DNA of 64,000 nucleotides from Candidatus Thorarchaeota archaeon (GTDB lineage: Archaea; Asgardarchaeota; Thorarchaeia; Thorarchaeales; Thorarchaeaceae), in assembly GCA_029855935.1 (NCBI GenBank), contig JAGSHN010000019.1, forward strand, positions 32,001 to 96,000. Reading direction: 5' to 3'. Each line of letters starts with the position of its first letter. Positions within the stretch are counted from its first letter, which is position 1. The notes under the pieces were generated by a model. That model ran no database searches, had not been told where the DNA came from, and was given only the letters and a program-made list of their open reading frames with translations. Shown piece by piece: positions 1 through 64,000 of this stretch. Both the position numbers and the translations under genes were made by a program.

Positions 1-157
1 ATCACTCTCTCCCGTCACTGATTGTCGTTGCTGCCGAGCGCGGAGAGCGTGGTCCTCGCTGGCCACATCTCTGCTCGAGTGACCACCTTGTGACCACTCA
101 CGCGCCCCTGCTCTGCAATGACTTCTCTTAAGATCTCAGGTGAGGATACGTCTCATC

Positions 158-928
158 TCACATCTCACTATCGCTGGGTGGTGTCCATCCCTCTATCTTG
201 GGGATATTGTGGACCAGCATGGCCTCCCGAGCAAGAGTAGCGAGCTTTTTCGCCTCGTCGACAGTCATATGCACTCGCGGTCCCGCCCTCGGCGCGGTCT
301 CTCGTGTCGCCTCGATCACCGCGAGGTCAGCATCGCGGACCATCTTCTCCACACTCTCGCACATCCTCGTGTCGCCGGTGTAGGCTATCACGGTCGTGCC
401 CACTCTGACGCGGTATCCAAGCGCTGGCATCGGGTTGTCCTGCCCGGTGGTGTTCTCCAGTCCCCAGTGCTCCACTTCGATGGCCTCAATCTTGAAGAAG
501 TCGGTGTCGAAGCCAGTGCCACTGCCCACCTCGTGGATGAATATCCTGTAGGGGATTGTCTCCGAGTATGCCCGACGGAAGGCGGTCACGACGGCAGGGA
601 CCTCTACACACCCCGCGGGGACAAGGATGTTCAGAGGCTCCGTTCGGTGCATCATTCTCAGGAAGCCGAGCAGCGCATAGATCCCGCCCATATGGTCAAA
701 GTGTCCGTGAGTGATGGCTATCACGTCAATGTCCTCTACAAAGTCGAGACTGCCTGCTGACAGCAGGTCCCTGAGAACACCGTCGCCAGCGTCGAGCAGC
801 ATTATCTTTCCTGTGAACTTGGATATCACGATCACCGACGAGCTGACGCCCGCCTGACTGTATCTGACCTCAACTCTCGCCTCGGGATTCTCCCACGTTC
901 GATGCGATTCCACAGACTGAGATGTCAT
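158..928 (-). CDS. MBL-fold metallo-hydrolase (RNase Z-like)
   Basis: LLDAGDG, THGHFDH (HxHxDH), YTGDT, EAT and later His motifs. Confidence 0.85.
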   Translation of the reverse strand: MTSQSVESHRTWENPEARVEVRYSQAGVSSSVIVISKFTGKIMLLDAGDGVLRDLLSAGSLDFVEDIDVIAITHGHFDHMGGIYALLGFLRMMHRTEPLNILVPAGCVEVPAVVTAFRRAYSETIPYRIFIHEVGSGTGFDTDFFKIEAIEVEHWGLENTTGQDNPMPALGYRVRVGTTVIAYTGDTRMCESVEKMVRDADLAVIEATRETAPRAGPRVHMTVDEAKKLATLAREAMLVHNIPKIEGWTPPSDSEM

Positions 929-1140
929 CTCTTCTCGCTTCTGCCAGCGTTTCCGCGGCTTATAATCGTGAGGATATGCTGTATCACTGCCGACACATCA
1001 TCGGGACTTGCCCCGAACCATCCCTCTCTCATTCTCCACCTGTCCCTGTCTGCGGTGGGGAGCAAGGGCTGAGTGAGGTGGCAGCACGGACATTGATGCT
1101 ACGCGCTGCCTCTCTTCTCGTCGGACTGGCTGATCTTGGA

Positions 1141-2376
1141 CTACCCCTTGTCCTCCTTGTATCCCATCTCGGGGACTCTGGCCAGCCAGTTCATACAGCC
1201 AGCGACAACAACGGAGATCACCAGGCCTGCGGTCGTCGTGAGGAATATGTCGATGAGCGAGGGTGTCGCATAACCGAGGATCTGCAGCCACGAGAAGTAC
1301 GTCCCAGCCAGCGCCATTCCCGAGGTCGCGACCTTGTTCAGTGGGACCTTGACACTGCGTGTCTGGAACACCCTCAGCTCTGTGAGAGCGGCTGCGAGCG
1401 CACCGCCCTTGTCCCTTGGAAGCCTCACCTTCTTGGAGAATCTCTTGACGGTCATCTTCGACTTGGGCCTCATCACACGTAGGGCCTGTGGGACCTTCTC
1501 GGCGAGTTGCTCAGCAAACAGTGCTCTGGCGTCCGTCTCGGTGATACCGCACTTCTTGCACGAGTCGCCCTCCTTGGGCCACTTCTTGCCACACTTTGGA
1601 CAGCGCCGGTGGTCCCACAGCTGCCCCGCAATCTCCTTGACGCGTCTCTTCAGCTCCTCAGGATCGACCTTCTCGTCCTTCTTGGGACGGCGTCTGAGGA
1701 CCACTTGGGCGGGGAAGACCTTTACTCCCAAGGGAGTCTCGCCACCGCGCATTCTGCGTGCTGACAGAATTCCGCGCTGGAACTCGTCGAGTGCGAACAG
1801 GAGGCCAAAGACGGACAGCACCGTAAACAGGAGCGTGAGGGCTCCGGAGACAGTCAGTAGTGATGCCAGACCTGTCTGGCCTATATGAATCACAAAGTCA
1901 TCAGAGATGGTGACATTGGTGTCGGGGGTGGTGACTAGAGAGTACGTGAATGAGATGTATCCGTCGACAGTTCCGGAGAACAGACTGATGCCCCCGGCAC
2001 CGAGCGCCTGCGCCAGCGAGATGCTCGTGTTGAGCAGATGGGCTGTCGTATTAGAGGGCACAGGCATATTGAAGTCGAACGGCTGGTCAATGAAGGCAAT
2101 CGACAGGTAGCGCATCACCAGTTGGCCCGACTTCAGAATGATGTCCTCTCCCGTGTTGATGGTGAGATTGAGTGTCAGGGTTGCGTTGGGCGTCACCTGA
2201 ATGGGTGTCGTGATGTTGGAGTCTGCCACAGATATACCGTTTATCTCGAAGAGAAACGCCAGTTCGTCGTTTCCGCTCCAGTGGGCCGGCTGGGCTCCAG
2301 CAGGGATGACAAACAGCACTGCGACCGACAGACTCAGAAGAGTGAATGACAGAAGGCTATACCTCTTTCTTCTCAG
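1141..2376 (-). CDS. Hypothetical membrane protein: signal peptide, extracellular domain, TM, Zn ribbon, putative wHTH, 2 C-terminal TMs
   Basis: ORF 1141..2319 extends in frame to CTG at 2376 behind GAGGAG, giving an RRKR/hydrophobic/AGA signal peptide; many NxS/T sequons; CPKC..CKKC. Confidence 0.7.
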   Translation of the reverse strand: MRRKRYSLLSFTLLSLSVAVLFVIPAGAQPAHWSGNDELAFLFEINGISVADSNITTPIQVTPNATLTLNLTINTGEDIILKSGQLVMRYLSIAFIDQPFDFNMPVPSNTTAHLLNTSISLAQALGAGGISLFSGTVDGYISFTYSLVTTPDTNVTISDDFVIHIGQTGLASLLTVSGALTLLFTVLSVFGLLFALDEFQRGILSARRMRGGETPLGVKVFPAQVVLRRRPKKDEKVDPEELKRRVKEIAGQLWDHRRCPKCGKKWPKEGDSCKKCGITETDARALFAEQLAEKVPQALRVMRPKSKMTVKRFSKKVRLPRDKGGALAAALTELRVFQTRSVKVPLNKVATSGMALAGTYFSWLQILGYATPSLIDIFLTTTAGLVISVVVAGCMNWLARVPEMGYKEDKG

Positions 2377-2460
2377 CGTGATCCTCTCCTCAGAGGTACT
2401 CGCTGCGGTATAATCTCTCTGCCCATAAATGATTGGGCGACGTACCGAGAGGTTGTCAGA

Positions 2461-2625
2461 CTACCTGACTTCCATCGGCACGCCACAGTGTACCGGGATA
2501 TCCTGATGGCCGCACTCAGCGCCCATCCAACATACGAGCTGTTCGCCCTCCACATGCATCTCCTTTCCACAATGCATTGGGACGGGCTCCTCGTGACCGC
2601 ATTTGACGCACACAAGCTTTGCCAT
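2461..2625 (-). CDS. Small metal-binding protein with two desulforedoxin-like repeats
   Basis: ATG at 2625, 54 aa; CVKCG..PMHCG..M and CWMGAECG..PVHCG..M. Confidence 0.75.
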   Translation of the reverse strand: MAKLVCVKCGHEEPVPMHCGKEMHVEGEQLVCWMGAECGHQDIPVHCGVPMEVR

Positions 2626-2702
2626 ATGTTTCACCGTGTAACTTTGCGCCCCGCACCTATTGACCCTTTTGCATGAGGCATCGCTCTCTTCACTGCCGAC
2701 GC

Positions 2703-4025
2703 TCACAGGTCCTTGGGACGGTACTTGTTCGGATCCTCCGCAAACACCTTCTCAGCCGTCTTGTGGGCACCCGGTGTGTCGAGCTCGATGTCACGCTTGG
2801 TGCTGCGGTCTGCGGACAATATCTCATGGCACACCTCGCTCTGGATGATCAGACGCTGTACCTCATTGCTGCCGGTCCAGATGATGCCCAGTCGGGCGTC
2901 ACGGAACAGCCTCTCGATGGGGTAGACATCGGTGTATCCTATCCCGCCCAGTATCTGCATTGCCTCGTTCACCGCTCGGAAGCCAGCCTCTGTACAGAAG
3001 ACCTTCGCCTGAGAGACCTCCTTGCGGCACCATCGACCTGTGTCGGCAACTCTTGCAGCACGGTAGACCAGCGCCCTCCCCGCATCAAGGAGCGTGGCAC
3101 AGTCTGCAATCTTGAAGCTGATTCCCTCGAATCTCCTGATGGCCTTGCCGAAGGCCTCTCTCTTGTCGGCATACCTGACAGCAATCTCGAGTGCGGCCTG
3201 TCCCATCCCGAGTGGTCCTGCTGCTGATGTCAGACGTTCAGGCACCATCATCGCATTGAAGACATCTGCGCCGCCGTTCAGCTTGCCGACAAGGTTTTCC
3301 TCCGGTACTCTGACATCCTTCAGGACGATACGCGCTGCTCCCATCCCACGACAGCCAAGGAGTTCATACTCCTCCTCGACACGCACGCCGGCATCACGGT
3401 CAACCAGGAAGGCACTCAAAGACTTGTGCGGTGGGGCCTCAAAGTCCGTCTTCGCATATATCAGAAAGTAGTCGGCACCGACGCCGCCAGCGACGAATCT
3501 CTTCTCCCCGTTGATGACATACTCATCTCCGCGTCTCACTGCGGTTGTGATTGTACCGAAGAAGTCCGAGCCGCTGCGTGGCTCGGTCAGGCCCTCTGCA
3601 CAGATCTTGTCCCCCCGGAGGGTTGGAAGAAGGTACTCCTCCTTCTGCCTGCGTGTACCGAACTTGTTGATGGCCTCTCCGACAATGCTGGGTAATGAGT
3701 AGGCGCAGCTCAGTGCAATGCCCAGCACGCCGACCTCCTCAACAGCCAACATCTCGGCGACCCAGCCCAGTCCGCGACCGCCGAACTCCTCTGGAAACCT
3801 CAGTCCGAGGAGGTTGGCCTCTCCTGCAGCCCTGACGAACTCGTAGGGATACTCCTTCTCGCGGCTGTCCATCTTCAGGATGAGCGACCGGTCCACCTTG
3901 TCACGGACGAAGGCGCGCACCTCGTCCCTGATGGCCTTCTCTTCTGGAGTGAGCAACTCGTCGAACAATCTTTCCACCTCGGGTCTGTTGATTCTACTCC
4001 AGAACCGTTTGGTCGCGGCAGGCAA
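2703..4025 (-). CDS. Acyl-CoA dehydrogenase family protein
   Basis: GLTEPRSGSD, INGEKRF, REAFGKAI, QILGGIGY, IWTGSNEVQ. Confidence 0.93.
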   Translation of the reverse strand: MPAATKRFWSRINRPEVERLFDELLTPEEKAIRDEVRAFVRDKVDRSLILKMDSREKEYPYEFVRAAGEANLLGLRFPEEFGGRGLGWVAEMLAVEEVGVLGIALSCAYSLPSIVGEAINKFGTRRQKEEYLLPTLRGDKICAEGLTEPRSGSDFFGTITTAVRRGDEYVINGEKRFVAGGVGADYFLIYAKTDFEAPPHKSLSAFLVDRDAGVRVEEEYELLGCRGMGAARIVLKDVRVPEENLVGKLNGGADVFNAMMVPERLTSAAGPLGMGQAALEIAVRYADKREAFGKAIRRFEGISFKIADCATLLDAGRALVYRAARVADTGRWCRKEVSQAKVFCTEAGFRAVNEAMQILGGIGYTDVYPIERLFRDARLGIIWTGSNEVQRLIIQSEVCHEILSADRSTKRDIELDTPGAHKTAEKVFAEDPNKYRPKDL

Positions 4026-4107
4026 TAAGAGGTGTCACTGGTGCTTGGCGGAAGGTGATCTCTTCCTCGTTCCGTGACGGTAATACTCCCCTATGACATC
4101 GCCGCCA

Positions 4108-4455
4108 TCAGTCATTGCTGTGAAGCAGCGCCTCAAGGGTCTCGGGCGATCCACCACTCCTCTCCACGTGAAGGGCCTCCACCGGGCAGACCATCTCACA
4201 GGCATAGCAGAGAATGCACTCCTCCTCCCTCTCAGGATCCACCACGGGGAGTCCATCATCGGTCCTGTCGACTTTGAAGACACTCACGGGACACACAGGG
4301 ATACATCTCATACACCCCGTACACGAGGTCCAGTGAACACCGACTCGTGTGCCGTGGATGACTTCCCCAACGTGGTCCCTGCTGGACCATACGCTGTGAC
4401 CAGCATGTGTTCCGACCGGTCTCCAAGTGCTCCTGAAGGAGCGGTCTATGGGCAT
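4108..4455 (-). CDS. zfx: Zinc-containing-type dicluster ferredoxin
   Basis: MPID...THAGH.VW...IHGT.VGV N-terminal extension as in Sulfolobus/Thermoplasma Zfx; CxxCxxCxxxCP twice. Confidence 0.8.
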   Translation of the reverse strand: MPIDRSFRSTWRPVGTHAGHSVWSSRDHVGEVIHGTRVGVHWTSCTGCMRCIPVCPVSVFKVDRTDDGLPVVDPEREEECILCYACEMVCPVEALHVERSGGSPETLEALLHSND

Positions 4456-4506
4456 TGCACGAGCGCCTCCGTCACCCCGTATCCACTGCACCAGGCCCGC
4501 AACTGG

Positions 4507-5622
4507 CTACTGCAATGCCTGTGTCAGAACATCTTCCACCATGAATTCTCTGTCGGTACGCCACCTGTGGTTCTCCTCGTCCAAGGTCTGTGACCATATG
4601 TAGAATATGTAGCTGTGTGTGTAGTCCATCAGGAACACGGACATCTCAGTCAGCAGCGAGTAGAGGCTCGACAGCAGTGGCGATAGATGTGATGGCTGGA
4701 GTCGGACGAACCAAAAGAGCTCATCTCCACTGACACGCATTGTGGACTCGAAGGGTATGGGACGGGCCTGCAGTCTTGACCAGAGGTCGAGCAGTTCGTC
4801 TGGATCGCCTCTCCCGACGACTATGATGTTGCTGTAGATGTCGAACGCCTCTGGGTCAAAGGCGACCCTATATCCCTCGATGCACTCCTCTCTGAGCATC
4901 CTGAGTCGTCGACTGAAGGTGGTCGGCGTGATGTCTACTCCGCGCCGTCGCAGAGCGTCTATGATCTCCACATTCTTCCGTCTGGCGTTCTTCATCAGCT
5001 CATAGAGTATCTCAAGATCCCTCTGAGTCAGCCACTCTAGTGCAACGCCCGAATCGCCCGTGGGGCTCTCCTGAGGCGGGGCCATCACGTCGGTCTGGAA
5101 CCAGTTCGCCCAGTCAAAATCCCATCTCATCGACTCTGGGTCCCAGCCATCTATTTTCAGCGACGTGTAGATTGTGGGTTCGTTGGCCACCACGAACTGC
5201 GCCCTCTCGACGACTCCAGCCTGCTGCAGTAGTCTCACAAGCCCTCTGACCTGTGATGAGGTGCCGAGGGGCACTCTGAACTGCAGGAACACGCCATTGA
5301 ATGCGCCATAGCATCTGCATCTGTACGCGGTGTACGGATGCACCCTGGCAACTCTCTCAAGGACTGTCGTTGCCTCCGGCCCAGTCGCCTCCAGCAGAAC
5401 GTCGGTGGCCTCAAGACCGAGGTTGTGATTGTTCAGTAACGGGTTGACCGTGAAGTATCTCTTCCCTCCCTCCTCACCACTGAGAAGACGTAGCCTCCTC
5501 AGTGCTGTCGGCTTGGAGACACCAATCCTGGTTGCAAGTTCCTCGATTGTCGCCAGGGGCCTCTCCTGGAGGGCAATCAGTAGCGAGAGATACTGCGCCG
5601 TCAGGCCAGCCACCAGACTCAC
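4507..5622 (-). CDS. Tandem wHTH Lrp/AsnC-like transcriptional regulator (copy A)
   Basis: Two HTH regions (ATIEELATRIGVSKPTALRRL; DLEILYELMKNAR..ITPTTFSRRL); paralog of 12341..13531; GTG at 5622 behind a G-rich SD. Confidence 0.8.
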   Translation of the reverse strand: MSLVAGLTAQYLSLLIALQERPLATIEELATRIGVSKPTALRRLRLLSGEEGGKRYFTVNPLLNNHNLGLEATDVLLEATGPEATTVLERVARVHPYTAYRCRCYGAFNGVFLQFRVPLGTSSQVRGLVRLLQQAGVVERAQFVVANEPTIYTSLKIDGWDPESMRWDFDWANWFQTDVMAPPQESPTGDSGVALEWLTQRDLEILYELMKNARRKNVEIIDALRRRGVDITPTTFSRRLRMLREECIEGYRVAFDPEAFDIYSNIIVVGRGDPDELLDLWSRLQARPIPFESTMRVSGDELFWFVRLQPSHLSPLLSSLYSLLTEMSVFLMDYTHSYIFYIWSQTLDEENHRWRTDREFMVEDVLTQALQ

Positions 5623-5657
5623 GGCTCCCCCCTTCACTTGGTCGACTCAGAGAGGGC

Positions 5658-6152
5658 CTATGGTGTGGCGGTGAACGAGAGCACCTCTGCAAGCGGAGGC
5701 CCTGGATTACCCTCTGTCGGCGGGTCGAATGCGAGTGAGTCGGCTGACCAGTATGTCGTCTGCCCGCACTCTATCTCGGTGTAGACGAGAAACCTGTACC
5801 AGCCGGGTTCGGTGATGACATTATACCATCCGACGTTGAGATGTACGTGCCTGTAGGTCCCCACAATTGTCACAATGAAGAGATAGGCATCACCAGACGG
5901 TAGGACAAGATAACAGTAGACATCCGTGAGCGTGAAACACGCCGGGCAATAGACCTCGATGAACAGGCCTGTCACGGCGTCGTCCCTCACACCATCTGCA
6001 TCGAGGTCAACATACTCTCCTCTCTCTGCAATCACGTTGAACCACGTGGCCCTGCAGGAGCGTCTTCCCGCAGCACTGGCTGGGGTAACGAACGACACAG
6101 ATGCCACGACAATCATGACGAGGAGCAACAGCCTTGTTGTGCGACTAATCAT
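5658..6152 (-). CDS. Secreted hypothetical protein with DxDxDG loop and FDPP motif (copy A)
   Basis: Signal peptide ending PASA; YVDLDADGVRDD, LPSG, TEPGWY, FDPPTEG; paralog of 13592..14101. Confidence 0.8.
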   Translation of the reverse strand: MISRTTRLLLLVMIVVASVSFVTPASAAGRRSCRATWFNVIAERGEYVDLDADGVRDDAVTGLFIEVYCPACFTLTDVYCYLVLPSGDAYLFIVTIVGTYRHVHLNVGWYNVITEPGWYRFLVYTEIECGQTTYWSADSLAFDPPTEGNPGPPLAEVLSFTATP

Positions 6153-6267
6153 ATGAGCAGTCACTCCGTACCACCGAATGGACGGCGACTTTTATCTCTA
6201 TTGACCCTCTCTGGCCCGCCAGCCATTGGCTCATACGTTGACTGGGCCGCTGTGTATAGTTCCCTGG

Positions 6268-7014
6268 TCAGCTCTCCATTCTCCGCGCCACGACAACAAT
6301 TGACCGATGCTGTCTCTCGTCCAGCTCCCTCCCGTCATAGCCACCGTTCCAGCTGGTGGGGGCGAGGCCCGCCTCTCTCAGTGCGGCGTTCAGTATCTCT
6401 CTGTTGAGATGCAACACACTCTGAGTGCGGACTGTGGTGGCCCACTCATCGTCCTGTCCGATGATCCCCGTCATCACAAGAGTGGACCTGCTCTCTGCTG
6501 GCCAGTGTTCGAAGAATCTGGCAAACACGACTGTACGACCGTCGGACATCTGGCCGTGGGTGAGCGGGAAGAACCTGAATCCGCTCTCCAGCACCTCCCG
6601 AGAGTTCAGAACTTGGATCACGACCCTGCCGTTCGCTGCAAGGACGCTGGCCATTCCCCGCAGTGTATCAATCACCTCGGCGCGACTAGAGAGTAGTGAC
6701 AACGAATTGCCCAGGCATATCACGAGGTCTGCCCTGACGTCCATCTCTCCGACATTCCGCATGTCCATCACATTGAACTCTAGGTCGACATTGTGTTCAG
6801 AGGCAAGTTGACGGGCCTGCTCAATCATCTGTGAACTGATGTCGATGCCCACGCCACGATGGCCGTGTTCTGCAAGAGCAACAAGGTGTCTCCCGCTTCC
6901 GCAGGCGATATCGAGGACGAGGCCGTCCTCCGGCGGGAGATGCTGTAACAGAAACGGTATCTCGCGTCCGAGTCGTGCCTCCCAGTCAATAGCCCGGTCG
7001 TAGGCCAGTGCCAC
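6268..7014 (-). CDS. Class I SAM-dependent methyltransferase (glycine/sarcosine N-methyltransferase-like)
   Basis: LDIACGSGRH motif I, GIDIS, ICLGNSL. Confidence 0.88.
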   Translation of the reverse strand: MALAYDRAIDWEARLGREIPFLLQHLPPEDGLVLDIACGSGRHLVALAEHGHRGVGIDISSQMIEQARQLASEHNVDLEFNVMDMRNVGEMDVRADLVICLGNSLSLLSSRAEVIDTLRGMASVLAANGRVVIQVLNSREVLESGFRFFPLTHGQMSDGRTVVFARFFEHWPAESRSTLVMTGIIGQDDEWATTVRTQSVLHLNREILNAALREAGLAPTSWNGGYDGRELDERQHRSIVVVARRMES

Positions 7015-7080
7015 CTCATCAAACTCTGTCAGTGTGGTCCTCCTCCAATTCCGAACTGGTCAGGGCGAGCGTCTGGCCGC

Positions 7081-7662
7081 CTATACCTTGCCCTGTTTCC
7101 AGTCGCCATGGGTCCAGAGTATCCTGTGATACTCTCTCATCAGCACATCTGGCCAGCTCCCTACAGACCTCAGAAAGATGTTGGCCGTCAGCGATACGTG
7201 GTCATCGCGTGCAAAGACCTCTAACTCGGGGCACTCGAACAGCGGTGATATGTCAATTCTCCGCAACTCGTTATGGTCGAGACGTATCTCACGTAGATGT
7301 GGACAGTCAGCCAGTGGTGTCAGGTCTATGCTCCGCAGCCTGTTGTGGCTCAGGTCAATCTCCCTGAGGGCCTTGCATCGTGACAGCGGTGTGAGATCGA
7401 GTTCCGTGATGCGGTTGTACTGCAGCCACAGGCTCTCCAGCTGAGGGCAATATACGAGGGGCCACAGGTCGATGCGTGCAATATCTCTCAGTTGGAGGTT
7501 GACCCTAGTGTCGTCCCGCCCGATGAGAATCTGAGTCTCAAGACCGCTCGTGGTGACGTACCTCACACTCACACTACGGTCGTCCTGCTCGACCCCGGCA
7601 ACCAGCCGCCCCTCTGGGTCGCTGTCATTCCTCTCGTGTTCTTGTTGATTGATGCGCATCAA
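7081..7662 (-). CDS. Leucine-rich repeat protein
   Basis: 22-aa LRRs LxxLxLxxNxI/LxxIDLxPLxxC. Confidence 0.85.
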   Translation of the reverse strand: MMRINQQEHERNDSDPEGRLVAGVEQDDRSVSVRYVTTSGLETQILIGRDDTRVNLQLRDIARIDLWPLVYCPQLESLWLQYNRITELDLTPLSRCKALREIDLSHNRLRSIDLTPLADCPHLREIRLDHNELRRIDISPLFECPELEVFARDDHVSLTANIFLRSVGSWPDVLMREYHRILWTHGDWKQGKV

Positions 7663-7778
7663 CTCATAGTCTGGACAAACAGTATATCAATCCTGTCAAT
7701 CCCACTCTCAGGCTGTGTGAGCGCAACTGGGGCTCTGATGATCGTGCGGTGCCTGAGCATATCCTCTCTTCGCGTCCC

Positions 7779-8438
7779 TCACATCAGACTCATTCTCTCT
7801 CTCAGGTACTCGAGACCCCTCTCCAGAGTGAACAGGCGTCTGAAGTCTCCTCTCTCCTCAGCCTCTCTGATCTCCTCGATGAAGGCCTTCTCGACCTTCT
7901 CACAGAGTCTGAATCTCAACGTCTCATCGACGATATGTGCGTTGTCGGGGCTTGGATACAGGTCTGCAAGCTCAGCATAGATTCTATTCTTGATGTTCTC
8001 GACAACACGCTGTGGGTCCATCTCCTCCGGAGTGCGTGTCCAGTGGACAGCACGCCTGCGTCGCAGTCCGTCGAGTGGACGTGGTCTGGGTCCGCTGGTT
8101 CCAATCTCGTAGTCGGCACGGATGACGACTGCAGGATCGACCTCTATTGTGGAGAGGTGTGGACAGGAGAACAGCGGGGTGACGTCAAGCTCTGTCAGAG
8201 GGTTATTGATGAGATTGAGACTTGACAGTCTCTTGCATCGGATTAGTGGCCACAGGTCAATCTGAGTCAGGCTGTTGTTGGACAGGTCTAGTGACCTCAG
8301 TTCCGTGCACCTAGCTAGGGGTGCAAGATCGATACTGGTGATGTGACGGTATGAGAGGTCGATGGCTGTGATCTCAGGCTCCAGACGGAGGATGTCCTCG
8401 CCGCGCCTCGTCCTGTACCTGAGCAGAATTGTTTCCAC
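7779..8438 (-). CDS. Leucine-rich repeat protein with C-terminal helical region
   Basis: LRSLDLSNNSLTQIDLWPLIRC repeats; same family as the neighbouring gene. Confidence 0.85.
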   Translation of the reverse strand: METILLRYRTRRGEDILRLEPEITAIDLSYRHITSIDLAPLARCTELRSLDLSNNSLTQIDLWPLIRCKRLSSLNLINNPLTELDVTPLFSCPHLSTIEVDPAVVIRADYEIGTSGPRPRPLDGLRRRRAVHWTRTPEEMDPQRVVENIKNRIYAELADLYPSPDNAHIVDETLRFRLCEKVEKAFIEEIREAEERGDFRRLFTLERGLEYLRERMSLM

Positions 8439-8460
8439 GGTCCTCGGCCTCCTCTTGGTA

Positions 8461-8520
8461 GATGAATCAATTGATAATTATATCGTCTAATGTTAAGACA
8501 CACTCTATAATAATCTATTG
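8461..8520 (-). promoter_or_regulatory. AT-rich promoter region of the LRR pair
   Basis: Strongly AT-rich island; palindromes ATCAATTGAT (8466-8475) and ATAATTAT (8474-8481). Confidence 0.45.
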
Positions 8521-8607
8521 CAATGTGCTGGACGACGCGGACAACGAGACGCACCACACAGTGACGTAGCCGATATTGAACAAGTGCTCAGCACGAGGGT
8601 CTCGGTC

Positions 8608-9612
8608 TCAGTCGGTGCCATCTTGCCTACTCTGGGCGGACCTGGCATAATAGGGCGACATGCTGAGCATTCTTCTTCTGATGTACCAACGTACGAGCGG
8701 AATGAACCACCGACGCCACCCAAGCGATCTCCGCAGGTCCTCCAGATAGTCATCGTAGGTCCTTGTCTGATATTGTAGCAGTGCCTGTGACTCTGTGGTG
8801 TCCATAAAGTCAGTATGATAGTAGTCCTCGTCTCTATCAGGCACTATGAATGCCTCTTCCGGTAGCATGCCAATTCCCATCGCCTCAAGAGCACGCTTGA
8901 TGAACTCCCTGTACGTCATCCGGCACCGTTCACCTCCTGCTATGAGGAGGACCCTGCCGACTACGTCTGCTGTAACTGCATTGGTGATGGCGAGACCCAC
9001 ATCACGGGGGTGCACGAACTCGACTCGCTGACTCAGTGGCACGTGAAACATCTCACTGCGCCTCGACCGGGCGAGCCAGTCATAGTCCACTGCTGGGGCC
9101 GCGCTCAGCCTCAGGACGACCCACTGTAGACCACTCTCCCTGACTAGCCGTTCAGCCTCAATCTTTGTTTCAGAGTAGACATCGACGGCCACCTGTGGAT
9201 CAGTCGCCGTCTTCGGTGGTCCTCTCCCAGTGGAGTGGCCATAGGTTGCGACTGAACTTGTGTATATGAGCCTAGGGGGTTGTTCGAGATCTCGTGCCGC
9301 CTCAACGACATTTCTGGTGCCTCCAACGTTGACAGCCCTAGTCAGTTCTGGTTGCTCCTCCGACGCTGGGGGCAGGACTGCAGCAAGATGCACTATACAG
9401 TCGACATCTCTGACTGCATCTCTCACGTCCTCAGGCGATCTGATGTCGCCCCATATCACATCCACTCTGTCCAGATGCCTTAGGCGGCGGGCACGGCGCT
9501 CATTGGTCTCTGTCCGGAGATCGAAGGCCATCACGGTGTTTCCCTGCTCAAGCAGCTGCGGGACAGTGTTCTGTCCGATGTTTCCCAGTGCACCAGTCAC
9601 CAGTACGCGCAT
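8608..9612 (-). CDS. NAD-dependent epimerase/dehydratase (extended SDR)
   Basis: VTGALGNIG, HLAA, TSS, YSETK (YxxxK). Confidence 0.9.
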   Translation of the reverse strand: MRVLVTGALGNIGQNTVPQLLEQGNTVMAFDLRTETNERRARRLRHLDRVDVIWGDIRSPEDVRDAVRDVDCIVHLAAVLPPASEEQPELTRAVNVGGTRNVVEAARDLEQPPRLIYTSSVATYGHSTGRGPPKTATDPQVAVDVYSETKIEAERLVRESGLQWVVLRLSAAPAVDYDWLARSRRSEMFHVPLSQRVEFVHPRDVGLAITNAVTADVVGRVLLIAGGERCRMTYREFIKRALEAMGIGMLPEEAFIVPDRDEDYYHTDFMDTTESQALLQYQTRTYDDYLEDLRRSLGWRRWFIPLVRWYIRRRMLSMSPYYARSAQSRQDGTD

Positions 9613-9631
9613 ACCTACACCGAGCCCAGTC

Positions 9632-9690
9632 TACTAATTAGTATTTCGGCGACGAAATATTGGATATCGAACAAAACGAAATGCTATTAT
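9632..9690. promoter_or_regulatory. Divergent promoter with putative MarR operator
   Basis: TACTAATTAGTA palindrome 9632-9643; TATTTCG-N4-CGAAATA 9642-9659; second CGAAAT half-site at about 9677. Confidence 0.6.
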
Positions 9691-9745
9691 CCGGGCCTGT
9701 GCCACTTGTTGTTCGCACCCCTTGCGATGGACGAGGTAGCGTCTG

Positions 9746-10180
9746 ATGGCGGATGATCGTGAGCGTCTCCTCTACGAGTTTGTGGGACTTCTCAGAGAGC
9801 TCAGCAGGATGAGATCGTTCTTTGTGATTGAGGGTCTCACCCTTGAGGAGTTCATGGTCCTAGATGAGGTCTCCGAGTCGGGGCCCTGTGTGATGCGTGA
9901 CATTGCCACGGCACTGTCTCTTCCCCCAAGCACCGCCACGGGGATAGTGGATCGCCTCGTGGAGAAGGACTATGTCCGGAGACGTCACTCCGACCGTGAC
10001 CGCCGAAGGGTGATCGTCGAACTGACGCCAGCAGGACTCTCCGCATACAACAAGTTTCGGGACAGAGCTCTGGCTCAGGTGGAGGACTCTGTGAGACATC
10101 TGAGCAATGGCGACCTGCAGGCACTAATGAAGATAATACGCAAGATACTGGACCGTGCTGGAGAGCGGATGCAGTCCTGA
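9746..10180 (+). CDS. MarR family transcriptional regulator
   Basis: LPPSTATGIVDRLVEKDYVRR..DRR.VIVELT. Confidence 0.92.
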   Translation: MADDRERLLYEFVGLLRELSRMRSFFVIEGLTLEEFMVLDEVSESGPCVMRDIATALSLPPSTATGIVDRLVEKDYVRRRHSDRDRRRVIVELTPAGLSAYNKFRDRALAQVEDSVRHLSNGDLQALMKIIRKILDRAGERMQS

Positions 10181-10327
10181 TGGGAGCCTTGGCCAAGGTT
10201 GAGGACGGACATTTTCTCCGACGAGATGTGTTCGTCTATCTGCCAGGACAGTCCGTACCAGAGAAAGAAAATGAGGATGGAGGCGATGAGTCTGAGACTC
10301 ACCGCTCCATATACTGGGAGTCCTGTT

Positions 10328-12145
10328 CTACGGTACAGTCAGGGTCTCGGATGTCTCCACGTTGTCCGCGGAGTTATAGGTGTATCCCGTCTTGACGAGA
10401 TTGGTCACAGTGGATGTGTACGTGCCGGTCCCGCCACGCTGATACACGAACGTCACAGTTCCATCCGTCCCCGTGTCTGCGTTACCAGTGGCATGCGAGC
10501 CATCAGGTAGTGTCATATCCAAGTAGACGGTCACGCCCGAGAGTGGCGAGCCAGTTCCGTCGTGGACTGTCACCTTGGTGTAGACATCGTACCAGACGAA
10601 GATCCAGAAGCCGCCCTTCTGATACCACATGTCGATGCTGGCGACATGCATTGTGTTGGCAGATCCTTCCTCTGTGGTCGCAGAGGCTGGATCAGACTTC
10701 TCACCCTCGTTGCCTGAGGTGTCGACCGCTGAGACCTCGTAGGTGTAGGTTGTGCCTGGGGACAGACCTGAGTCGGTGTAGGTCGTGTCCGTAGTCTCGG
10801 CAATCTTGGTGCCGTCACGGTAGACGTTGTAGTGGTCGAGGTCCGACTCGGTGTTGGCATCCCACGTCAGCTTGATCTGGGTTGACGACAGGGTCGTTGC
10901 GGTCAGGCCGGTCACCTTGGCTGGTGGGGTCGTGTCAGGGGGTGTGCTGCCACCGCCCGCAGCGTCCACTGCAGCTGGGGCGTTGACCTCACCATATCCG
11001 TACCGTTCGTCCCAGCCGGAAGGTCCGAGGTCGGTGGATGTCGTGTGGAGTATGTCCCTCACCTGGGCGGGCGTCAGGTCATGATTGGCACTCAGTATCA
11101 GTGCAACGACGCCAGCGACCATCGGACAGGCCATTGAGGTACCGCTCATCGTGTCATAGTTCTTGCTGTAACCGTACCACCAGCTGGTGAGTGTCACCGA
11201 GTAGGTGGGCATCGTGCTATATATGTCGACACCGGGAGCGACAACCTCCTGCTCAGGGCCGTAGTTGCTGAAGCTTGCGAGCTGATGGTCCTTGTCAATT
11301 GCTCCCACTGCGATGGCGTTATCGTATGCTGCAGGATAGGATATCTGGTTCTTGCCGTCATTGCCTGATGCTGCAACGACAACTATGCCGGCATTGTATG
11401 CGCGGTTGACCGCATCATTGAATGCCGAGTCGTAGCTACCACCGCCAAGGCTCATAGAGATGACGTCCATCCCGTTGTCTATCGCCCAGTCTATGCCGGC
11501 GATGATGTCACTTGTGTAGCCTGAGCCGTAGGCATCGAGTACACGGACAGCATAGATCGAGGCGTGGGGTGCAACTCCTATGACTCCCTCACCATTGTCC
11601 TCTGCCGCGACAATTCCCGCGCAGTGCGTGCCATGGCCATTTTCGTCCTTCGGGTCGTTGTCATCATCGACAAAGTCGTGACCGCCCGCGTAGACATCGT
11701 CAAGGTCGGGGTGCGTGTAGTCAATTCCGGTGTCCAGTATGGCGACCTTCACGCCACTACCATCCGGATTCCCTTGGACCACGTCGACAGCATCCTCGGC
11801 TCCGCCCCAGACCTGTTCGGCGTCCACATCGTCGACACCCCAGTCCAGGGTGTCTTGGAACAGACTGACTCTGTGGTCAATCTGGATTGACGACACGAAC
11901 CACGCATGTTCGAGTGTATGGTACAGCGCCATGGGGATTCGTGCGGCCATACCGTTCAGCACACTGTATTCTTGATACACATCTATTCCCGCTATGTTGA
12001 CCTCTACTCCCGGTTTGAACAGAATGACCGCGTTGACATAGCGATCAGTCTGTGGCGACCGATTAATCGCGACGAGCGCGTTGGAGAAAATGAGTACTGA
12101 GATCACCACAGCGGAGAACAGAACCGCTCTCTCTCTTCTCCTCAT
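10328..12145 (-). CDS. Secreted S8 subtilisin-like serine protease with FN3 and Ig-like C-terminal domains
   Basis: Signal peptide, I9-like propeptide; catalytic ILDTG, HGTHCAG, GTSMACP; FN3 region PAKVTGL..YEVSAVD. Confidence 0.95.
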   Translation of the reverse strand: MRRRERAVLFSAVVISVLIFSNALVAINRSPQTDRYVNAVILFKPGVEVNIAGIDVYQEYSVLNGMAARIPMALYHTLEHAWFVSSIQIDHRVSLFQDTLDWGVDDVDAEQVWGGAEDAVDVVQGNPDGSGVKVAILDTGIDYTHPDLDDVYAGGHDFVDDDNDPKDENGHGTHCAGIVAAEDNGEGVIGVAPHASIYAVRVLDAYGSGYTSDIIAGIDWAIDNGMDVISMSLGGGSYDSAFNDAVNRAYNAGIVVVAASGNDGKNQISYPAAYDNAIAVGAIDKDHQLASFSNYGPEQEVVAPGVDIYSTMPTYSVTLTSWWYGYSKNYDTMSGTSMACPMVAGVVALILSANHDLTPAQVRDILHTTSTDLGPSGWDERYGYGEVNAPAAVDAAGGGSTPPDTTPPAKVTGLTATTLSSTQIKLTWDANTESDLDHYNVYRDGTKIAETTDTTYTDSGLSPGTTYTYEVSAVDTSGNEGEKSDPASATTEEGSANTMHVASIDMWYQKGGFWIFVWYDVYTKVTVHDGTGSPLSGVTVYLDMTLPDGSHATGNADTGTDGTVTFVYQRGGTGTYTSTVTNLVKTGYTYNSADNVETSETLTVP

Positions 12146-12157
12146 CTACATCACCAG

Positions 12158-12240
12158 TGTCCTGTGCTGCGATCAGGACATTTCCAATCTCTCATCCAAT
12201 AGATGAGATGATGCAGTAATGACTAATCTGATATTTAAAG
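12158..12240 (-). promoter_or_regulatory. Subtilisin promoter with inverted repeats
   Basis: TATA-like CTTTAAAT (minus, about 12233-12240); TCTCATC-N5-GATGAGA 12190-12208; TGTCCTG-N9-CAGGACA 12158-12180. Confidence 0.5.
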
Positions 12241-12340
12241 ACACTGGCAAAAACTGCACGCGTCTCGAACGTCGCACAGACGCACCCAGTTGTGTTCTTA
12301 GTGAGTGGGTCAGCTCGCTGGTGGAGTCGCCCGTTCAATA

Positions 12341-13531
12341 TCAGCGCTCCATATCGCGGAGCGGGGTCTCGACCACATACGACCGGTCGTTTCTCCAGCC
12401 ACTCTCTGGGTCATAGTTCTCGTGATAGAAGAAGTACGTGTAAGAAGAGTCGAGCTGAAGCTGATAGACGTGGACATCTCTACAGTGCTCCCAGAAGAAC
12501 TCGGAGATCTCAGGAGCGAATGATGGCGGTGTCATCGAGTAGAGCAGGAAGTCGTTGCCGTTGGTCACGCCCTTCATCTCGAAGGGTATGGCGCCGCTGT
12601 CGATGAACCAGTGGAAGGTCCGGGCATTGAGTTCTCCCTCTGTGTCGAACGTGCCGATGATCAGTTGCGGATACGTGAGGTCAAAGATTGTCCGGTCGTA
12701 GTAGAGGATGTCCTTAGGAGCAAAGAGCCTTCTGATTCGTTCGACGCGTCGTGAGATGGTCGTGGCATCTCTGTCATAGACCTCGGCCAGTCGAGTGAAG
12801 TTCGGATGGGCGTTGATTGTCAGTTCGCGCAACAGCTGTAGGTCGAGCAGGTCTATGGACTCAGGTGGGGTCGGCCTGTCCTCGGGTGGGCTCTTGTCAG
12901 GACAGCGCTCAAGGAACTCACTCCAGATGGACTCGACACGACTCAGACGAATCCCTATGGCTGACTTCCTCCCGTACTCGATCTCCCATCTATTGGTCTT
13001 GATGTCCCAGCGCTGGAGGTCGGCACCACGACCTGCAACGAATCTCGACTCGATGACTCTATAGTCCTCGCACGCGCCTCTCTCAACAAGAGCGTTGTAC
13101 AGGTCACGTATCATGATGTCTGTCTGAGGCGGGATGTCAAACTGGGCGTACAACACAGCCTCGTCTCCAAAGGCGACGACACGATAATGGGTGTGTGGAT
13201 GGACATCGCAGAGTCGTTTGAGCCTGTTCAGCTGGTCCCTTGTCTGTATCCCTAGGAAGATAATATGGTGCCTAAGCAGGCCGAGGCTACTGGGGACGTA
13301 GGCGGCCTCGACCTCCGTCTGGAGACGCTCTCCCAGTAGCGGATCGGTTATCACCCTGCTGGGACGTAGAACTCCTCTCTCACGCAGTTTCATCAGGCGG
13401 AGTCGGACTGTCTCTGGTGCGACACCCATCTTCCTTGCTATCTGTGTGTTGCTCAGTGAAGGTTCCTGTTCGAGGGCCAGCAGAATCTTGAGGTCCCTAC
13501 TATCAATGTGTGTCGACGTGGAGGCCACCAT
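12341..13531 (-). CDS. Tandem wHTH Lrp/AsnC-like transcriptional regulator (copy B)
   Basis: DLKILLAL..SNTQIARKMGVAPETVRLRL and LDLQLLRELTINA..DATTISRRV; HPHTHYR matches HPYTAYR of copy A. Confidence 0.82.
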   Translation of the reverse strand: MVASTSTHIDSRDLKILLALEQEPSLSNTQIARKMGVAPETVRLRLMKLRERGVLRPSRVITDPLLGERLQTEVEAAYVPSSLGLLRHHIIFLGIQTRDQLNRLKRLCDVHPHTHYRVVAFGDEAVLYAQFDIPPQTDIMIRDLYNALVERGACEDYRVIESRFVAGRGADLQRWDIKTNRWEIEYGRKSAIGIRLSRVESIWSEFLERCPDKSPPEDRPTPPESIDLLDLQLLRELTINAHPNFTRLAEVYDRDATTISRRVERIRRLFAPKDILYYDRTIFDLTYPQLIIGTFDTEGELNARTFHWFIDSGAIPFEMKGVTNGNDFLLYSMTPPSFAPEISEFFWEHCRDVHVYQLQLDSSYTYFFYHENYDPESGWRNDRSYVVETPLRDMER

Positions 13532-13591
13532 TGCTCTGTCTTCCTGTCAGATGTTTCATCGGGCTTTGGAGGGGACGTTGTATTGTGCTCC

Positions 13592-14101
13592 TCAACGGAC
13601 CCCGAATGTCGGCTTTCCGCCCTCACTTCCGCCTGGCGGGTCGAACACGTAGTGTTTGTAGTCATATGGGGTCCCAGGTGTGTAGAGTATGGCGTGGACA
13701 TAGACGGTGTAGTCGCCGGACTCTGTGGCGTGATTGAAGAACAGATTCTCTATCGTCACTGTGTCATAGAATGCGAGCACGTAGACTATGTACGAGTAAT
13801 TGGTCCCCGAGGGTAGCTGTAGGGTGATCAGGTAAGCGAACCGGCAGTACGGGAAGAGGCCCTCGATGTCGAACCGTGTGATCACGAGGACATCATCGGA
13901 GAACGAGTCGTGGTCGAGGTCAGTGTAGGTCGCATATGTTATCGTCACAGTGATAGTCGGCTCGGTGCTGTCAGAGGAGTCGTCGGTGGAGGCCGCATAC
14001 GCGGGCTGGACTCCAAGCAGCGCGAAGACCGTGAGCACTAGCAGGCCCGCCACGAGCGCTCTTGATTTCATCCCTCTCGGCGGGGTAAGCATCTCTCTCA
14101 T
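13592..14101 (-). CDS. Secreted hypothetical protein with DxDxD loop and FDPP motif (copy B)
   Basis: Signal peptide ending PAYA; YTDLDHDSFSDD, LPSG, TESGDY, FDPPGG. Confidence 0.8.
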   Translation of the reverse strand: MREMLTPPRGMKSRALVAGLLVLTVFALLGVQPAYAASTDDSSDSTEPTITVTITYATYTDLDHDSFSDDVLVITRFDIEGLFPYCRFAYLITLQLPSGTNYSYIVYVLAFYDTVTIENLFFNHATESGDYTVYVHAILYTPGTPYDYKHYVFDPPGGSEGGKPTFGVR

Positions 14102-14253
14102 CTCTTGCCTCCTCTCAAGTAGGCTGCACGCTGGTATGGCAAGATGGCTATATATTGGTTTTGGGAGAAACTGCGTTGCAGCTGGCAGTGCCGTACTACT
14201 GAGGGACCGTCAGCCGTGCTTGTCGAGGAGCGGAGGGGCGGACAGTAGCCGCC

Positions 14254-15510
14254 TCATGTCCCCTCGGCATATGCTCTGGCGTAGGCCTCCTGTTCCTCCG
14301 TCCACTCATCTATCTCTATGCCCATCGTGTGGAGCTTCATCAGGGCGGTCTGTTGGTCCAGCTCGTGCGGGAAGTCGTAGACCCCAGGTTCCAGCTCCTT
14401 GCCGTGTCGGGAGAGCCAGAGCATCGCATTGAGCTGCCCTGCAAAGCTGAGGTCCATTACCTCACTGGGATGTCCGCTTGCTGCAACAAGATTCACTAAT
14501 CGGCCCTCTGCCAGCAGATAGATGGTCCTGCCGTCCTTGAGCGTGAACTCCTCAAGAGCGTGACGCACCCTCTTTCGCGAGACACTCATTGCCACCAGAT
14601 CGGGCTCGTTGATCTCCACATTGTAGTGGCCAGCATTACCGAGCACGGCGCCGTCCTTCATCAGCTTGATGTGCTCGCCTGTGATGACATCCTTCATCCC
14701 GGTCGCCGTGATGAACAGGTCGCCCTCGCGTGCAGCGTCCCTCATTGGCATCACACGGTAGCCATCCATTCGTGCCTGCAGAGCTCTGACCGGGTCGACC
14801 TCCGTCACGATGACATCAGCGCCCAGCCCTCTTGCACGCATCGCGAGGCCTCTGCCGCAGTAGCCATAGCCCGCAATCACGACGGTCTTTCCTGCAATCA
14901 GTATCTCTGAGGCCCGGAGGACCCCATCAAACGTGCTCTGTCCCGTCCCGTAGACGTTGTCGAACATGTGCTTTGTGTCAGCGTCGTTGACGGCCATTAT
15001 CGGATACTTCAGTACGCCGTCCTCGGCCATCGCTCTGACCCTGATCACACCGGTCGTGGTCTCCTCGGAGCCGCCGTACAGATTCGGTATGAGATTCTGA
15101 TGCTTGTTGTGCAGTGTGAAGATCAGGTCGGCGCCATCGTCAAGCGTCAGGTGCGGCTCTATCTTCAGAGTCTGGTCGATGCACCAGTAGTACTCCTCGG
15201 TGGTGAGGCCGTTCCACGCAAAGACCGAGACATCGTTTGCAGCAAGGGCGGCGGCGACCCTGTCATTCGTCGACAGGGGATTGCATCCACACCAAGCCAC
15301 CTGCGCGCCCAGCTCTCGGAGGGTCTCCACCAGCACTGCTGTCTCCTTTGTCACGTGAAGACAGCCCGAGATTCTGAAGTCCCTCAGCGGCTTCTCCTTC
15401 GAGTACTTCTTCCGCAGATGCATCAGCACTGGCATATGCTTCTCAGCGTAGTCAATCAGCCTCCGGCCCTCTTCGGCCAGTGAGATGTCCTTCACCTTGT
15501 AGTCCGTCAT
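14254..15510 (-). CDS. ahcY: Adenosylhomocysteinase
   Basis: GCLHVT, LDDGADL, EETTTG, KHMFDN.YGTGQS, GYGYCGRG, GHPSEVMDLSF. Confidence 0.97.
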   Translation of the reverse strand: MTDYKVKDISLAEEGRRLIDYAEKHMPVLMHLRKKYSKEKPLRDFRISGCLHVTKETAVLVETLRELGAQVAWCGCNPLSTNDRVAAALAANDVSVFAWNGLTTEEYYWCIDQTLKIEPHLTLDDGADLIFTLHNKHQNLIPNLYGGSEETTTGVIRVRAMAEDGVLKYPIMAVNDADTKHMFDNVYGTGQSTFDGVLRASEILIAGKTVVIAGYGYCGRGLAMRARGLGADVIVTEVDPVRALQARMDGYRVMPMRDAAREGDLFITATGMKDVITGEHIKLMKDGAVLGNAGHYNVEINEPDLVAMSVSRKRVRHALEEFTLKDGRTIYLLAEGRLVNLVAASGHPSEVMDLSFAGQLNAMLWLSRHGKELEPGVYDFPHELDQQTALMKLHTMGIEIDEWTEEQEAYARAYAEGT

Positions 15511-15594
15511 AGTCTCATCCTGCCGTGACTCGCGGGCACAGTCATATTAGTGTTACATCACTGTCGGGAATCAATTGCACGGTGTTGTCCCGCA

Positions 15595-16539
15595 ATGAAG
15601 CAGAAGATTACTAGCGATGAACAGAGGTTACTGTGGCTTCTCGTCCGGAACGCGAGGACGCCTCTGACCGTGGTCGCCGAACAGGTCGGTCGCGGTCGTA
15701 ACTGGGTCGCACGGACGGTACGTCGTCTTGCAAGGACCGGTGTGATCCGGGCCTATACCACAGTCGTGAATCCGCTGGCGGGCCACATAGAACGCAGCAC
15801 GATACTCCTTGTGAAGACGAATCCACGTGAGACTCATCTGAGTGGTGCATTGCTCAGAGTCCCAGACATCGAGTCCCTTGACGGGATCTCGGGGGAACAC
15901 TCCCTGCTTGGGCTCTTCAGGTTCTCCAGCGCAACATCGTTTCGCGACTTCCTCGACCTTGTTGACAGTACGATAGCACGCAGCTCGTGGAAGACCTACT
16001 CACTCGTGCAGGTCCTCGCGACATACAAGACCAGGGGTTTTGAGGTGATGGCCCCTCCGCGAGTCAACTCGCCTCTCTCGGCCACTGACCTTGAGATACT
16101 GCGCATAGTCCGTCGTCAGACTCCCTCCCCTGAGAGACCGTTCCCGCTCTCGCAACGCGACATCGGTTCACGGCTGAGGCGACCACTGAGCCAACCGGCT
16201 GTGTCCAAGGCACTCGGGCGTCTTGAGTCAAGTGGTGTCATCCTCGGGTACTCTGTGGACATACCATTCCAGTATCTGGGCCTGCCAATCAAGTTCTTCG
16301 TGCAGATCAAGGCCTCCCCCGGGACAATTGCTGACACTGCACGCACCATTGCCGCAATCGAGGAGGTGTGGGACCTGCACAGGACGAGTGAGTCGTACAG
16401 TCTGTTTGCCACTGTCAGGACATCAAGTATCGACGACTACAATCGCTTCCTGCGCAGGCTCTATGGCGACGAGAATGTTCTCGACACTCACTCATACATC
16501 TCGCTTGAGGAGTGGCCGCTGCCTGCTCATAGTGGTTGA
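15595..16539 (+). CDS. Double-domain Lrp/AsnC family regulator
   Basis: Two HTH+RAM units (NARTP..GVIRAYT..ISGEHSL; SQPAVSKAL..GVILGYSV..TSESYSL). Confidence 0.85.
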   Translation: MKQKITSDEQRLLWLLVRNARTPLTVVAEQVGRGRNWVARTVRRLARTGVIRAYTTVVNPLAGHIERSTILLVKTNPRETHLSGALLRVPDIESLDGISGEHSLLGLFRFSSATSFRDFLDLVDSTIARSSWKTYSLVQVLATYKTRGFEVMAPPRVNSPLSATDLEILRIVRRQTPSPERPFPLSQRDIGSRLRRPLSQPAVSKALGRLESSGVILGYSVDIPFQYLGLPIKFFVQIKASPGTIADTARTIAAIEEVWDLHRTSESYSLFATVRTSSIDDYNRFLRRLYGDENVLDTHSYISLEEWPLPAHSG

Positions 16540-16616
16540 CGCCACTTGGCTGTGAGCGCTGACGGAGGATCAACTTGGTCTTCCGTGCTCACACAGCGTG
16601 CCCCCAAGTTGGCCCA

Positions 16617-16988
16617 TCAGTAGATGACCATGTCCTCACGACTCAGATAGGCCATCTCGAACTCGCCGGTCAGACGGAGGACATTTCGAGGGCAGGACTC
16701 GACGCACTGGTTGCACAGTGTGCATCGGTCGAAGTGACAGATTGGACGGTAGCCGGTCTTTGTCTTCACGTCCTCAGGCCGACACTCTATCATCTCAATT
16801 GCGCCGGAGGGGCATACTCTCTCGCAGATCTTGCAGCCGGTGCACTTGGCGGGCTCGGCGTACTCCCAGCGTCCTCTCAGCCCCTTGGGGATATTCAGTC
16901 CCCTCTTTGTCGCCGGATATACCACGGTGGCAGGCTTGGACACAGCACCCCTCAGCAGCTCTCTCTCCATCTTTCCGAGTCTTGGCAT
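16617..16988 (-). CDS. NuoI/EchF-like 2x[4Fe-4S] subunit of group 4 hydrogenase
   Basis: T..YP, GLRGR, CTGCKICERVCP, CTLCNQCVESCP. Confidence 0.9.
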   Translation of the reverse strand: MPRLGKMERELLRGAVSKPATVVYPATKRGLNIPKGLRGRWEYAEPAKCTGCKICERVCPSGAIEMIECRPEDVKTKTGYRPICHFDRCTLCNQCVESCPRNVLRLTGEFEMAYLSREDMVIY

Positions 16989-16992
16989 CTTC

Positions 16993-18084
16993 TCACACCA
17001 CCCCCAGCATCGGGAACACGTAGACCAGCGCGACCTGTACTATGAAGAGTGACAGGATGGCAAGCGGGACCATAACCCTCCAGGCGTAGCGCACAATCTG
17101 ATCGATACGCCATCGTGCGAATGCAGCCCGCATGTTCGACAGAATCACCACGACGACAGCGGACTTCAGCATGAAGACCAGCGGATAGTACACCCATCCG
17201 ACCCAGGTCGTCGCAGCCAGTGTTGCAAAGTCCACTGAGAACAGCCGGAGTGGGATGAACTCAAGCAGGTACGGTCCTCCGAGAAACAGCGTCGTCGCCA
17301 GTCCTGCGCTGTACACGAGAAGGATGTCCTCAGCGAGGTGAATCAGCGCGAGCTTCTTGCCACTGTACTCGACCTGCCAGCCATGAACAATCTCAGTCTC
17401 GGCGTGGCTCACGTCGAAGGGTATGCGCTCGAGCTCGGCCTCGCTTGTGATCAGGAATATGATGAAGGGTAGCATAAGCAGCCAGACGGTCGCAGGGCTT
17501 GACCGAACGAGGGTGTTCATTATGGTGCTGACGGACAGGCTACCCGCCAGAGTGGCAGGGATGATCAGGGCGATGATGAGCGGAATCTCAAAGCTGACCA
17601 ACAGCATACCCGTGCGTGCCGCCCCAGTCTGACCGAACGGGTTTGAGGAGAAGTATCCCGCGAGGATGATGAGTATTGCCACGAGGGTGCTGAGGAACAG
17701 TATCAGTATGAGGTCACCCTCAAAGCTCAGGATACCCTGAACGCCCGGCATGCTTGGGTTCACGTCCACCACTGGTAGGAACATGCAGAGGGTGAGGCTG
17801 AGAACCAGCATCACCACTGGGACTGCAGCGAATCCGCGTCCGTCGGCCTTCTCTGGCGTGAGGTCCTCCTTGCCCAGCAGCTTGAAGAAGTCCATCAGAG
17901 GCTGGAGGATTCCCCTCCATCCGGTGTGAAGCGGGCCTATTCGGTTCTGCATTCTCGCGTAGACCTTTCTGTCTACCCACTCCCAGAGGAGTGCCAGAGT
18001 TGTGATGAACAGGATTCCAGGAAAGACTAGGACCCAGAGTATCTGTAGGAGTATGTCCAGAGGCGTCGAGGCGAAGATCTGCAT
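16993..18084 (-). CDS. NuoH/EchB-like membrane subunit
   Basis: DRKVYARMQNRIGP, QPLMDFFKLLGKE, ERIPFD..AETEIVHG..EYSG. Confidence 0.92.
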   Translation of the reverse strand: MQIFASTPLDILLQILWVLVFPGILFITTLALLWEWVDRKVYARMQNRIGPLHTGWRGILQPLMDFFKLLGKEDLTPEKADGRGFAAVPVVMLVLSLTLCMFLPVVDVNPSMPGVQGILSFEGDLILILFLSTLVAILIILAGYFSSNPFGQTGAARTGMLLVSFEIPLIIALIIPATLAGSLSVSTIMNTLVRSSPATVWLLMLPFIIFLITSEAELERIPFDVSHAETEIVHGWQVEYSGKKLALIHLAEDILLVYSAGLATTLFLGGPYLLEFIPLRLFSVDFATLAATTWVGWVYYPLVFMLKSAVVVVILSNMRAAFARWRIDQIVRYAWRVMVPLAILSLFIVQVALVYVFPMLGVV

Positions 18085-18088
18085 CTCC

Positions 18089-19318
18089 TCACTCCTCCCT
18101 CCTCGGGTGCATCTTGTACCATTTGTTCGCCCGGACGCGCATCACATCCAGTGGGACCAGCTCCATCGTATCGTCCTCGGCATCGACTATGACGACCCTG
18201 TCGGTGCAGCTGTAGCACGGGTCGATGGCTGCAAGGATTATCGGGGCGTCCGCGAGATAGTTTCCTCTCAGTGTGTGCGCCATCGATACCCAGTTGGCGT
18301 GAGTCGGCGCCCGCACCTTGATTCTCTCGGGCTTGTCGGTGCCGTTGGTCACCAGATAGTGAATGAGCTCTCCCCGCGGTGCCTCGTGACGTGCGAGGAC
18401 CTCGTTTGGCTGAATCCGCGGACGGACGCGCTCACGGATAGGGCCGTCTGGCATGTTCTGGAGCAACCAGCGGCACATATCGATTGCCTGCAGTGTCTCG
18501 ACGACTCTGACGACCGAACGGCCCGCGACATCGCATCTGTCACTGAGGACCATCTCGAAGTCGCCAGTGTCCATCATAGGTATGTAGGCCTGTGTCGGGT
18601 CATTGAATCTGACGTCAACCGGGACATTGCTCCCCCGTGCCGTGGGACCAACGGCGCCTGTTCTCTTTGCAACATCAGTCTCCAGAATTCCCACACCCGC
18701 GACGCGATCCCAGAAGGTCTTCTCATAGATGACGACATCGCGATAGTACTTCATTCGTTCCTCTAGCCTGTCGAGACCCCTCAACAGCCTCGGTACGAGT
18801 TCGTCTGGGACGTTTCTCCGTACACCGCCAACGGTGTTCATATCATGGTGAACCCTGTTACCTGAGATGCTCTCGAGCATGTCCATCACGACCTCGCGGT
18901 CGCGCCACGTGTACATGAACGCCGTGTCAAAGCCCACCTCGTGGAACGCCACGCCGAGCCAGAGGATGTGAGAGTGAATCCTATCGAGCTCCCAGATCAG
19001 TGTCCTGATGTACTTGGCCCGCTCCGGGATCTCGACCTCGGCGGCGAACTCCACGGCCTGGGCGTAGTTCCCGTTGTGAGTGGCGGAACAGATGCCACAG
19101 ATGCGGGCCAACAGGTACAGGTTCTGGATGTGAGTGTTGGACTCTGCGAGCTTCTCCACGCCTCTGTGATTATAGCCGATGTTTACCTCAGCATCGACTA
19201 TGTACTCACCCTCTATTGTCAGCTTGAACATCCCGGGCTCCTTCAGTGCCGGATGCTGTGGGCCTATCGGGATGGACACACGCGGTGGGATGACGACTCT
19301 CTTCTCTGTGCTGGTCAC
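18089..19318 (-). CDS. Group 4 [NiFe] hydrogenase large subunit (NuoD-like)
   Basis: GPQHP, HRGVEK, L1 RICGICS, EAPRGE, L2 DPCYSCTDR plus C-terminal extension. Confidence 0.93.
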   Translation of the reverse strand: MTSTEKRVVIPPRVSIPIGPQHPALKEPGMFKLTIEGEYIVDAEVNIGYNHRGVEKLAESNTHIQNLYLLARICGICSATHNGNYAQAVEFAAEVEIPERAKYIRTLIWELDRIHSHILWLGVAFHEVGFDTAFMYTWRDREVVMDMLESISGNRVHHDMNTVGGVRRNVPDELVPRLLRGLDRLEERMKYYRDVVIYEKTFWDRVAGVGILETDVAKRTGAVGPTARGSNVPVDVRFNDPTQAYIPMMDTGDFEMVLSDRCDVAGRSVVRVVETLQAIDMCRWLLQNMPDGPIRERVRPRIQPNEVLARHEAPRGELIHYLVTNGTDKPERIKVRAPTHANWVSMAHTLRGNYLADAPIILAAIDPCYSCTDRVVIVDAEDDTMELVPLDVMRVRANKWYKMHPRREE

Positions 19319-19319
19319 T

Positions 19320-19889
19320 CTACATCTCCTCCCTTGGCTTGGGTCCTGTTGTCTTCGAACGCTCCATCAGTCCACGCGGGTCGGACCAGTCCTTGCGCAG
19401 AGGATACTCGCCTCTTGGCCAGTTCTCAGGCAGTTCGCAGCGTCTCGGGTTCGGGTGGCCGACGGGGACTATTCCGAAGAGCTCCCGGATCTCGTTCTCC
19501 ACGAACTCCGCGCCCGGTACGAGGTCGGTGATCGACGGATACTCTGGCCTGTCACGTGGGACGTTGACCCTGATTGTGATGGCGACTCTCTGGCTGTTCA
19601 GGAAGAAGTGATAGTTTGCCTGCAGCTCCTCTCCCAGGTCCCTGCCTGAGAGTGTGCCGAACTGCCACATATCGTGTTCCCGCTGCATGTACTGGATGAA
19701 CTCTCTGAGCCTGTCCGGATGAACCCTCACGAAGACCCTCCTCGGCTGGACATGTACATAGCACTCGTCGACCACAAGGGCGTCGCCCATATCGGCAATG
19801 ATCCTGTCCAGTATCTCATACTCCGTCTTGTGGGTGTCGTCGCGTGGTGCTGGGCGCCTCTCGGTCGTCTCTGCCTCTACACTGCTCAT
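19320..19889 (-). CDS. NuoC-like subunit
   Basis: PSITDL..AEFVENEIRELFGI.P.GHP..YPLRKD. Confidence 0.9.
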   Translation of the reverse strand: MSSVEAETTERRPAPRDDTHKTEYEILDRIIADMGDALVVDECYVHVQPRRVFVRVHPDRLREFIQYMQREHDMWQFGTLSGRDLGEELQANYHFFLNSQRVAITIRVNVPRDRPEYPSITDLVPGAEFVENEIRELFGIVPVGHPNPRRCELPENWPRGEYPLRKDWSDPRGLMERSKTTGPKPREEM

Positions 19890-20416
19890 ATCTCAGCCAC
19901 CTCCGTCTCGATAGTGCCGCACTCTGGTGATGGTGGTGCGGGCTCCTCAAACTCGGGGGCCAGCTGTGCAGGCTCCACTCCCATCATGTCGGCCAGCACC
20001 CTCAGGAGCTGGTACGCACCGTAGGTGATTGCTGCTGGCTTAGGCGGACAGCCTGGGATGTAGGCCGTCACAGGGATTGCTTGGTCAACGCCACCGAGGA
20101 CATTGTATGCCCCTCTGAACACTCCCCCACTACAGGCACACGACCCGACCGCGACCACATACTTCGGTTCGGCCATCTGCTCGTAGATTCTCTGTAGTCG
20201 TGGCTTGATCTGCTCTGTGACGGGTCCGGTGCACAGCATTATGTCAGCGTGACGCGGGCTTCCGACGAGCTTGACACCAAACCGCTCAAGGTCGAGTCGC
20301 GGCATCAGGGCGGCAATTATCTCGATGTCACAGCCGTTGCAGCTCCCACTATTGAAGTGGAACACCCACGGCGACTTCACCTTCGCCTTGTTGAAGAGTC
20401 TCTTCAGGAATCCCAT
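19886..20416 (-). CDS. Group 4 hydrogenase small subunit (NuoB-like)
   Basis: SCNGCDIE, SPRHAD, GSCAC.GG, IPGCPP. Confidence 0.93.
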   Translation of the reverse strand: MGFLKRLFNKAKVKSPWVFHFNSGSCNGCDIEIIAALMPRLDLERFGVKLVGSPRHADIMLCTGPVTEQIKPRLQRIYEQMAEPKYVVAVGSCACSGGVFRGAYNVLGGVDQAIPVTAYIPGCPPKPAAITYGAYQLLRVLADMMGVEPAQLAPEFEEPAPPSPECGTIETEVAEI

Positions 20417-20437
20417 GTGTGATGCCCTCCTTGTTGT

Positions 20438-20767
20438 TCACTCATTCTCCGGTGTATGAGACACGTAGGCTGCAGCCACAAGCGTGATGATCAGGTACAC
20501 AATGACAACCAGTCCGGGGTTCGACCATGAGAGAAAGAGAACGAAGCCGATGATATCGAACAGCATAAAGTACAGGGCGTAGTTGAAGAAGTGCAGATGG
20601 AACTGCACCTTTCCACCCAAGAACGCGGGCTCTCCACAGGCGTAGGCCTCAACGGCAGCGCCTGTCCTCCGGGAGGGTGGTGCATATGCCCTCCCCATCA
20701 GGAGGAGCATCCCCGCAAAGATGAGGCTCAGTGCAACGACCAGTATGAGTCCCAGTACCAGCTCCAT
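20438..20767 (-). CDS. NuoA-like 3-TM subunit
   Basis: EAYACGE, FFNYALYFMLFDI, three hydrophobic helices. Confidence 0.85.
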   Translation of the reverse strand: MELVLGLILVVALSLIFAGMLLLMGRAYAPPSRRTGAAVEAYACGEPAFLGGKVQFHLHFFNYALYFMLFDIIGFVLFLSWSNPGLVVIVYLIITLVAAAYVSHTPENE

Positions 20768-20962
20768 GCCTACCACTGTCCTGCGTGATACGGGCCGCGC
20801 GCATCAGGTCGTACTAATATGCTTGGTGGTCGAGGCGGCAGACCTGAGCCCAGTGTCAAGTCCTGCCGTACGGTCACAGCGTCTTCCGAACGGGCTCGAC
20901 GCAGACAATGATATCTCTCTCCACGTAGAACACAGTACCCCTTGCTGGCGATGTCCCTCCCC

Positions 20963-21502
20963 CTATGGAGGCTGTTCTGCATCTCCACTCTCTAGATGCC
21001 TGCGGTAGATCTTGGCCAGCTCAATGTAGGACTTGGCCCCGACGGCAAAGGCGTTCTTTAGGGTCTCGGAGACCTCCTTGACGACCTTTCCAGGGATGCC
21101 CAACACCAGCGAGTTTGGCGGTATCACCGTGTTCTCGGTCACCACTGCTCCCGCACCGACGACACTATCATCACCGACCTTGGCCCCTGTGAGAACAATG
21201 GCGCCAATGCCCACAACACATCTGTCGCCAATCTCACACGCGTGGATGACCGCATTGTGCCCAGCGGTGACATAGTCGCCGATGTAGGCGCCATTGCCGA
21301 AGGTGGTGTGCACGGTCACATTGTCCTGTATCGAGGTGCCCTTTCCCACCCGGATCTCGTTCATATCACCGCGCAGGACGGCAAACTCCCAGATGGAGGT
21401 GTCTTCGTCGACCTCGACATCGCCAATCAGTGACGCTCTGGGCGACACGTACGCCCGTGGATGGACTCTTGGAAACTTGTCCTCGAAGCGGTACAGTCCC
21501 AA
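20963..21502 (-). CDS. Gamma-class carbonic anhydrase family protein
   Basis: Hexapeptide repeats, LRGD, IQDNVTVH, GHNAVIHAC. Confidence 0.92.
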   Translation of the reverse strand: MGLYRFEDKFPRVHPRAYVSPRASLIGDVEVDEDTSIWEFAVLRGDMNEIRVGKGTSIQDNVTVHTTFGNGAYIGDYVTAGHNAVIHACEIGDRCVVGIGAIVLTGAKVGDDSVVGAGAVVTENTVIPPNSLVLGIPGKVVKEVSETLKNAFAVGAKSYIELAKIYRRHLESGDAEQPP

Positions 21503-21589
21503 CTCTCAGCACCAATCAGTTCACAGCCCAACGGTTCCTTAAGCTTATGTATTGCACCACTTCCATGTGAGGGTCGGAGTGATCTCACA

Positions 21590-22207
21590 TTGCCGTGGAC
21601 CCCGATGCACTATCCACTGGCCTACGTGCTCAGACGTGTTGACAAGCGTCTATCGCTCCCTGCGCTCACTGTCGGAGCTGTGCTGCCTGACGTCGAGGTG
21701 CCCATTCTGATTCTCTTCTTTCCGACCCTCCCCGACCATCTTGTACTGCATAGTCTGCTGGGCGCCCTGACAATCGGTGTGGCAATGGGAGTCCTCGTCA
21801 CCCGTCTGTTCTATGCGCCACTGATGGGGCGGCTCTTCGCCCTAGACAGACAGCGTCTAGACCGCGAGTGTAGGCTGTCGCCAATGCTCGTCGTTTCGAC
21901 GGTATTGGGCCTGCTCAGTCATCTCGGAATTGACTATCTGATGCATCCGTTCAACCCGCTCCTCTGGCCGCTGGTCGATCCCTATTCGTTGCCGGGCCCC
22001 CTTGTTGTCCTCCTCGCAGCAGACGGTGATCTCTCAATCGGCTTCTTCAATGCTGCGCTTGTGACCAACAGCCTGATGGTAATTGCGTGGCTGACCATAT
22101 TGTTCGTGGAACGTGGTCCCAGGCTGTGGACTCATCTCTGGGTGGCACCACAGTCGGGCTATAGCAAGCCGCTCTCCGTGGTCACAGATGCTGAAGCCAC
22201 AGTGTGA
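21590..22207 (+). CDS. DUF4184-like membrane-bound metal-dependent hydrolase family protein
   Basis: TTG behind GGAGTGA; MPWTPMH, GAVLPD, LHS, SHLGID..H. Confidence 0.75.
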   Translation: MPWTPMHYPLAYVLRRVDKRLSLPALTVGAVLPDVEVPILILFFPTLPDHLVLHSLLGALTIGVAMGVLVTRLFYAPLMGRLFALDRQRLDRECRLSPMLVVSTVLGLLSHLGIDYLMHPFNPLLWPLVDPYSLPGPLVVLLAADGDLSIGFFNAALVTNSLMVIAWLTILFVERGPRLWTHLWVAPQSGYSKPLSVVTDAEATV

Positions 22208-22239
22208 GCGAGTTCTCGGGTTGCATGCGAGGGAGTCGT

Positions 22240-22800
22240 CTACGAGGCCTGTGTCAAGGCTCTCTCTCCAGCCTTCATTCCCAGCTCCAGAGCCTTGAGA
22301 TTAGTCTCGGCGAAACGCGGCCATCGTTGAACTATCCGGTCCTTGAGTCCCTCAATTGAGACGGCCTTGGTGATGACAGAGAAGGCACCGAGCATCACCA
22401 CGTTGGTCGCCTGCTTTGTGCCGACCTCCTTGTCTGCAATCCTTGTTGCGGGTATCTTGTACACCCTGACCCCCCTCGGTAGGTCCCCCTCAATCTCCAC
22501 GAGGTCCTCATCCACTATCAGGACGCCGTTCTCCTTCAGACCATCCTTGTACGACAGGTAGGCTGCCCTGCTCATCGCGATGAACACGTCGGGCTCCTGT
22601 ACCTTTGGATAGTCGATCTCCTCCTCATCGTCCATCACAACCTCGCCCTTGCTCGCACCGCCTCTGGCCTCTGGACCGTAGGACTGTGTCTGCACAACGA
22701 ACTTTCCGTCGTAGAGAGCTGCGGTCTCTCCCAGTATTACTGCCATCGTCACTATGCCCTGTCCGCCAAAGCCAGCTATCCTGATCTCATATCGGGTCAT
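22240..22800 (-). CDS. korC: 2-oxoacid:ferredoxin oxidoreductase gamma subunit
   Basis: AGFGGQG, QSYGPEARGG, NVVMLG. Confidence 0.9.
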   Translation of the reverse strand: MTRYEIRIAGFGGQGIVTMAVILGETAALYDGKFVVQTQSYGPEARGGASKGEVVMDDEEEIDYPKVQEPDVFIAMSRAAYLSYKDGLKENGVLIVDEDLVEIEGDLPRGVRVYKIPATRIADKEVGTKQATNVVMLGAFSVITKAVSIEGLKDRIVQRWPRFAETNLKALELGMKAGERALTQAS

Positions 22801-23648
22801 CGGGCCTCACTCCTTGCCTTCTCTTGGGCCTTCTTCAGGACCTCCGTGTACTCGGGCTTGTCGATATCTACAAACTCCCCACAGACAATCCTTGAGTCGT
22901 ATTCGAGCTCGGCCTCGTGTGGCGGAAGTCCGTTCTGGATGTCTGCGACCTTGAGGAGGTGTCTATGCATCTCCACGCCATCACCCAGTCTGTTGCTCCT
23001 TCCGTACGATGTGGGACAGGCACCTACTATCTCAACAAATGAGAAGCCCCTCTTCGCAATGGCCTTCTCAATCGACTTGGTCGCTCTTCTCACTTGGACT
23101 GCCGTCCAGCGTGCCACAAAGGTGGCCCCCGATGAGGCCGCGAGTTTGACGAGGTTGAATGGCCATTCGATGTTTCCAATCGGCCGTGGACTGGTCTGTG
23201 TGTATCTCTCGTGTTCGGTGGTCGGACCGAACTGACCACCAGTCATCCCATAGTTGAAGTTGTTGAGGCACACGACCGTGATGTCGATGTTGCGTCTGCA
23301 GGCATGAATCAGATGATTACCACCGATTGCAGCAATGTCGCCGTCACCTGAGACCACTATCACCTCAAGCTCTGGATTGGCTATCTTGACGCCCTCCGCA
23401 AATGCGATTGGGCGGCCGTGCGTTGTGTGGAACGTCCCGGTCTTGAAGTATCCCGAGACGCGTCCCGTGCAACCTATGCCTGAGACTATCACGACCTTGT
23501 TGAAGTCTATTCCGAGATTCTCTATGGCCCGGGCGACCATACCGGTCACTATTCCGATCGAGCAGCCGGGACAGTAGATCCATGGCAGCCTGTCGGTACG
23601 CATGTACTTGGCCAGCGGATGTACGAGAGTGTCAGACTCTGTAGTCAC
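22797..23648 (-). CDS. korB: 2-oxoacid:ferredoxin oxidoreductase beta subunit
   Basis: CPGC, SGIGC, HGR, GDGD..IGGNH, YGMTGGQ. Confidence 0.93.
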   Translation of the reverse strand: MTTESDTLVHPLAKYMRTDRLPWIYCPGCSIGIVTGMVARAIENLGIDFNKVVIVSGIGCTGRVSGYFKTGTFHTTHGRPIAFAEGVKIANPELEVIVVSGDGDIAAIGGNHLIHACRRNIDITVVCLNNFNYGMTGGQFGPTTEHERYTQTSPRPIGNIEWPFNLVKLAASSGATFVARWTAVQVRRATKSIEKAIAKRGFSFVEIVGACPTSYGRSNRLGDGVEMHRHLLKVADIQNGLPPHEAELEYDSRIVCGEFVDIDKPEYTEVLKKAQEKARSEAR

Positions 23649-24781
23649 TGTGTAACGACCTCCCTTATCTTCTGCAGTATCTCCTGTGGCAGCTGTGGGG
23701 TCCCCACGGGCTTCCTCATCATATGCACGGGGGTAGTCCCTGCGCTTGCTCGTACCATATGATAGAGCTGGCCCATGTTCTGCTCAGCCACAACTATATG
23801 ACGCACCTCGCTTGCAAGGTCCATTATGGCCCGCTCTGGGAACGGCCATATGGTCTTGAGCCTGAGCAGTCCTGCCTTGAGCCCCTGCCTACGCGCCTCA
23901 CGAATGGCCCTCTTTGCGCTGCGTGATGGAGTACCGTATGCTATGATTGCGACATCAGCGTCGTCGAGTTGGAATCTCTCCATCTCCACGATCTTGTCGA
24001 CATTCCTGAGTATCTTCTCGTTGAGCCTAGTGATCAGCTCCATCTGAACGTCGTCCTTGTCCGACGGATAGCCTCTCCAGTCGTGAGTGAGACCTGTGGC
24101 GTAGAACTGATACCCCGACCCGAAGGTCGCCATTGGTGGGACGAGGTCTTCGTCTGGCTTGAAGGGAAGGTACTCCTCCGGTGGCACTGTGGGCCGTTTG
24201 CGATCTACAATCTCAAGGTCCTTCTCATCCGGGATGACGAGTTTCTCTCGCATATGACCAACGGTCTCGTCCGCGAGGACAAAGACTGGCACCCGGTATT
24301 GTTCAGCAAGATTGAACGCCCTGACTGTCTGGTCGAACATCTCCTGCACAGATGCGGGCGTGAGAGCAATGATCTGGTAGTCTCCGTGGCTCCCCCACTT
24401 GGCCTGCATCACATCGCCCTGCTGCCCTCTCGTCGGCTGTCCAGTGCTCGGACCGCCTCTCATTATATTGACGAGGACGAGTGGTGTCTCGGTCATCACA
24501 GCAAGCCCGATGGCCTCCATCATCAGGCTGACACCCGGTCCTGAAGTGGCAGTCATCGCCTTTGTTCCTGCCCAAGACGCACCAATCACACTGGTTATCG
24601 ACGCAATCTCATCTTCATACTGGACATAGGCGCCACCGACCTGTGGCATCCGGATTGCCATCCACTCCGCAATCTCCGTTGCTGGCGTGATGGGATATCC
24701 TCCGAAGTACCTACAGCCAGCACTCAGCGCGCCCTCCGCACAGGCGACATCGCCCATTGTGAACATCACCCGCTCTGGCAA
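23645..24781 (-). CDS. korA: 2-oxoacid:ferredoxin oxidoreductase alpha subunit
   Basis: GYPITPATE, EDEI, ATSGPG, RGGPSTGQPT. Confidence 0.93.
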   Translation of the reverse strand: MPERVMFTMGDVACAEGALSAGCRYFGGYPITPATEIAEWMAIRMPQVGGAYVQYEDEIASITSVIGASWAGTKAMTATSGPGVSLMMEAIGLAVMTETPLVLVNIMRGGPSTGQPTRGQQGDVMQAKWGSHGDYQIIALTPASVQEMFDQTVRAFNLAEQYRVPVFVLADETVGHMREKLVIPDEKDLEIVDRKRPTVPPEEYLPFKPDEDLVPPMATFGSGYQFYATGLTHDWRGYPSDKDDVQMELITRLNEKILRNVDKIVEMERFQLDDADVAIIAYGTPSRSAKRAIREARRQGLKAGLLRLKTIWPFPERAIMDLASEVRHIVVAEQNMGQLYHMVRASAGTTPVHMMRKPVGTPQLPQEILQKIREVVTQ

Positions 24782-25141
24782 CTACTCGTCCTCCTCCTTC
24801 TCTCTCTTTGCACGCTCCTGCTCGAACTCCGGGATCAGTGTCCCCTCCTGAAGCGTTCCCTTCTCGTATGCCTCTCGTGCCTTCTCTCTCTCTGTCAAGA
24901 AGATCGCCATATCCGGGCATATTCTCTCACAGAACTCGCAGTTCACACACGCATCAATGTCGCACGCCGTGACGGGATGGTACCCCTTCCGGTTGTACTT
25001 GCTCATATCGAGACACAGCACATTCTTCGGGCAGAACTCAACGCAGAGGCCGCACTGCTTGCACTGCTCTTGGAGAATGACCAGAACCTTCTCTCTCTTT
25101 CTGGCCGGTCTTGGTACTATTGGTCTGCGGACGGTTGACAT
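24782..25141 (-). CDS. korD: 2-oxoacid:ferredoxin oxidoreductase delta (ferredoxin) subunit
   Basis: CKQCGLCVEFCP, CVNCEFCERICPD; first gene of the kor operon. Confidence 0.88.
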   Translation of the reverse strand: MSTVRRPIVPRPARKREKVLVILQEQCKQCGLCVEFCPKNVLCLDMSKYNRKGYHPVTACDIDACVNCEFCERICPDMAIFLTEREKAREAYEKGTLQEGTLIPEFEQERAKREKEEDE

Positions 25142-25159
25142 CGCTGACTACTCCTTGCC

Positions 25160-25241
25160 CAACGCGTCATCGGCGGTGATGCGGAGCGTTGACCGATGGT
25201 CTTCTCCATCGGCGACCCTCGCAGAATCCCACCGCTATAAG
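25160..25241 (-). promoter_or_regulatory. kor operon promoter and two-hairpin 5' leader
   Basis: TATA-like CTTATAG (minus, about 25234-25241); CCGATGG-N6-CCATCGG 25193-25212; CAACGC..GCGTTG 25160-25191. Confidence 0.5.
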
Positions 25242-25348
25242 AGCATTACCTTGTTGGCCTGTCCTCTTCCTGTTGGAAACAGCCACAGTTAAGTTCACGT
25301 ATTGTATCACCTGCACGCACAGACAGAGAACGAGGTGGACTGTGCGTC

Positions 25349-25822
25349 TTGCCCGACGAAGAGATTGACGAGAAAGAGCTCGCAAAGGCGCTTAAGGGCA
25401 AGACGCTACAGGTATACTGGTATATGCTACGTCATCCCGAGCCGCTGACCGCCAGAGAGATTCAGCGTGGCACACGCCTGTCTAGTCCCTCCTTGTCAAT
25501 GCATCATCTAGAACGTCTGCGTGCGCTCGGACTTGTGGACAAGAACGTCCACGGGGAGTATACGGTCAGGCGTGATGTGCGTGTTGGAGTGCTGAAGCTC
25601 TTTGTTGGTCGTGGTCGTCTGATGGTCCCCCGCTTTCTCTTCTATGCCACCTTCTTCTCATCGATAACCGCCGCACTGCTCACTGTCATCATACTCACGT
25701 GGAGCATCGCCGAGTGGGTCGCTGCCACCTTTGTGGCGCTGGAGATCCTGACGTGCCTCATACTGTGGACCGAGGCATTTCGCATATGGAGAGAACAACC
25801 TTTTCCGGAGGGTGAGGATTGA
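25349..25822 (+). CDS. Membrane-anchored wHTH (ArsR-like) protein
   Basis: LTAREIQRGTRLSSPSLSMHHLERL..GLV..GEY followed by two TM helices. Confidence 0.8.
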   Translation: MPDEEIDEKELAKALKGKTLQVYWYMLRHPEPLTAREIQRGTRLSSPSLSMHHLERLRALGLVDKNVHGEYTVRRDVRVGVLKLFVGRGRLMVPRFLFYATFFSSITAALLTVIILTWSIAEWVAATFVALEILTCLILWTEAFRIWREQPFPEGED

Positions 25823-26844
25823 GTACTACGGTTAGAACTATCTGTCTTCTGACACACCGTTATGGTGTGAACATAAGACAGGGCATATTCCGTCTGAGGC
25901 GCAGCAGACGCATTGCACCGCTTATGGTGCTGATGCTGTCCATCGCACTGGCCAGTGCACTTGCCGTCCCGCTGGCCACAGAGACCACGACGGTGTCTTC
26001 TACAGCTCCGGTGAGAGAGGTGATGGGGGCTGCTGGCACCCCGAATGTCACACTCACCTATAACTCTCTGTGGAATCAGACAGAGTCGCCAGTCCACTCT
26101 GGTGATCGCATCGAGGGTGACCATATTGTCCTATTTGCTCGCTGGAGCCCTGCTTCTTCTGTCAACTCCTCAACGATTGAGGTCAATGCGACAGTCGTTC
26201 CAACGGTGATATGCGCGACGAACGACTCTGCGGTCGTGTCCGTAGACACGCGGGCGCTGGGAAACAACTTCACCTGCACGATCAATATGACCGCTCATTT
26301 GGCGAATGGGTCCGTCGTATACCAGCTTGTGGAGGACGTCTTCCTTGGGAACTTCTTCACCCCGCACGTGACAGTGGTCACTCCCAACGGTGGTGAGGTA
26401 TGGACCGGTGTCAACAACATCACGTGGGTCGCGTGGGACAACAACACCGAGGAGACACTGACCTTCGAGGTGCTGCTCTCATCTGATGGCGGCAAGACCT
26501 TCGAGTTGATAGCAAGCAAGATAACGGTCACTTGGTACGAATGGAACTGCACTCCCTTCTATCATCTCGACACCTATATGGTCAAGGTGCGAGTGACCGA
26601 CGGGATCTACTGGTCAGAGGACACATCTGATGGCCTCTTTTCGGCAGGTGAGGTGCCTGTTCCGACAACAACCACCACTACCACCACTACCACCACGACA
26701 ACCAGTACAACGCCCACGACGAGTACTACCACAACAACCACTGCGCCAATTACTGAGCCTGCCATCATGTTCCTCGCTGCCGTGATGATCGTCGCCTCAG
26801 TCTTTGCTGTGGCCGCATACTACTCCGCCCGCCAGTGGATGTGA
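25819..26844 (+). CDS. Cell-surface glycoprotein with Thr-rich linker and C-terminal TM anchor
   Basis: Signal-like N-terminus, many NxS/T sequons, PNGGE.W..NITW..SSDGG motif, poly-Thr, terminal TM; start uncertain. Confidence 0.8.
   Translation: MSTTVRTICLLTHRYGVNIRQGIFRLRRSRRIAPLMVLMLSIALASALAVPLATETTTVSSTAPVREVMGAAGTPNVTLTYNSLWNQTESPVHSGDRIEGDHIVLFARWSPASSVNSSTIEVNATVVPTVICATNDSAVVSVDTRALGNNFTCTINMTAHLANGSVVYQLVEDVFLGNFFTPHVTVVTPNGGEVWTGVNNITWVAWDNNTEETLTFEVLLSSDGGKTFELIASKITVTWYEWNCTPFYHLDTYMVKVRVTDGIYWSEDTSDGLFSAGEVPVPTTTTTTTTTTTTTSTTPTTSTTTTTTAPITEPAIMFLAAVMIVASVFAVAAYYSARQWM
26665..26742 (+). repeat. ACN codon repeat encoding the poly-Thr linker
   Basis: ACA ACA ACC ACC ACT ACC ACC ACT... 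run. Confidence 0.85.
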
Positions 26845-26925
26845 CACTCTGACAGGCTGACAGATGGTCATCCACGTGGACGAAGATGCTACACAAGGCA
26901 ACACTAGGTCATAGGCGATGGCATC

Positions 26926-27828
26926 TCATTGGCCAAGGATGCGGCTGAGGAGGTCCTCGGTACTGATGACATGCTTGTGTAGACCCAGCTGTTCTGGCTC
27001 AAGGCCGAGCGCCAGCCCCAGAAGCTGTGTATAGTAGAGCACCGGCAGGTTGTACCTGTTCTCGCCGAGTTCCTTGTTGAGCTGCAGTTGTGAGAACTCG
27101 AACTGTAGATGACAGAAGGAACACACGTTGATGACAGCGTCTACTCCCGCAGCCATCATATTGTCGAGCTTCTCTCTGGCGATGTCAACGCTCACGGGCG
27201 CATTGCTCCCACGGACGCCGCCGCCCGCACCACAGCACATGAACTTGTCCCGGTACTGCACACTCTCTGCACCGGTCGCCTCCACGAGTTCATCAAGGAA
27301 CCTGTGCCTCTGAGTTCTTCTCCAAGGCCTGTTCTTGCTCGGTTTGAGCAGATGACACCCATAGTGGACCGCCACTCTGAGGCCCCTCAGTGGTCGCTTG
27401 ACGAGTTCCCGTATTCTGTCCAGCCCGACGTCGAAGTAGATTACCTCGATGAGATGTCGGGCATCCACGTTCCCGGTGAACTTGATACCAAGCCCCTTGA
27501 AGACCCTCTGAACCTCTGCGAGCCGTTCAGGATGCTCGTGCAGCTCTGCAAGGGTTTCCTTGAATGTGCCATAGCACCCGTTGCAGCCAGTGATGATGTC
27601 GTGTCCGGCCTGCTCGGCAAGGGCGAGATTCCGGGAGGCCAGAGCAAGCCAGGTCGGCTCGTCAAACGACCTGATTACACCGGGTGCAGGGCAGCAACTG
27701 GCCCCTTGGAGATCCTCGAGCTCAATGCCAATGCGTGGCAGGACCTCCCTGATACTCTTCTCCACGTTTGGAAAACGATTCGGCATCACGCAGCCGAGAA
27801 AGAATGAATACGTTCTGCTCTCAGTCAT
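26926..27828 (-). CDS. hdrB: Heterodisulfide reductase subunit B
   Basis: Two CCG domains: FLGC, SCCPAPG, GCNGC, HYGCH, CCGAGGG, CSFC. Confidence 0.93.
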   Translation of the reverse strand: MTESRTYSFFLGCVMPNRFPNVEKSIREVLPRIGIELEDLQGASCCPAPGVIRSFDEPTWLALASRNLALAEQAGHDIITGCNGCYGTFKETLAELHEHPERLAEVQRVFKGLGIKFTGNVDARHLIEVIYFDVGLDRIRELVKRPLRGLRVAVHYGCHLLKPSKNRPWRRTQRHRFLDELVEATGAESVQYRDKFMCCGAGGGVRGSNAPVSVDIAREKLDNMMAAGVDAVINVCSFCHLQFEFSQLQLNKELGENRYNLPVLYYTQLLGLALGLEPEQLGLHKHVISTEDLLSRILGQ

Positions 27829-28376
27829 TGACCGGACTCCTCCGTGCTCTCAATGAGGTCGATAAAGCCGGTCCTCCGCATTATCTCCTGGACCTGTTCC
27901 AGAGCCTCCCCGCTGGAGTGTGTCGTCGGCGGAATCTCCTGAAGCCCGAGCTCCCTGCGCATCTCCCGGTTCGCGTCGTCAAGTGGTACTGCGTGTCCGG
28001 TCTTGATCAGCTTCCGCGACGCCTTTCTGTGCTGAGGCAGCATAAAGCCCTCCTCCACGGCCATGTTCCTCATTATGATGATTGCATCAGTCACCTTGAT
28101 CTGTCGCGGACAGCGTTCGAGGCATGTGAGGCACGTTGCGCACAGCCACAGATCGGGGGACGTGAGCACCTCCTCTTTCAGTCCGAGAAGTGCCTTCCTG
28201 ATTATCTCCCGCGTTCTGAAGGCCGTTCTTCTGCCGCTGGGACAGACACTGGAACACGTGCCGCACTGAATACAGGTACGTATCCTATCAGCCCCAGCCT
28301 CAACAAGGGTGTCCACAAACTTCGGGTCAATGTCCTCATCATCAATGATATCGCGGACAATAGTGGAGTCGGTCAT
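27825..28376 (-). CDS. hdrC: Heterodisulfide reductase subunit C
   Basis: CIQCGTCSSVCP, WLCATCLTCLERCP, TGHAVP. Confidence 0.93.
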   Translation of the reverse strand: MTDSTIVRDIIDDEDIDPKFVDTLVEAGADRIRTCIQCGTCSSVCPSGRRTAFRTREIIRKALLGLKEEVLTSPDLWLCATCLTCLERCPRQIKVTDAIIIMRNMAVEEGFMLPQHRKASRKLIKTGHAVPLDDANREMRRELGLQEIPPTTHSSGEALEQVQEIMRRTGFIDLIESTEESGQ

Positions 28377-28461
28377 CAGGAACCCTCAACGCTTGTACTG
28401 GCGTGGAAGCGCGGCTATCAAGACGATATAAGCCTTCAGTACGGAAGTGCTGTTCTGATGC

Positions 28462-29544
28462 TCACTCGATATCGTACTCTGCGTCCGACAGTAGACCCAC
28501 ATTTCCCACTCGGACGTTTGTCAGACCCGCCTCTCTTGCCACCTCGGCGGCTCTTCTTGCGTGCCTTCTGCTGGTCCTTGGAAGATCTGTCATATGGTGG
28601 TGTGGGGTGAAGCCCAGCAGGGCTGTAGGAATGGTTGGATCGCAGGATGCAATGAACTGGCACAGCTGGCGGACCTCGTGAAGACCGACGTAGCCCGGCA
28701 CAAGCAGAATACTGGCCACTAGAAACTCGCCATCCCTGTTCCTTCCTCTTCCGGCGAGCGTTCTGAAGTTCTTGAGGACCAAGTCATTTCTGACGCCTGT
28801 GAGGGCGGTGTATATCTGCGGGGAGAATGCCTTGAGGTCGAACTTGATGGTCCCTCCAGTAGACTCCACCATATCTGCGATTCTGTCGAGCCACTTGAAG
28901 GAGATGTTTCCATTGGTCTCGTAGCAGACCCGGACGAGTCGCTCCTCGTTTAGGAGGCGGGCGGTCTCCAGTGAGTGGGCTGCGTTGCACGCAGGGTCGC
29001 CCCCAAAGAAGCAGACGCAGGCTGTGGCGGTGTCTGACACAGCGGCCAGTCCAGCAGCGGTCATCCGAGGTCGCCCTGTGACCATCATCTCCTTGTACGA
29101 CTCGTTCTGACAGAAGAGGCAGTCGGAGTTGCACGAGCCGTAGAAGACTGCCAGATTCTTGAGACGTCTTCCATCGCGCGACAGCCCGCTCTTAGTAGTG
29201 ACAGGGCACACCCAGTCGGCGACGCAATTTGTCGGGAGCGGGTCAAAGTACCATGAGACAATGGCCTCATCTGGATATCTCTCGACAACTCTTCCATCAC
29301 GTACCGTGAAGGAACCGCAGAAGCCAATCTCTCCCTCACTCAGCCTACAATGGTTACCGCACTCAGGACAGACATACTGCCCATCTGTCGGAGGCCTCGG
29401 AATCAGCCCCGCACGGGCCCGAAGGCTGGCGTGTGTGTCCACTGCTGTATTGACGAGGGTGCTGTCCTCTCTGTAGCACGCCCCACATCGTCCGAGGACG
29501 GATGCCGCCAGCGCCTCACGGTCCGGGTGCGCTGCACAGAACAT
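28462..29544 (-). CDS. Radical SAM protein, PFL-activating-enzyme family
   Basis: CNSDCLFCQN (CxxxCxxC), FGGDP, ETNG, FDLK; extra N-terminal Cys clusters. Confidence 0.88.
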   Translation of the reverse strand: MFCAAHPDREALAASVLGRCGACYREDSTLVNTAVDTHASLRARAGLIPRPPTDGQYVCPECGNHCRLSEGEIGFCGSFTVRDGRVVERYPDEAIVSWYFDPLPTNCVADWVCPVTTKSGLSRDGRRLKNLAVFYGSCNSDCLFCQNESYKEMMVTGRPRMTAAGLAAVSDTATACVCFFGGDPACNAAHSLETARLLNEERLVRVCYETNGNISFKWLDRIADMVESTGGTIKFDLKAFSPQIYTALTGVRNDLVLKNFRTLAGRGRNRDGEFLVASILLVPGYVGLHEVRQLCQFIASCDPTIPTALLGFTPHHHMTDLPRTSRRHARRAAEVAREAGLTNVRVGNVGLLSDAEYDIE

Positions 29545-29703
29545 AGTGGGCTCTGTATGCCCGGAAGCAATCTAATGTTTTGCCCTGTTCTAGGCCACTT
29601 CTTGGTGCCCCCTCCAGACGCTCAGACCGACAACGTGTCTTGCCCTTTGGTAATGGATTTAAGGCCGGAAGCAGAGTTGACCAGAGCAGTCGGTGGAACA
29701 ACA

Positions 29704-30291
29704 TTGACGAGCCCTGAAACAGAGTCGGCAGTCATCATCGATGAGCCTGACACCTCGTTTGTCGAGATGATAAAGCGCACAGGTGGTCCGAACGTCCAGA
29801 ACTGTTTTCAGTGCGGCACATGTAGCGGGAGCTGCCCCGCTGGGGCCCGGACGAACTATCTGGTCCGTCTGATCATAAGGAAAGCGCTGCTGGGCCTCAA
29901 AGAGGAGGTCATCTCGGCGCCAGAGCTGTGGTACTGTACCACGTGTTACACGTGTCAGGACCGCTGTCCTCAGGAGGTCAATCCGACGGACGTGATCAAG
30001 GCCATCCGCAACATTGCCGTGGCCGAGGGTTATATGCTGGACAATCACAGAAAGACCGCCGCAAAGGTCGTCGATGCTGGTCATGCTGTCCCCCTCGACA
30101 AGGACACCTGGAGAAAGCTTCGCGAGTCGGTCGGGCTTGAGCCAGTCCCGCCGAACGCCAGCGGCAATCCTTGGGCCATAGAGGAGATACGCAAGATCAC
30201 GAGAAAGAGTGGCTTCGACTCACTCATCGGCTATGAGGAGATGCGTCGGGCTGCGGAGGAGAAGGCTCGCCAGAAGGCCAAGAAGGGGTGA
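29704..30291 (+). CDS. hdrC: Heterodisulfide reductase subunit C
   Basis: TTG behind GGTGG; CFQCGTCSGSCP, WYCTTCYTCQDRCP. Confidence 0.92.
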   Translation: MTSPETESAVIIDEPDTSFVEMIKRTGGPNVQNCFQCGTCSGSCPAGARTNYLVRLIIRKALLGLKEEVISAPELWYCTTCYTCQDRCPQEVNPTDVIKAIRNIAVAEGYMLDNHRKTAAKVVDAGHAVPLDKDTWRKLRESVGLEPVPPNASGNPWAIEEIRKITRKSGFDSLIGYEEMRRAAEEKARQKAKKG

Positions 30292-30299
30292 TTTCACGG

Positions 30300-31214
30300 A
30301 TGGCACGGCCCAAATTCTATCACTTCTTGGGATGCATCATCCCGCACAGATATCCCAGCATCGAGAGAGCTGCGAGGCTCGTCTTTGAGGACCTCGGTGT
30401 CGAGCTTCTCGATATGGTGGGCGCGACGTGCTGTCCCGCCCCGGGTGTGTTCGGCTCTTTCGACCGCGTGACGTGGGCCAGCATTGCAGCGCGCAATCTC
30501 ACCATTGCTGAGGCTGGTGGTCATCCGATCACTACTGGCTGCAACGGCTGTTTCGCGAGCCTTTGGGACGCGAACCATGAACTGCACGTGGACGAGGAGC
30601 TTCGGAAGAGGGTCAACGAGAACCTTGCCGAGATTGGACGCGAGTTCAAAGGCACTATTGAGGTCACCCACTATGTCGATGTGCTTGTGAACACCGTGGG
30701 TCTGGATGAGGTGCGCCGACACGTGGTCCGTCCCCTTGAGGGTGTCAGGATGGCACTTCATCCCGGTTGTCACTGGATGCGTCCGCGCGCACTGAAGAAG
30801 AAGGACAATTCTGAGCGACCACGCATATTTCGCGAGCTCTGCGAGACCTCGGGCGCTGAGTACGTTCCCTACAAGGACGAACTGATATGCTGTGGCGCAG
30901 GTGGTGCCGTAAGGACCGCGGATCTCAAGGTGTCACTTGACTTTACAAAGCAGAAGTTCGAGAGCATAGAGGAGGCGGGTGGCGCCGACATAATCGTCAC
31001 GCCTTGCCCGTTCTGCGAACTTCAACTCGACCTAGGCCAAGTCGAGATTCAGAAGAACTTCGGAGTGGAGTTCACATACGATGTTCTTCACGTGATGGAG
31101 CTTCTTGCTCTCGCGTTCGGTCATGAGCCCGGTGAGTTTGGACTGAAGACGCACCTGCAGTATCTGCAGCGGAAGTCGGAGCCACGCTGGGAGCGTCTGG
31201 GTGTCAAGGCGTAA
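30300..31214 (+). CDS. hdrB: Heterodisulfide reductase subunit B
   Basis: FLGC, TCCPAPG, GCNGC, HPGCH, CCGAGG, CPFC. Confidence 0.93.
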   Translation: MARPKFYHFLGCIIPHRYPSIERAARLVFEDLGVELLDMVGATCCPAPGVFGSFDRVTWASIAARNLTIAEAGGHPITTGCNGCFASLWDANHELHVDEELRKRVNENLAEIGREFKGTIEVTHYVDVLVNTVGLDEVRRHVVRPLEGVRMALHPGCHWMRPRALKKKDNSERPRIFRELCETSGAEYVPYKDELICCGAGGAVRTADLKVSLDFTKQKFESIEEAGGADIIVTPCPFCELQLDLGQVEIQKNFGVEFTYDVLHVMELLALAFGHEPGEFGLKTHLQYLQRKSEPRWERLGVKA

Positions 31215-31226
31215 TAAATGCGTAGA

Positions 31227-31405
31227 GAGGCAGAGTCTCGACCCTGGGGCCTACCTCTCTGCCTCACCTCAGGTAATCACTCGGTGTCAGTCGCTATCAG
31301 GCGATGACTGAGTCTGCACCTCCACTCGTGCAAGATCTGTCTCCTCCTCGTAGGTCCGGCCATTGGACCTACACCGAGAGAGATACGCACGCGTATACCT
31401 TCTCG
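31227..31405. ncRNA. Candidate structured RNA (multi-stem element) between hdrB and hdrA
   Basis: Several perfect stems of 5-9 bp, including a multibranch fold closed by CTCGGT/ACCGAG; no family recognised. Confidence 0.35.
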
Positions 31406-31603
31406 TCGCTCTCATCTGTCTGCGTCCCAACAGGTATTCTTGACCTCATCATATAGAAATCCTTCGGACTCGAAAGGCCTGTCTAGTCTTTGTCACACTG
31501 CTCTGATGATGTGTCACAGGACCTCAGACGCACGGCGCGACAACTAACCTTTTATCGTGCAAATTCGACCACTGAGGCTATCACGGACGGAGTGACCTCA
31601 GAT

Positions 31604-34600
31604 ATGGCGGCGACTGCAACCAAGCCGGTCGTTGTGATCGGCGCAGGGATTGCTGGCATCAGAGCAGCGCTCGACCTTGCGGACACAGGCATCAAGGTCT
31701 ATCTTGTGGAGCGAAATCCGTCGATTGGCGGCCACATGTCACAGCTTGACAAGACCTTTCCGACCCTTGACTGCAGCATGTGTATAATGGGTCCGTGGAT
31801 GGTCGACTGTTCACGGCACCCCAATATCGAGATACTCTCCTATTCCGAGGTCGTCGAGGTATCTGGTCAGCGTGGTGACTTCAAGGTCCGCGTGCTGAGG
31901 CACAATCGTCGTGTGGACCCTGACAGGTGCACTGGCTGCGGCGACTGTCAGCGAGTCTGTCCAATCGAGGTGCCAAACGAGTACGACCTTGGCCTAAAGA
32001 TGCGAAAGGCCGCCTACATCCCCTTTGCCCAAGCAGTCCCGAATGTCGCGACCATTGACATTGACAATTGTATACAGTGCATGATGTGCGTCAAGACCTG
32101 CAAGGCTGACGCCATAGACTTTGATATGAAAGACGAGGAGATGGAGATTGAGGCGGCGTCCATAATTGTCAGTACAGGATACGAGCTACTTGATCCGGCC
32201 ACTGTGCCTGAGTATGGTTATGGCCGTTTTGCCAACGTGGTCACTGCGCTTGAGTATGAACGGATGGTCTCGGCCAGTGGTCCCACAGGCGGTGTTGTGG
32301 TACGTCCGTCCGATGGACGGGAGCCACACACGATTGCGTTTGTCCAGTGTGTTGGGTCAAGAGATGTTAATCACTGCTCTTACTGTTCGAGAATCTGCTG
32401 CACGTACGCGACGAAGGAGGCGATAATCACCAAGGAGCACACTCCTGAGGTGCATATCGACATAATGTACAACGACCTCCGCGCTTTCGGAAAGGGCTTC
32501 GAAGAGTTCTTGGTCCGTGGAAAGAGAGACTACGGTATCAACTACGTGAAAGGACTTCCGAGTGAGATACTTGAGGACCCGGAAACGCGTGACCTGATTG
32601 TGCGTCACGTTGATGCAACAGGTCGCAAGGTCGTGGCAGAACGATATGACCTCGTCGTGCTATGTCCCGCAATAGTTCCAACGGACAATCAAGAGCTGTT
32701 TGACAGGCTTGGCGTGAAGGTGGACGCCAACGGCTTCGTCACAGTTCCTGACTCCTCCATCGAGACAGTGGGTACGACCGTTCCCGGAATCTATGTGGCT
32801 GGTGCCACAGAGGCCCCTAAGGACATTCCGGACTCTGTTGCGCACGCAAGCGCCGCGGCCGCCCTGTCCATCCTCGACAACTCGCTCCCGCCGCCGACGA
32901 CTACTACCGAGTCTGTCCCCGCCAAGGCAGAGGAGGCCGTTGCAGACCCGCGAATTGGGGTGTTCGTGTGTTCGTGTGGGATAAACATCGCTGGTGTCGT
33001 GGATGTTGCTGATGTCACTCAGTACGCCTCCACCCTGCCGAACGTTGTGTACTCAGAGAACCTGCTCTATGCGTGTTCGTCGGACTCGCAAGAGGTGATC
33101 AAGGAGGCAATCAAGGAGCACGGTCTGACACGTGTCATTGTCGCGTCGTGTACACCACGGACGCATGAGCCGCTCTTCCGGGCGACGGTCGAGGAGGCTG
33201 GTCTGAACAAATACCTATTCGAGATGGCAAACATCCGGGAACACTGCTCGTGGATTCATCAGAGCGCCAAGGACGAGGCGACTGAGAAGGCCAAAGACCT
33301 TGTCAGGATGGCCGTGGCTCGGGCACAGCTCCTAGAGCCTCAGGAGGAGGCCACGACCCCCGTGGAGGGCGCAGCCCTCATCATCGGTGCAGGTGTCACC
33401 GGGATGTCCGCTGCGGAGCTCATTGCGGAGAAGGGCTTCAAGGTCTACCTTGTCGACAAGAGTGAGCGTGTGGGAGGACTCCTCAATCATCTGGCCACTG
33501 TGAACTTCGACTATACTCCCTCAACAGAGATAATCAGTTCCCTGCAGCAGAGGGTGGTCGACAATCCGAACATAGAGATTCTGCTGGGCTCTGAGGTCGT
33601 AGACAATCGAGGCTCGGTCGGAGACTTCAACGTCACAATCCGTACCCCCAATGGCCTGCGCGACCTCAAGGTGGGCGTTGTGATAATCGCCACCGGTGCC
33701 GTGCCACTCGATGAGAAGGGTCTCTTTGGTCTTCACGAGCTGCCGGGTGTGATGACAGAGGTCGACCTGAGCCAGAAGATCGCCTCCGGCGAGGACATCA
33801 AGGATGGCGATACGTTTGCGGTCATTCATTGCGCCGGGTCTCGCGAGGACGAGTCGATAGAGGGGGCAAGGACATGGTGTTCCTCCATCTGCTGTACAGT
33901 GGCGCTGGAACATACGCTTGAGCTACTGGAGAAGTATCCCAACTCGCGGGTGTTCCACTTCTATCGTGACCTCAGGGTGTCATACGACGGCGAGGACAAG
34001 TACCGCGAGGCACGGAAGAAGGGCGTCATCTTCATGAGATACGACAGGGATGACCCTCCCGTCGTCACTGAGGGCAAGGAGCGGAGGCTGCGTGTCGAGG
34101 CCTTTGACCTCCTGCTGGGAGCCCGTGTCGGTGTGGAGGTTGACCATGTAGTTCTCGCCACAGCGATGATACCCCCCTCTGGCAACAAGCAGGTATCGGA
34201 GCTGTTCAAGACCCCACTCAATACCTCAGGATTCTTCATGGAGGCCCATCCGAAGCTACGCCCTGTCGACTCTCAGACGGATGGCATCTTCGTGGCAGGA
34301 ACAGCAACGGCACCAAAGCGCATCCACGAGAGTATCATCCAGGGTCGGGCGGCGGCCGCCCGGGCGCTTGTACCTCTGGTGAACGGCGTGCGCAAAGCCG
34401 AGGCGATAGTGTCGGTGGTCGACCCCGACATCTGTGTCGGCTGTGGAACCTGTGAGATCAACTGCGCCTTTGGTGCCATCGAGGTCGTTCCCGGTCAGGG
34501 TGGTCATGACTATGCTGTGTCGAATCCGGTACTGTGTCAGGGCTGCGGGAAGTGTGCCGCTGGCTGTCCGGCTGGCGCCATCACAATGAAACACTTCACC

Positions 34601-35062
34601 GATGACCAGATCTTCGCTCAGATGCGCGCGGCCATCGAGGACATCCCTCCGACTGAACTGAGAATTCTCACCATTGTCTGTAACTGGTGCAGCTATGCAG
34701 GGGCGGACAGTGCGGGTGTGGCACGACTTCAGCAGCCCCCCTCCGTACGCGACATCCGTGTGATGTGCACTGGTAGGATAAGCGTCACACATCTTCTTGA
34801 GGCCTTCCGGTTGGGTGCCGATATGGTCTGGGTCTCCGGTTGTCATGTTGGCGACTGCCACTACGTTGATGGAAACTTGGCCTTTGACAGGCGATTCAGG
34901 ATCGCACGAAAGATACTCGAGAAGGCCGGTCTGGAGCCCGAGAGGCTCCAGTTCACGCACATCAGCGCAAGTGAGGGTGCGGCGTGGGCCGATGCTGTCC
35001 GTAGGATGACGGAGCTGGTGGAACGACTTGGGCCGAGCCCGTTACGTCGGAGAGGCGGATGA
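31604..35062 (+). CDS. hdrA: Internally duplicated HdrA fused to MvhD
   Basis: GAGIAG, LDKTFPTLDC, ferredoxin, EYERM..GPTGG, IGVFVCSCG, second GAGVTG, C-terminal ferredoxin, MvhD CNWCSY..MCTGR..GCH.GDCHY. Confidence 0.93.
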   Translation: MAATATKPVVVIGAGIAGIRAALDLADTGIKVYLVERNPSIGGHMSQLDKTFPTLDCSMCIMGPWMVDCSRHPNIEILSYSEVVEVSGQRGDFKVRVLRHNRRVDPDRCTGCGDCQRVCPIEVPNEYDLGLKMRKAAYIPFAQAVPNVATIDIDNCIQCMMCVKTCKADAIDFDMKDEEMEIEAASIIVSTGYELLDPATVPEYGYGRFANVVTALEYERMVSASGPTGGVVVRPSDGREPHTIAFVQCVGSRDVNHCSYCSRICCTYATKEAIITKEHTPEVHIDIMYNDLRAFGKGFEEFLVRGKRDYGINYVKGLPSEILEDPETRDLIVRHVDATGRKVVAERYDLVVLCPAIVPTDNQELFDRLGVKVDANGFVTVPDSSIETVGTTVPGIYVAGATEAPKDIPDSVAHASAAAALSILDNSLPPPTTTTESVPAKAEEAVADPRIGVFVCSCGINIAGVVDVADVTQYASTLPNVVYSENLLYACSSDSQEVIKEAIKEHGLTRVIVASCTPRTHEPLFRATVEEAGLNKYLFEMANIREHCSWIHQSAKDEATEKAKDLVRMAVARAQLLEPQEEATTPVEGAALIIGAGVTGMSAAELIAEKGFKVYLVDKSERVGGLLNHLATVNFDYTPSTEIISSLQQRVVDNPNIEILLGSEVVDNRGSVGDFNVTIRTPNGLRDLKVGVVIIATGAVPLDEKGLFGLHELPGVMTEVDLSQKIASGEDIKDGDTFAVIHCAGSREDESIEGARTWCSSICCTVALEHTLELLEKYPNSRVFHFYRDLRVSYDGEDKYREARKKGVIFMRYDRDDPPVVTEGKERRLRVEAFDLLLGARVGVEVDHVVLATAMIPPSGNKQVSELFKTPLNTSGFFMEAHPKLRPVDSQTDGIFVAGTATAPKRIHESIIQGRAAAARALVPLVNGVRKAEAIVSVVDPDICVGCGTCEINCAFGAIEVVPGQGGHDYAVSNPVLCQGCGKCAAGCPAGAITMKHFTDDQIFAQMRAAIEDIPPTELRILTIVCNWCSYAGADSAGVARLQQPPSVRDIRVMCTGRISVTHLLEAFRLGADMVWVSGCHVGDCHYVDGNLAFDRRFRIARKILEKAGLEPERLQFTHISASEGAAWADAVRRMTELVERLGPSPLRRRGG

Positions 35063-35075
35063 TGAGGTGACAGAC

Positions 35076-35615
35076 GTGAGCGATGAGACGTGGGGTCAGT
35101 TCAAGACCTTTGAGAACGCGGTCTTTGAGGCCTTTGACAGCGAGTTCACAAGAGAGGCGTCGAGACTCATCGGAGGCCAGGATCTCCAAGCCTGCTTCCA
35201 GTGTACGAAGTGCAGTGCCGGCTGCCCGGTGAGCGACAAGGTCAACGTACAGGTGCACGAGTTGATGCGGATGCTCGTGCTGGGCCTACGGGAGGTCCTT
35301 GAGACGGACATGGTGTGGCTCTGCACGACGTGCTATACCTGCCAGGAGCGGTGTCCTCAGGGCATCCACATCACCGACATAATCTTCGGCCTCAAGAATA
35401 TGGCCTTCAGGCGCGGCATTGCCCCGCCCGGATATCTCGCTGCGCGCGAGGGGCTCTACAACACGGGGCGTCTGTACGAGCCCACAGAGTGGGAACGAGA
35501 GGACCTCGATCTGGATCCGGTCCCGGAGTTCGACATAGATGACATCCAGACACTGTTCGAGGCGACAGGTCTGATGGGCCTCGGGAAGGGGAAGAAGAAG
35601 GCGGGGGGCGAGTGA
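35076..35615 (+). CDS. hdrC: Heterodisulfide reductase subunit C
   Basis: GTG behind GAGGTGA; CFQCTKCSAGCP, WLCTTCYTCQERCP. Confidence 0.9.
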   Translation: MSDETWGQFKTFENAVFEAFDSEFTREASRLIGGQDLQACFQCTKCSAGCPVSDKVNVQVHELMRMLVLGLREVLETDMVWLCTTCYTCQERCPQGIHITDIIFGLKNMAFRRGIAPPGYLAAREGLYNTGRLYEPTEWEREDLDLDPVPEFDIDDIQTLFEATGLMGLGKGKKKAGGE

Positions 35616-35616
35616 G

Positions 35617-36492
35617 ATGGGTGAACAGTACGAGGTATTTCTTGGCTGCGCCATTCCAAGCCGGTTCAACAACTATGAGAGCTCTATGCGAGCTGTTGCA
35701 GAGGCTCTTGACATCGAGCTACTCGACTTTGAGGGCGCCTCGTGTTGTGGGACTGTTGTGCTCAAGTCCATAGACGAAACGAGTTGGCTGGCCCTGTCTG
35801 GCCGGAATCTCGCTCTGGCCGAGAGCCGTGGTCACAACGTCGTGACACCCTGCAACGGGTGCTATGGTTCTCTCAGGGACACGCATCATGTGCTCACCGA
35901 GAACGAGGAGCATCGCAATACAATCAACAAGGTCCTGGGCAAGCTCGGACTGGAGTTCAAGGGATCGGTGCAGGTGCGTCACTTTGTCGAGGTGCTGTAC
36001 GACCTGCGTGATAGAATCAGGGAGAGGATTGTGAGGCCTCTGGAGGGACTACGTATCGCCTTCCATCCGGGTTGCCATCTCATCCGCCCGTCCAATGTCA
36101 CTGGGTTCGACGATCCGGAGCTACCGCGTAAGGTCGATGAGCTGTTAGAACTGACAGGCGCGAAGAGCATATACTGGCCGCTGAAGCTGAGATGCTGTGG
36201 CTCTCCTCTCCTCATTGCGAGTGAGGATGTCGCGATGAGAATACTCCGCGAGAAGATGCAGTCCGCAAAGGACTCCGGTGCCAATTGTGTGGTGACGAAC
36301 TGTCCCGCCTGTCACACACAGTTTGATGTCCAGGCATTGGGCCTGACGAATGAGGCGGGCGAGTCGCTGGAGCTTCCGGCTCTTTTTGTCACGCAGGTGC
36401 TGGGCCTCGCGATGGGTCTCGATCCTGAGCCTCTAGGCCTTGATCTGAACAGGGTCCCGCTCGACCCCATTGCAGATATCCTGGGCATCTGA
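35617..36492 (+). CDS. hdrB: Heterodisulfide reductase subunit B (divergent)
   Basis: FLGC, SCCGT, PCNGC, HPGCH, CCGSP, CPAC. Confidence 0.9.
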   Translation: MGEQYEVFLGCAIPSRFNNYESSMRAVAEALDIELLDFEGASCCGTVVLKSIDETSWLALSGRNLALAESRGHNVVTPCNGCYGSLRDTHHVLTENEEHRNTINKVLGKLGLEFKGSVQVRHFVEVLYDLRDRIRERIVRPLEGLRIAFHPGCHLIRPSNVTGFDDPELPRKVDELLELTGAKSIYWPLKLRCCGSPLLIASEDVAMRILREKMQSAKDSGANCVVTNCPACHTQFDVQALGLTNEAGESLELPALFVTQVLGLAMGLDPEPLGLDLNRVPLDPIADILGI

Positions 36493-36517
36493 GTGGAAAT
36501 CGTCGACGCGTTTCTAT

Positions 36518-37099
36518 TCACTCTGCCGGCTCAGTCTGGAGTTTGCTCTCTCCGTAGAAGAGCTCCCCAATCTGTCTCATTGCATCCCTGACACATTCTC
36601 TCTTCCCACTGACGAGGAGGTGTCTGTCGCCATCAAGGCATATCAGGACCCTGCAGTGCTCGGCGAGTTCGGAGATCACCTCGACGGGTATGTCCTCCGG
36701 GAGACGTATCCTGAAGAATCCCACATCCTTCTCACGGGGCAGCTCCGTGATTGGCGTGGTCGGCTCCTGCTCTGGCAACGGGACCTCACCGTGCAGGGCG
36801 GCGTCAAAGCGCTCCTCCCACGATCTGCGATACTCCACCCCACCGCTCTCCTCGGCCCAGACCATCAGCATCTCGCGCAGTGAGTAGATCTTCTCCTCCA
36901 TCTCAGTCCTCAACTGAGCATCAGCACCCTCTGTGGCACTGATGACATCCCTGTACGATCGCAGGTACTCAATGACCATCTTGCTATTGCGAAGGTCAGC
37001 ATAGGTCAGGCTCGGTATGAAGACGCCTCTCTTCGTGAGCTCGCCCAGTAGGTCGTTGAGAACGACCCAGCACGCGGCGAGCTCCTCTATAGACACCAT
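36518..37099 (-). CDS. DUF2096-like archaeal protein
   Basis: W.VL.DLL.EL...G..IP....DLR N-terminus; directly downstream of hdrA. Confidence 0.65.
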   Translation of the reverse strand: MVSIEELAACWVVLNDLLGELTKRGVFIPSLTYADLRNSKMVIEYLRSYRDVISATEGADAQLRTEMEEKIYSLREMLMVWAEESGGVEYRRSWEERFDAALHGEVPLPEQEPTTPITELPREKDVGFFRIRLPEDIPVEVISELAEHCRVLICLDGDRHLLVSGKRECVRDAMRQIGELFYGESKLQTEPAE

Positions 37100-37109
37100 T
37101 GCTACTCAC

Positions 37110-40100
37110 TCACTCCCGCAGCATCTCGGCAATCTGCTCCATGTAGCTCTTCTCGCGCCACCATCTGAGGTCACGCGCGCCAGTCGGGCATATAGCTGCA
37201 CAGGCGCCACAGCCTTGGCATCGCATCTCATCAGTGACGCTCTTCTTCACTCCGGGAGCCACCTCTATCATGCTGATTGCGTCATAGGGGCATATCTCGG
37301 AGTAGTGGCACAGGTCACAGCCGACACACAGTTCCTCGTCGACCACTGCCGTGAGCAGCTCTATGTCGACCTTTCCGAGAGTCAGCGGAACGACCGCCTG
37401 ACTCGCTGCGCCTCTTGCCTGATTCACCGAGTCAGAGACGTTCTTTGCATAGGTCACTCCGAGAAAGACTCCTGGGACGGTGGTCTCCACGGGCCTGAAC
37501 TTCATATGCATCTCTGCGAGGAACCCGTCCTGTCCTCTGTTGATACCAAGGGCCTTGACAAGGTCATTGACATCGTGTGGCGCCTCGAGTCCGAGAGCAA
37601 GGACGACCATATCAGACTTGATCTTGAATGTCTTCTGTGTGAGAGTGTCGTAGATGGTCACAATGGCGCCGTCGCCATCCGGGTCTCTATCAACAGTCAC
37701 AGGACGTTCTCGCACCCAGCGCAGATAGGTGATCCCCATCTGCCTGTTCCCGCGCCACATCTCCTCCATCTTGTTGCCGAACGGCCGTATGTGTTCCTTG
37801 TAGGCCGAGAAGATTCTGATGTCCGGGAACTTCTCCTTGAGTTCTCTCTGGAGCGTGATCACAGCCGAACAGCAGACGCGTGAGCAGTACCTATTGCCCT
37901 CTCCCGGGTTCTGTCTCGATCCGACGCAGTGAATGAAGACAGGGTTCTTGGGTGGAGTCTTCAACTCACCGTTACGTAGCCGCCGCTCCAGCTCCAGAGT
38001 CGTGATGACAGCCGGCACCTCGCCCCAGCCATATTCGCCCTGCTTCGGTTCGTACGTGTCAGTGCCAACGGTGATGACAACCGTGCCGACACGATAGGTT
38101 GTTCGTTCTCCAGTCTCGACGTTCTCGACAGTGATGTCATAGTTACCATAGCTGCCGTCACGTGCCACTGGCTTGGACTTGAACACGACCTCAATGCGTC
38201 TATTGCGCTCAATCCTACCGACAAGGTCCTCCACTATCTCACTTGCGGGCGTGAGGTCCGGGAAGAGGCGATACAGCTCGTTAAGGCGTCCGCCAAGTCT
38301 GTCGGTCTTCTCTACAAGGACGACATCGAATCCCTTCTTCGCAATGTCCAGTGCGGCAGTCATCCCCGAAACGCCGCCACCGATGACCATCACGCGTCGG
38401 GTGACCTCAACGGTCTTGACGGGGACTTCCTCGTTGTTGATGGCCTTGGCGACACCACTGCGGATCATATCCTGCGCCTTCTCCTGACGCACTTCCGGTG
38501 GCGCGTGAGCGTTGACTAGGGCCAACTGCTCCCGCAGGCCAACGGGGCCGACGAGGTAGTATCCCGATAGCCCTGCTCTCTCAAGGGCGCGTCTGAACGT
38601 CTGCTCGTGCTGGAGCGGCGAGCAGGAGCCGACGACGACCCGATTGAGCTTATGTTCCTTGATGGCCTCTGTTATCAGTTCTTGTCCTGGGTCACTGCAC
38701 ATGAAGAGATAGTCAGTACTGTATACCACATGCGGGAGGCTCTTCGCCCACTCAGCCAGCCCTGGCGAGTCGATGACATTACCGATGATGCCACCGCAGT
38801 GGCAGATGAACACGCCGACCCTTGGCTCATCGCCGACCTCTATGGGCTCGATATCAGGTGGAGGCGCTGGCTCCGGGAGCGGGAGAATTGAATTGGCCAC
38901 CATTGCCACACCCTTGCCCTCATTGACCGTGTCAGTGCCATCGCGTGGGCCATGGGCGCAGCCTGCGACGTAGATGCCGGGGCGTGTTGTCTCAAGGGCT
39001 GCAGTATTGGGGTGTCTCTCCTTTATCCATCCATTCTCATCAATCTCTATCTTTAGTAGCTTTGCAAGCTCCTCGTGACCCTGATTGGGACGGAAACTCG
39101 AGTTAAGCACAACCATCGAGATCTTCTCTAGCTCCTTTATCTCGCCAGTCTCCGTGTCCTCAATCTTGACGAAGAGGTCGTGCGTGTCTGGGTCCTCTGA
39201 GATCTCGGCGACGCGGCCTCGGATGAACTTGATGCCCTGATTGTGCTGGGAGTCCCAGAGGAACTCCTCAAGGGCCTTACCCGCCGTCCGCAGGTCCATG
39301 TAGGTGTAGATTATCTCACAGTGGTCCTCCGGATAGTGCATCCTTGTGACCTGTGCCAACTTCAGTCCAAAGGAGCAACACACTCTGTTGCAGTGCTGGC
39401 TGTATCCCTGAATCTCCCCTCGCACGTCTCTGCTGCCTACACAGTTGATGAACAGTATCCTCTCGGGCTCTCTGCCATCGGAGGGTCTCACCATGTGAGC
39501 ATCGGTGGGTCCTGTTGGATGCGACATTCTATCGTACTCAAGACTGGTGACGACATTGGGGAAGATGCCATACCCGTACTCCCCGTAGTCTAGGGGCTTG
39601 TATTCCTGGAACCCTGTGGCCACGATGATGGCGCCAACCTTCAGGTCGATGAGCTTGTCCTTGTCGTCGTAATTGATACAATCCTGTGGGCAGACGCCTG
39701 CACAGGTCCCACAGCCTATACATGCCTCCCTGTCGATTGTTGCAATGAGCGGGACCTGCTGTGGGAAGTTCATATAGATGGCCTTTCGCAATGACAGACC
39801 GTGATTGTACTCATCTGGTACCTCTACGGGGCACGCCCGGATGCACATCTGGCAACCAGTACACTTCTCCTCGTCGACGTATCGAGCCCTCTTTCTTATG
39901 GTGACGGTGAAATTACCCTTTGAGCCCCTGACTTTCTCCACAGTCGAGAGTGCGTAGATTGTGATGTTTGGATGCTTGCCCACGAATGATGTCAGCGGTG
40001 TCATCACGCAGGCCGAACACTCGAGTGCGGGAAAGATCTTGTAGATGGCAACGTAGTTTCCGCCGATGTTCACAGTCCTCTCTATCATGTGGACATGGTA

Positions 40101-40217
40101 TCCACTGTTCGCAAGGTCCAGGGCAGCATTGATGCCAGCCATTCCCCCGCCAATGACGAGGACATCCCTGGGTCTGCTGCCAGTCGAGTCGGGCCTCTCG
40201 GCTGATTGGCTCACCAT
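37110..40217 (-). CDS. hdrA: Internally duplicated HdrA (no MvhD)
   Basis: GGGMAG, KIFPALECSAC, ferredoxin, VGVFICHCG, second GGGVSG, CSRVCC, C-terminal ferredoxin. Confidence 0.92.
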   Translation of the reverse strand: MVSQSAERPDSTGSRPRDVLVIGGGMAGINAALDLANSGYHVHMIERTVNIGGNYVAIYKIFPALECSACVMTPLTSFVGKHPNITIYALSTVEKVRGSKGNFTVTIRKRARYVDEEKCTGCQMCIRACPVEVPDEYNHGLSLRKAIYMNFPQQVPLIATIDREACIGCGTCAGVCPQDCINYDDKDKLIDLKVGAIIVATGFQEYKPLDYGEYGYGIFPNVVTSLEYDRMSHPTGPTDAHMVRPSDGREPERILFINCVGSRDVRGEIQGYSQHCNRVCCSFGLKLAQVTRMHYPEDHCEIIYTYMDLRTAGKALEEFLWDSQHNQGIKFIRGRVAEISEDPDTHDLFVKIEDTETGEIKELEKISMVVLNSSFRPNQGHEELAKLLKIEIDENGWIKERHPNTAALETTRPGIYVAGCAHGPRDGTDTVNEGKGVAMVANSILPLPEPAPPPDIEPIEVGDEPRVGVFICHCGGIIGNVIDSPGLAEWAKSLPHVVYSTDYLFMCSDPGQELITEAIKEHKLNRVVVGSCSPLQHEQTFRRALERAGLSGYYLVGPVGLREQLALVNAHAPPEVRQEKAQDMIRSGVAKAINNEEVPVKTVEVTRRVMVIGGGVSGMTAALDIAKKGFDVVLVEKTDRLGGRLNELYRLFPDLTPASEIVEDLVGRIERNRRIEVVFKSKPVARDGSYGNYDITVENVETGERTTYRVGTVVITVGTDTYEPKQGEYGWGEVPAVITTLELERRLRNGELKTPPKNPVFIHCVGSRQNPGEGNRYCSRVCCSAVITLQRELKEKFPDIRIFSAYKEHIRPFGNKMEEMWRGNRQMGITYLRWVRERPVTVDRDPDGDGAIVTIYDTLTQKTFKIKSDMVVLALGLEAPHDVNDLVKALGINRGQDGFLAEMHMKFRPVETTVPGVFLGVTYAKNVSDSVNQARGAASQAVVPLTLGKVDIELLTAVVDEELCVGCDLCHYSEICPYDAISMIEVAPGVKKSVTDEMRCQGCGACAAICPTGARDLRWWREKSYMEQIAEMLRE

Positions 40218-40364
40218 TTGACCTCTGCTCCAAGTCTCGGCTGTAGTGTCGTGTTGAACGGGCTCGGCGATATAACGATTGTGTCATGACAGTCATCCCC
40301 GCCCGTGCTCGACCCTCCGCCGTCACATATCAATGTATAAAACGGGTGACAGACAGAGAGGGAG

Positions 40365-40700
40365 GTGGTGTCCCTTGTGGCTGAGGATGAGAATAAAGAG
40401 TCAGCAGACTCTGAGCGCATTCGCAAGTCCCTGTCGCAGATTGTCGAGCAGCTCGAGCCCGCACCCGGCTCAAGTGGCGGGTGGGGCAGAGTACTATCCG
40501 AGCATCGTGCTCAGTGGGAGGAGTTGAAGAAGCAGATTCACGAGCGTCAGTCCTCGCTGAAGGCCCTTGTCCGCCGCAAGAGGGCCGGAGAGATCACTCC
40601 CGAGGAATTTGAGGCACAGTACCAACAGATACAGGACGAGCTGACAGAGCTCGAGTTCAGAGTCTACAATCTCCGACTTGGCACCGATGTCCGTCCGTGA
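40365..40700 (+). CDS. Small coiled-coil protein with SHOCT-like motif
   Basis: Heptad E/Q/K-rich helices; RAGEITPEEFEAQY; SD GGAGG. Confidence 0.65.
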   Translation: MVSLVAEDENKESADSERIRKSLSQIVEQLEPAPGSSGGWGRVLSEHRAQWEELKKQIHERQSSLKALVRRKRAGEITPEEFEAQYQQIQDELTELEFRVYNLRLGTDVRP

Positions 40701-40734
40701 CCCTGACAACACAGGGCGTGGGCGCGGGTGCAGA

Positions 40735-41775
40735 CTACTCCTCCTGTGCTCGGCGTACGATTATCACACCCTCTATCACAGCGACCACGGCCAGCACCAC
40801 CGATAGAGCGCCGAGGGCAATTGTGATTGTCCGCTCCGAGAGGCCATTGGTCTCCTGCGAAGTCAGCGCATTAATCAACACGCCCAGATTGTACGACATC
40901 AGCGTCACATAGTCTGCAGTGCCAGTGAATACGGCTCTCCACCAGACTACAGGGGCTCCTGTGTCACTTGAGAGCTGCTCAGCAAACTGTCCAGCAGTCT
41001 GCAGATCTCCTACGTCCGAACCGAGAATCAGGTCAATGCTGCCGTTCTGAAGACCCTGCTGAATATCGAGGAGCCTTGGTCCGGATATGAAGACGTTCTC
41101 TCCCTCCTGCAGCACCGCCTCGACAGTGACTCCGAAGGCCTCCGCGATATACGCCTCTGCTGGGAAGATGACCACCGCACGAAGTTCTGAGAGGTGATGC
41201 TCATCACTCATCTCGCCTATGAAGGACGTGAGATGGGCAACGCTACGGACAAAGTTGTCAAAGTTCAGGCGATAGTAGTCCGCGTCTGCAGGGTCCATGT
41301 CCGACAGCGCAGCCAGTGTGGCGTTTGCAATGGCTATCGCATTGTCTGGCAGCAGCCAGTAGCCGTGCGGGTTCAGCTCCTGACTGTCACTGCGTCCCGG
41401 GAATACTGACAGGGCGGCTCCTCTCTCCTCATAGTCCTCAATGGACACGTAGGGTGTCCCCGTCTGCGAGACTATGTCCTGTTCCCACGGGAAGTGTCCC
41501 GTCAGAACGAGCAGGTCCGCACTGTTCGCCTTCTCGACAATCTGCGGCGTTGCCGTGAAGGAGTGCGGCTCGACTCCCTCTGGGAGCATCACCTCAACAT
41601 CCACGATGTCTCCACCGACCTCGCTGACAATCGAGCCCAGAGGGGTTATCGCGACCGCCACTTGGACTTGGGCATCTCCAGAGGTCTGTGCCCGCACTGG
41701 TGGCATCGTCATCGTGATCATTCCGAGCAGCAACAGCAGAACGACCCCAATGACTACCGTCTGCACGCGACGCAT
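40735..41775 (-). CDS. Metal ABC transporter substrate-binding protein (ZnuA/TroA family), C-terminal TM anchor
   Basis: GVEPHSF, NPHGYW.LP.N, DP...YY..N; signal peptide; ATG 41775 behind GGTGA. Confidence 0.88.
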   Translation of the reverse strand: MRRVQTVVIGVVLLLLLGMITMTMPPVRAQTSGDAQVQVAVAITPLGSIVSEVGGDIVDVEVMLPEGVEPHSFTATPQIVEKANSADLLVLTGHFPWEQDIVSQTGTPYVSIEDYEERGAALSVFPGRSDSQELNPHGYWLLPDNAIAIANATLAALSDMDPADADYYRLNFDNFVRSVAHLTSFIGEMSDEHHLSELRAVVIFPAEAYIAEAFGVTVEAVLQEGENVFISGPRLLDIQQGLQNGSIDLILGSDVGDLQTAGQFAEQLSSDTGAPVVWWRAVFTGTADYVTLMSYNLGVLINALTSQETNGLSERTITIALGALSVVLAVVAVIEGVIIVRRAQEE

Positions 41776-41805
41776 ATCACCCACCTTTCGTTCTCGCATC
41801 GTAAG

Positions 41806-41867
41806 TGTTATTAACAGCTGTGTACGAGATTATTAACGTTAATAGAACGTGTGTTGTGAGTTATTAA
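41806..41867. promoter_or_regulatory. Divergent promoter with repeated TATTAA palindromes (putative NikR operator)
   Basis: TGTTATTAACA 41806-41816, TATTAACGTTAATA 41831-41844, GTTATTAA 41860-41867. Confidence 0.6.
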
Positions 41868-41917
41868 GACTTTCGAAGGGCCCCACGCTGAGGGGTGACC
41901 GATCGGAGGTGTCATGA

Positions 41918-42313
41918 GTGCCGATTGTTGCTGTCTCAATGCCGGAGTCTGACCTCAGGGAGCTTGAGAGGCTTCGAGAGCGAGGAGGCTTCTCCAGCAG
42001 ATCGGAGGTCGTGAGACGAGCCCTCCAGGTTCTCAATGCCGAGCACAGGCGCCTTGATGAGTTGGCAGGCCAGGTGACCGTGATTGTGGCAGTGACGTAC
42101 TCCGTCAAGGGGCGCTCAGCCACATGCGACAGGGTCCAGCACGAGCACACTCGGCTGCTCAATGCGGTGATTCACTCGCATACCTGTGATGGGGCATGTA
42201 TGGATGTGATGGTCGCCACTGGGGAGTCGGAAGAGATTCGCTCGTTCGTCAACAATCTACGTACACAGAGAGACGTCGCACAGATCTTCGTGAATATTGT
42301 GGAGGAGGGCTGA
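41918..42313 (+). CDS. nikR: NikR-family ribbon-helix-helix regulator
   Basis: RHH GFSSRSEVVRRAL; metal site QHEH..IHSH....C. Confidence 0.8.
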   Translation: MPIVAVSMPESDLRELERLRERGGFSSRSEVVRRALQVLNAEHRRLDELAGQVTVIVAVTYSVKGRSATCDRVQHEHTRLLNAVIHSHTCDGACMDVMVATGESEEIRSFVNNLRTQRDVAQIFVNIVEEG

Positions 42314-42318
42314 TAGAG

Positions 42319-43122
42319 ATGTCAGAGACGCTGCTTGAGGCTCATGGTCTTACGGTACGTTATCCGGAGGGAGAGGTGGCACTGAAGGATGTGACCTTCT
42401 CGGTCGAGACCCCATCCTTTATGGCCATCATTGGGCCGAACGGCTCCGGCAAGAGCACCCTCCTCAAGACTGCGCTGGGACTGCTCCGGCCAATCTCGGG
42501 CTCAATTCGACTGCTCGGTCACGACTCGACTCGCGAGAGTGCTGCAATACGCAGGCTCGTACGATATGTGCCGCAGCGTGACCGCATAGAGCTCACAGTG
42601 CCCATCAAGGTGAAGGACATAGTACTGATGGGCAGGCTGTTGAAGAAGAGGCCTCCTCGCATAGCATCTCGCACCGACAAGAGAATTGCACACGAGGCGC
42701 TGCAGCGGGTCAATATGGACGAGTTCTGGGACCATCCGTTCAACGAGCTGTCGGGCGGTCAGCGACAGCGCGTGCTGGTTGCTCGTGCGCTCGCAGCGGA
42801 GGGTCCTGTGTTGATGCTGGACGAGCCTCTTGCAGGCACCGATGCTGAGAGTCAGAGGCTGATCGTGCAGGTCCTCGGCGAGTATCATACTGAGAATGAT
42901 GTCAACATCATCATGGTCACTCACGACCTGAACCCAATCCACAGCTACGTCGACAACGTGCTTCTACTCCGACGTACGGTCATCGGTCTTGGAAAGCCCT
43001 GTGATGTGATGGATCCCGCACTGCTCACTCAGGTCTACGGGCATAGCGCAAGGGTCGTCGAGTATGCCGGTCACAGGTACTGCGTGACAAGAGACACGGG
43101 GGTTGATCGTCATCATGATTGA
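42319..43122 (+). CDS. Metal ABC transporter ATP-binding protein
   Basis: GPNGSGKST, YVPQR, LSGGQRQR, LDEP, C-terminal H.YC..HH. Confidence 0.92.
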   Translation: MSETLLEAHGLTVRYPEGEVALKDVTFSVETPSFMAIIGPNGSGKSTLLKTALGLLRPISGSIRLLGHDSTRESAAIRRLVRYVPQRDRIELTVPIKVKDIVLMGRLLKKRPPRIASRTDKRIAHEALQRVNMDEFWDHPFNELSGGQRQRVLVARALAAEGPVLMLDEPLAGTDAESQRLIVQVLGEYHTENDVNIIMVTHDLNPIHSYVDNVLLLRRTVIGLGKPCDVMDPALLTQVYGHSARVVEYAGHRYCVTRDTGVDRHHD

Positions 43123-44089
43123 GGGTCTACTATCGCTACTCTCCTCTCCCATTGTGTCGCGTGCCATCATTGGCGCGCTTCTCATTGCAGTGGTCGCATC
43201 CACCAGTGGCACGCTGCTCGTGTTTCGTGGGCTATCCTTTATGACATCGGGAGTTGCGCATGCAGCACTGGGTGGCGCTGCTCTAGGGCTGTATCTGCAG
43301 TACACCGGAATCGCACCGTGGTTCGACCCGATCCTCGGCGCTCTGCTCTTCAGCACTCTTGTGGCGATGATAACAGGCTACGCAGGAGAGACTGGAATCT
43401 CTCAGAAGATGGAGGTCGCGGTTGGTGTCTCCTTTGCTCTCTCCATGAGTATCGCTGTCTTTCTGATGTACTATATCCCACCCACTCAGGTGCCACAGAT
43501 ATGGGGCTACTTGATAGGGGACATCCTACTGTTGGACAATCTTGACCTTGTCCTGCTGGGCGGTACTGCGGTCCTCCTGGTTCTGCTCTTCATAGTGTTT
43601 CACAAGGAGTTCATCTACGTCAGCGTTGACATGGAGGGCTCCATTGCGCACGGTCTGAGTGCACGGGCGTACCACTATCTGATGTTGATCACGTCATCAT
43701 TGGCAATCGCTCTTGCGACAAAGGCTGTGGGGGCCATCCTCGTCTATGCCATAATGGTAGCTCCCGCTGCTGCATCAAACGAGGTGGTCCGCTCTGTGCG
43801 CGGCGTCGTCGTGTCAGTGTTCATCATCGCTGTGCTGTCCGAGCTGGCGGGCCTGGCCGCGTCGTTCACCGTCAATGCCTCACCCAGCGCGATTGCAGGT
43901 ATAATCGCAGCGATGTCCTACGTTGTGGCGATGCACATCAAGAAAGTCCGCGAGCACGCGAACTCCGATCTTGATGAGTTGGAGCTCGCTGTTCCGGGCC
44001 ACGAGTATGGCCACGGCGGAGAGATGGGCGAACGAGATAGCAGTGGTGGGGATGAGAGCACAAGGGTGGTCTCGGAGGAGCCTGTCTGA
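43115..44089 (+). CDS. Metal ABC transporter permease (ZnuB family)
   Basis: GVAHAALGG, YL.GDIL, KAVGAILV..MVAPAA. Confidence 0.92.
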   Translation: MIEGLLSLLSSPIVSRAIIGALLIAVVASTSGTLLVFRGLSFMTSGVAHAALGGAALGLYLQYTGIAPWFDPILGALLFSTLVAMITGYAGETGISQKMEVAVGVSFALSMSIAVFLMYYIPPTQVPQIWGYLIGDILLLDNLDLVLLGGTAVLLVLLFIVFHKEFIYVSVDMEGSIAHGLSARAYHYLMLITSSLAIALATKAVGAILVYAIMVAPAAASNEVVRSVRGVVVSVFIIAVLSELAGLAASFTVNASPSAIAGIIAAMSYVVAMHIKKVREHANSDLDELELAVPGHEYGHGGEMGERDSSGGDESTRVVSEEPV

Positions 44090-44166
44090 CGCCATCTGTT
44101 CGGCCGCTTGTCGGTATCTTTAAGTAAGGTGTCCCTGTCGGACGCACGAAGGTCGGTGAGACTACA

Positions 44167-44565
44167 GTGAGCCAAGACATGCCTGACAAGAGGGAACTGA
44201 TGCGTTCGAACATCATCACCCTCATCTTGACGATCATCCTGCTGGTGCTTGTCATCCTTCTCTGGATGTGGTCCTCTCCTGACATCGTCGATACGACTCT
44301 TGTCGGTGCGCTCAACAACATCAATCCATATGTGACCTTTGTAATCGAGGTCCTCCTCCTGTTCGGAGTGTTCGTCTTTGCCACAGTGACTGTCGTCAAT
44401 CTCCGACTCCAGCTGACCGATGTCAGGGCTGGCTGGACCGAGGTTGTCGTGATGCTGATAGCGATTGCCATCGTCAGCTATCTCGCCTTTGGGGTCAATG
44501 CGATGGGTGCCACTCTGATCCTGTCGCTGGGCTTCGTTGGCTATCTGTATCTGCTGCAGGAGTGA
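44167..44565 (+). CDS. Hypothetical 4-TM membrane protein
   Basis: Four hydrophobic segments; TATA-like CTTTAAG upstream. Confidence 0.7.
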   Translation: MSQDMPDKRELMRSNIITLILTIILLVLVILLWMWSSPDIVDTTLVGALNNINPYVTFVIEVLLLFGVFVFATVTVVNLRLQLTDVRAGWTEVVVMLIAIAIVSYLAFGVNAMGATLILSLGFVGYLYLLQE

Positions 44566-44632
44566 GAGTGCTTGGTAGTCGTTGTGCAGCGGCACACTCT
44601 CCGTGTCTGCAGTGACGATGGTGCATAGGAAA

Positions 44633-44811
44633 CCTTATTTGGTCAGCCCAGAGTTGGGGCAATCAGACCTGAGAGGCAAAAGAGCCGGGGGCTCTCATAC
44701 CCACCACAGATATCAGTCCTCGACGCGCGTCCAGAACTGTCAGGTTCGCCCATACTGATGAGAGGTTCTGACTCTCGGCGGACGTGATGAAGACCACCTG
44801 GAGGATTCAGC
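44633..44811 (+). promoter_or_regulatory. psmA-exosome operon promoter and long structured 5' leader
   Basis: TATA-like CCTTATTT 44633-44640; stem GTTCGCC(44744-50)/GGCGGAC(44777-83) enclosing GAGAG/CTCTC hairpin; SD GGAGG. Confidence 0.45.
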
Positions 44812-45570
44812 GTGTTTGGAATAAGCGGCGCAGGCTATGACATGAGCACAAGCATATTCAGTCCAGACGGACGGATATTTGCTGCAGAATACGCAAAGCG
44901 TGCAGTGGAACAGGGTGCAACGTCGATTGGCATCCTCACCGACAGCGGTATCGTCTTGCTTGCCGAGAAGAAGCTGATGCCACTCCAGGAGCCGGACAGC
45001 ATCGAGAAGATTGCCAAGATTGACACTCACATAGGTGTTGCTACTTCTGGACTGATGGCCGATGCACGGAGATTGGTCCAGGAGGCACGGATAAAGGCCC
45101 AGTCCTACTGGCTCACCTATGAGGAGCCTATCCCATGCGAGGCGCTTGCGGACCACATCTGTGACATAAAGGCGCAGTTCACTCAGCGTGGGGGCGCCCG
45201 CCCCTACGGTGTCGCGATGATAATAGGCTCTGTAGACTCGGATGGCTCTCCGCAACTGTATGTCACGGACCCCGTTGGTACATCCTGGGGGTTCTTCGCG
45301 GCGGTCATCGGCCGCGGCAGTTCGAAGGCGGGTGAGTATCTTGAGAAGCACTATAGTCGCAAGATGTCACTCGATGAGGCCATTCTGATGGCGATAAGGG
45401 CCCTTCGAGCCACAGGCGAGACTGATCTCGTGCCCGAGAACGTCGAGATTGCAGTGATTCCCGTCGAGACGCGTGAGTTCCGTCGTCTGTCGATCGAGGA
45501 GGTCGCGGACTATCTGAACAAGACGCAGAATCAGAGTGAGCAACAGCAACAGGAGCGAGAAGAGAGTTGA
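44812..45570 (+). CDS. psmA: Proteasome alpha subunit
   Basis: GYD..SIFSPDGR...EYA, SIEKI, GLMADAR, RPYGV, DP.G. Confidence 0.96.
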   Translation: MFGISGAGYDMSTSIFSPDGRIFAAEYAKRAVEQGATSIGILTDSGIVLLAEKKLMPLQEPDSIEKIAKIDTHIGVATSGLMADARRLVQEARIKAQSYWLTYEEPIPCEALADHICDIKAQFTQRGGARPYGVAMIIGSVDSDGSPQLYVTDPVGTSWGFFAAVIGRGSSKAGEYLEKHYSRKMSLDEAILMAIRALRATGETDLVPENVEIAVIPVETREFRRLSIEEVADYLNKTQNQSEQQQQEREES

Positions 45571-46292
45571 TGGGCTCTGGTAGGAAGACTGGCGAGAAAT
45601 GGTTAAAGCTTGATGCAGTCATTGTGGGACTCCACAAGGATGAGGATCGCTATGAGATCTTTGTGGACCCGGACTTGGCGTTCAGATACAGACGTGGTGA
45701 GGACATTCCCATCGAGTCTATCCTGAAGAGCTACGACCTATACGAGGATGCCCGGCGAGGCATGCGGGCGTCCGAGGAGCGTGCCAAGGAGTTCTTTGGC
45801 ACAGACGACATCTTCGAGATAGCTGCGCAGATTCTGAAGCGTGGTGAGTTCAAGCTCACTCTTGAGCAGCGCAATCAGCTGATTGCCGAGAAGAGGGACG
45901 CAATCATCGAGCACATAGCGAAGCGGGCGGTCAACCCTCAGACGGGGCACCCACATCCTCCTGACAGAATACGACAGGCGATGCAAGAGGCCAAGGTCAA
46001 GATTGACCCGTTTCTGAGCGTGGAGGAGCAGGTTCCTGCTGTGGTCAAGGCTCTGCGAGCGATTATTCCCATATCGTTCGAGAGCGTCAAGCTCCGCATC
46101 ACGATCCCCGCGACGTACTCGGGGAAGGGCTACAATATGGTGGCAAAGGCCGGACTCATCAAGCAGGAGACGTGGAATCCGGATGGCTCATGGACCGGTC
46201 TTGTCGAGATTCCGGCCTCTCACAGGCAGCAGCTCTACGATGAGCTGAACCGTCTGACAAAGGGGCAGGTACAGATTGAGTTGGTGAAGTGA
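45567..46292 (+). CDS. Ribosome maturation factor SBDS/Sdo1
   Basis: YEIFVDPDLA, FFGTDD, NPQT..PHPPDRI; canonical synteny. Confidence 0.93.
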   Translation: MMGSGRKTGEKWLKLDAVIVGLHKDEDRYEIFVDPDLAFRYRRGEDIPIESILKSYDLYEDARRGMRASEERAKEFFGTDDIFEIAAQILKRGEFKLTLEQRNQLIAEKRDAIIEHIAKRAVNPQTGHPHPPDRIRQAMQEAKVKIDPFLSVEEQVPAVVKALRAIIPISFESVKLRITIPATYSGKGYNMVAKAGLIKQETWNPDGSWTGLVEIPASHRQQLYDELNRLTKGQVQIELVK

Positions 46293-46430
46293 GTCCTGTT
46301 CCGGCTCGCATCACCGAATCGACAGATGAGAGTCATCACAGATCAGGTGAATGAACAAACAAAGTGAAGAACGAAAGAATGAGTGAATGGACGCTCATAG
46401 TAGAAACAAGTCACAGGTAGTTGAAGAACA

Positions 46431-47360
46431 TTGGCTGGAACTTACTTTCAGAACAGAGAACTAGTGGTTCCGGGACAGCTCTTGGCCGAGGGAAGATATC
46501 GTGCCTCGGTCGGCACATACAGTCAGGATGGCCGAATATACTCATCATTGGTCGGCCTAGCCGAGCTGCGCGGAAACACTGTGAAGGTGGTCCCGCTCGA
46601 GGGAGTCTACATCCCACGTGAGGGGGACCTCGTTATTGGTACCATTCTTGTGGTTGCCGGAAACAATTGGAAGGTGGACATTGGGGGGCCTTATCAGGCA
46701 TCGCTGCACGCGAACAACGCACTACGACGCCCCTACGATGACGACATTTCGAGATACATGGACATGGGCGATGTGATCGCTGCAGAGGTGATTGCCTTCG
46801 ATCGGAACACTGGTCCGTTCCTCTCAATGAGAGGTAGGGGACTTAGAAAGCTGACCGACGGAATGGTCCTTGAGGTCAGTCCGGCGAAGATACCTCGCAT
46901 CATTGGTCGTCGCGGCTCGATGATAACGATGATCAAGAATCGTCTCCACATCCAGACGATCGTCGGACAGAACGGTCGCATCTGGATAAAGGCGCCCAAT
47001 ACTGCGATTCTCCGTATTGCCATCAAGGCATTTCGGATGATTGAGGAACAGGCGCACACTACAAAGCTGACAGACCGTGTCAGTCAGATGCTGGATGAGG
47101 AGCTGCGGGCAATTCGCGGCGAGAAGGAGGCGCAGAGAGAGGCGACCCCGGAGTTGCCTGAGAAAGGTGCTGCTGATGCCGAGGGGGCCACGGCCGAGAC
47201 GATGACCGCGACCGCGGCTGAGACTGTGGCCGAGGCAACGACCGGGACCGCAGCTGACGCGAAGACTGAGCCTGGCTCTCAAGCCGAGGCCAACACCGGC
47301 ACACAGAGTGGAGAGACGCTGACCAAAGAAGATGATGACAAGGAGGACGTGAGTGAATAA
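46431..47360 (+). CDS. rrp4: Exosome RNA-binding subunit Rrp4 with long acidic tail
   Basis: VVPGQLL, YIPREGDLVIG, KIPRIIGRRGSM, VGQNGRIW. Confidence 0.95.
   Translation: MAGTYFQNRELVVPGQLLAEGRYRASVGTYSQDGRIYSSLVGLAELRGNTVKVVPLEGVYIPREGDLVIGTILVVAGNNWKVDIGGPYQASLHANNALRRPYDDDISRYMDMGDVIAAEVIAFDRNTGPFLSMRGRGLRKLTDGMVLEVSPAKIPRIIGRRGSMITMIKNRLHIQTIVGQNGRIWIKAPNTAILRIAIKAFRMIEEQAHTTKLTDRVSQMLDEELRAIRGEKEAQREATPELPEKGAADAEGATAETMTATAAETVAEATTGTAADAKTEPGSQAEANTGTQSGETLTKEDDDKEDVSE
47190..47258 (+). repeat. Degenerate 36-nt tandem repeat in the Rrp4 tail
   Basis: TAETMTATAAE-T / VAEATTGTAAD, 12-aa period. Confidence 0.55.
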
Positions 47361-48172
47361 TGAGTCCCGAGATTAAGCCCGACTTTCTAATCAGTCCAGA
47401 GGGACTGCGTGTCGACGGGCGAAGACCAGATGAGTTGCGCCCAATCGAGCTTGAGGTGGGCGTGTTGAAGACCGCTGATGGCTCTGCCATGATAAAGCAG
47501 GGCAAGACGCATATTATCGCTGCAGTGTACGGTCCGCGGGAACTGCATCCGCGCCATCTCACACTGAACGACAAGGCCTATCTGCGCTGCGTCTATCGGA
47601 TGGCGACCTTCTCGGTACCGGACCGGAAGAGGCCTGCACCGTCTCGCAGAGAACGTGAGATATCGATGGTCATTACCAACGCGCTTGAGCCTGCGCTATT
47701 CCTTGAGGAGTTCCCGCGCACTGTCGTTGACGTCTTCATACAGGTGATTCAGGCTGATGGCGGCACCAGGTGCGCTGCAATCAATGCAGCGTCTCTGGCA
47801 CTGGCTGACGCGGGCATCCCGATGAGGAGCCTTGTCCCTGCGGTTGCTGTCGGGAAGGCTGATGGGGTCCTGATTGTGGACCTTGGCGATGCAGAGGACA
47901 AATACGGAGAGGGTGACGTGCCAATGGCAGTACTTCCGTCCACTGGTGAGATAACCCTTCTCCAGCAGGACGGCTCCTTCACGAAGGAGGAGTTGCTCGA
48001 GGCGATTCAGATGGGCCTCAACGCCTGCACGTACATCCACGAGCTTCAGAAGGACGCCCTGAAACGTGCATACCTGAGGAAGACTCCGGAGAAGGAGGAC
48101 GAGGACGAGTACGAGGACGACCTTGAGACCGACCTCGGCGAGTCGGAGCTACCAGAGGAGGCTGATGAGTGA
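47360..48172 (+). CDS. rrp41: Exosome complex exonuclease Rrp41
   Basis: R.DGR..DELR, AVYGPRE, QADGGTR, DL...ED..G..D. Confidence 0.96.
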   Translation: MSPEIKPDFLISPEGLRVDGRRPDELRPIELEVGVLKTADGSAMIKQGKTHIIAAVYGPRELHPRHLTLNDKAYLRCVYRMATFSVPDRKRPAPSRREREISMVITNALEPALFLEEFPRTVVDVFIQVIQADGGTRCAAINAASLALADAGIPMRSLVPAVAVGKADGVLIVDLGDAEDKYGEGDVPMAVLPSTGEITLLQQDGSFTKEELLEAIQMGLNACTYIHELQKDALKRAYLRKTPEKEDEDEYEDDLETDLGESELPEEADE

Positions 48173-49002
48173 TGGGAGACTTCAGTGCGGAGACTATCAG
48201 TCATATTGACAGGAAATACGTTCAGGACCTGCTGGCGAAGGGCGAGCGTGTCGACGGGCGTGCCTTCGACGAGTACCGTGACATTGAGATTCAGGTGGAT
48301 GTCGTGGCCGCCAAGTCCGAGGGCTCAGCCATCGCACGTATCGGCGACACCCGCGTCATTGCTGGTGTGAAAGTCCTTGTTGGAGAGCCGTATCCGGACA
48401 CACCTGACGAGGGCGTCACTATGATCACTGCGGAGATGGCGCCAATCGCTTCGCCGCTCTTCGAGGTTGGTCCTCCCAAAGAGGATGCAATCGAGCTCGC
48501 CAGAGTTGTAGACCGTGGTGTCCGCGAGTCTGAGTCAGTCGATGTCAAGGGTCTGGTGATAGAGCCCGGCAAGAAGGTCTACATGGTCTTCTGTGACCTC
48601 TACACGCTGGAGTACGACGGAAATCTCATTGACGCGTGCTCTCTGGCCGCAAACGCGGCACTGCTGAGCACAAAGTTCGCGGAGATGAAGCTCGAGGACG
48701 ACGAGGTCGTACCGACTGGCCGTGAACTTGAGATACCGATCAAGAATCTTGCAGTGGAGTGTACCGTTTCCAAGATTGGAGAGCATCTGGTTGTTGACCC
48801 GGTGCTCAAAGAAGAGATGGTCCAGGACTGCCGGCTCACTATGGCAGTCGACCTCAACGATCACTTCACGGCCATGCAGAAGGGTGGCGGCACTGGCCCC
48901 ATTGCGCTGAAACAGGTCGAGGAGGCAATGGACATCGCCCTTGAGAAGGCCCAGGCACTTCGCGAGGTGATCTTTGAGGCTACGGGACGGCGCATCGGTT
49001 AG
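48169..49002 (+). CDS. rrp42: Exosome complex subunit Rrp42
   Basis: R.DGRAFDEYR, PYPDTP.EG, ELARVVDRGVRES, DGNL.DA. Confidence 0.96.
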   Translation: MMGDFSAETISHIDRKYVQDLLAKGERVDGRAFDEYRDIEIQVDVVAAKSEGSAIARIGDTRVIAGVKVLVGEPYPDTPDEGVTMITAEMAPIASPLFEVGPPKEDAIELARVVDRGVRESESVDVKGLVIEPGKKVYMVFCDLYTLEYDGNLIDACSLAANAALLSTKFAEMKLEDDEVVPTGRELEIPIKNLAVECTVSKIGEHLVVDPVLKEEMVQDCRLTMAVDLNDHFTAMQKGGGTGPIALKQVEEAMDIALEKAQALREVIFEATGRRIG

Positions 49003-49114
49003 GCTTGTCCTGACCGTGCCCCTCTCCCCTCTCCCAGCACAACTAGGCGCCAGCTCCTGCTCGTCTGGATCATCGTCCTGTGATGCCCTCTCGAAGTGGG
49101 GCTGGACAGATACG

Positions 49115-49235
49115 CTAATAAGGCGAACCGACGGGCGACTGATTGGCTCCGGCAGGCCCGTTGTGCGTCGTAAACACGATGACGAGTTCGGAGTCCGTGA
49201 TGATCACAGCAGTATAGAGATAGGAGACTGTTGAC
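49115..49235 (+). promoter_or_regulatory. Internal promoter and hairpin leader of rpl37ae
   Basis: TATA-like CTAATAA 49115-49121; GGCTCCG(49145-51)/CGGAGTC(49189-95) closing an inner CGTCGT-AAAC-ACGATG hairpin. Confidence 0.45.
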
Positions 49236-49643
49236 TTGGCGCGAACCAAGAAGGTTGGAAGCACAGGACGTTTCGGTCCACGCTACGGTGCGAAGCTACG
49301 CCGGCGAGTATTGGAGATAGAGCGTAAGAGAGCCGAACCACACCGTTGTCCATCCTGTGCGACGAGAGGGTCGGTCCGCAGAAGGGCTGCAGGTCTCTGG
49401 GAGTGTCGGAAGTGCGGTCTGGTCTTTGCTGGAGGTGCATACGTACCGTTCACCGATGCCGGAAAGGCTGCGCGACGGGCCATCGCTCAGAGAGTCTCCG
49501 ACAGCCTGCTTGCTCTTCGCGAGGCCGAGGAGCGGGAGGCGGAGGCCAAGGTCGCGCCCACGCCAGAGATCGAGACGATTCCCGAGGTGGAGGTCACCGA
49601 CAAGGCCCAGCCTGAGGATGCGGGACAGGGCCCAGAGAACTAG
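49236..49643 (+). CDS. rpl37ae: 50S ribosomal protein L37ae (eL43) with acidic C-terminal extension
   Basis: TKKVGSTGRFGPRYG, CPSC..W.C.KC, FAGGAY. Confidence 0.95.
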   Translation: MARTKKVGSTGRFGPRYGAKLRRRVLEIERKRAEPHRCPSCATRGSVRRRAAGLWECRKCGLVFAGGAYVPFTDAGKAARRAIAQRVSDSLLALREAEEREAEAKVAPTPEIETIPEVEVTDKAQPEDAGQGPEN

Positions 49644-49673
49644 ACCTGTCATCAACTTGGCAGACCTCTGACG

Positions 49674-50240
49674 TTGATGCTCCTCATCACAACCTCCCGG
49701 CGTACTTCGAACAGGGTTCGGTCGTTTGTCCGCGACTTGGAGAGCGTTTTGCCCCCCAGCCAGCGGTTCAACCGCGGCAATATGGGGATGGAGGAGCTGG
49801 TGCAGCGTGTTCTCTCCTCCGGGGCAAAGGCGGCTCTTATTGTCACTCTGCACAAGGGCAATCCCGGAGTGCTTCGCGTCATATACCCCGATGGCAGCGA
49901 ACGTGTCAGGCTGAAGATAGAGAGTGCGGCACTCCGCCGTGAGGTGCTTCCGCGGCGCAAGATCCGTATAGAGCGCATCAACTCTCTTACAATCCCTCCT
50001 GCCGCCTCTCTGCAGACATCCCGGCTTGCGGACCAGCTGGGAGAGATTCTGGACGTTCCTGTCGAGGAGATCCACCATCTCCAGTCAATGGGACCTGATG
50101 GTCGTGGTGCCGTCGACATACGTCTGACAGACTTATACGGGGGCAGAACTCTATGGACACATCACTATGCAGAGGACGGCGTGGAGATAGGCCCCCGGAT
50201 CCGCATCGCCGCTGCGAGGTGGAACTATGACGGCGGCTAG
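49674..50240 (+). CDS. Brix/Imp4-domain ribosome biogenesis protein
   Basis: ITTSRR.S.RVRSF, NRG.M, KGNP, EIGP. Confidence 0.85.
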   Translation: MMLLITTSRRTSNRVRSFVRDLESVLPPSQRFNRGNMGMEELVQRVLSSGAKAALIVTLHKGNPGVLRVIYPDGSERVRLKIESAALRREVLPRRKIRIERINSLTIPPAASLQTSRLADQLGEILDVPVEEIHHLQSMGPDGRGAVDIRLTDLYGGRTLWTHHYAEDGVEIGPRIRIAAARWNYDGG

Positions 50241-50511
50241 GACCTCTTGGCTCAGGGGTGGAGAAGTGAGGCTTGAGCTGGAGCTCCATTCCCCGGAGCA
50301 GGTGGAGACCCTTCTGACGGCGCTGGCACCAGAGACGGAGTCAGCCCCCTCTGACCGTTCGAAGGTCCGCCTCCGTTCAGAGGGTCGGACACTGATCATC
50401 CACATCACCGCAGAGGACCTTGTAGCGCTGCGTGCAGCAACAAACTCCTATCTCTCCTGGGTCTCAGCGTGCCAACGGGCTATGGACGCGGTGACAGGCC
50501 AAAAGCCTTAA
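50227..50511 (+). CDS. pcc1: KEOPS complex subunit Pcc1
   Basis: AL.PE, I.AEDL.ALRAA.NSYL.W; synteny. Confidence 0.88.
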   Translation: MTAARTSWLRGGEVRLELELHSPEQVETLLTALAPETESAPSDRSKVRLRSEGRTLIIHITAEDLVALRAATNSYLSWVSACQRAMDAVTGQKP

Positions 50512-50566
50512 GTCCCGTGCGCTGAGGCGCAGTCAAGCGGTCCGAGTTTTAGGGAGACTGAACGGT

Positions 50567-50923
50567 ATGGCGCAGCGGTTACCCCCCGAAGTCGAACAGG
50601 AGTATATGAAGTACGAGAACCTGCGGAGGCAGTACGAGGCCCTTCAGGTGGCAGTCCAGTCCATGAAGAACGAGTTGACGGAGCTCTCGACGACGCTCGA
50701 GGAGCTATCAAAGATCCCTGATGACACTGTGACGTACAGGGTCGTCGGTCAGGTCATGTTTCGTGTTGACAAGCCCGCTCTCGTCGAGACTCTTGAGGAC
50801 AGGAAGCGGACGACGGAGATTGCCCTAGAGTCCTACAAGAAGAAGCTGGACGCGAGCGTCGAGAAGCTGCAGGAGCTCGGCGCCAAGCTTCAGGCGGAGT
50901 TCGCAAAACTGGGAATCAAGTAA
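50567..50923 (+). CDS. pfdB: Prefoldin beta subunit
   Basis: LPPEV, coiled coils flanking YRVVGQVMF hairpin. Confidence 0.9.
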   Translation: MAQRLPPEVEQEYMKYENLRRQYEALQVAVQSMKNELTELSTTLEELSKIPDDTVTYRVVGQVMFRVDKPALVETLEDRKRTTEIALESYKKKLDASVEKLQELGAKLQAEFAKLGIK

Positions 50924-50929
50924 GGGATT

Positions 50930-51232
50930 GTGATGGTGCGGGTCACAGAGGTCGGTCTGCCAGACCTGAGCGAGGACGACATTCACCGGCTCGCGGAAGA
51001 GTGCGAGGGAGAGATCACACGGTTCATTCTGCGAATGGTCCCGGAGAAGAGCATAGACGAACTGATAGTGACGTGCAGTATCGACCTCAGTGACGTTCTC
51101 ACTCTGGACGTTGACATTGAGCTGTCACAGAAGTACAGCACGGGCCACTCTCTGGATGAGGTGATCGAGCAGGCCGCAGAACACGGTCAGGACTGGCTTG
51201 AGCAACGTCTTCTGGAGATGAAGCATAATTGA
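50930..51232 (+). CDS. DUF3194-like protein
   Basis: GLPDLSEDDI..LAE; conserved position after pfdB. Confidence 0.65.
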   Translation: MMVRVTEVGLPDLSEDDIHRLAEECEGEITRFILRMVPEKSIDELIVTCSIDLSDVLTLDVDIELSQKYSTGHSLDEVIEQAAEHGQDWLEQRLLEMKHN

Positions 51233-52233
51233 ACGTGAGGGACCTCCTCCGCCGCTCTGATAGAGTCCTTGTGGTGGGACACCACAATGCCGACCCGGAC
51301 GCCGTGTGCTCGATGATAGCCCTAGCCGATCTCTATCATCAGATCAATCCGAAGGGCGAAGTGACACTGGCCTGTGAGGATGTGAGCAAGCTCGCTACAC
51401 AGGTTGTGGGTGTCTTTGGGCCTGTACCGATGATACTTGAGAACATCGACAAGGACGCCGAGTTTGACCTAGTTGTACTGGTTGATGTCAACAATGTCTT
51501 CCAGCTCGGTGAGCTACACGACCTTGTGAGGGATCCCTCCCGCACGCTGGTGATTGATCATCACGGTATGAGCCCGGAGGTCGGCTCTGTGGCAGAACAT
51601 CTTGTGATTGATAGTGACCGGTCATCGACGTGTGAGATCATAGTCCGCCTCTTCTCTCAGGCCGGCACTCCGCTCAAGCCGTACATTGCTAACCTCCTAC
51701 TGTGTGGCATCCTCTATGACACTCGTAGGTTCTACTATGGTGACTCTGACACTCTCCGGACAGCAATCTCACTGATTGAGGCTGGTGCGGACTACTCGGC
51801 CTGTCTCCGGGCCCTCGTGATGCGTCCTGATCGCTCTGAGAGGATTGCGCGCCTCAAGGCTGCGAGCCGGCTGAAGATTCATCTCATTGGCGACTGGATT
51901 GTTGTGACATCGAAGGTGAGCGCGTTCGAGGCCAGCGCCTGCCGCTCACTGCTCGACCTTGGCGCTGATGTGGCCATAGTGGGTGGAAAACCCTCCAAAG
52001 AGGTTGTCCGACTCAGTTCGCGGAGCACGAATGAGTTCTACAGAAGGACGGGTGTTGATCTTGGTCGCGACGTGATGACTCCCCTAGGGGAACTGATCGG
52101 TGGTGAGGGCGGTGGTCATCCCAATGCCGCCGGTGCCAATGGTACTCGCAACAGGGACAGGGCCCTGAAGATGGCTGTGGAGCTGATACGTGCCGCCATT
52201 GAGCGGGGCTCGTCAGAGTCTGTCTCGATGTAG
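51229..52233 (+). CDS. DHH family phosphoesterase
   Basis: H.NADPDA, LVD, IDHH, SSTCE, GGGHPNAAG. Confidence 0.9.
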   Translation: MNVRDLLRRSDRVLVVGHHNADPDAVCSMIALADLYHQINPKGEVTLACEDVSKLATQVVGVFGPVPMILENIDKDAEFDLVVLVDVNNVFQLGELHDLVRDPSRTLVIDHHGMSPEVGSVAEHLVIDSDRSSTCEIIVRLFSQAGTPLKPYIANLLLCGILYDTRRFYYGDSDTLRTAISLIEAGADYSACLRALVMRPDRSERIARLKAASRLKIHLIGDWIVVTSKVSAFEASACRSLLDLGADVAIVGGKPSKEVVRLSSRSTNEFYRRTGVDLGRDVMTPLGELIGGEGGGHPNAAGANGTRNRDRALKMAVELIRAAIERGSSESVSM

Positions 52234-52247
52234 GAGGTGTTCGGTCC

Positions 52248-53093
52248 ATGGCTCTCATCGAGTGGCACGACTTCTCCTTCAAGTATCTTGGCACTGAGAG
52301 TCTTGCTCTCAATAAGATCAACCTGTCAATCGAGGCAGGCGAATACGTGGTCATCACGGGGCCGTCCGGCTGCGGAAAGACCACACTGTGTCGCACAATC
52401 AATGCTCTTGTCCCCCAGTTCCACAGAGGGTATATTGCCGGAGACGTCATTGTCGACTCGAAGAACACCCGTGAGCACTCTGTTGCCGAGATGGCCACCA
52501 CAGTCGGCCTTGTGTTTCAGAATCCCGCAAACCAGCTCGTCACTCTCAATGTGATGAGGGAGCTGGCATTCGGCCCCGAGAACCTCGGCGTCCCACCTGA
52601 TGAGATTCGCGAACGCGTGGAGGAGCTGATCTCCCTGTTCGGTCTCGAGGACCTCCGCGACAAGCATCCGCATGAGATGTCTGGTGGCGAGCAGCAGCGG
52701 GTGGCCCTTGCTGCGACCTTGGCGTTGCGTCCCAAGATACTCGTTGCCGACGAGCCAACCTCGAATCTCGACCCACAGAGTGCCGAACAGATACTTCGTT
52801 TCGTTGCTGACCTCAACAGACAGGGTATGACAGTGGTCCTTGTGGAGCACAGGCTCGACCTTGTGGCACGTGATGCCACTCGAATTGTCCTGATGAACGA
52901 GGGGTCAGTCGTTGCTGACGGTCCTCCGCGTGAGGTATTGACGATGGACATCTGTCGCAAGATCGGTGTGGGTGTTCCGAAGGCGGTGGAACTGTATCTC
53001 CGTCTGGCAAAGAGGGGCATCAGACTTCGTGAGGTACCCCTCACGAGCGACGAGGTGGCGCGCCTTGTCCAGGAGGTGGTGTCTGCAGTATGA
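52248..53093 (+). CDS. ecfA1: ECF transporter ATPase A1
   Basis: GPSGCGKTT, VFQNP..Q, FGPENLG, MSGGEQQR. Confidence 0.88.
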   Translation: MALIEWHDFSFKYLGTESLALNKINLSIEAGEYVVITGPSGCGKTTLCRTINALVPQFHRGYIAGDVIVDSKNTREHSVAEMATTVGLVFQNPANQLVTLNVMRELAFGPENLGVPPDEIRERVEELISLFGLEDLRDKHPHEMSGGEQQRVALAATLALRPKILVADEPTSNLDPQSAEQILRFVADLNRQGMTVVLVEHRLDLVARDATRIVLMNEGSVVADGPPREVLTMDICRKIGVGVPKAVELYLRLAKRGIRLREVPLTSDEVARLVQEVVSAV

Positions 53094-53917
53094 TCATCCT
53101 TGAGGATGTCCACTATGCCTATGACGGCGTCTATCCCGCGCTCAGGGGTGTTTCACTGCAGATTGATGATGGCGAGTCTGTGGCGATAATGGGTACAAAT
53201 GGCGCAGGCAAGACGACACTGATAAAGCATCTCAATGGACTTCTGCGGCCCGACCGAGGCCGTGTGTTCATAGATGGTGTGGACACATCCACGATGTCTG
53301 TGGCTGAGCTCTCGAGAATCGTCGGACTGGTCTGGCAGAATCCCGACCATCAGTTGTTCCTCGAGTCGGTGGAGAAGGAGGTCATATTCGGCCTCAAGAA
53401 TCTCGGGTTCTCGGATGAGGAGGCGAGAGAGCGCTGCGATGTCACGCTGAGAGATCTGGGTATTGAACATCTGGCCCAGAGATCCCCCTTCACGCTGTCT
53501 GGTGGCGAGCGCAAGCGCGTGACACTTGCCTGTGTTCTGGCCACGGAACCGCGTGTTCTCGCCTTGGATGAGCCGACAATCGGTCAGGACGCACTCCAGA
53601 AGGCCCGACTTGGCGCTATGCTGCAGGCGATGAACGCGTCTGGCCGGACCGTCATTGTTGTCACGCATGATGTGGAGTTCGCGGTGGAAAACTTCAATCG
53701 GACAATTGCTATGGCCGACGGCCGGATAGTTGCGGATGGCCCTACAAGGTCTGTCTTGAGTAACGATCGCGTCATAGAACAATGTTCACTCTCTCCTCCA
53801 CAGATGACCCTCACTGCGAGAGCCCTGAACAGGCTCTTTCCGGATGTTCCCACTCGTCTTGCCTTTGTGGAGGAGGTCGAGTCACAGATCGTGCGGCTGC
53901 TGGGAGGAGGCGAGTGA
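53090..53917 (+). CDS. ecfA2: ECF transporter ATPase A2
   Basis: GTNGAGKTT, QNPDHQLF, PFTLSGGERKR, LDEPT.GQD. Confidence 0.88.
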   Translation: MIILEDVHYAYDGVYPALRGVSLQIDDGESVAIMGTNGAGKTTLIKHLNGLLRPDRGRVFIDGVDTSTMSVAELSRIVGLVWQNPDHQLFLESVEKEVIFGLKNLGFSDEEARERCDVTLRDLGIEHLAQRSPFTLSGGERKRVTLACVLATEPRVLALDEPTIGQDALQKARLGAMLQAMNASGRTVIVVTHDVEFAVENFNRTIAMADGRIVADGPTRSVLSNDRVIEQCSLSPPQMTLTARALNRLFPDVPTRLAFVEEVESQIVRLLGGGE

Positions 53918-53918
53918 G

Positions 53919-54689
53919 ATGTCATTCCTCGAGGTCTTCCAGTACACTCGTCAGGACTCTGTCATCCACAGGCTCGATCCGCGTTCGAAGTTCGTCTTCT
54001 CAGGAACGTGTGCGGCCATCTCTCTGATGTTCCTCCAGATAGTCCCGCTCACAATCCTGCTCTTCGCCCTCATCCCTCTGTTGGCCGTCGCCAAGTCACT
54101 CGGCCGCTGGATGCGGAGCATGAGAGGTCTCCTTGGCCTCATCCTATTCATAATGGTCTTCAACACACTCTTTGCCACCGTCCCTCATCCGCTATCATAC
54201 TCTATCGCACTGACGCTTCGCCTCATTGCCCTGATGACATCATTCTCACTCTTCTTTCTGACAGTCCATCCGGACGACCTCTCACAGGCGCTGATTCAGC
54301 TGCATGTCAAGTTCGAGTTTGCCTTCGCGATGAGCATGGCAATGAGGTACGTGCCGACGCTTGCTCAAGAGGCTTATGCAATAATGGACGCTCAGAAGGC
54401 CCGCGGTGTTGAACTGGACAAGGGCAACCTCCTCCGTCGTATCAAGAACGTCATCCCGATAATCGTGCCGCTGATAGTGGTGTCCATCCGGAGAGCCCTG
54501 TCAGTGGCAGAGAGCATGGAATCGAGAGGCTTTGGCGCCAGTGAGAATCGCACCTATCTTGAGCGTCTGCAGTTTCGACGTGGTGATTGGGCCGTCGTAC
54601 TGGTCTCGCTGCTGCTTCTCGCCAGTGCGGTCTACATCCGATACTGGCTTGGTCTGCCCGCATGGATGATGTGGGAGTTGCCTCTCTGA
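53919..54689 (+). CDS. ecfT: ECF transporter transmembrane component T
   Basis: HRLDPRSK, AQKARG, MESRGF. Confidence 0.9.
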   Translation: MSFLEVFQYTRQDSVIHRLDPRSKFVFSGTCAAISLMFLQIVPLTILLFALIPLLAVAKSLGRWMRSMRGLLGLILFIMVFNTLFATVPHPLSYSIALTLRLIALMTSFSLFFLTVHPDDLSQALIQLHVKFEFAFAMSMAMRYVPTLAQEAYAIMDAQKARGVELDKGNLLRRIKNVIPIIVPLIVVSIRRALSVAESMESRGFGASENRTYLERLQFRRGDWAVVLVSLLLLASAVYIRYWLGLPAWMMWELPL

Positions 54690-54777
54690 GACTGCGGGTA
54701 GTCGTGCTGTCTACGGTGTTCCTGCTACCAGTCTTGTGTCATAGTTTATCTTGTAGTAGTGCATCTGTATACGTGCA

Positions 54778-55362
54778 ATGAATCCCATCAAAGGCGTCAA
54801 GCTTCCGCGTCGCAGATCGTATACATTGAAGCGACTCCTGCAGGATGCAATGACGATTCAAGCGACACCCGGGGTCATCCAGAGACTGGGGAGCGAGGTC
54901 ATCTATGCGGAGTGGAAGTTTGCGCAGGAGCAATTTGGGCCTGACAGTCCGATAACCCAGGGCCTGGCGAAGGCGCTCAGCTTTATGGAGAAGGAGTACG
55001 AGCGCATGCTTCTGGAGGGCGAGATCTCATCGCCCACTGACACACCACGGGCGGCCCTACAGAAGCTTCTCAAATCTCTTCCCAAGGAGGCCAAGGATCA
55101 CGTCCTTGTGCGCGACCCAGCCTATATCCATCAGGTCTTGGAGGAGGTTCTCGAGGACAGGCTCCGCGAGCTGGAGCGATGCAGCCAGATCGAGGCGGGC
55201 CTCAGACGCGAGGTTGAGGAGAACCCCGATGACCCTGACCTGTATAATCAGCTCCGTGTGGTTCTGTGGCTCAAGGGTGACTTTGAAGAGTCGAGTAAGG
55301 TCTTCGCACGCGCGAGGGAACTGGGCTGGTCGCCAGACAGGTCTGCGCTTGTGGCCCTGTAG
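54778..55362 (+). CDS. Hypothetical helical protein with a C-terminal TPR-like motif
   Basis: NPDDPDLYNQL..VLW.KGDFEES...F.RA. Confidence 0.65.
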   Translation: MNPIKGVKLPRRRSYTLKRLLQDAMTIQATPGVIQRLGSEVIYAEWKFAQEQFGPDSPITQGLAKALSFMEKEYERMLLEGEISSPTDTPRAALQKLLKSLPKEAKDHVLVRDPAYIHQVLEEVLEDRLRELERCSQIEAGLRREVEENPDDPDLYNQLRVVLWLKGDFEESSKVFARARELGWSPDRSALVAL

Positions 55363-55506
55363 CATCTCTGGATGGTAGGACAGGATGACCTACAACGCGC
55401 AGTCTAGCGCTCGTCGAAGCATTTATTCAAATCTGTGTGCCACGTCGCGGCGTGCCTGTGACAGGCTGTTGCCACCCTGATACGAGTAGTTCGCGGAAGT
55501 GATTGA

Positions 55507-57531
55507 ATGATGTTTGATGTGTCCAAGGCGATGACCATCTCGCTGTCGGACGAGTTTCCTCCCGACCCTGTGTTTGATCCCAAGATCCGGAGGGCACCAA
55601 GCAGGGGCTTCACGCTCACAGAGAAGGAAACCGTCCTCGCCCTCAAGAACGCGCTCAGGTATGTCCCTGAGAAGCTGCACAAGCGTCTTGCCCCTGAGTT
55701 CCTCAAGGAACTGATGGATCGTGGTCGTATCTATGCCTACAGATACAGGCCGCCGGGCAGGATATACGCGCGGCCTGTCGACGAATACAGGGGGATTCTT
55801 GAGGCGCGGGCCATCCAGGTGATGATTGACAACAATCTGGACTTTGATGTGGCGCTGTATCCCTATGAACTCGTCACATATGGTGAGACTGGCCAAGTAT
55901 GTCAGAACTGGATGCAGTACCGCCTCATCAAGAAGTACCTTGAGGTGATGACAGAAGAGCAGACCCTCATCGTCATGTCTGGCCATCCGCTGGGGCTGTT
56001 CCCATCTCGTCGTGACGCGCCACGGGTGATATCCACAAACGGTCTAATGGTGGGCATGTTTGACACACCTGAGGAGTTTCACCGTGCACAGGCCCTTGGG
56101 GTGGCCAACTACGGTCAGATGACAGCTGGTGGCTGGATGTACATTGGTCCCCAGGGCATAGTCCACGGGACGTATATCACACTGCTCAATGCCGGACGGC
56201 TCTATCTGGGCGTGCCTCCTGACAAGGACCTGAGCGGACATGTGTATCTCAGCTCTGGTCTTGGCGGAATGAGCGGTGCGCAGGCCAAGGCAATTGAGAT
56301 TGCAGGCGGCATTGGCATCATCGCTGAGGTTGACAAGAGCCGCATCGACACCAGATTGGAGCAGGGTTGGTTGTCGAAGTGGACCGACGACCTAGACCAA
56401 GTCTTTGAGTGGGTGGAGGAGCATCGCAAGACGGGAGCTCCAGTGTCCATAGGCTACTACGGAAATGTCGTGGACCTCTGGCAGTACGTTGTGGACAAGA
56501 ACATCCCGATAGAGCTTGCCTCTGACCAGACATCCTGCCATGCGGTCTACGAGGGTGGCTATACTCCTCAGGGAGTGACGTATGAGGAGGGCAAGAGGCT
56601 GCTGAAGGAGAACTTCGACGAGTTCAGACGACTGGTCGACAGGTCGCTCCGCAAGCAGTTCGAGCTCATCAGGACAATGGCGGAGCGGGGCACCCACTTC
56701 TGGGACTACGGAAACAGCTTTATGAAGGCCGTCTTCGACGCTGGAGTGAGAGAGATTGCGAAGAACGGTCATGACACCTCTGAAGGCTTCATATTTCCCT
56801 CCTATGTCGAGGACATAATGGGCCCAATCTGCTTCGACTACGGCTACGGTCCGTTCAGGTGGGTCTGTCTGAGCGGCAAGCACGAGGACCTCATCGAGAC
56901 GGACAGGGCCGCTATGTCGTGTATCGATCCCACGCGACGTGCTCAGGACCGCGACAACTACGTCTGGATACGCGATGCAGAGAAGAACAATCTCGTGGTT
57001 GGCTCAGAAGCGCGAATTCTCTATGCCGATGCGGCAGGCCGTGTCAAGATTGCTCTCAAGTTCAACCAGCTGGTGCGCGAGGGCAAGATTGGTCCTGTCA
57101 TGCTCGGCCGTGATCATCACGACACTGGTGGCACTGACTCGCCCTTCAGAGAGACCTCGAACATCCGTGATGGCAGCAATGTGATGAGCGATATGGCACA
57201 CCACTGTTGGGCAGGAAACGCTGCCCGTGGCATGACGATGGTAGTTCTCTCCAACGGTGGCGGTGTGGGAACTGGCAAGGCAATCAACGGCGGCTTCGGT
57301 CTGGTCCTTGATGGCAGTGAGCGCGTCGACAGGATAATCCGCTCTGCGCTGGACTGGGACGTGATGAGTGGCGTGGCTCGAAGGGCGTGGGCCCGCAACG
57401 AACACGCGCTTGAGACGGCTATCGAATGGAACGAGCGGATGGAGGGCCAGGGCCACATCACTCTGCCATATATCCCGGAGGAGGGCCTCGTCGAGGAGCT
57501 TGTCAGAGAGGCCTTCGAGGAGCGCAGGTGA
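55507..57531 (+). CDS. hutU: Urocanate hydratase (long form)
   Basis: NNLD..VA..P.ELVTYG, GQMTAG.W.YIGPQGIVHGT, GLGGMSGAQ, SDQTSCH, GRDHHD. Confidence 0.97.
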   Translation: MMFDVSKAMTISLSDEFPPDPVFDPKIRRAPSRGFTLTEKETVLALKNALRYVPEKLHKRLAPEFLKELMDRGRIYAYRYRPPGRIYARPVDEYRGILEARAIQVMIDNNLDFDVALYPYELVTYGETGQVCQNWMQYRLIKKYLEVMTEEQTLIVMSGHPLGLFPSRRDAPRVISTNGLMVGMFDTPEEFHRAQALGVANYGQMTAGGWMYIGPQGIVHGTYITLLNAGRLYLGVPPDKDLSGHVYLSSGLGGMSGAQAKAIEIAGGIGIIAEVDKSRIDTRLEQGWLSKWTDDLDQVFEWVEEHRKTGAPVSIGYYGNVVDLWQYVVDKNIPIELASDQTSCHAVYEGGYTPQGVTYEEGKRLLKENFDEFRRLVDRSLRKQFELIRTMAERGTHFWDYGNSFMKAVFDAGVREIAKNGHDTSEGFIFPSYVEDIMGPICFDYGYGPFRWVCLSGKHEDLIETDRAAMSCIDPTRRAQDRDNYVWIRDAEKNNLVVGSEARILYADAAGRVKIALKFNQLVREGKIGPVMLGRDHHDTGGTDSPFRETSNIRDGSNVMSDMAHHCWAGNAARGMTMVVLSNGGGVGTGKAINGGFGLVLDGSERVDRIIRSALDWDVMSGVARRAWARNEHALETAIEWNERMEGQGHITLPYIPEEGLVEELVREAFEERR

Positions 57532-57588
57532 GTCCTACTACTGGCGGCGACGGGGGTCATAGCGGCCCCCGCCGCAGTGGTCCCTTCA

Positions 57589-58248
57589 TCAGCGGGTCTC
57601 GCTCTGACTGGCGAGCCCGTGTTTCAGTACATCTCCTGACAGGATGTGCGCCTCACGGATTGGCTGTACGGCCCCATCCCATATTGATGATCTCACTACG
57701 CGTATTGCAGTCTCGAGGCTGACACCGTGTCCCACCGAGACGTATATCGGTCGTCCTCGTCCCTCGGGCCAGAGTGCTGCGCCCAGCACCTCGTCATCCT
57801 CTGTCACCATAGCGACATCCCCCGCACGTTCTCGTATGGTCCCAAGCAGCAGGCTCTTTGCAACACCTATCGTCTGTATGCCGAGTTCCACGCCCACCAG
57901 ACAGGCCAGACCGAATCTGCGCGGATGGAGGATGCCGTTCGCATCAATCAGGACAGGACCGTCCGGGCGGAACTGTCGTAATACCCGGATGATTGGAGGT
58001 CCCTCCCGCAACTGGAAGGCGCCCGGGATGTACTCTGCCTCAACGTGGTCCACATGATGCCCCACACGCAGAACGCGGCGTGAATGGATGTCCATCTCGA
58101 CAGCACATGCCACGGCCAACGGGTCAGCATAGGCGACATCCACTCCTGTGACGCGTGTTACCTCGATAGGCCGGATGTCAGCCTGAATGACCTCATGCGC
58201 CCTTCTTCTCTGCTCCTCGTATACCTCTCGAAGGCGTTTCTCATCCAT
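57589..58248 (-). CDS. nfi: Endonuclease V
   Basis: GVDVAY, YIPG..LRE, LIDANGILHPR..G.A, IGVAK, YVSVGH. Confidence 0.92.
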   Translation of the reverse strand: MDEKRLREVYEEQRRRAHEVIQADIRPIEVTRVTGVDVAYADPLAVACAVEMDIHSRRVLRVGHHVDHVEAEYIPGAFQLREGPPIIRVLRQFRPDGPVLIDANGILHPRRFGLACLVGVELGIQTIGVAKSLLLGTIRERAGDVAMVTEDDEVLGAALWPEGRGRPIYVSVGHGVSLETAIRVVRSSIWDGAVQPIREAHILSGDVLKHGLASQSETR

Positions 58249-58443
58249 CGATACAATCCCGCCGACACGGAGAACAATCTGAGCGCAGTCCTCCCGCGAC
58301 GAACTTACGTCTTGTGATTGTCATTCAGTCATAACCGAATGAGGATATACTGTGAGTCTCGCGTACGGCAAGTCTTAAAGCAGGGCTCCAAGACAGCGTA
58401 AGTCGCTGAGAGCAGGGTCATCTCACAGGGTGTTGATCAAGGG

Positions 58444-59979
58444 ATGACGGTCGCAATCGATGGTGAGAGTCTGACAATCGAGGATGTTGTCCGCGTCGCA
58501 CGAGATGGAGTACAGGTTGTCCTCTCAGAGAGCGCCCGCGACAAGATTCTTCGGAGTCGTGAGGTCGTCGAGACTGCTGTGCGGGAGGGACGTACAGTCT
58601 ATGGTGTGAACACAGGGTTCGGTGACCTAGCGAATGTGACAATCGATGCTGCGGATGTTGCAGCCCTACAGCTCAACCTCATACGAAGTCACAGTGTCGG
58701 TGTCGGTGACCCGTTTCCGGACGAGGTTGTACGGGCTATGATGCTCCTGCGAGCAAATGCTCTGGCCAAGGGCTACTCCGGCGTCAGGCTTGTGGTGGTC
58801 GAGACTCTGATCGAGATGCTCAATCGTGATGTGGTGCCCGTCGTCCCACAGCAGGGATCTGTGGGGTCGAGTGGCGACCTAGCACCGCTGGCCCATATGG
58901 TACTTGTGATGATTGGTGAGGGCGAGGCACGGTATGGTGATGATGTCTTCTCAGGTGAGGAGGCAATGCACCGAGCGGGGATTGAGACACTGCATCTAGA
59001 GGCGAAGGAGGGCGTTGCACTGATCAACGGCACGCAGCCCATGACCGCTGTCGGTGCTCTCGCGGTACACGATGCGCTCGCACTCGTTCGGGATGCCACT
59101 ATTGCGGGCGCGATGGGCCTTGAGGCGCTGAGAGGCACAAGGAGGGCGTACGACCCACGCATACACAGGATACGACCACACGAGGGACAGGCCGATGCCG
59201 CACAGGCACTGCTCAGAGTCCTGCAGGACAGCGAGATCAACCAGTCTCACGCCGACTGTGGCAAGGTGCAGGATGCCTATTCTCTGCGTTGCTTTCCTCA
59301 GGTACTGGGTGCCTGTATCGATGCCATAAGATATGTCTACAGCGTCATTGAGACAGAGATCAATGCGGCCACCGACAACCCTCTCGTCTTCTACGAGGGA
59401 GGTCACGATGTCATATCTGGAGGAAACTTTCACGGTGAGCCCATTGCTCTCGCAATGGACTTTCTCGCCATCGCTCTTGCCGAGATTGGCAACATCGCCG
59501 AGCGCAGGATAAACCGGCTTGTGGACCCGAAGTTGAGCGGTCTTCCTGCCTTTCTGACCCGGAACAGTGGCCTGCAGTCGGGGATGATGATTGCACAGTA
59601 CACAGCCGCCTCTCTCGTGTCAGAGAACAAGGTCCTCGCGCATCCGGCAAGTGTCGACTCAATCCCCACGAGTGCTGAACAGGAGGACCACGTTAGCATG
59701 GGGACCATTGCTGCGAGGAAGGCCCGTCAGGTCCTTGAGAACGTCCGCAACATCGTGGCGATTGAGTATCTGTGTGCATCGCAAGGGATTGACCTATTGC
59801 GTCCATTGCGCACGTCTGAACCGCTCGAATGCGCGCACGCCGTCATTCGGACTAGGGTGAGGGATCTCACAGATGACCGTCCGCTCTATCTGGACATCCG
59901 CGAGATTCGTAGCCTGATGGACAGTGGCGAGGTAGTCTCCGCAGTCGAGGCGGTCACAGGACCACTCTATGAGCCCTGA
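58444..59979 (+). CDS. hutH: Histidine ammonia-lyase
   Basis: YGVNTGFG, GSVGSSGDLAPLAH (MIO), QDAYS.RC, TDNP, SGGNFH. Confidence 0.96.
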   Translation: MTVAIDGESLTIEDVVRVARDGVQVVLSESARDKILRSREVVETAVREGRTVYGVNTGFGDLANVTIDAADVAALQLNLIRSHSVGVGDPFPDEVVRAMMLLRANALAKGYSGVRLVVVETLIEMLNRDVVPVVPQQGSVGSSGDLAPLAHMVLVMIGEGEARYGDDVFSGEEAMHRAGIETLHLEAKEGVALINGTQPMTAVGALAVHDALALVRDATIAGAMGLEALRGTRRAYDPRIHRIRPHEGQADAAQALLRVLQDSEINQSHADCGKVQDAYSLRCFPQVLGACIDAIRYVYSVIETEINAATDNPLVFYEGGHDVISGGNFHGEPIALAMDFLAIALAEIGNIAERRINRLVDPKLSGLPAFLTRNSGLQSGMMIAQYTAASLVSENKVLAHPASVDSIPTSAEQEDHVSMGTIAARKARQVLENVRNIVAIEYLCASQGIDLLRPLRTSEPLECAHAVIRTRVRDLTDDRPLYLDIREIRSLMDSGEVVSAVEAVTGPLYEP

Positions 59980-60027
59980 GATGGACTGTGAGATGGTAAC
60001 CTGATGACTCAGATGCCAGCGGCTCGC

Positions 60028-61296
60028 TCAGGGTCCGAGCTTCGTGTGCACCACCTGCCCTGCCACTATCACCGTGTGAATGAGATTTGTGGCGAATCTG
60101 TAGGCCAGGTACTCGGGGTTTGGACAGTCGAGGACTATGATGTCGGCCCGTTTGCCTACCTCTATGGAGCCCAGCTGGTGCGCACGGTCAATCGCGTGAG
60201 CCGCATTGATCGTTGTGGCCGAGATTGCCTCTCTTGGGAACATCTTCATCTTGTAGCAGGCGAGGGCGATGGTGAAAAACATTGACTCATTGGCACAGTT
60301 GGGGTTGAAGTCTGTGGCAAGGGCAACAGGAAGCCCCATCTCAATCATATCGCGTGCGCGGGCGTAGTCGGTGTCAAGACTGAAGGCAGTCGCAGGAAGC
60401 AGAGTGGCAATCGTTCCTGCAAGACGCATCGCCTCAAGGTCATCATCCGATGCCATCAGCAGATGGTCGGCCGACACTGCACCAACCTCGGCGGCAAGGC
60501 CAGCACCTCCCAGATGGACAATCTCGTCAGCGTGAACCTTCAGTTTCATCCCCGCGCTCTTGGCTGCGAGGAGTATTCTCCGTGACTGCTCGATGTCGAA
60601 GACTCCTCTCTCACAGAACACGTCACAGAACTCGGCAAGACCCGCCTTGGCCACCGAGGGTATCATCTCGTCAACAACGAGGTCCACGTAGTCGTCCGTT
60701 CGTCCCTTGTATTCTGGTGGTACCGCGTGGGCCCCGAGAAAAGTTGTCACAATCTCTGAGGGGAGCATCTCTCTGAGTCTCTGTGCTGCTGCGAGCATCT
60801 TCATCTCGTGTTCCGTGCTAAGGCCGTACCCGCTCTTGACCTCGATAGTCGTTGTACCGAGGGTGAGCATTCCATCTGCAAATGAGAAGGCTATCTTGGC
60901 AAGTTCGTCCTCTGATGCCGCCCGTGTGGCTCTCAGAGTGTTGAGGATCCCGCCCCCAGCCTCAAGGATCTCCATGTAGGTCTTACCTGCCAATTTCATT
61001 GCAAAGTCGTTCTCGCGCGACCCGGCAAAGACAAGATGAGTGTGGCTGTCCACGAACCCGGGCATTGCAAACATACCGGGAAACTCGACCTCCAGCATCT
61101 CCGGTGCTGGCTCATCGATCTGACTGACGACATCCTGTGTAGGTCCGACAGATACTATTCTGCCTCTCTCTATGGCGATCGCAGCGTCCTCTATGATTTC
61201 GAGTTCCCTCAGATCCTCACCGGTCTTCGGTGAGTCCGTGTGTCCAGCCAGCGTCGCCAGTTGTCCTATGTGTTTCAACACGAGGTCGGGTCGCAT
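60028..61296 (-). CDS. hutI: Imidazolonepropionase
   Basis: PGFVDSHTH, EVKSGYGL, DVFCE, HADE, ATDFNP. Confidence 0.96.
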   Translation of the reverse strand: MRPDLVLKHIGQLATLAGHTDSPKTGEDLRELEIIEDAAIAIERGRIVSVGPTQDVVSQIDEPAPEMLEVEFPGMFAMPGFVDSHTHLVFAGSRENDFAMKLAGKTYMEILEAGGGILNTLRATRAASEDELAKIAFSFADGMLTLGTTTIEVKSGYGLSTEHEMKMLAAAQRLREMLPSEIVTTFLGAHAVPPEYKGRTDDYVDLVVDEMIPSVAKAGLAEFCDVFCERGVFDIEQSRRILLAAKSAGMKLKVHADEIVHLGGAGLAAEVGAVSADHLLMASDDDLEAMRLAGTIATLLPATAFSLDTDYARARDMIEMGLPVALATDFNPNCANESMFFTIALACYKMKMFPREAISATTINAAHAIDRAHQLGSIEVGKRADIIVLDCPNPEYLAYRFATNLIHTVIVAGQVVHTKLGP

Positions 61297-61444
61297 CCTG
61301 TTTCTCCCTGTCCTGCCTCGCTATCACGCCCTAATTTGAGTTGTGCCGTCTGGACTTCAGAGTTCAGCTGACGGGCCCTCACTGCGGTGAATTAATATGC
61401 CGCCAGCAGGTGCCTGACTCAGAGAACTGAGGCTGAGATGCGTC

Positions 61445-62026
61445 ATGGAGTACTTGGTGCTGGGCTGGGACGACATCTACAATCTGACCCTGCAGCTCTC
61501 CGAGAGGATAGTCGAGAGTAGCTACGAGCCCAACGTGATTGTGGGGATTGCACGTGGAGGATGGATTCCGGCGAGAATCCTGTCCGACGTGCTCTATACT
61601 CAGACGATGTGGAACGTTCGCATCGAGTACTATACCGAGCTCGGGATACGAGGTCCCGAGCCACGAGTGACCCAGCCTCTGTCTGTTCCTCTTGAGGGCA
61701 AGCGCATTCTTCTCGTTGACGAGGTGGCGGACACTGGTGAGAGCCTGAGTCATGCTGTCGACTACGTCCGTTCTCTCGATGTCGCTGATGTCCGTACGGC
61801 TGTCTTGCACCTCAAGCCGGCATCGATGATCCGCCCGGACTACTACATCCAGGAGGTCAATGCCTGGATAGTCTATCCGTGGGAGATACGCGAGTCGATA
61901 ATCGCGCTTGTCAAGGAATTCCGCCGACAGGACCCGACGCTCACCCTGAAGGACATCCGTGACCGTCTCGTCTTCGAGGTGGGGTTCGACCCGACACTCG
62001 CCGACTACTTCATTAAGCGGCTCTGA
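61445..62026 (+). CDS. Purine phosphoribosyltransferase family protein
   Basis: IARGGW, LLVDEVADTGES, WIVYPWE. Confidence 0.9.
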   Translation: MEYLVLGWDDIYNLTLQLSERIVESSYEPNVIVGIARGGWIPARILSDVLYTQTMWNVRIEYYTELGIRGPEPRVTQPLSVPLEGKRILLVDEVADTGESLSHAVDYVRSLDVADVRTAVLHLKPASMIRPDYYIQEVNAWIVYPWEIRESIIALVKEFRRQDPTLTLKDIRDRLVFEVGFDPTLADYFIKRL

Positions 62027-62038
62027 TGTCCCCTCCTC

Positions 62039-62623
62039 GTGATGATTATCGAGACGCTCATACACGGCTCCAAGGAGCTCAAGGTCGGTATCTCAGAGCT
62101 TGACAACCGTGCTGGTCTGACTGACTCGCAGATGATCGATGTGGCACGTCACGCCTCTGAGGGGTTGCTTGCGCTGCGCCTCTTCGACCCCGCCAATATT
62201 GCAGCGCCCATCCACGTACTGTCTGCGGCACAGAATGCGCTGAATGCGTGGCTCGGCGACTATGCGATCACACGATCTCTCGACCTTGAGATAGTGGTCT
62301 ATGCCTCTGCTCAGCGTCAGATCGACCGTGCGCTTGCGCTGTTGGGCCTCAGACCAGGCCTCTCCACCGTGGGTGTCGTGATGATTGGTAGTTCCGAGAC
62401 TGACCTCAAGGCCGCGCTTGCAAGGCTGTCATCAGACATTGGTCCCGAGAGACCGACTCCGTTTGCCCCCACCGAGGAGCGACTGAAACGGGTTGCCGAG
62501 GCCTTTGGAGTCTCCGAGTCTGAGATTGATATTCTGGCCGGCGGCCGAACTGTTGAGGAACGTGTTGAAGCGCTTGCACGATGTGTCGTCGGTCGTGTGT
62601 CGGTGGTCGCCGTCGAGTCCTAG
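62039..62623 (+). CDS. cgi121: KEOPS complex subunit Cgi121
   Basis: HVLSA..NA, RSLDLEIVVYASAQRQI..A. Confidence 0.85.
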   Translation: MMIIETLIHGSKELKVGISELDNRAGLTDSQMIDVARHASEGLLALRLFDPANIAAPIHVLSAAQNALNAWLGDYAITRSLDLEIVVYASAQRQIDRALALLGLRPGLSTVGVVMIGSSETDLKAALARLSSDIGPERPTPFAPTEERLKRVAEAFGVSESEIDILAGGRTVEERVEALARCVVGRVSVVAVES

Positions 62624-63153
62624 TACTGGTCATCACGCATCGTCATTATTGAGAGGATGTCCTTCTCGGGGACAAGGACCGAGACACCCGTCCACTCTCC
62701 CACCACCTCAATCCACACAGTCCTGTCGGGATTGTCCAGATTGACCTCTCTGTTGATGAGTGGTGCGACCTCGTTGATGATATCCCCACCTCTCAGCTCC
62801 GTATGCCTAGTGCGGACCGTGATTCTGAACGTCTCCATTTCGGCTATCTTGTTGCCAAGTTCCTCCACCGCTGCCTTGATACTGTCAATCTCTGTGGGGA
62901 CGCATCTCTCAAGCGGGATGAACTTTATTGCGAACCGGAACTGATAGGGGTTCTCCTCAGCAATCTCTCTCAGCCTACGGACGACCTCGAAGGGGTCCAG
63001 CGAGGTCTTGGACGCCAAGAGGCCTGTCACTCGTGTCCGATGCACTCTCAGCCGCTCGTCTCCGAGGAGGTCACCGACGAAGTACTGTACCTCCGACTGG
63101 GCTGCACGTTCACGGTTTCGTGGACAGGCTATGAGCAGGTTGTATTCGGCCAT
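62620..63153 (-). CDS. Stand-alone THUMP domain protein (Tan1-like)
   Basis: TFRITV..R, VNLDNPD..V.IEV. Confidence 0.85.
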   Translation of the reverse strand: MAEYNLLIACPRNRERAAQSEVQYFVGDLLGDERLRVHRTRVTGLLASKTSLDPFEVVRRLREIAEENPYQFRFAIKFIPLERCVPTEIDSIKAAVEELGNKIAEMETFRITVRTRHTELRGGDIINEVAPLINREVNLDNPDRTVWIEVVGEWTGVSVLVPEKDILSIMTMRDDQY

Positions 63154-63162
63154 ATCATCAAC

Positions 63163-63873
63163 TCAGCTCTCGTGATGGATGATTCTTGCTGTCCAGAGTT
63201 CCATTGCAGCGGCGTCGCTGCGGAGTACTCTTGTCAGGTTCTCTATTGAGATGGCGCCCTCTCGATACACCCTGATACTGGCTGGGGTATTGCCATCCAC
63301 TCTCACGATGGTGGAGTTGGCAGTCGCGCTCGAACGACCGCCATCAATATAGAGATCCACCTCATCACCGAGCTGCAGTCTCGCACTATCGACGTCAAAG
63401 GGAGTGGGTCCACCGCTGATGTTCGCACTGGTCCCCACTATGGGAGCGCCTATTCGCCTTGCCATCCCCCGCGGAATCACGTGGTCTGGAACGCGGATGG
63501 CGATGCTCTCGTGCCTTCCTCTGATGCGCGGACTGACCTCTCGCGACGGACACACAATCATCGTCAGGGCGCCAGGCCAGAAGAGTCTCGCCAGAGCGAG
63601 TTCGAGGCCGTAGAAATCGTGGTACTCCTTGCACTGCTCAAGGTCGTGAAAGAGTAGTGGCAGTCCCATCAGTGGATCTCTGTGCTTGACTTGAATGAGC
63701 CTGTCAACAGCTGCGTCAATCCCGGGGTCACAGCCTATCCCATAGCTCGTGTCAGTGGGATAGACTACAAGACCGCCTCTCTCGAGTACCTGCACAGCCT
63801 CATCGAGTATCGGGGTCAGGTCGCCTCCCTCTGAGTACGTCACGACCTTGCTCGACAAATAGACCACATGCAT
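63163..63873 (-). CDS. sua5: Threonylcarbamoyl-AMP synthase (short YrdC/TsaC type)
   Basis: PTDTSYG, K.R, FWPG.LT, TSANISG, STIV; no C-terminal Sua5 domain. Confidence 0.9.
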   Translation of the reverse strand: MHVVYLSSKVVTYSEGGDLTPILDEAVQVLERGGLVVYPTDTSYGIGCDPGIDAAVDRLIQVKHRDPLMGLPLLFHDLEQCKEYHDFYGLELALARLFWPGALTMIVCPSREVSPRIRGRHESIAIRVPDHVIPRGMARRIGAPIVGTSANISGGPTPFDVDSARLQLGDEVDLYIDGGRSSATANSTIVRVDGNTPASIRVYREGAISIENLTRVLRSDAAAMELWTARIIHHES

Positions 63874-64000
63874 AGCCCTGCCTCCAAATACACTTATGGG
63901 CCTTGCGCTCAGCTGGATGGTGGGGAACCGCAACGGCGACGAATAGGATGAGAGATGCTCGACTCACCGGTGTCATTCTGGCGGCCGGGCGCGGCGAGAG

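Follow-up and report, generated by a model that had tools for sequence, protein, structure and literature searches.

Paired genes for an exported Ig-like protein and a double Lrp/AsnC-type regulator in Asgard archaea: a candidate peptide-type feedback circuit

Two paralogous cassettes in a Thorarchaeota contig

The window, a 64,000-nucleotide stretch of a Candidatus Thorarchaeota archaeon genome, carries on its minus strand two copies of a gene pair, each consisting of a gene for a small secreted protein and a gene for a tandem Lrp/AsnC-type regulator. In cassette B, the small protein (P0004, 169 aa; placed by the ORF list, paralogy, alignment and an AF2 model) is encoded at 13592..14101 and regulator B (P0002, 396 aa, with the layout HTH1-RAM1-linker-HTH2-RAM2) at 12341..13531. 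Downstream of regulator B, on the same strand, lies the gene of a secreted subtilisin (10328..12145, 605 aa), the cognate protease partner of type B. Cassette A encodes its small protein (P0003) at 5658..6164, with 168 aa if translation starts at GTG 6164 or 164 aa from ATG 6152, and regulator A (P0001, 376 aa) at 4507..5637, with an alternative GTG at 5622; no protease gene directly adjoins this cassette in the window. The four minus-strand ORFs described in an earlier, sequence-only reading of this DNA, with intergenic gaps of about 35 and 60 nt, agree with the ORF list, and the two pairs are true paralogs (regulators 23% identical, E 4e-20; small proteins 32% identical, E 7e-12). The motifs that this reading had listed for both families proved invariant in wider alignments, which fix H111, P112, R117, Q130, P134, W182, S260, F283, P316 and W379 of the regulator, and Y59, D61, D63, D65, D69, D70, L96-P97-S98-G99, E127, G129, Y131, F153-D154-P155-P156 and P164 of the small protein.

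Small proteins of this family are 150-180 aa long with a folded domain of about 120 aa, and the mature form of about 130 residues is, as predicted from the signal peptide, Sec-exported. In P0004 a signal peptide (residues ~1-36) is followed by an eight-strand Ig-like sandwich (49-168), which contains a DxDxDxxxDD loop (61-70) and FDPP (153-156). The partners had been described as secreted and free of a membrane anchor. Consistent with this, a heuristic of our own (basic n-region, hydrophobic core and small-x-small site) found a signal-peptide-like N-terminus in about 116-125 of 145 family representatives, while a hydrophobic C-terminal run was seen in 0 of the 145, ruling out a C-terminal sorting signal or membrane anchor. 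FDPP is present in 143 of the 145, and the tail beyond it (median 18 aa) consists of a Gly/Pro-rich linker and a short subfamily-specific terminal strand; the tail has an invariant and a type-specific part. P0004 ends in the type-B tail GGSEGGKPTFGVR and P0003 in the type-A tail FDPPTEGNPGPPLAEVLSFTATP.

Judging from strand alternation, nearly all invariant residues (the acidic DxDxDG-type loop, LPSG, ExGxY and FDPP) lie in loops at one end of the sandwich. The structure model fits the earlier guess of an Ig-like fold plus a calcium loop, and the motif of the acidic loop suggests that the small protein may bind calcium there. The strong conservation of the folded domain argues for a role beyond that of a peptide carrier. 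In the AF2 monomer model the last strand (165-168) is confidently docked on its own sandwich, and the tail may therefore be structural rather than free.

The small protein had no family match in Pfam or NCBIfam, and the UniRef label 'DNRLRE domain' on a Candidatus Lokiarchaeum ossiferum homolog was backed by no family match at E up to 10. Fold searches returned generic Ig/FnIII sandwiches only. The initial top Foldseek match, the B. subtilis intracellular proteinase inhibitor Ipi (3isy; E 1.6e-3, VIA Z 9.0, no Pfam match), was of doubtful specificity, ranking 26 of 101 chains with Z of at least 8. An outlier of the exhaustive search, P0154 (4885 aa), was a bacterial-type Ig_7 repeat protein that matches profile positions 88-127 only, and was uninformative.

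The regulator, 365-410 aa long across the family, is a cytoplasmic protein and a fused HTH-RAM-HTH-RAM Lrp/AsnC pseudo-dimer with two winged HTH and two RAM-like domains. The first HTH matches HTH_AsnC-type models (PF13404, E 2.7e-12; PF13412, E 1.3e-12), both HTHs match archaeal Lrp regulators in the PDB (3e-9 and 7e-8, the second matching Lrp and ST1022), and the AF2 model (pLDDT 93) has the HTH-RAM arrangement twice. The RAM domains have no PF01037 (AsnC_trans_reg) match by sequence; whole Lrp/AsnC chains (HTH plus RAM) align structurally with TM-scores of 0.6-0.69. Trp-rich extensions (WD..RW; WR.DR) adjoin both RAMs on their C-terminal side. TPRs gave no Pfam match in the regulator.

Pairing, protease neighbours and promoters across Asgard genomes

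This genome contains four small-gene/regulator pairs, with the pairing kept in 4/4 copies. Across many Asgard genera, the order small gene to regulator on one strand was found in 78 of 79 distinct loci, far beyond chance, the exception being L032, where the contig ends about 300 nt past the small gene; the median gap between the two genes is 45 nt. The small protein was found in 102 and the regulator in 113 of 400 genomes of the phylum, in the same families, with both at 0 of 135 in f22. Genomes with the cassette carry 4-9 copies, with paralogs at 23-35% identity. The trees of the two families are congruent (Mantel r 0.70, a value that none of 2000 permutations reached; the trees have 34 of 61 splits in common, where label shuffling gives 0.3), as is expected for any operon inherited as a unit. 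Adjacency and congruence had both been proposed as tests by the sequence-only reading. The two genes form an operon, and these results support their being an obligate co-diversifying unit, duplicating and diverging together. Organism-named homologs are, by protein names, all Asgard. The presence of the cassette in the cultured Candidatus Lokiarchaeum ossiferum B-35 (NEF87_002510 and NEF87_002511) makes experiments feasible.

The observation that copy B adjoins a secreted subtilisin was confirmed and extends well beyond the window, since a protease neighbour was found at about 44 of 64 cassette loci, or about two thirds, the remaining third having no protease nearby. These neighbours belong to three S8 subfamilies or are C14 caspase-like enzymes. 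Of the 64 loci, 34 have a catalytic S8 gene no more than 6 kb away, where the expectation is about 0.04 at a density of 9 S8 genes per 2.97 Mb. Proteins with signal peptides that form one BLAST cluster are encoded beside 13 of the 64 cassettes, including 8 of 9 type-D loci, and both members of this cluster that were scanned match Peptidase_C14. Tail type predicts protease type, each cassette subfamily having its own protease subfamily. The subtilisin of the window comprises a signal peptide, an N-terminal pro-region, Peptidase_S8 (129-385), fn3 (410-489) and a C-terminal beta domain; type-C S8 enzymes are without a pro-domain. Type-B tails mostly have an aromatic last residue and a hydrophobic one at the fourth-last position. 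In all, we read this as an Asgard-specific regulatory module with an obligate two-gene operon as its core and a secreted protease gene as a frequent third member.

The promoter region of cassette B (14102..14190, minus strand) has as predicted elements a GC dyad CTGCAACGCAG (14181-14171), a box GCAGTTTCTCCCA, a TATA element AATATATA (14156-14149) and then half-sites TTGC (14142-14139) and TGCA (14128-14125) ahead of the ATG at 14101. The subtilisin promoter region (12146..12340, minus strand) is predicted to have the same layout, with a box GTGCAGTTTTTGCCA (~12259-12245), a TATA element TTTAAATAT (12239-12231) and TTAG-N7-TGCA (12226-12212), one mismatch from the type-B dyad. Just downstream of TATA, TTGN-N5-7-TGCA occurs in 7 of the 12 promoters of type-B cassettes, where shuffled sequences gave 0.2, and in 1 of 52 other promoters; among the promoters of type-B S8 genes it is present in 7 of 10, shuffled sequences giving 0.3 and never more than 3. 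Type-D promoters have a different motif, TTTCTA[AG] (5 of 9 versus 3 of 55). All of these motifs were defined post hoc, and their recurrence is inflated by relatedness within a type. We infer that the type-B dyad common to cassette and protease promoters is a candidate operator for the regulator.

A predicted tail-regulator complex and the explanations it bears on

Co-folding of the FDPP tail with its cognate regulator had been suggested by the sequence-only reading. We predicted the complex of regulator B with residues 140-169 of its own partner P0004, a 30-residue fragment cut from its domain, and obtained a score of 0.63, against 0.01 for the best of three controls. Of 80 solved complexes 58 attained the score mark, as did 2 of 110 mismatched pairs; these counts apply here only roughly, because the prediction used alignments of our own. 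Three runs agree in at least 77% of contacts; the partner fragment has a pLDDT of no more than 52-54. On the partner side, all confident contacts fall on the C-terminal 15 residues, 155-169, which come directly after the invariant Asp154-Pro155 bond and which the model seats in the inter-RAM cleft. There the modelled tail touches signature residues of the regulator, the contacted residues including T114, Y116 and Q130, and also Y366. Contact residues are no more conserved overall than others (entropy 2.30 versus 2.32); within cassette types they are more conserved (0.88 versus 1.12, permutation p 0.009). The prediction supports the binding by regulator B of the C-terminal 15 residues of its own secreted partner. 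The interpretation of the pair by the sequence-only reading was supported in part, namely in the obligate co-diversifying pair, the protease link at about two thirds of loci and the predicted binding of the tail to regulator B.

The most serious alternative is an ordinary local regulon, in which the double Lrp senses a small molecule (for example amino acids from proteolysis, feast/famine style) and controls its own operon and the protease, the small protein is the main regulated cargo and acts outside the cell (for example in calcium-dependent adhesion, in forming a matrix or in binding a substrate), and the tail contact is a modelling artefact. The Lrp/AsnC-type HTH and RAM fold and the operator-like dyads shared by cassette and protease promoters fit such a regulon; the strongly conserved folded domain, with its invariant motifs all at one end, points to an independent function; in the monomer model the tail strand lies docked on the domain to which it belongs; and operon inheritance alone would give pairing and congruence. 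The RAM domains of characterised Lrp/AsnC proteins have amino acids as ligands and are not known to bind peptides, which also counts against a tail-peptide circuit. However, an artefact would have to pass the complex prediction with a wide margin over three controls and to place type-specific contacts exactly on the tail after Asp-Pro and on the family-specific invariant residues of the regulator. Moreover, a strict 1:1 pairing that persists although the paralogs, at 4-9 copies per genome, have diverged as far as 23-35% identity is seen more typically in specificity pairs than with a generic nutrient sensor. We regard the local regulon as rather unlikely, if a serious contender.

The same predicted interface could also serve a feedback coupled to secretion, with a logic like that of FlgM with sigma-28 and of ExsE in type III secretion. 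The regulator would bind the tail of the unexported precursor, export would remove the ligand, and the regulator would report secretion capacity, with no need for cleavage or uptake. Both proteins come from one transcript, a median of 45 nt apart, and at cytoplasmic calcium levels the tail would probably be free, since its start is anchored by a putative calcium-dependent site that should be unfolded there. But this mechanism requires a so far hypothetical post-translational export window, and it leaves unexplained why tail type tracks the type of the secreted protease and why a near-invariant Asp-Pro stands at the exact start of the contacted segment; we consider it unlikely.

Less probable still is that the small protein works mainly with the neighbouring protease, which it might inhibit, help to fold or, through its hydrophobic C-terminus, plug at the active site in the manner of a product, or which might mature it into a strand-exchange fibre subunit; the regulator would then control expression only. 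Protease linkage and the co-variation of tail and protease fit this role, as do the lack of a pro-domain in type-C S8 enzymes, the ends of type-B tails, which suit the P1/P4 preference of subtilisin, and the presence of the B. subtilis inhibitor among the fold matches. The obligate partner, however, is the regulator (78 of 79 loci) and not the protease (about 44 of 64), serine and cysteine protease neighbours go with the same invariant surface, and more than 100 Ig-like matches are as good as the inhibitor, which ranks 26 with Z 9.0. Finally, we rejected as highly improbable the reading of the regulator as a siroheme decarboxylase (NirDL/AhbAB type) and not a transcription factor. NirDL (4ch7/4czc, E 2e-8), its best full-length Foldseek match, tops the list because it alone among the PDB matches aligns from end to end, as would be expected for a fused double Lrp-like chain, yet it does so with TM-scores of 0.40-0.51 only, a different domain arrangement (rmsd 14 A) and no specific sequence similarity. 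Both HTHs are closer by sequence to DNA-binding Lrp proteins (3e-9 versus 5e-7), P0001 and P0002 have no match at E up to 1 to NCBIfam AhbA or AhbB and none to a siroheme-type RAM model, and candidate operators exist.

A candidate circuit and its relation to known systems

The reading that we prefer, at about even odds, is that the cassette is a feedback circuit analogous in its working to the bacterial RRNPP pheromone systems, with unrelated parts. In such a circuit the regulator would bind the candidate operators and control its own operon and the protease gene, and the C-terminal tail of the exported protein from the same cassette would set its activity. The tail would most likely be released outside the cell, either through the action of the cognate protease or by a cut in the Asp-Pro bond beside the calcium site, then taken up through one of the Opp/Dpp-type transporters of the genome (which encodes about nine SBP_bac_5 peptide-binding proteins) and bound by the regulator. 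The outcome would be a feedback loop on cell density or protease activity.

RRNPP pairs are recognised by a five-criterion signature, namely a propeptide of 10-100 aa, Sec export, a receptor of 250-500 aa, peptide-binding TPRs and directly adjacent genes (PMC10075063), and in Firmicutes include NprR-NprX with nprA and PlcR-PapR with NprB (PMC10075063, PMC3763537, PMC7756075). The Asgard cassette likewise places the gene of a precursor that is Sec-exported by our heuristic directly beside that of a cytoplasmic regulator in the same size range, with the C-terminal end of the precursor as the modelled candidate ligand, numerous diverged paralogous pairs per genome, and an adjoining extracellular protease gene that is likely a regulated output and/or the processing enzyme. 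It differs, from the two Bacillus systems as well, in having a receptor of Lrp/AsnC HTH-RAM x2 fold in place of TPRs and, as precursor, not a short propeptide but a folded Ig-like pro-protein of 150-180 aa whose calcium-type site is conserved. It also differs in its gene order, precursor first, in belonging to Archaea rather than Firmicutes, and in being a computational prediction.

With Lrp/AsnC regulators (archaeal FL11/PH1519, ST1022) the regulator shares the winged HTH and, by structural alignment, a RAM-like domain, a target that is often divergently transcribed, a ligand site that the model places in or between RAM domains, and, as candidate operator, a TTGNA...TGCAA-like dyad near TATA, which we take to resemble the Ss-LrpB box. 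Unlike them it has two units fused in one chain, RAM domains too diverged for a PF01037 match and each trailed by the Trp-rich extension, and a predicted ligand of about 15 residues rather than an amino acid. For the release step there is an analogue in the FrpC self-processing module, where a calcium-dependent, highly specific cleavage occurs at an Asp-Pro bond beside a calcium-binding site in an exported protein (PMC7078468). The Asgard Asp-Pro stands likewise beside a putative calcium-binding acidic loop, but the FrpC catalytic module is C-terminal to the bond, whereas the Asgard folded domain is N-terminal to it, and the two are not homologous; that the Asgard bond might be cleaved is pure conjecture by analogy.

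A targeted literature search found no publication describing this module and no named system, in line with the sequence-only reading, which knew of none for the pair. New here are the protease link at about two thirds of loci, the match between tail type and protease type, and the shared type-B dyad. A search of the literature on archaeal signalling found AHL-like signals and LuxR-type receptors and no peptide-receptor pair. Tentatively, and with more doubt than confidence, the cassettes could be peptide-type autoinducer/receptor systems, the first in Archaea to be defined genetically. The Ig-like pro-protein would leave the cell loaded with calcium, and either the cognate protease or a self-cleavage triggered by calcium would free, at Asp-Pro, the C-terminal peptide that starts at Pro155. 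Once back in the cell, this peptide would occupy the inter-RAM cleft of its dedicated double-Lrp receptor, which would then switch cassette and protease, in four to nine mutually insulated channels per Asgard cell. Cell-cell signalling in archaea is poorly known. If true, this would make an Lrp-fold protein a peptide receptor, would account for the control of secreted proteases in these peptide-fermenting organisms, and would offer a testable entry into how the closest prokaryotic relatives of eukaryotes sense their neighbours or their own extracellular proteolysis.

A two-gene cassette and its distribution in Asgard archaea

The sequence-only reading placed four ORFs on the minus strand as two copies of one gene pair, and this was borne out. 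Cassette A comprises genes for a small secreted protein (5658-6164) and a regulator (4507-5637), and cassette B the corresponding genes at 13592-14101 (169 aa) and 12341-13531 (396 aa). The two small proteins are paralogs (32% identity, E 7e-12), as are the two regulators (23% identity, E 4e-20). Between the cassettes lie two adjacent genes for leucine-rich-repeat proteins (7081-7662 and 7779-8438, minus strand), and after these come genes for an NAD-dependent epimerase-like protein (8608-9612) and, on the plus strand, a MarR-type regulator (9746-10180). In the source genome (2.97 Mb, 97% complete), which the protein names of close homologs assign to the Asgard lineage Thorarchaeota, the small-protein gene and the full-length regulator gene each occur four times, always with the small gene directly upstream of a regulator gene on the same strand.

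When 1.84 billion representatives were searched exhaustively with the small-protein profile, 335 clusters at 50% identity were returned, whose members are nearly all stand-alone proteins of 150-180 aa. The named homologs are all from Asgard archaea (Thor-, Loki-, Hod- and Promethearchaeota, Kariarchaeaceae, Harpocratesius and Lokiarchaeum), and are annotated in all cases as hypothetical or as 'exported protein of unknown function'. The cultured Candidatus Lokiarchaeum ossiferum B-35 carries the cassette twice, one copy being NEF87_002510/NEF87_002511. Within the phylum, profile searches found the small protein in 102 of 400 genomes, with at most nine copies per genome, and the regulator, under a strict profile, in 113 of 400. 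The two proteins share one set of families (f1, f2, f7-f13 and f21), and neither was found in any of the 135 genomes of family f22; within the window's own family their copy numbers are almost 1:1.

We assembled 79 distinct loci (4 from the source genome, 29 with 1.5-kb flanks and 46 further with 6-kb flanks). The adjacency of the two genes, a check put forward in the sequence-only reading, held across Asgard loci: in 78 of the 79 the small gene is followed by the regulator gene on one strand, with a median gap of 45 nt. At the sole exception, locus L032, the sequence ends at the contig end, and no small-protein gene lacking a neighbouring regulator was found where downstream sequence was readable. 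An unusually long gap of 347 nt is seen at L106 (Candidatus Harpocratesius repetitus). The trees of the two proteins, computed for 64 pairs and compared as that reading had suggested, are congruent (Mantel r 0.70, a value reached by 0 of 2000 permutations), with 34 of 61 splits in common versus 0.3 after label shuffling; the small-protein tree reproduces 27 of the 35 regulator splits that are well supported. This shows that the cassette has been duplicated and inherited as one unit, congruence alone being no proof of physical interaction.

The small protein and the regulator

The small protein begins with a basic n-region, a hydrophobic core and a small-x-small cleavage site; it matched no family model, and no C-terminal anchor was found among the family representatives. 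Its AF2 model is confident (pLDDT 86.7), with a core of seven strands (49-153) joined by a Gly/Pro-rich linker to a short last strand (165-168). The anticipated Ig-like fold was recovered, fold searches returning only generic Ig/FnIII-like domains (Z 9-10.7 to many unrelated families). One public protein, P0154 (4885 aa), is a giant with Ig_7 (CHU_C-associated) repeats, in which 18 stretches match small-protein profile positions 88-127; this may point to a very distant relation of the cassette sandwich to Ig_7-type domains.

Invariant residues of the family are Y59, D61, D63, D65, D69 and D70; L96-G99; E127, G129 and Y131; F153-D154-P155-P156; and P164. Since sandwich strands alternate in direction, the first four groups (59-70, 96-99, 127-131 and 153-156) would lie in loops at the same end, from which we infer one conserved acidic site, a probable candidate for calcium binding, bordered by the Asp154-Pro155 bond. 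No feature of the family is more invariant than FDPP, present in 143 of 145 representatives, and the tail beyond Asp-Pro has a median length of 18 residues. Lokiarchaeial copies, at loci L109 (Candidatus Lokiarchaeum ossiferum) and L106 (Candidatus Harpocratesius repetitus), have FDPR in place of FDPP, the reading also given by the second of the two L. ossiferum B-35 copies; the Asp-Pro bond is kept there and the second Pro is not.

The regulator carries two AsnC-type winged HTHs, and its AF2 model (pLDDT 93.2, pTM 0.90) has the HTH-RAM arrangement twice; in a structure search, either half can be aligned with single Lrp/AsnC proteins. NirDL, a fused enzyme, spans the whole chain, poorly (TM 0.4-0.5, rmsd 14 A). 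We rejected a NirDL-like enzyme because the HTH sequences are nearer to those of DNA-binding Lrp proteins and no AhbA/B model matched, and on the same grounds the regulator is read as a predicted transcription factor. A third double Lrp/AsnC protein in the window (P0005, 329 aa; 15550-16539, plus strand) combines a canonical PF01037 RAM domain (E 3e-15) with LysM/LrpA-like matches, and no small secreted protein gene precedes it; it belongs to another branch of fused Lrp regulators, an ordinary one.

Linked proteases and candidate operators

Two of the nine S8 genes in the source genome abut two of its four cassettes, and their products are each other's closest paralogs. A catalytic S8 is found nearby at 34 of 64 loci (6-kb flanks; chance ~0.04 per flanked region). 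At 13 loci, which include 8 of 9 type-D loci, a divergently transcribed gene encodes a signal-peptide protein, and the two members of this cluster that were scanned both match Peptidase_C14. Either protease type is present at ~44 of 64 loci.

The type of protease partner is predicted by the small-protein tail. Type B (window 12341-14101), with the tail ...GGSEGGKPTFGV[YHR], goes with a large S8 with fn3, encoded divergently 36-136 bp upstream or, as in the window (10328-12145), just downstream of the regulator. Type C (...GGSGDADPCGxLxV) is paired with a ~350-aa S8 without a pro-domain, type E (...TGSGxGDPHIxV) with a third S8 type encoded upstream on the same strand, and type D (...GPGLPxVxAYF) with a C14 enzyme; type A (window 4507-6164), with a PGPPL-type tail, has no protease partner. 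In six type-C loci of other genomes (L043-L048) the small S8 gene is separated from the cassette by a gene for a ~452-aa protein with a C-terminal Big_1/CarboxypepD_reg-like domain, and several type-A cassettes (L052, L059, L102) have short, divergently oriented Big_1-like ORFs upstream. The source genome's type-D cassette (L008, G000 contig C21:49907-51459) is without the divergent upstream C14 gene present in 8 of 9 type-D loci elsewhere. It is directly abutted by a gene for a Holliday-junction-resolvase-like endonuclease (PF10107), which lies just past the C14 gene in several other type-D loci (compared: L055, L061, L064, L066), suggesting that the protease gene was lost from L008.

A TATA box lies ~45 nt upstream of the small-gene start codon. 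Cassette B has its own promoter, at 14102-14190, with a TATA box, despite the S-adenosylhomocysteine-hydrolase-like gene directly upstream on the same strand (14254-15510, minus). The type-B footprint, taken over twelve genomes, consists of two divergent TATA boxes that flank a short GC dyad, with a conserved box on the upstream side of TATA. The dyad TTGY-N5-7-TGCA, a pattern defined post hoc from type-B cassette promoters already examined, occurs just downstream of TATA in 7 of 12 type-B promoters versus 0.2 in shuffles, 5-8 nt past TATA in 7 of 10 separate S8-side promoters versus 0.3 (maximum 3), and in 1 of 52 other promoters, being near-exclusive to type B; such dyad and motif counts are inflated by kinship within cassette types. 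The window's S8 promoter, at 12146-12340, has the matching layout with one mismatch, and type-D promoters carry another recurrent motif. These candidate operators appear to be paralog-specific and common to each cassette and its protease, and their position is consistent with repression at the transcription start.

The predicted interface and a possible feedback circuit

Co-folding of the tail with its cognate regulator had been put forward as a check. We modelled regulator B with residues 140-169 of small protein B, a fragment cut from its own domain, on which the last strand is predicted to dock in the AF2 monomer, and the model supports binding (score 0.63 versus 0.01 for the best of three controls). 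Of 80 solved complexes 58 attain the binding mark, as do 2 of 110 mismatched pairs, rates that are approximate here because custom alignments were used. Across three runs at least 77% of contacts agree, with a partner pLDDT of at least 52. Confident contacts come from tail residues 155-169 only, starting right past the invariant Asp-Pro bond, and none from the included core strand 146-153. On regulator B they lie in the cleft between the two RAM domains and include Y366 as well as three residues of the signature HPYTHYR/QF motifs (T114, Y116 and Q130); the tail's invariant P164 is in contact with regulator residues 116, 118, 128 and 130. Overall, contact residues do not exceed the others in conservation (2.30 versus 2.32 bits), and are more conserved within cassette types (0.88 versus 1.12, p 0.009); the contact site, like the tail, has an invariant core and type-specific positions.

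Paralog pairing through deep divergence, near-1:1 copy numbers in the window's family and the predicted interface together favour a ligand-receptor relation between small protein and regulator. A feedback model, taken over all its routes, has in our judgement about an even chance of being right. Its likeliest route, itself a tentative and somewhat unlikely one, is that the small protein would be exported, its tail released either through the cognate protease or by a break in the Asp-Pro bond beside the probable calcium site, taken up via the genome's Opp/Dpp-type systems (the source genome has about nine Opp/Dpp-type peptide-binding proteins) and bound by the regulator; the protease would serve as output or as processing enzyme, or as both. 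That the cassette is instead an ordinary local regulon and the predicted interface an artefact is unlikely in our estimate, and a cytoplasmic variant coupled to secretion quite improbable. An accessory role of the small protein for the protease is very improbable, its obligate partner being the regulator rather than the protease. What the sequence-only reading observed, the duplicated gene pair, is confirmed; its proposal that the secreted protein, or a peptide from it, is sensed by the regulator is supported in part, as far as the predicted binding of regulator B to the tail of its own partner.

The logic of the cassette matches that of RRNPP systems, in which NprR is activated by re-imported NprX (PMC3763537) and controls extracellular protease expression (PMC7756075). 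Set beside the five-criterion RRNPP signature (PMC10075063), the cassette has predicted Sec export, the receptor length and gene adjacency, and lacks two defining features, the small propeptide and the TPR receptor. It is therefore no RRNPP member and may be regarded as an analogue, with an Lrp-fold receptor and a folded pro-protein. We found no publication describing this module, which is real, widespread in Asgard archaea, uncharacterised and newly tied to proteases, and whose predicted ligand-receptor interface is specific and testable.
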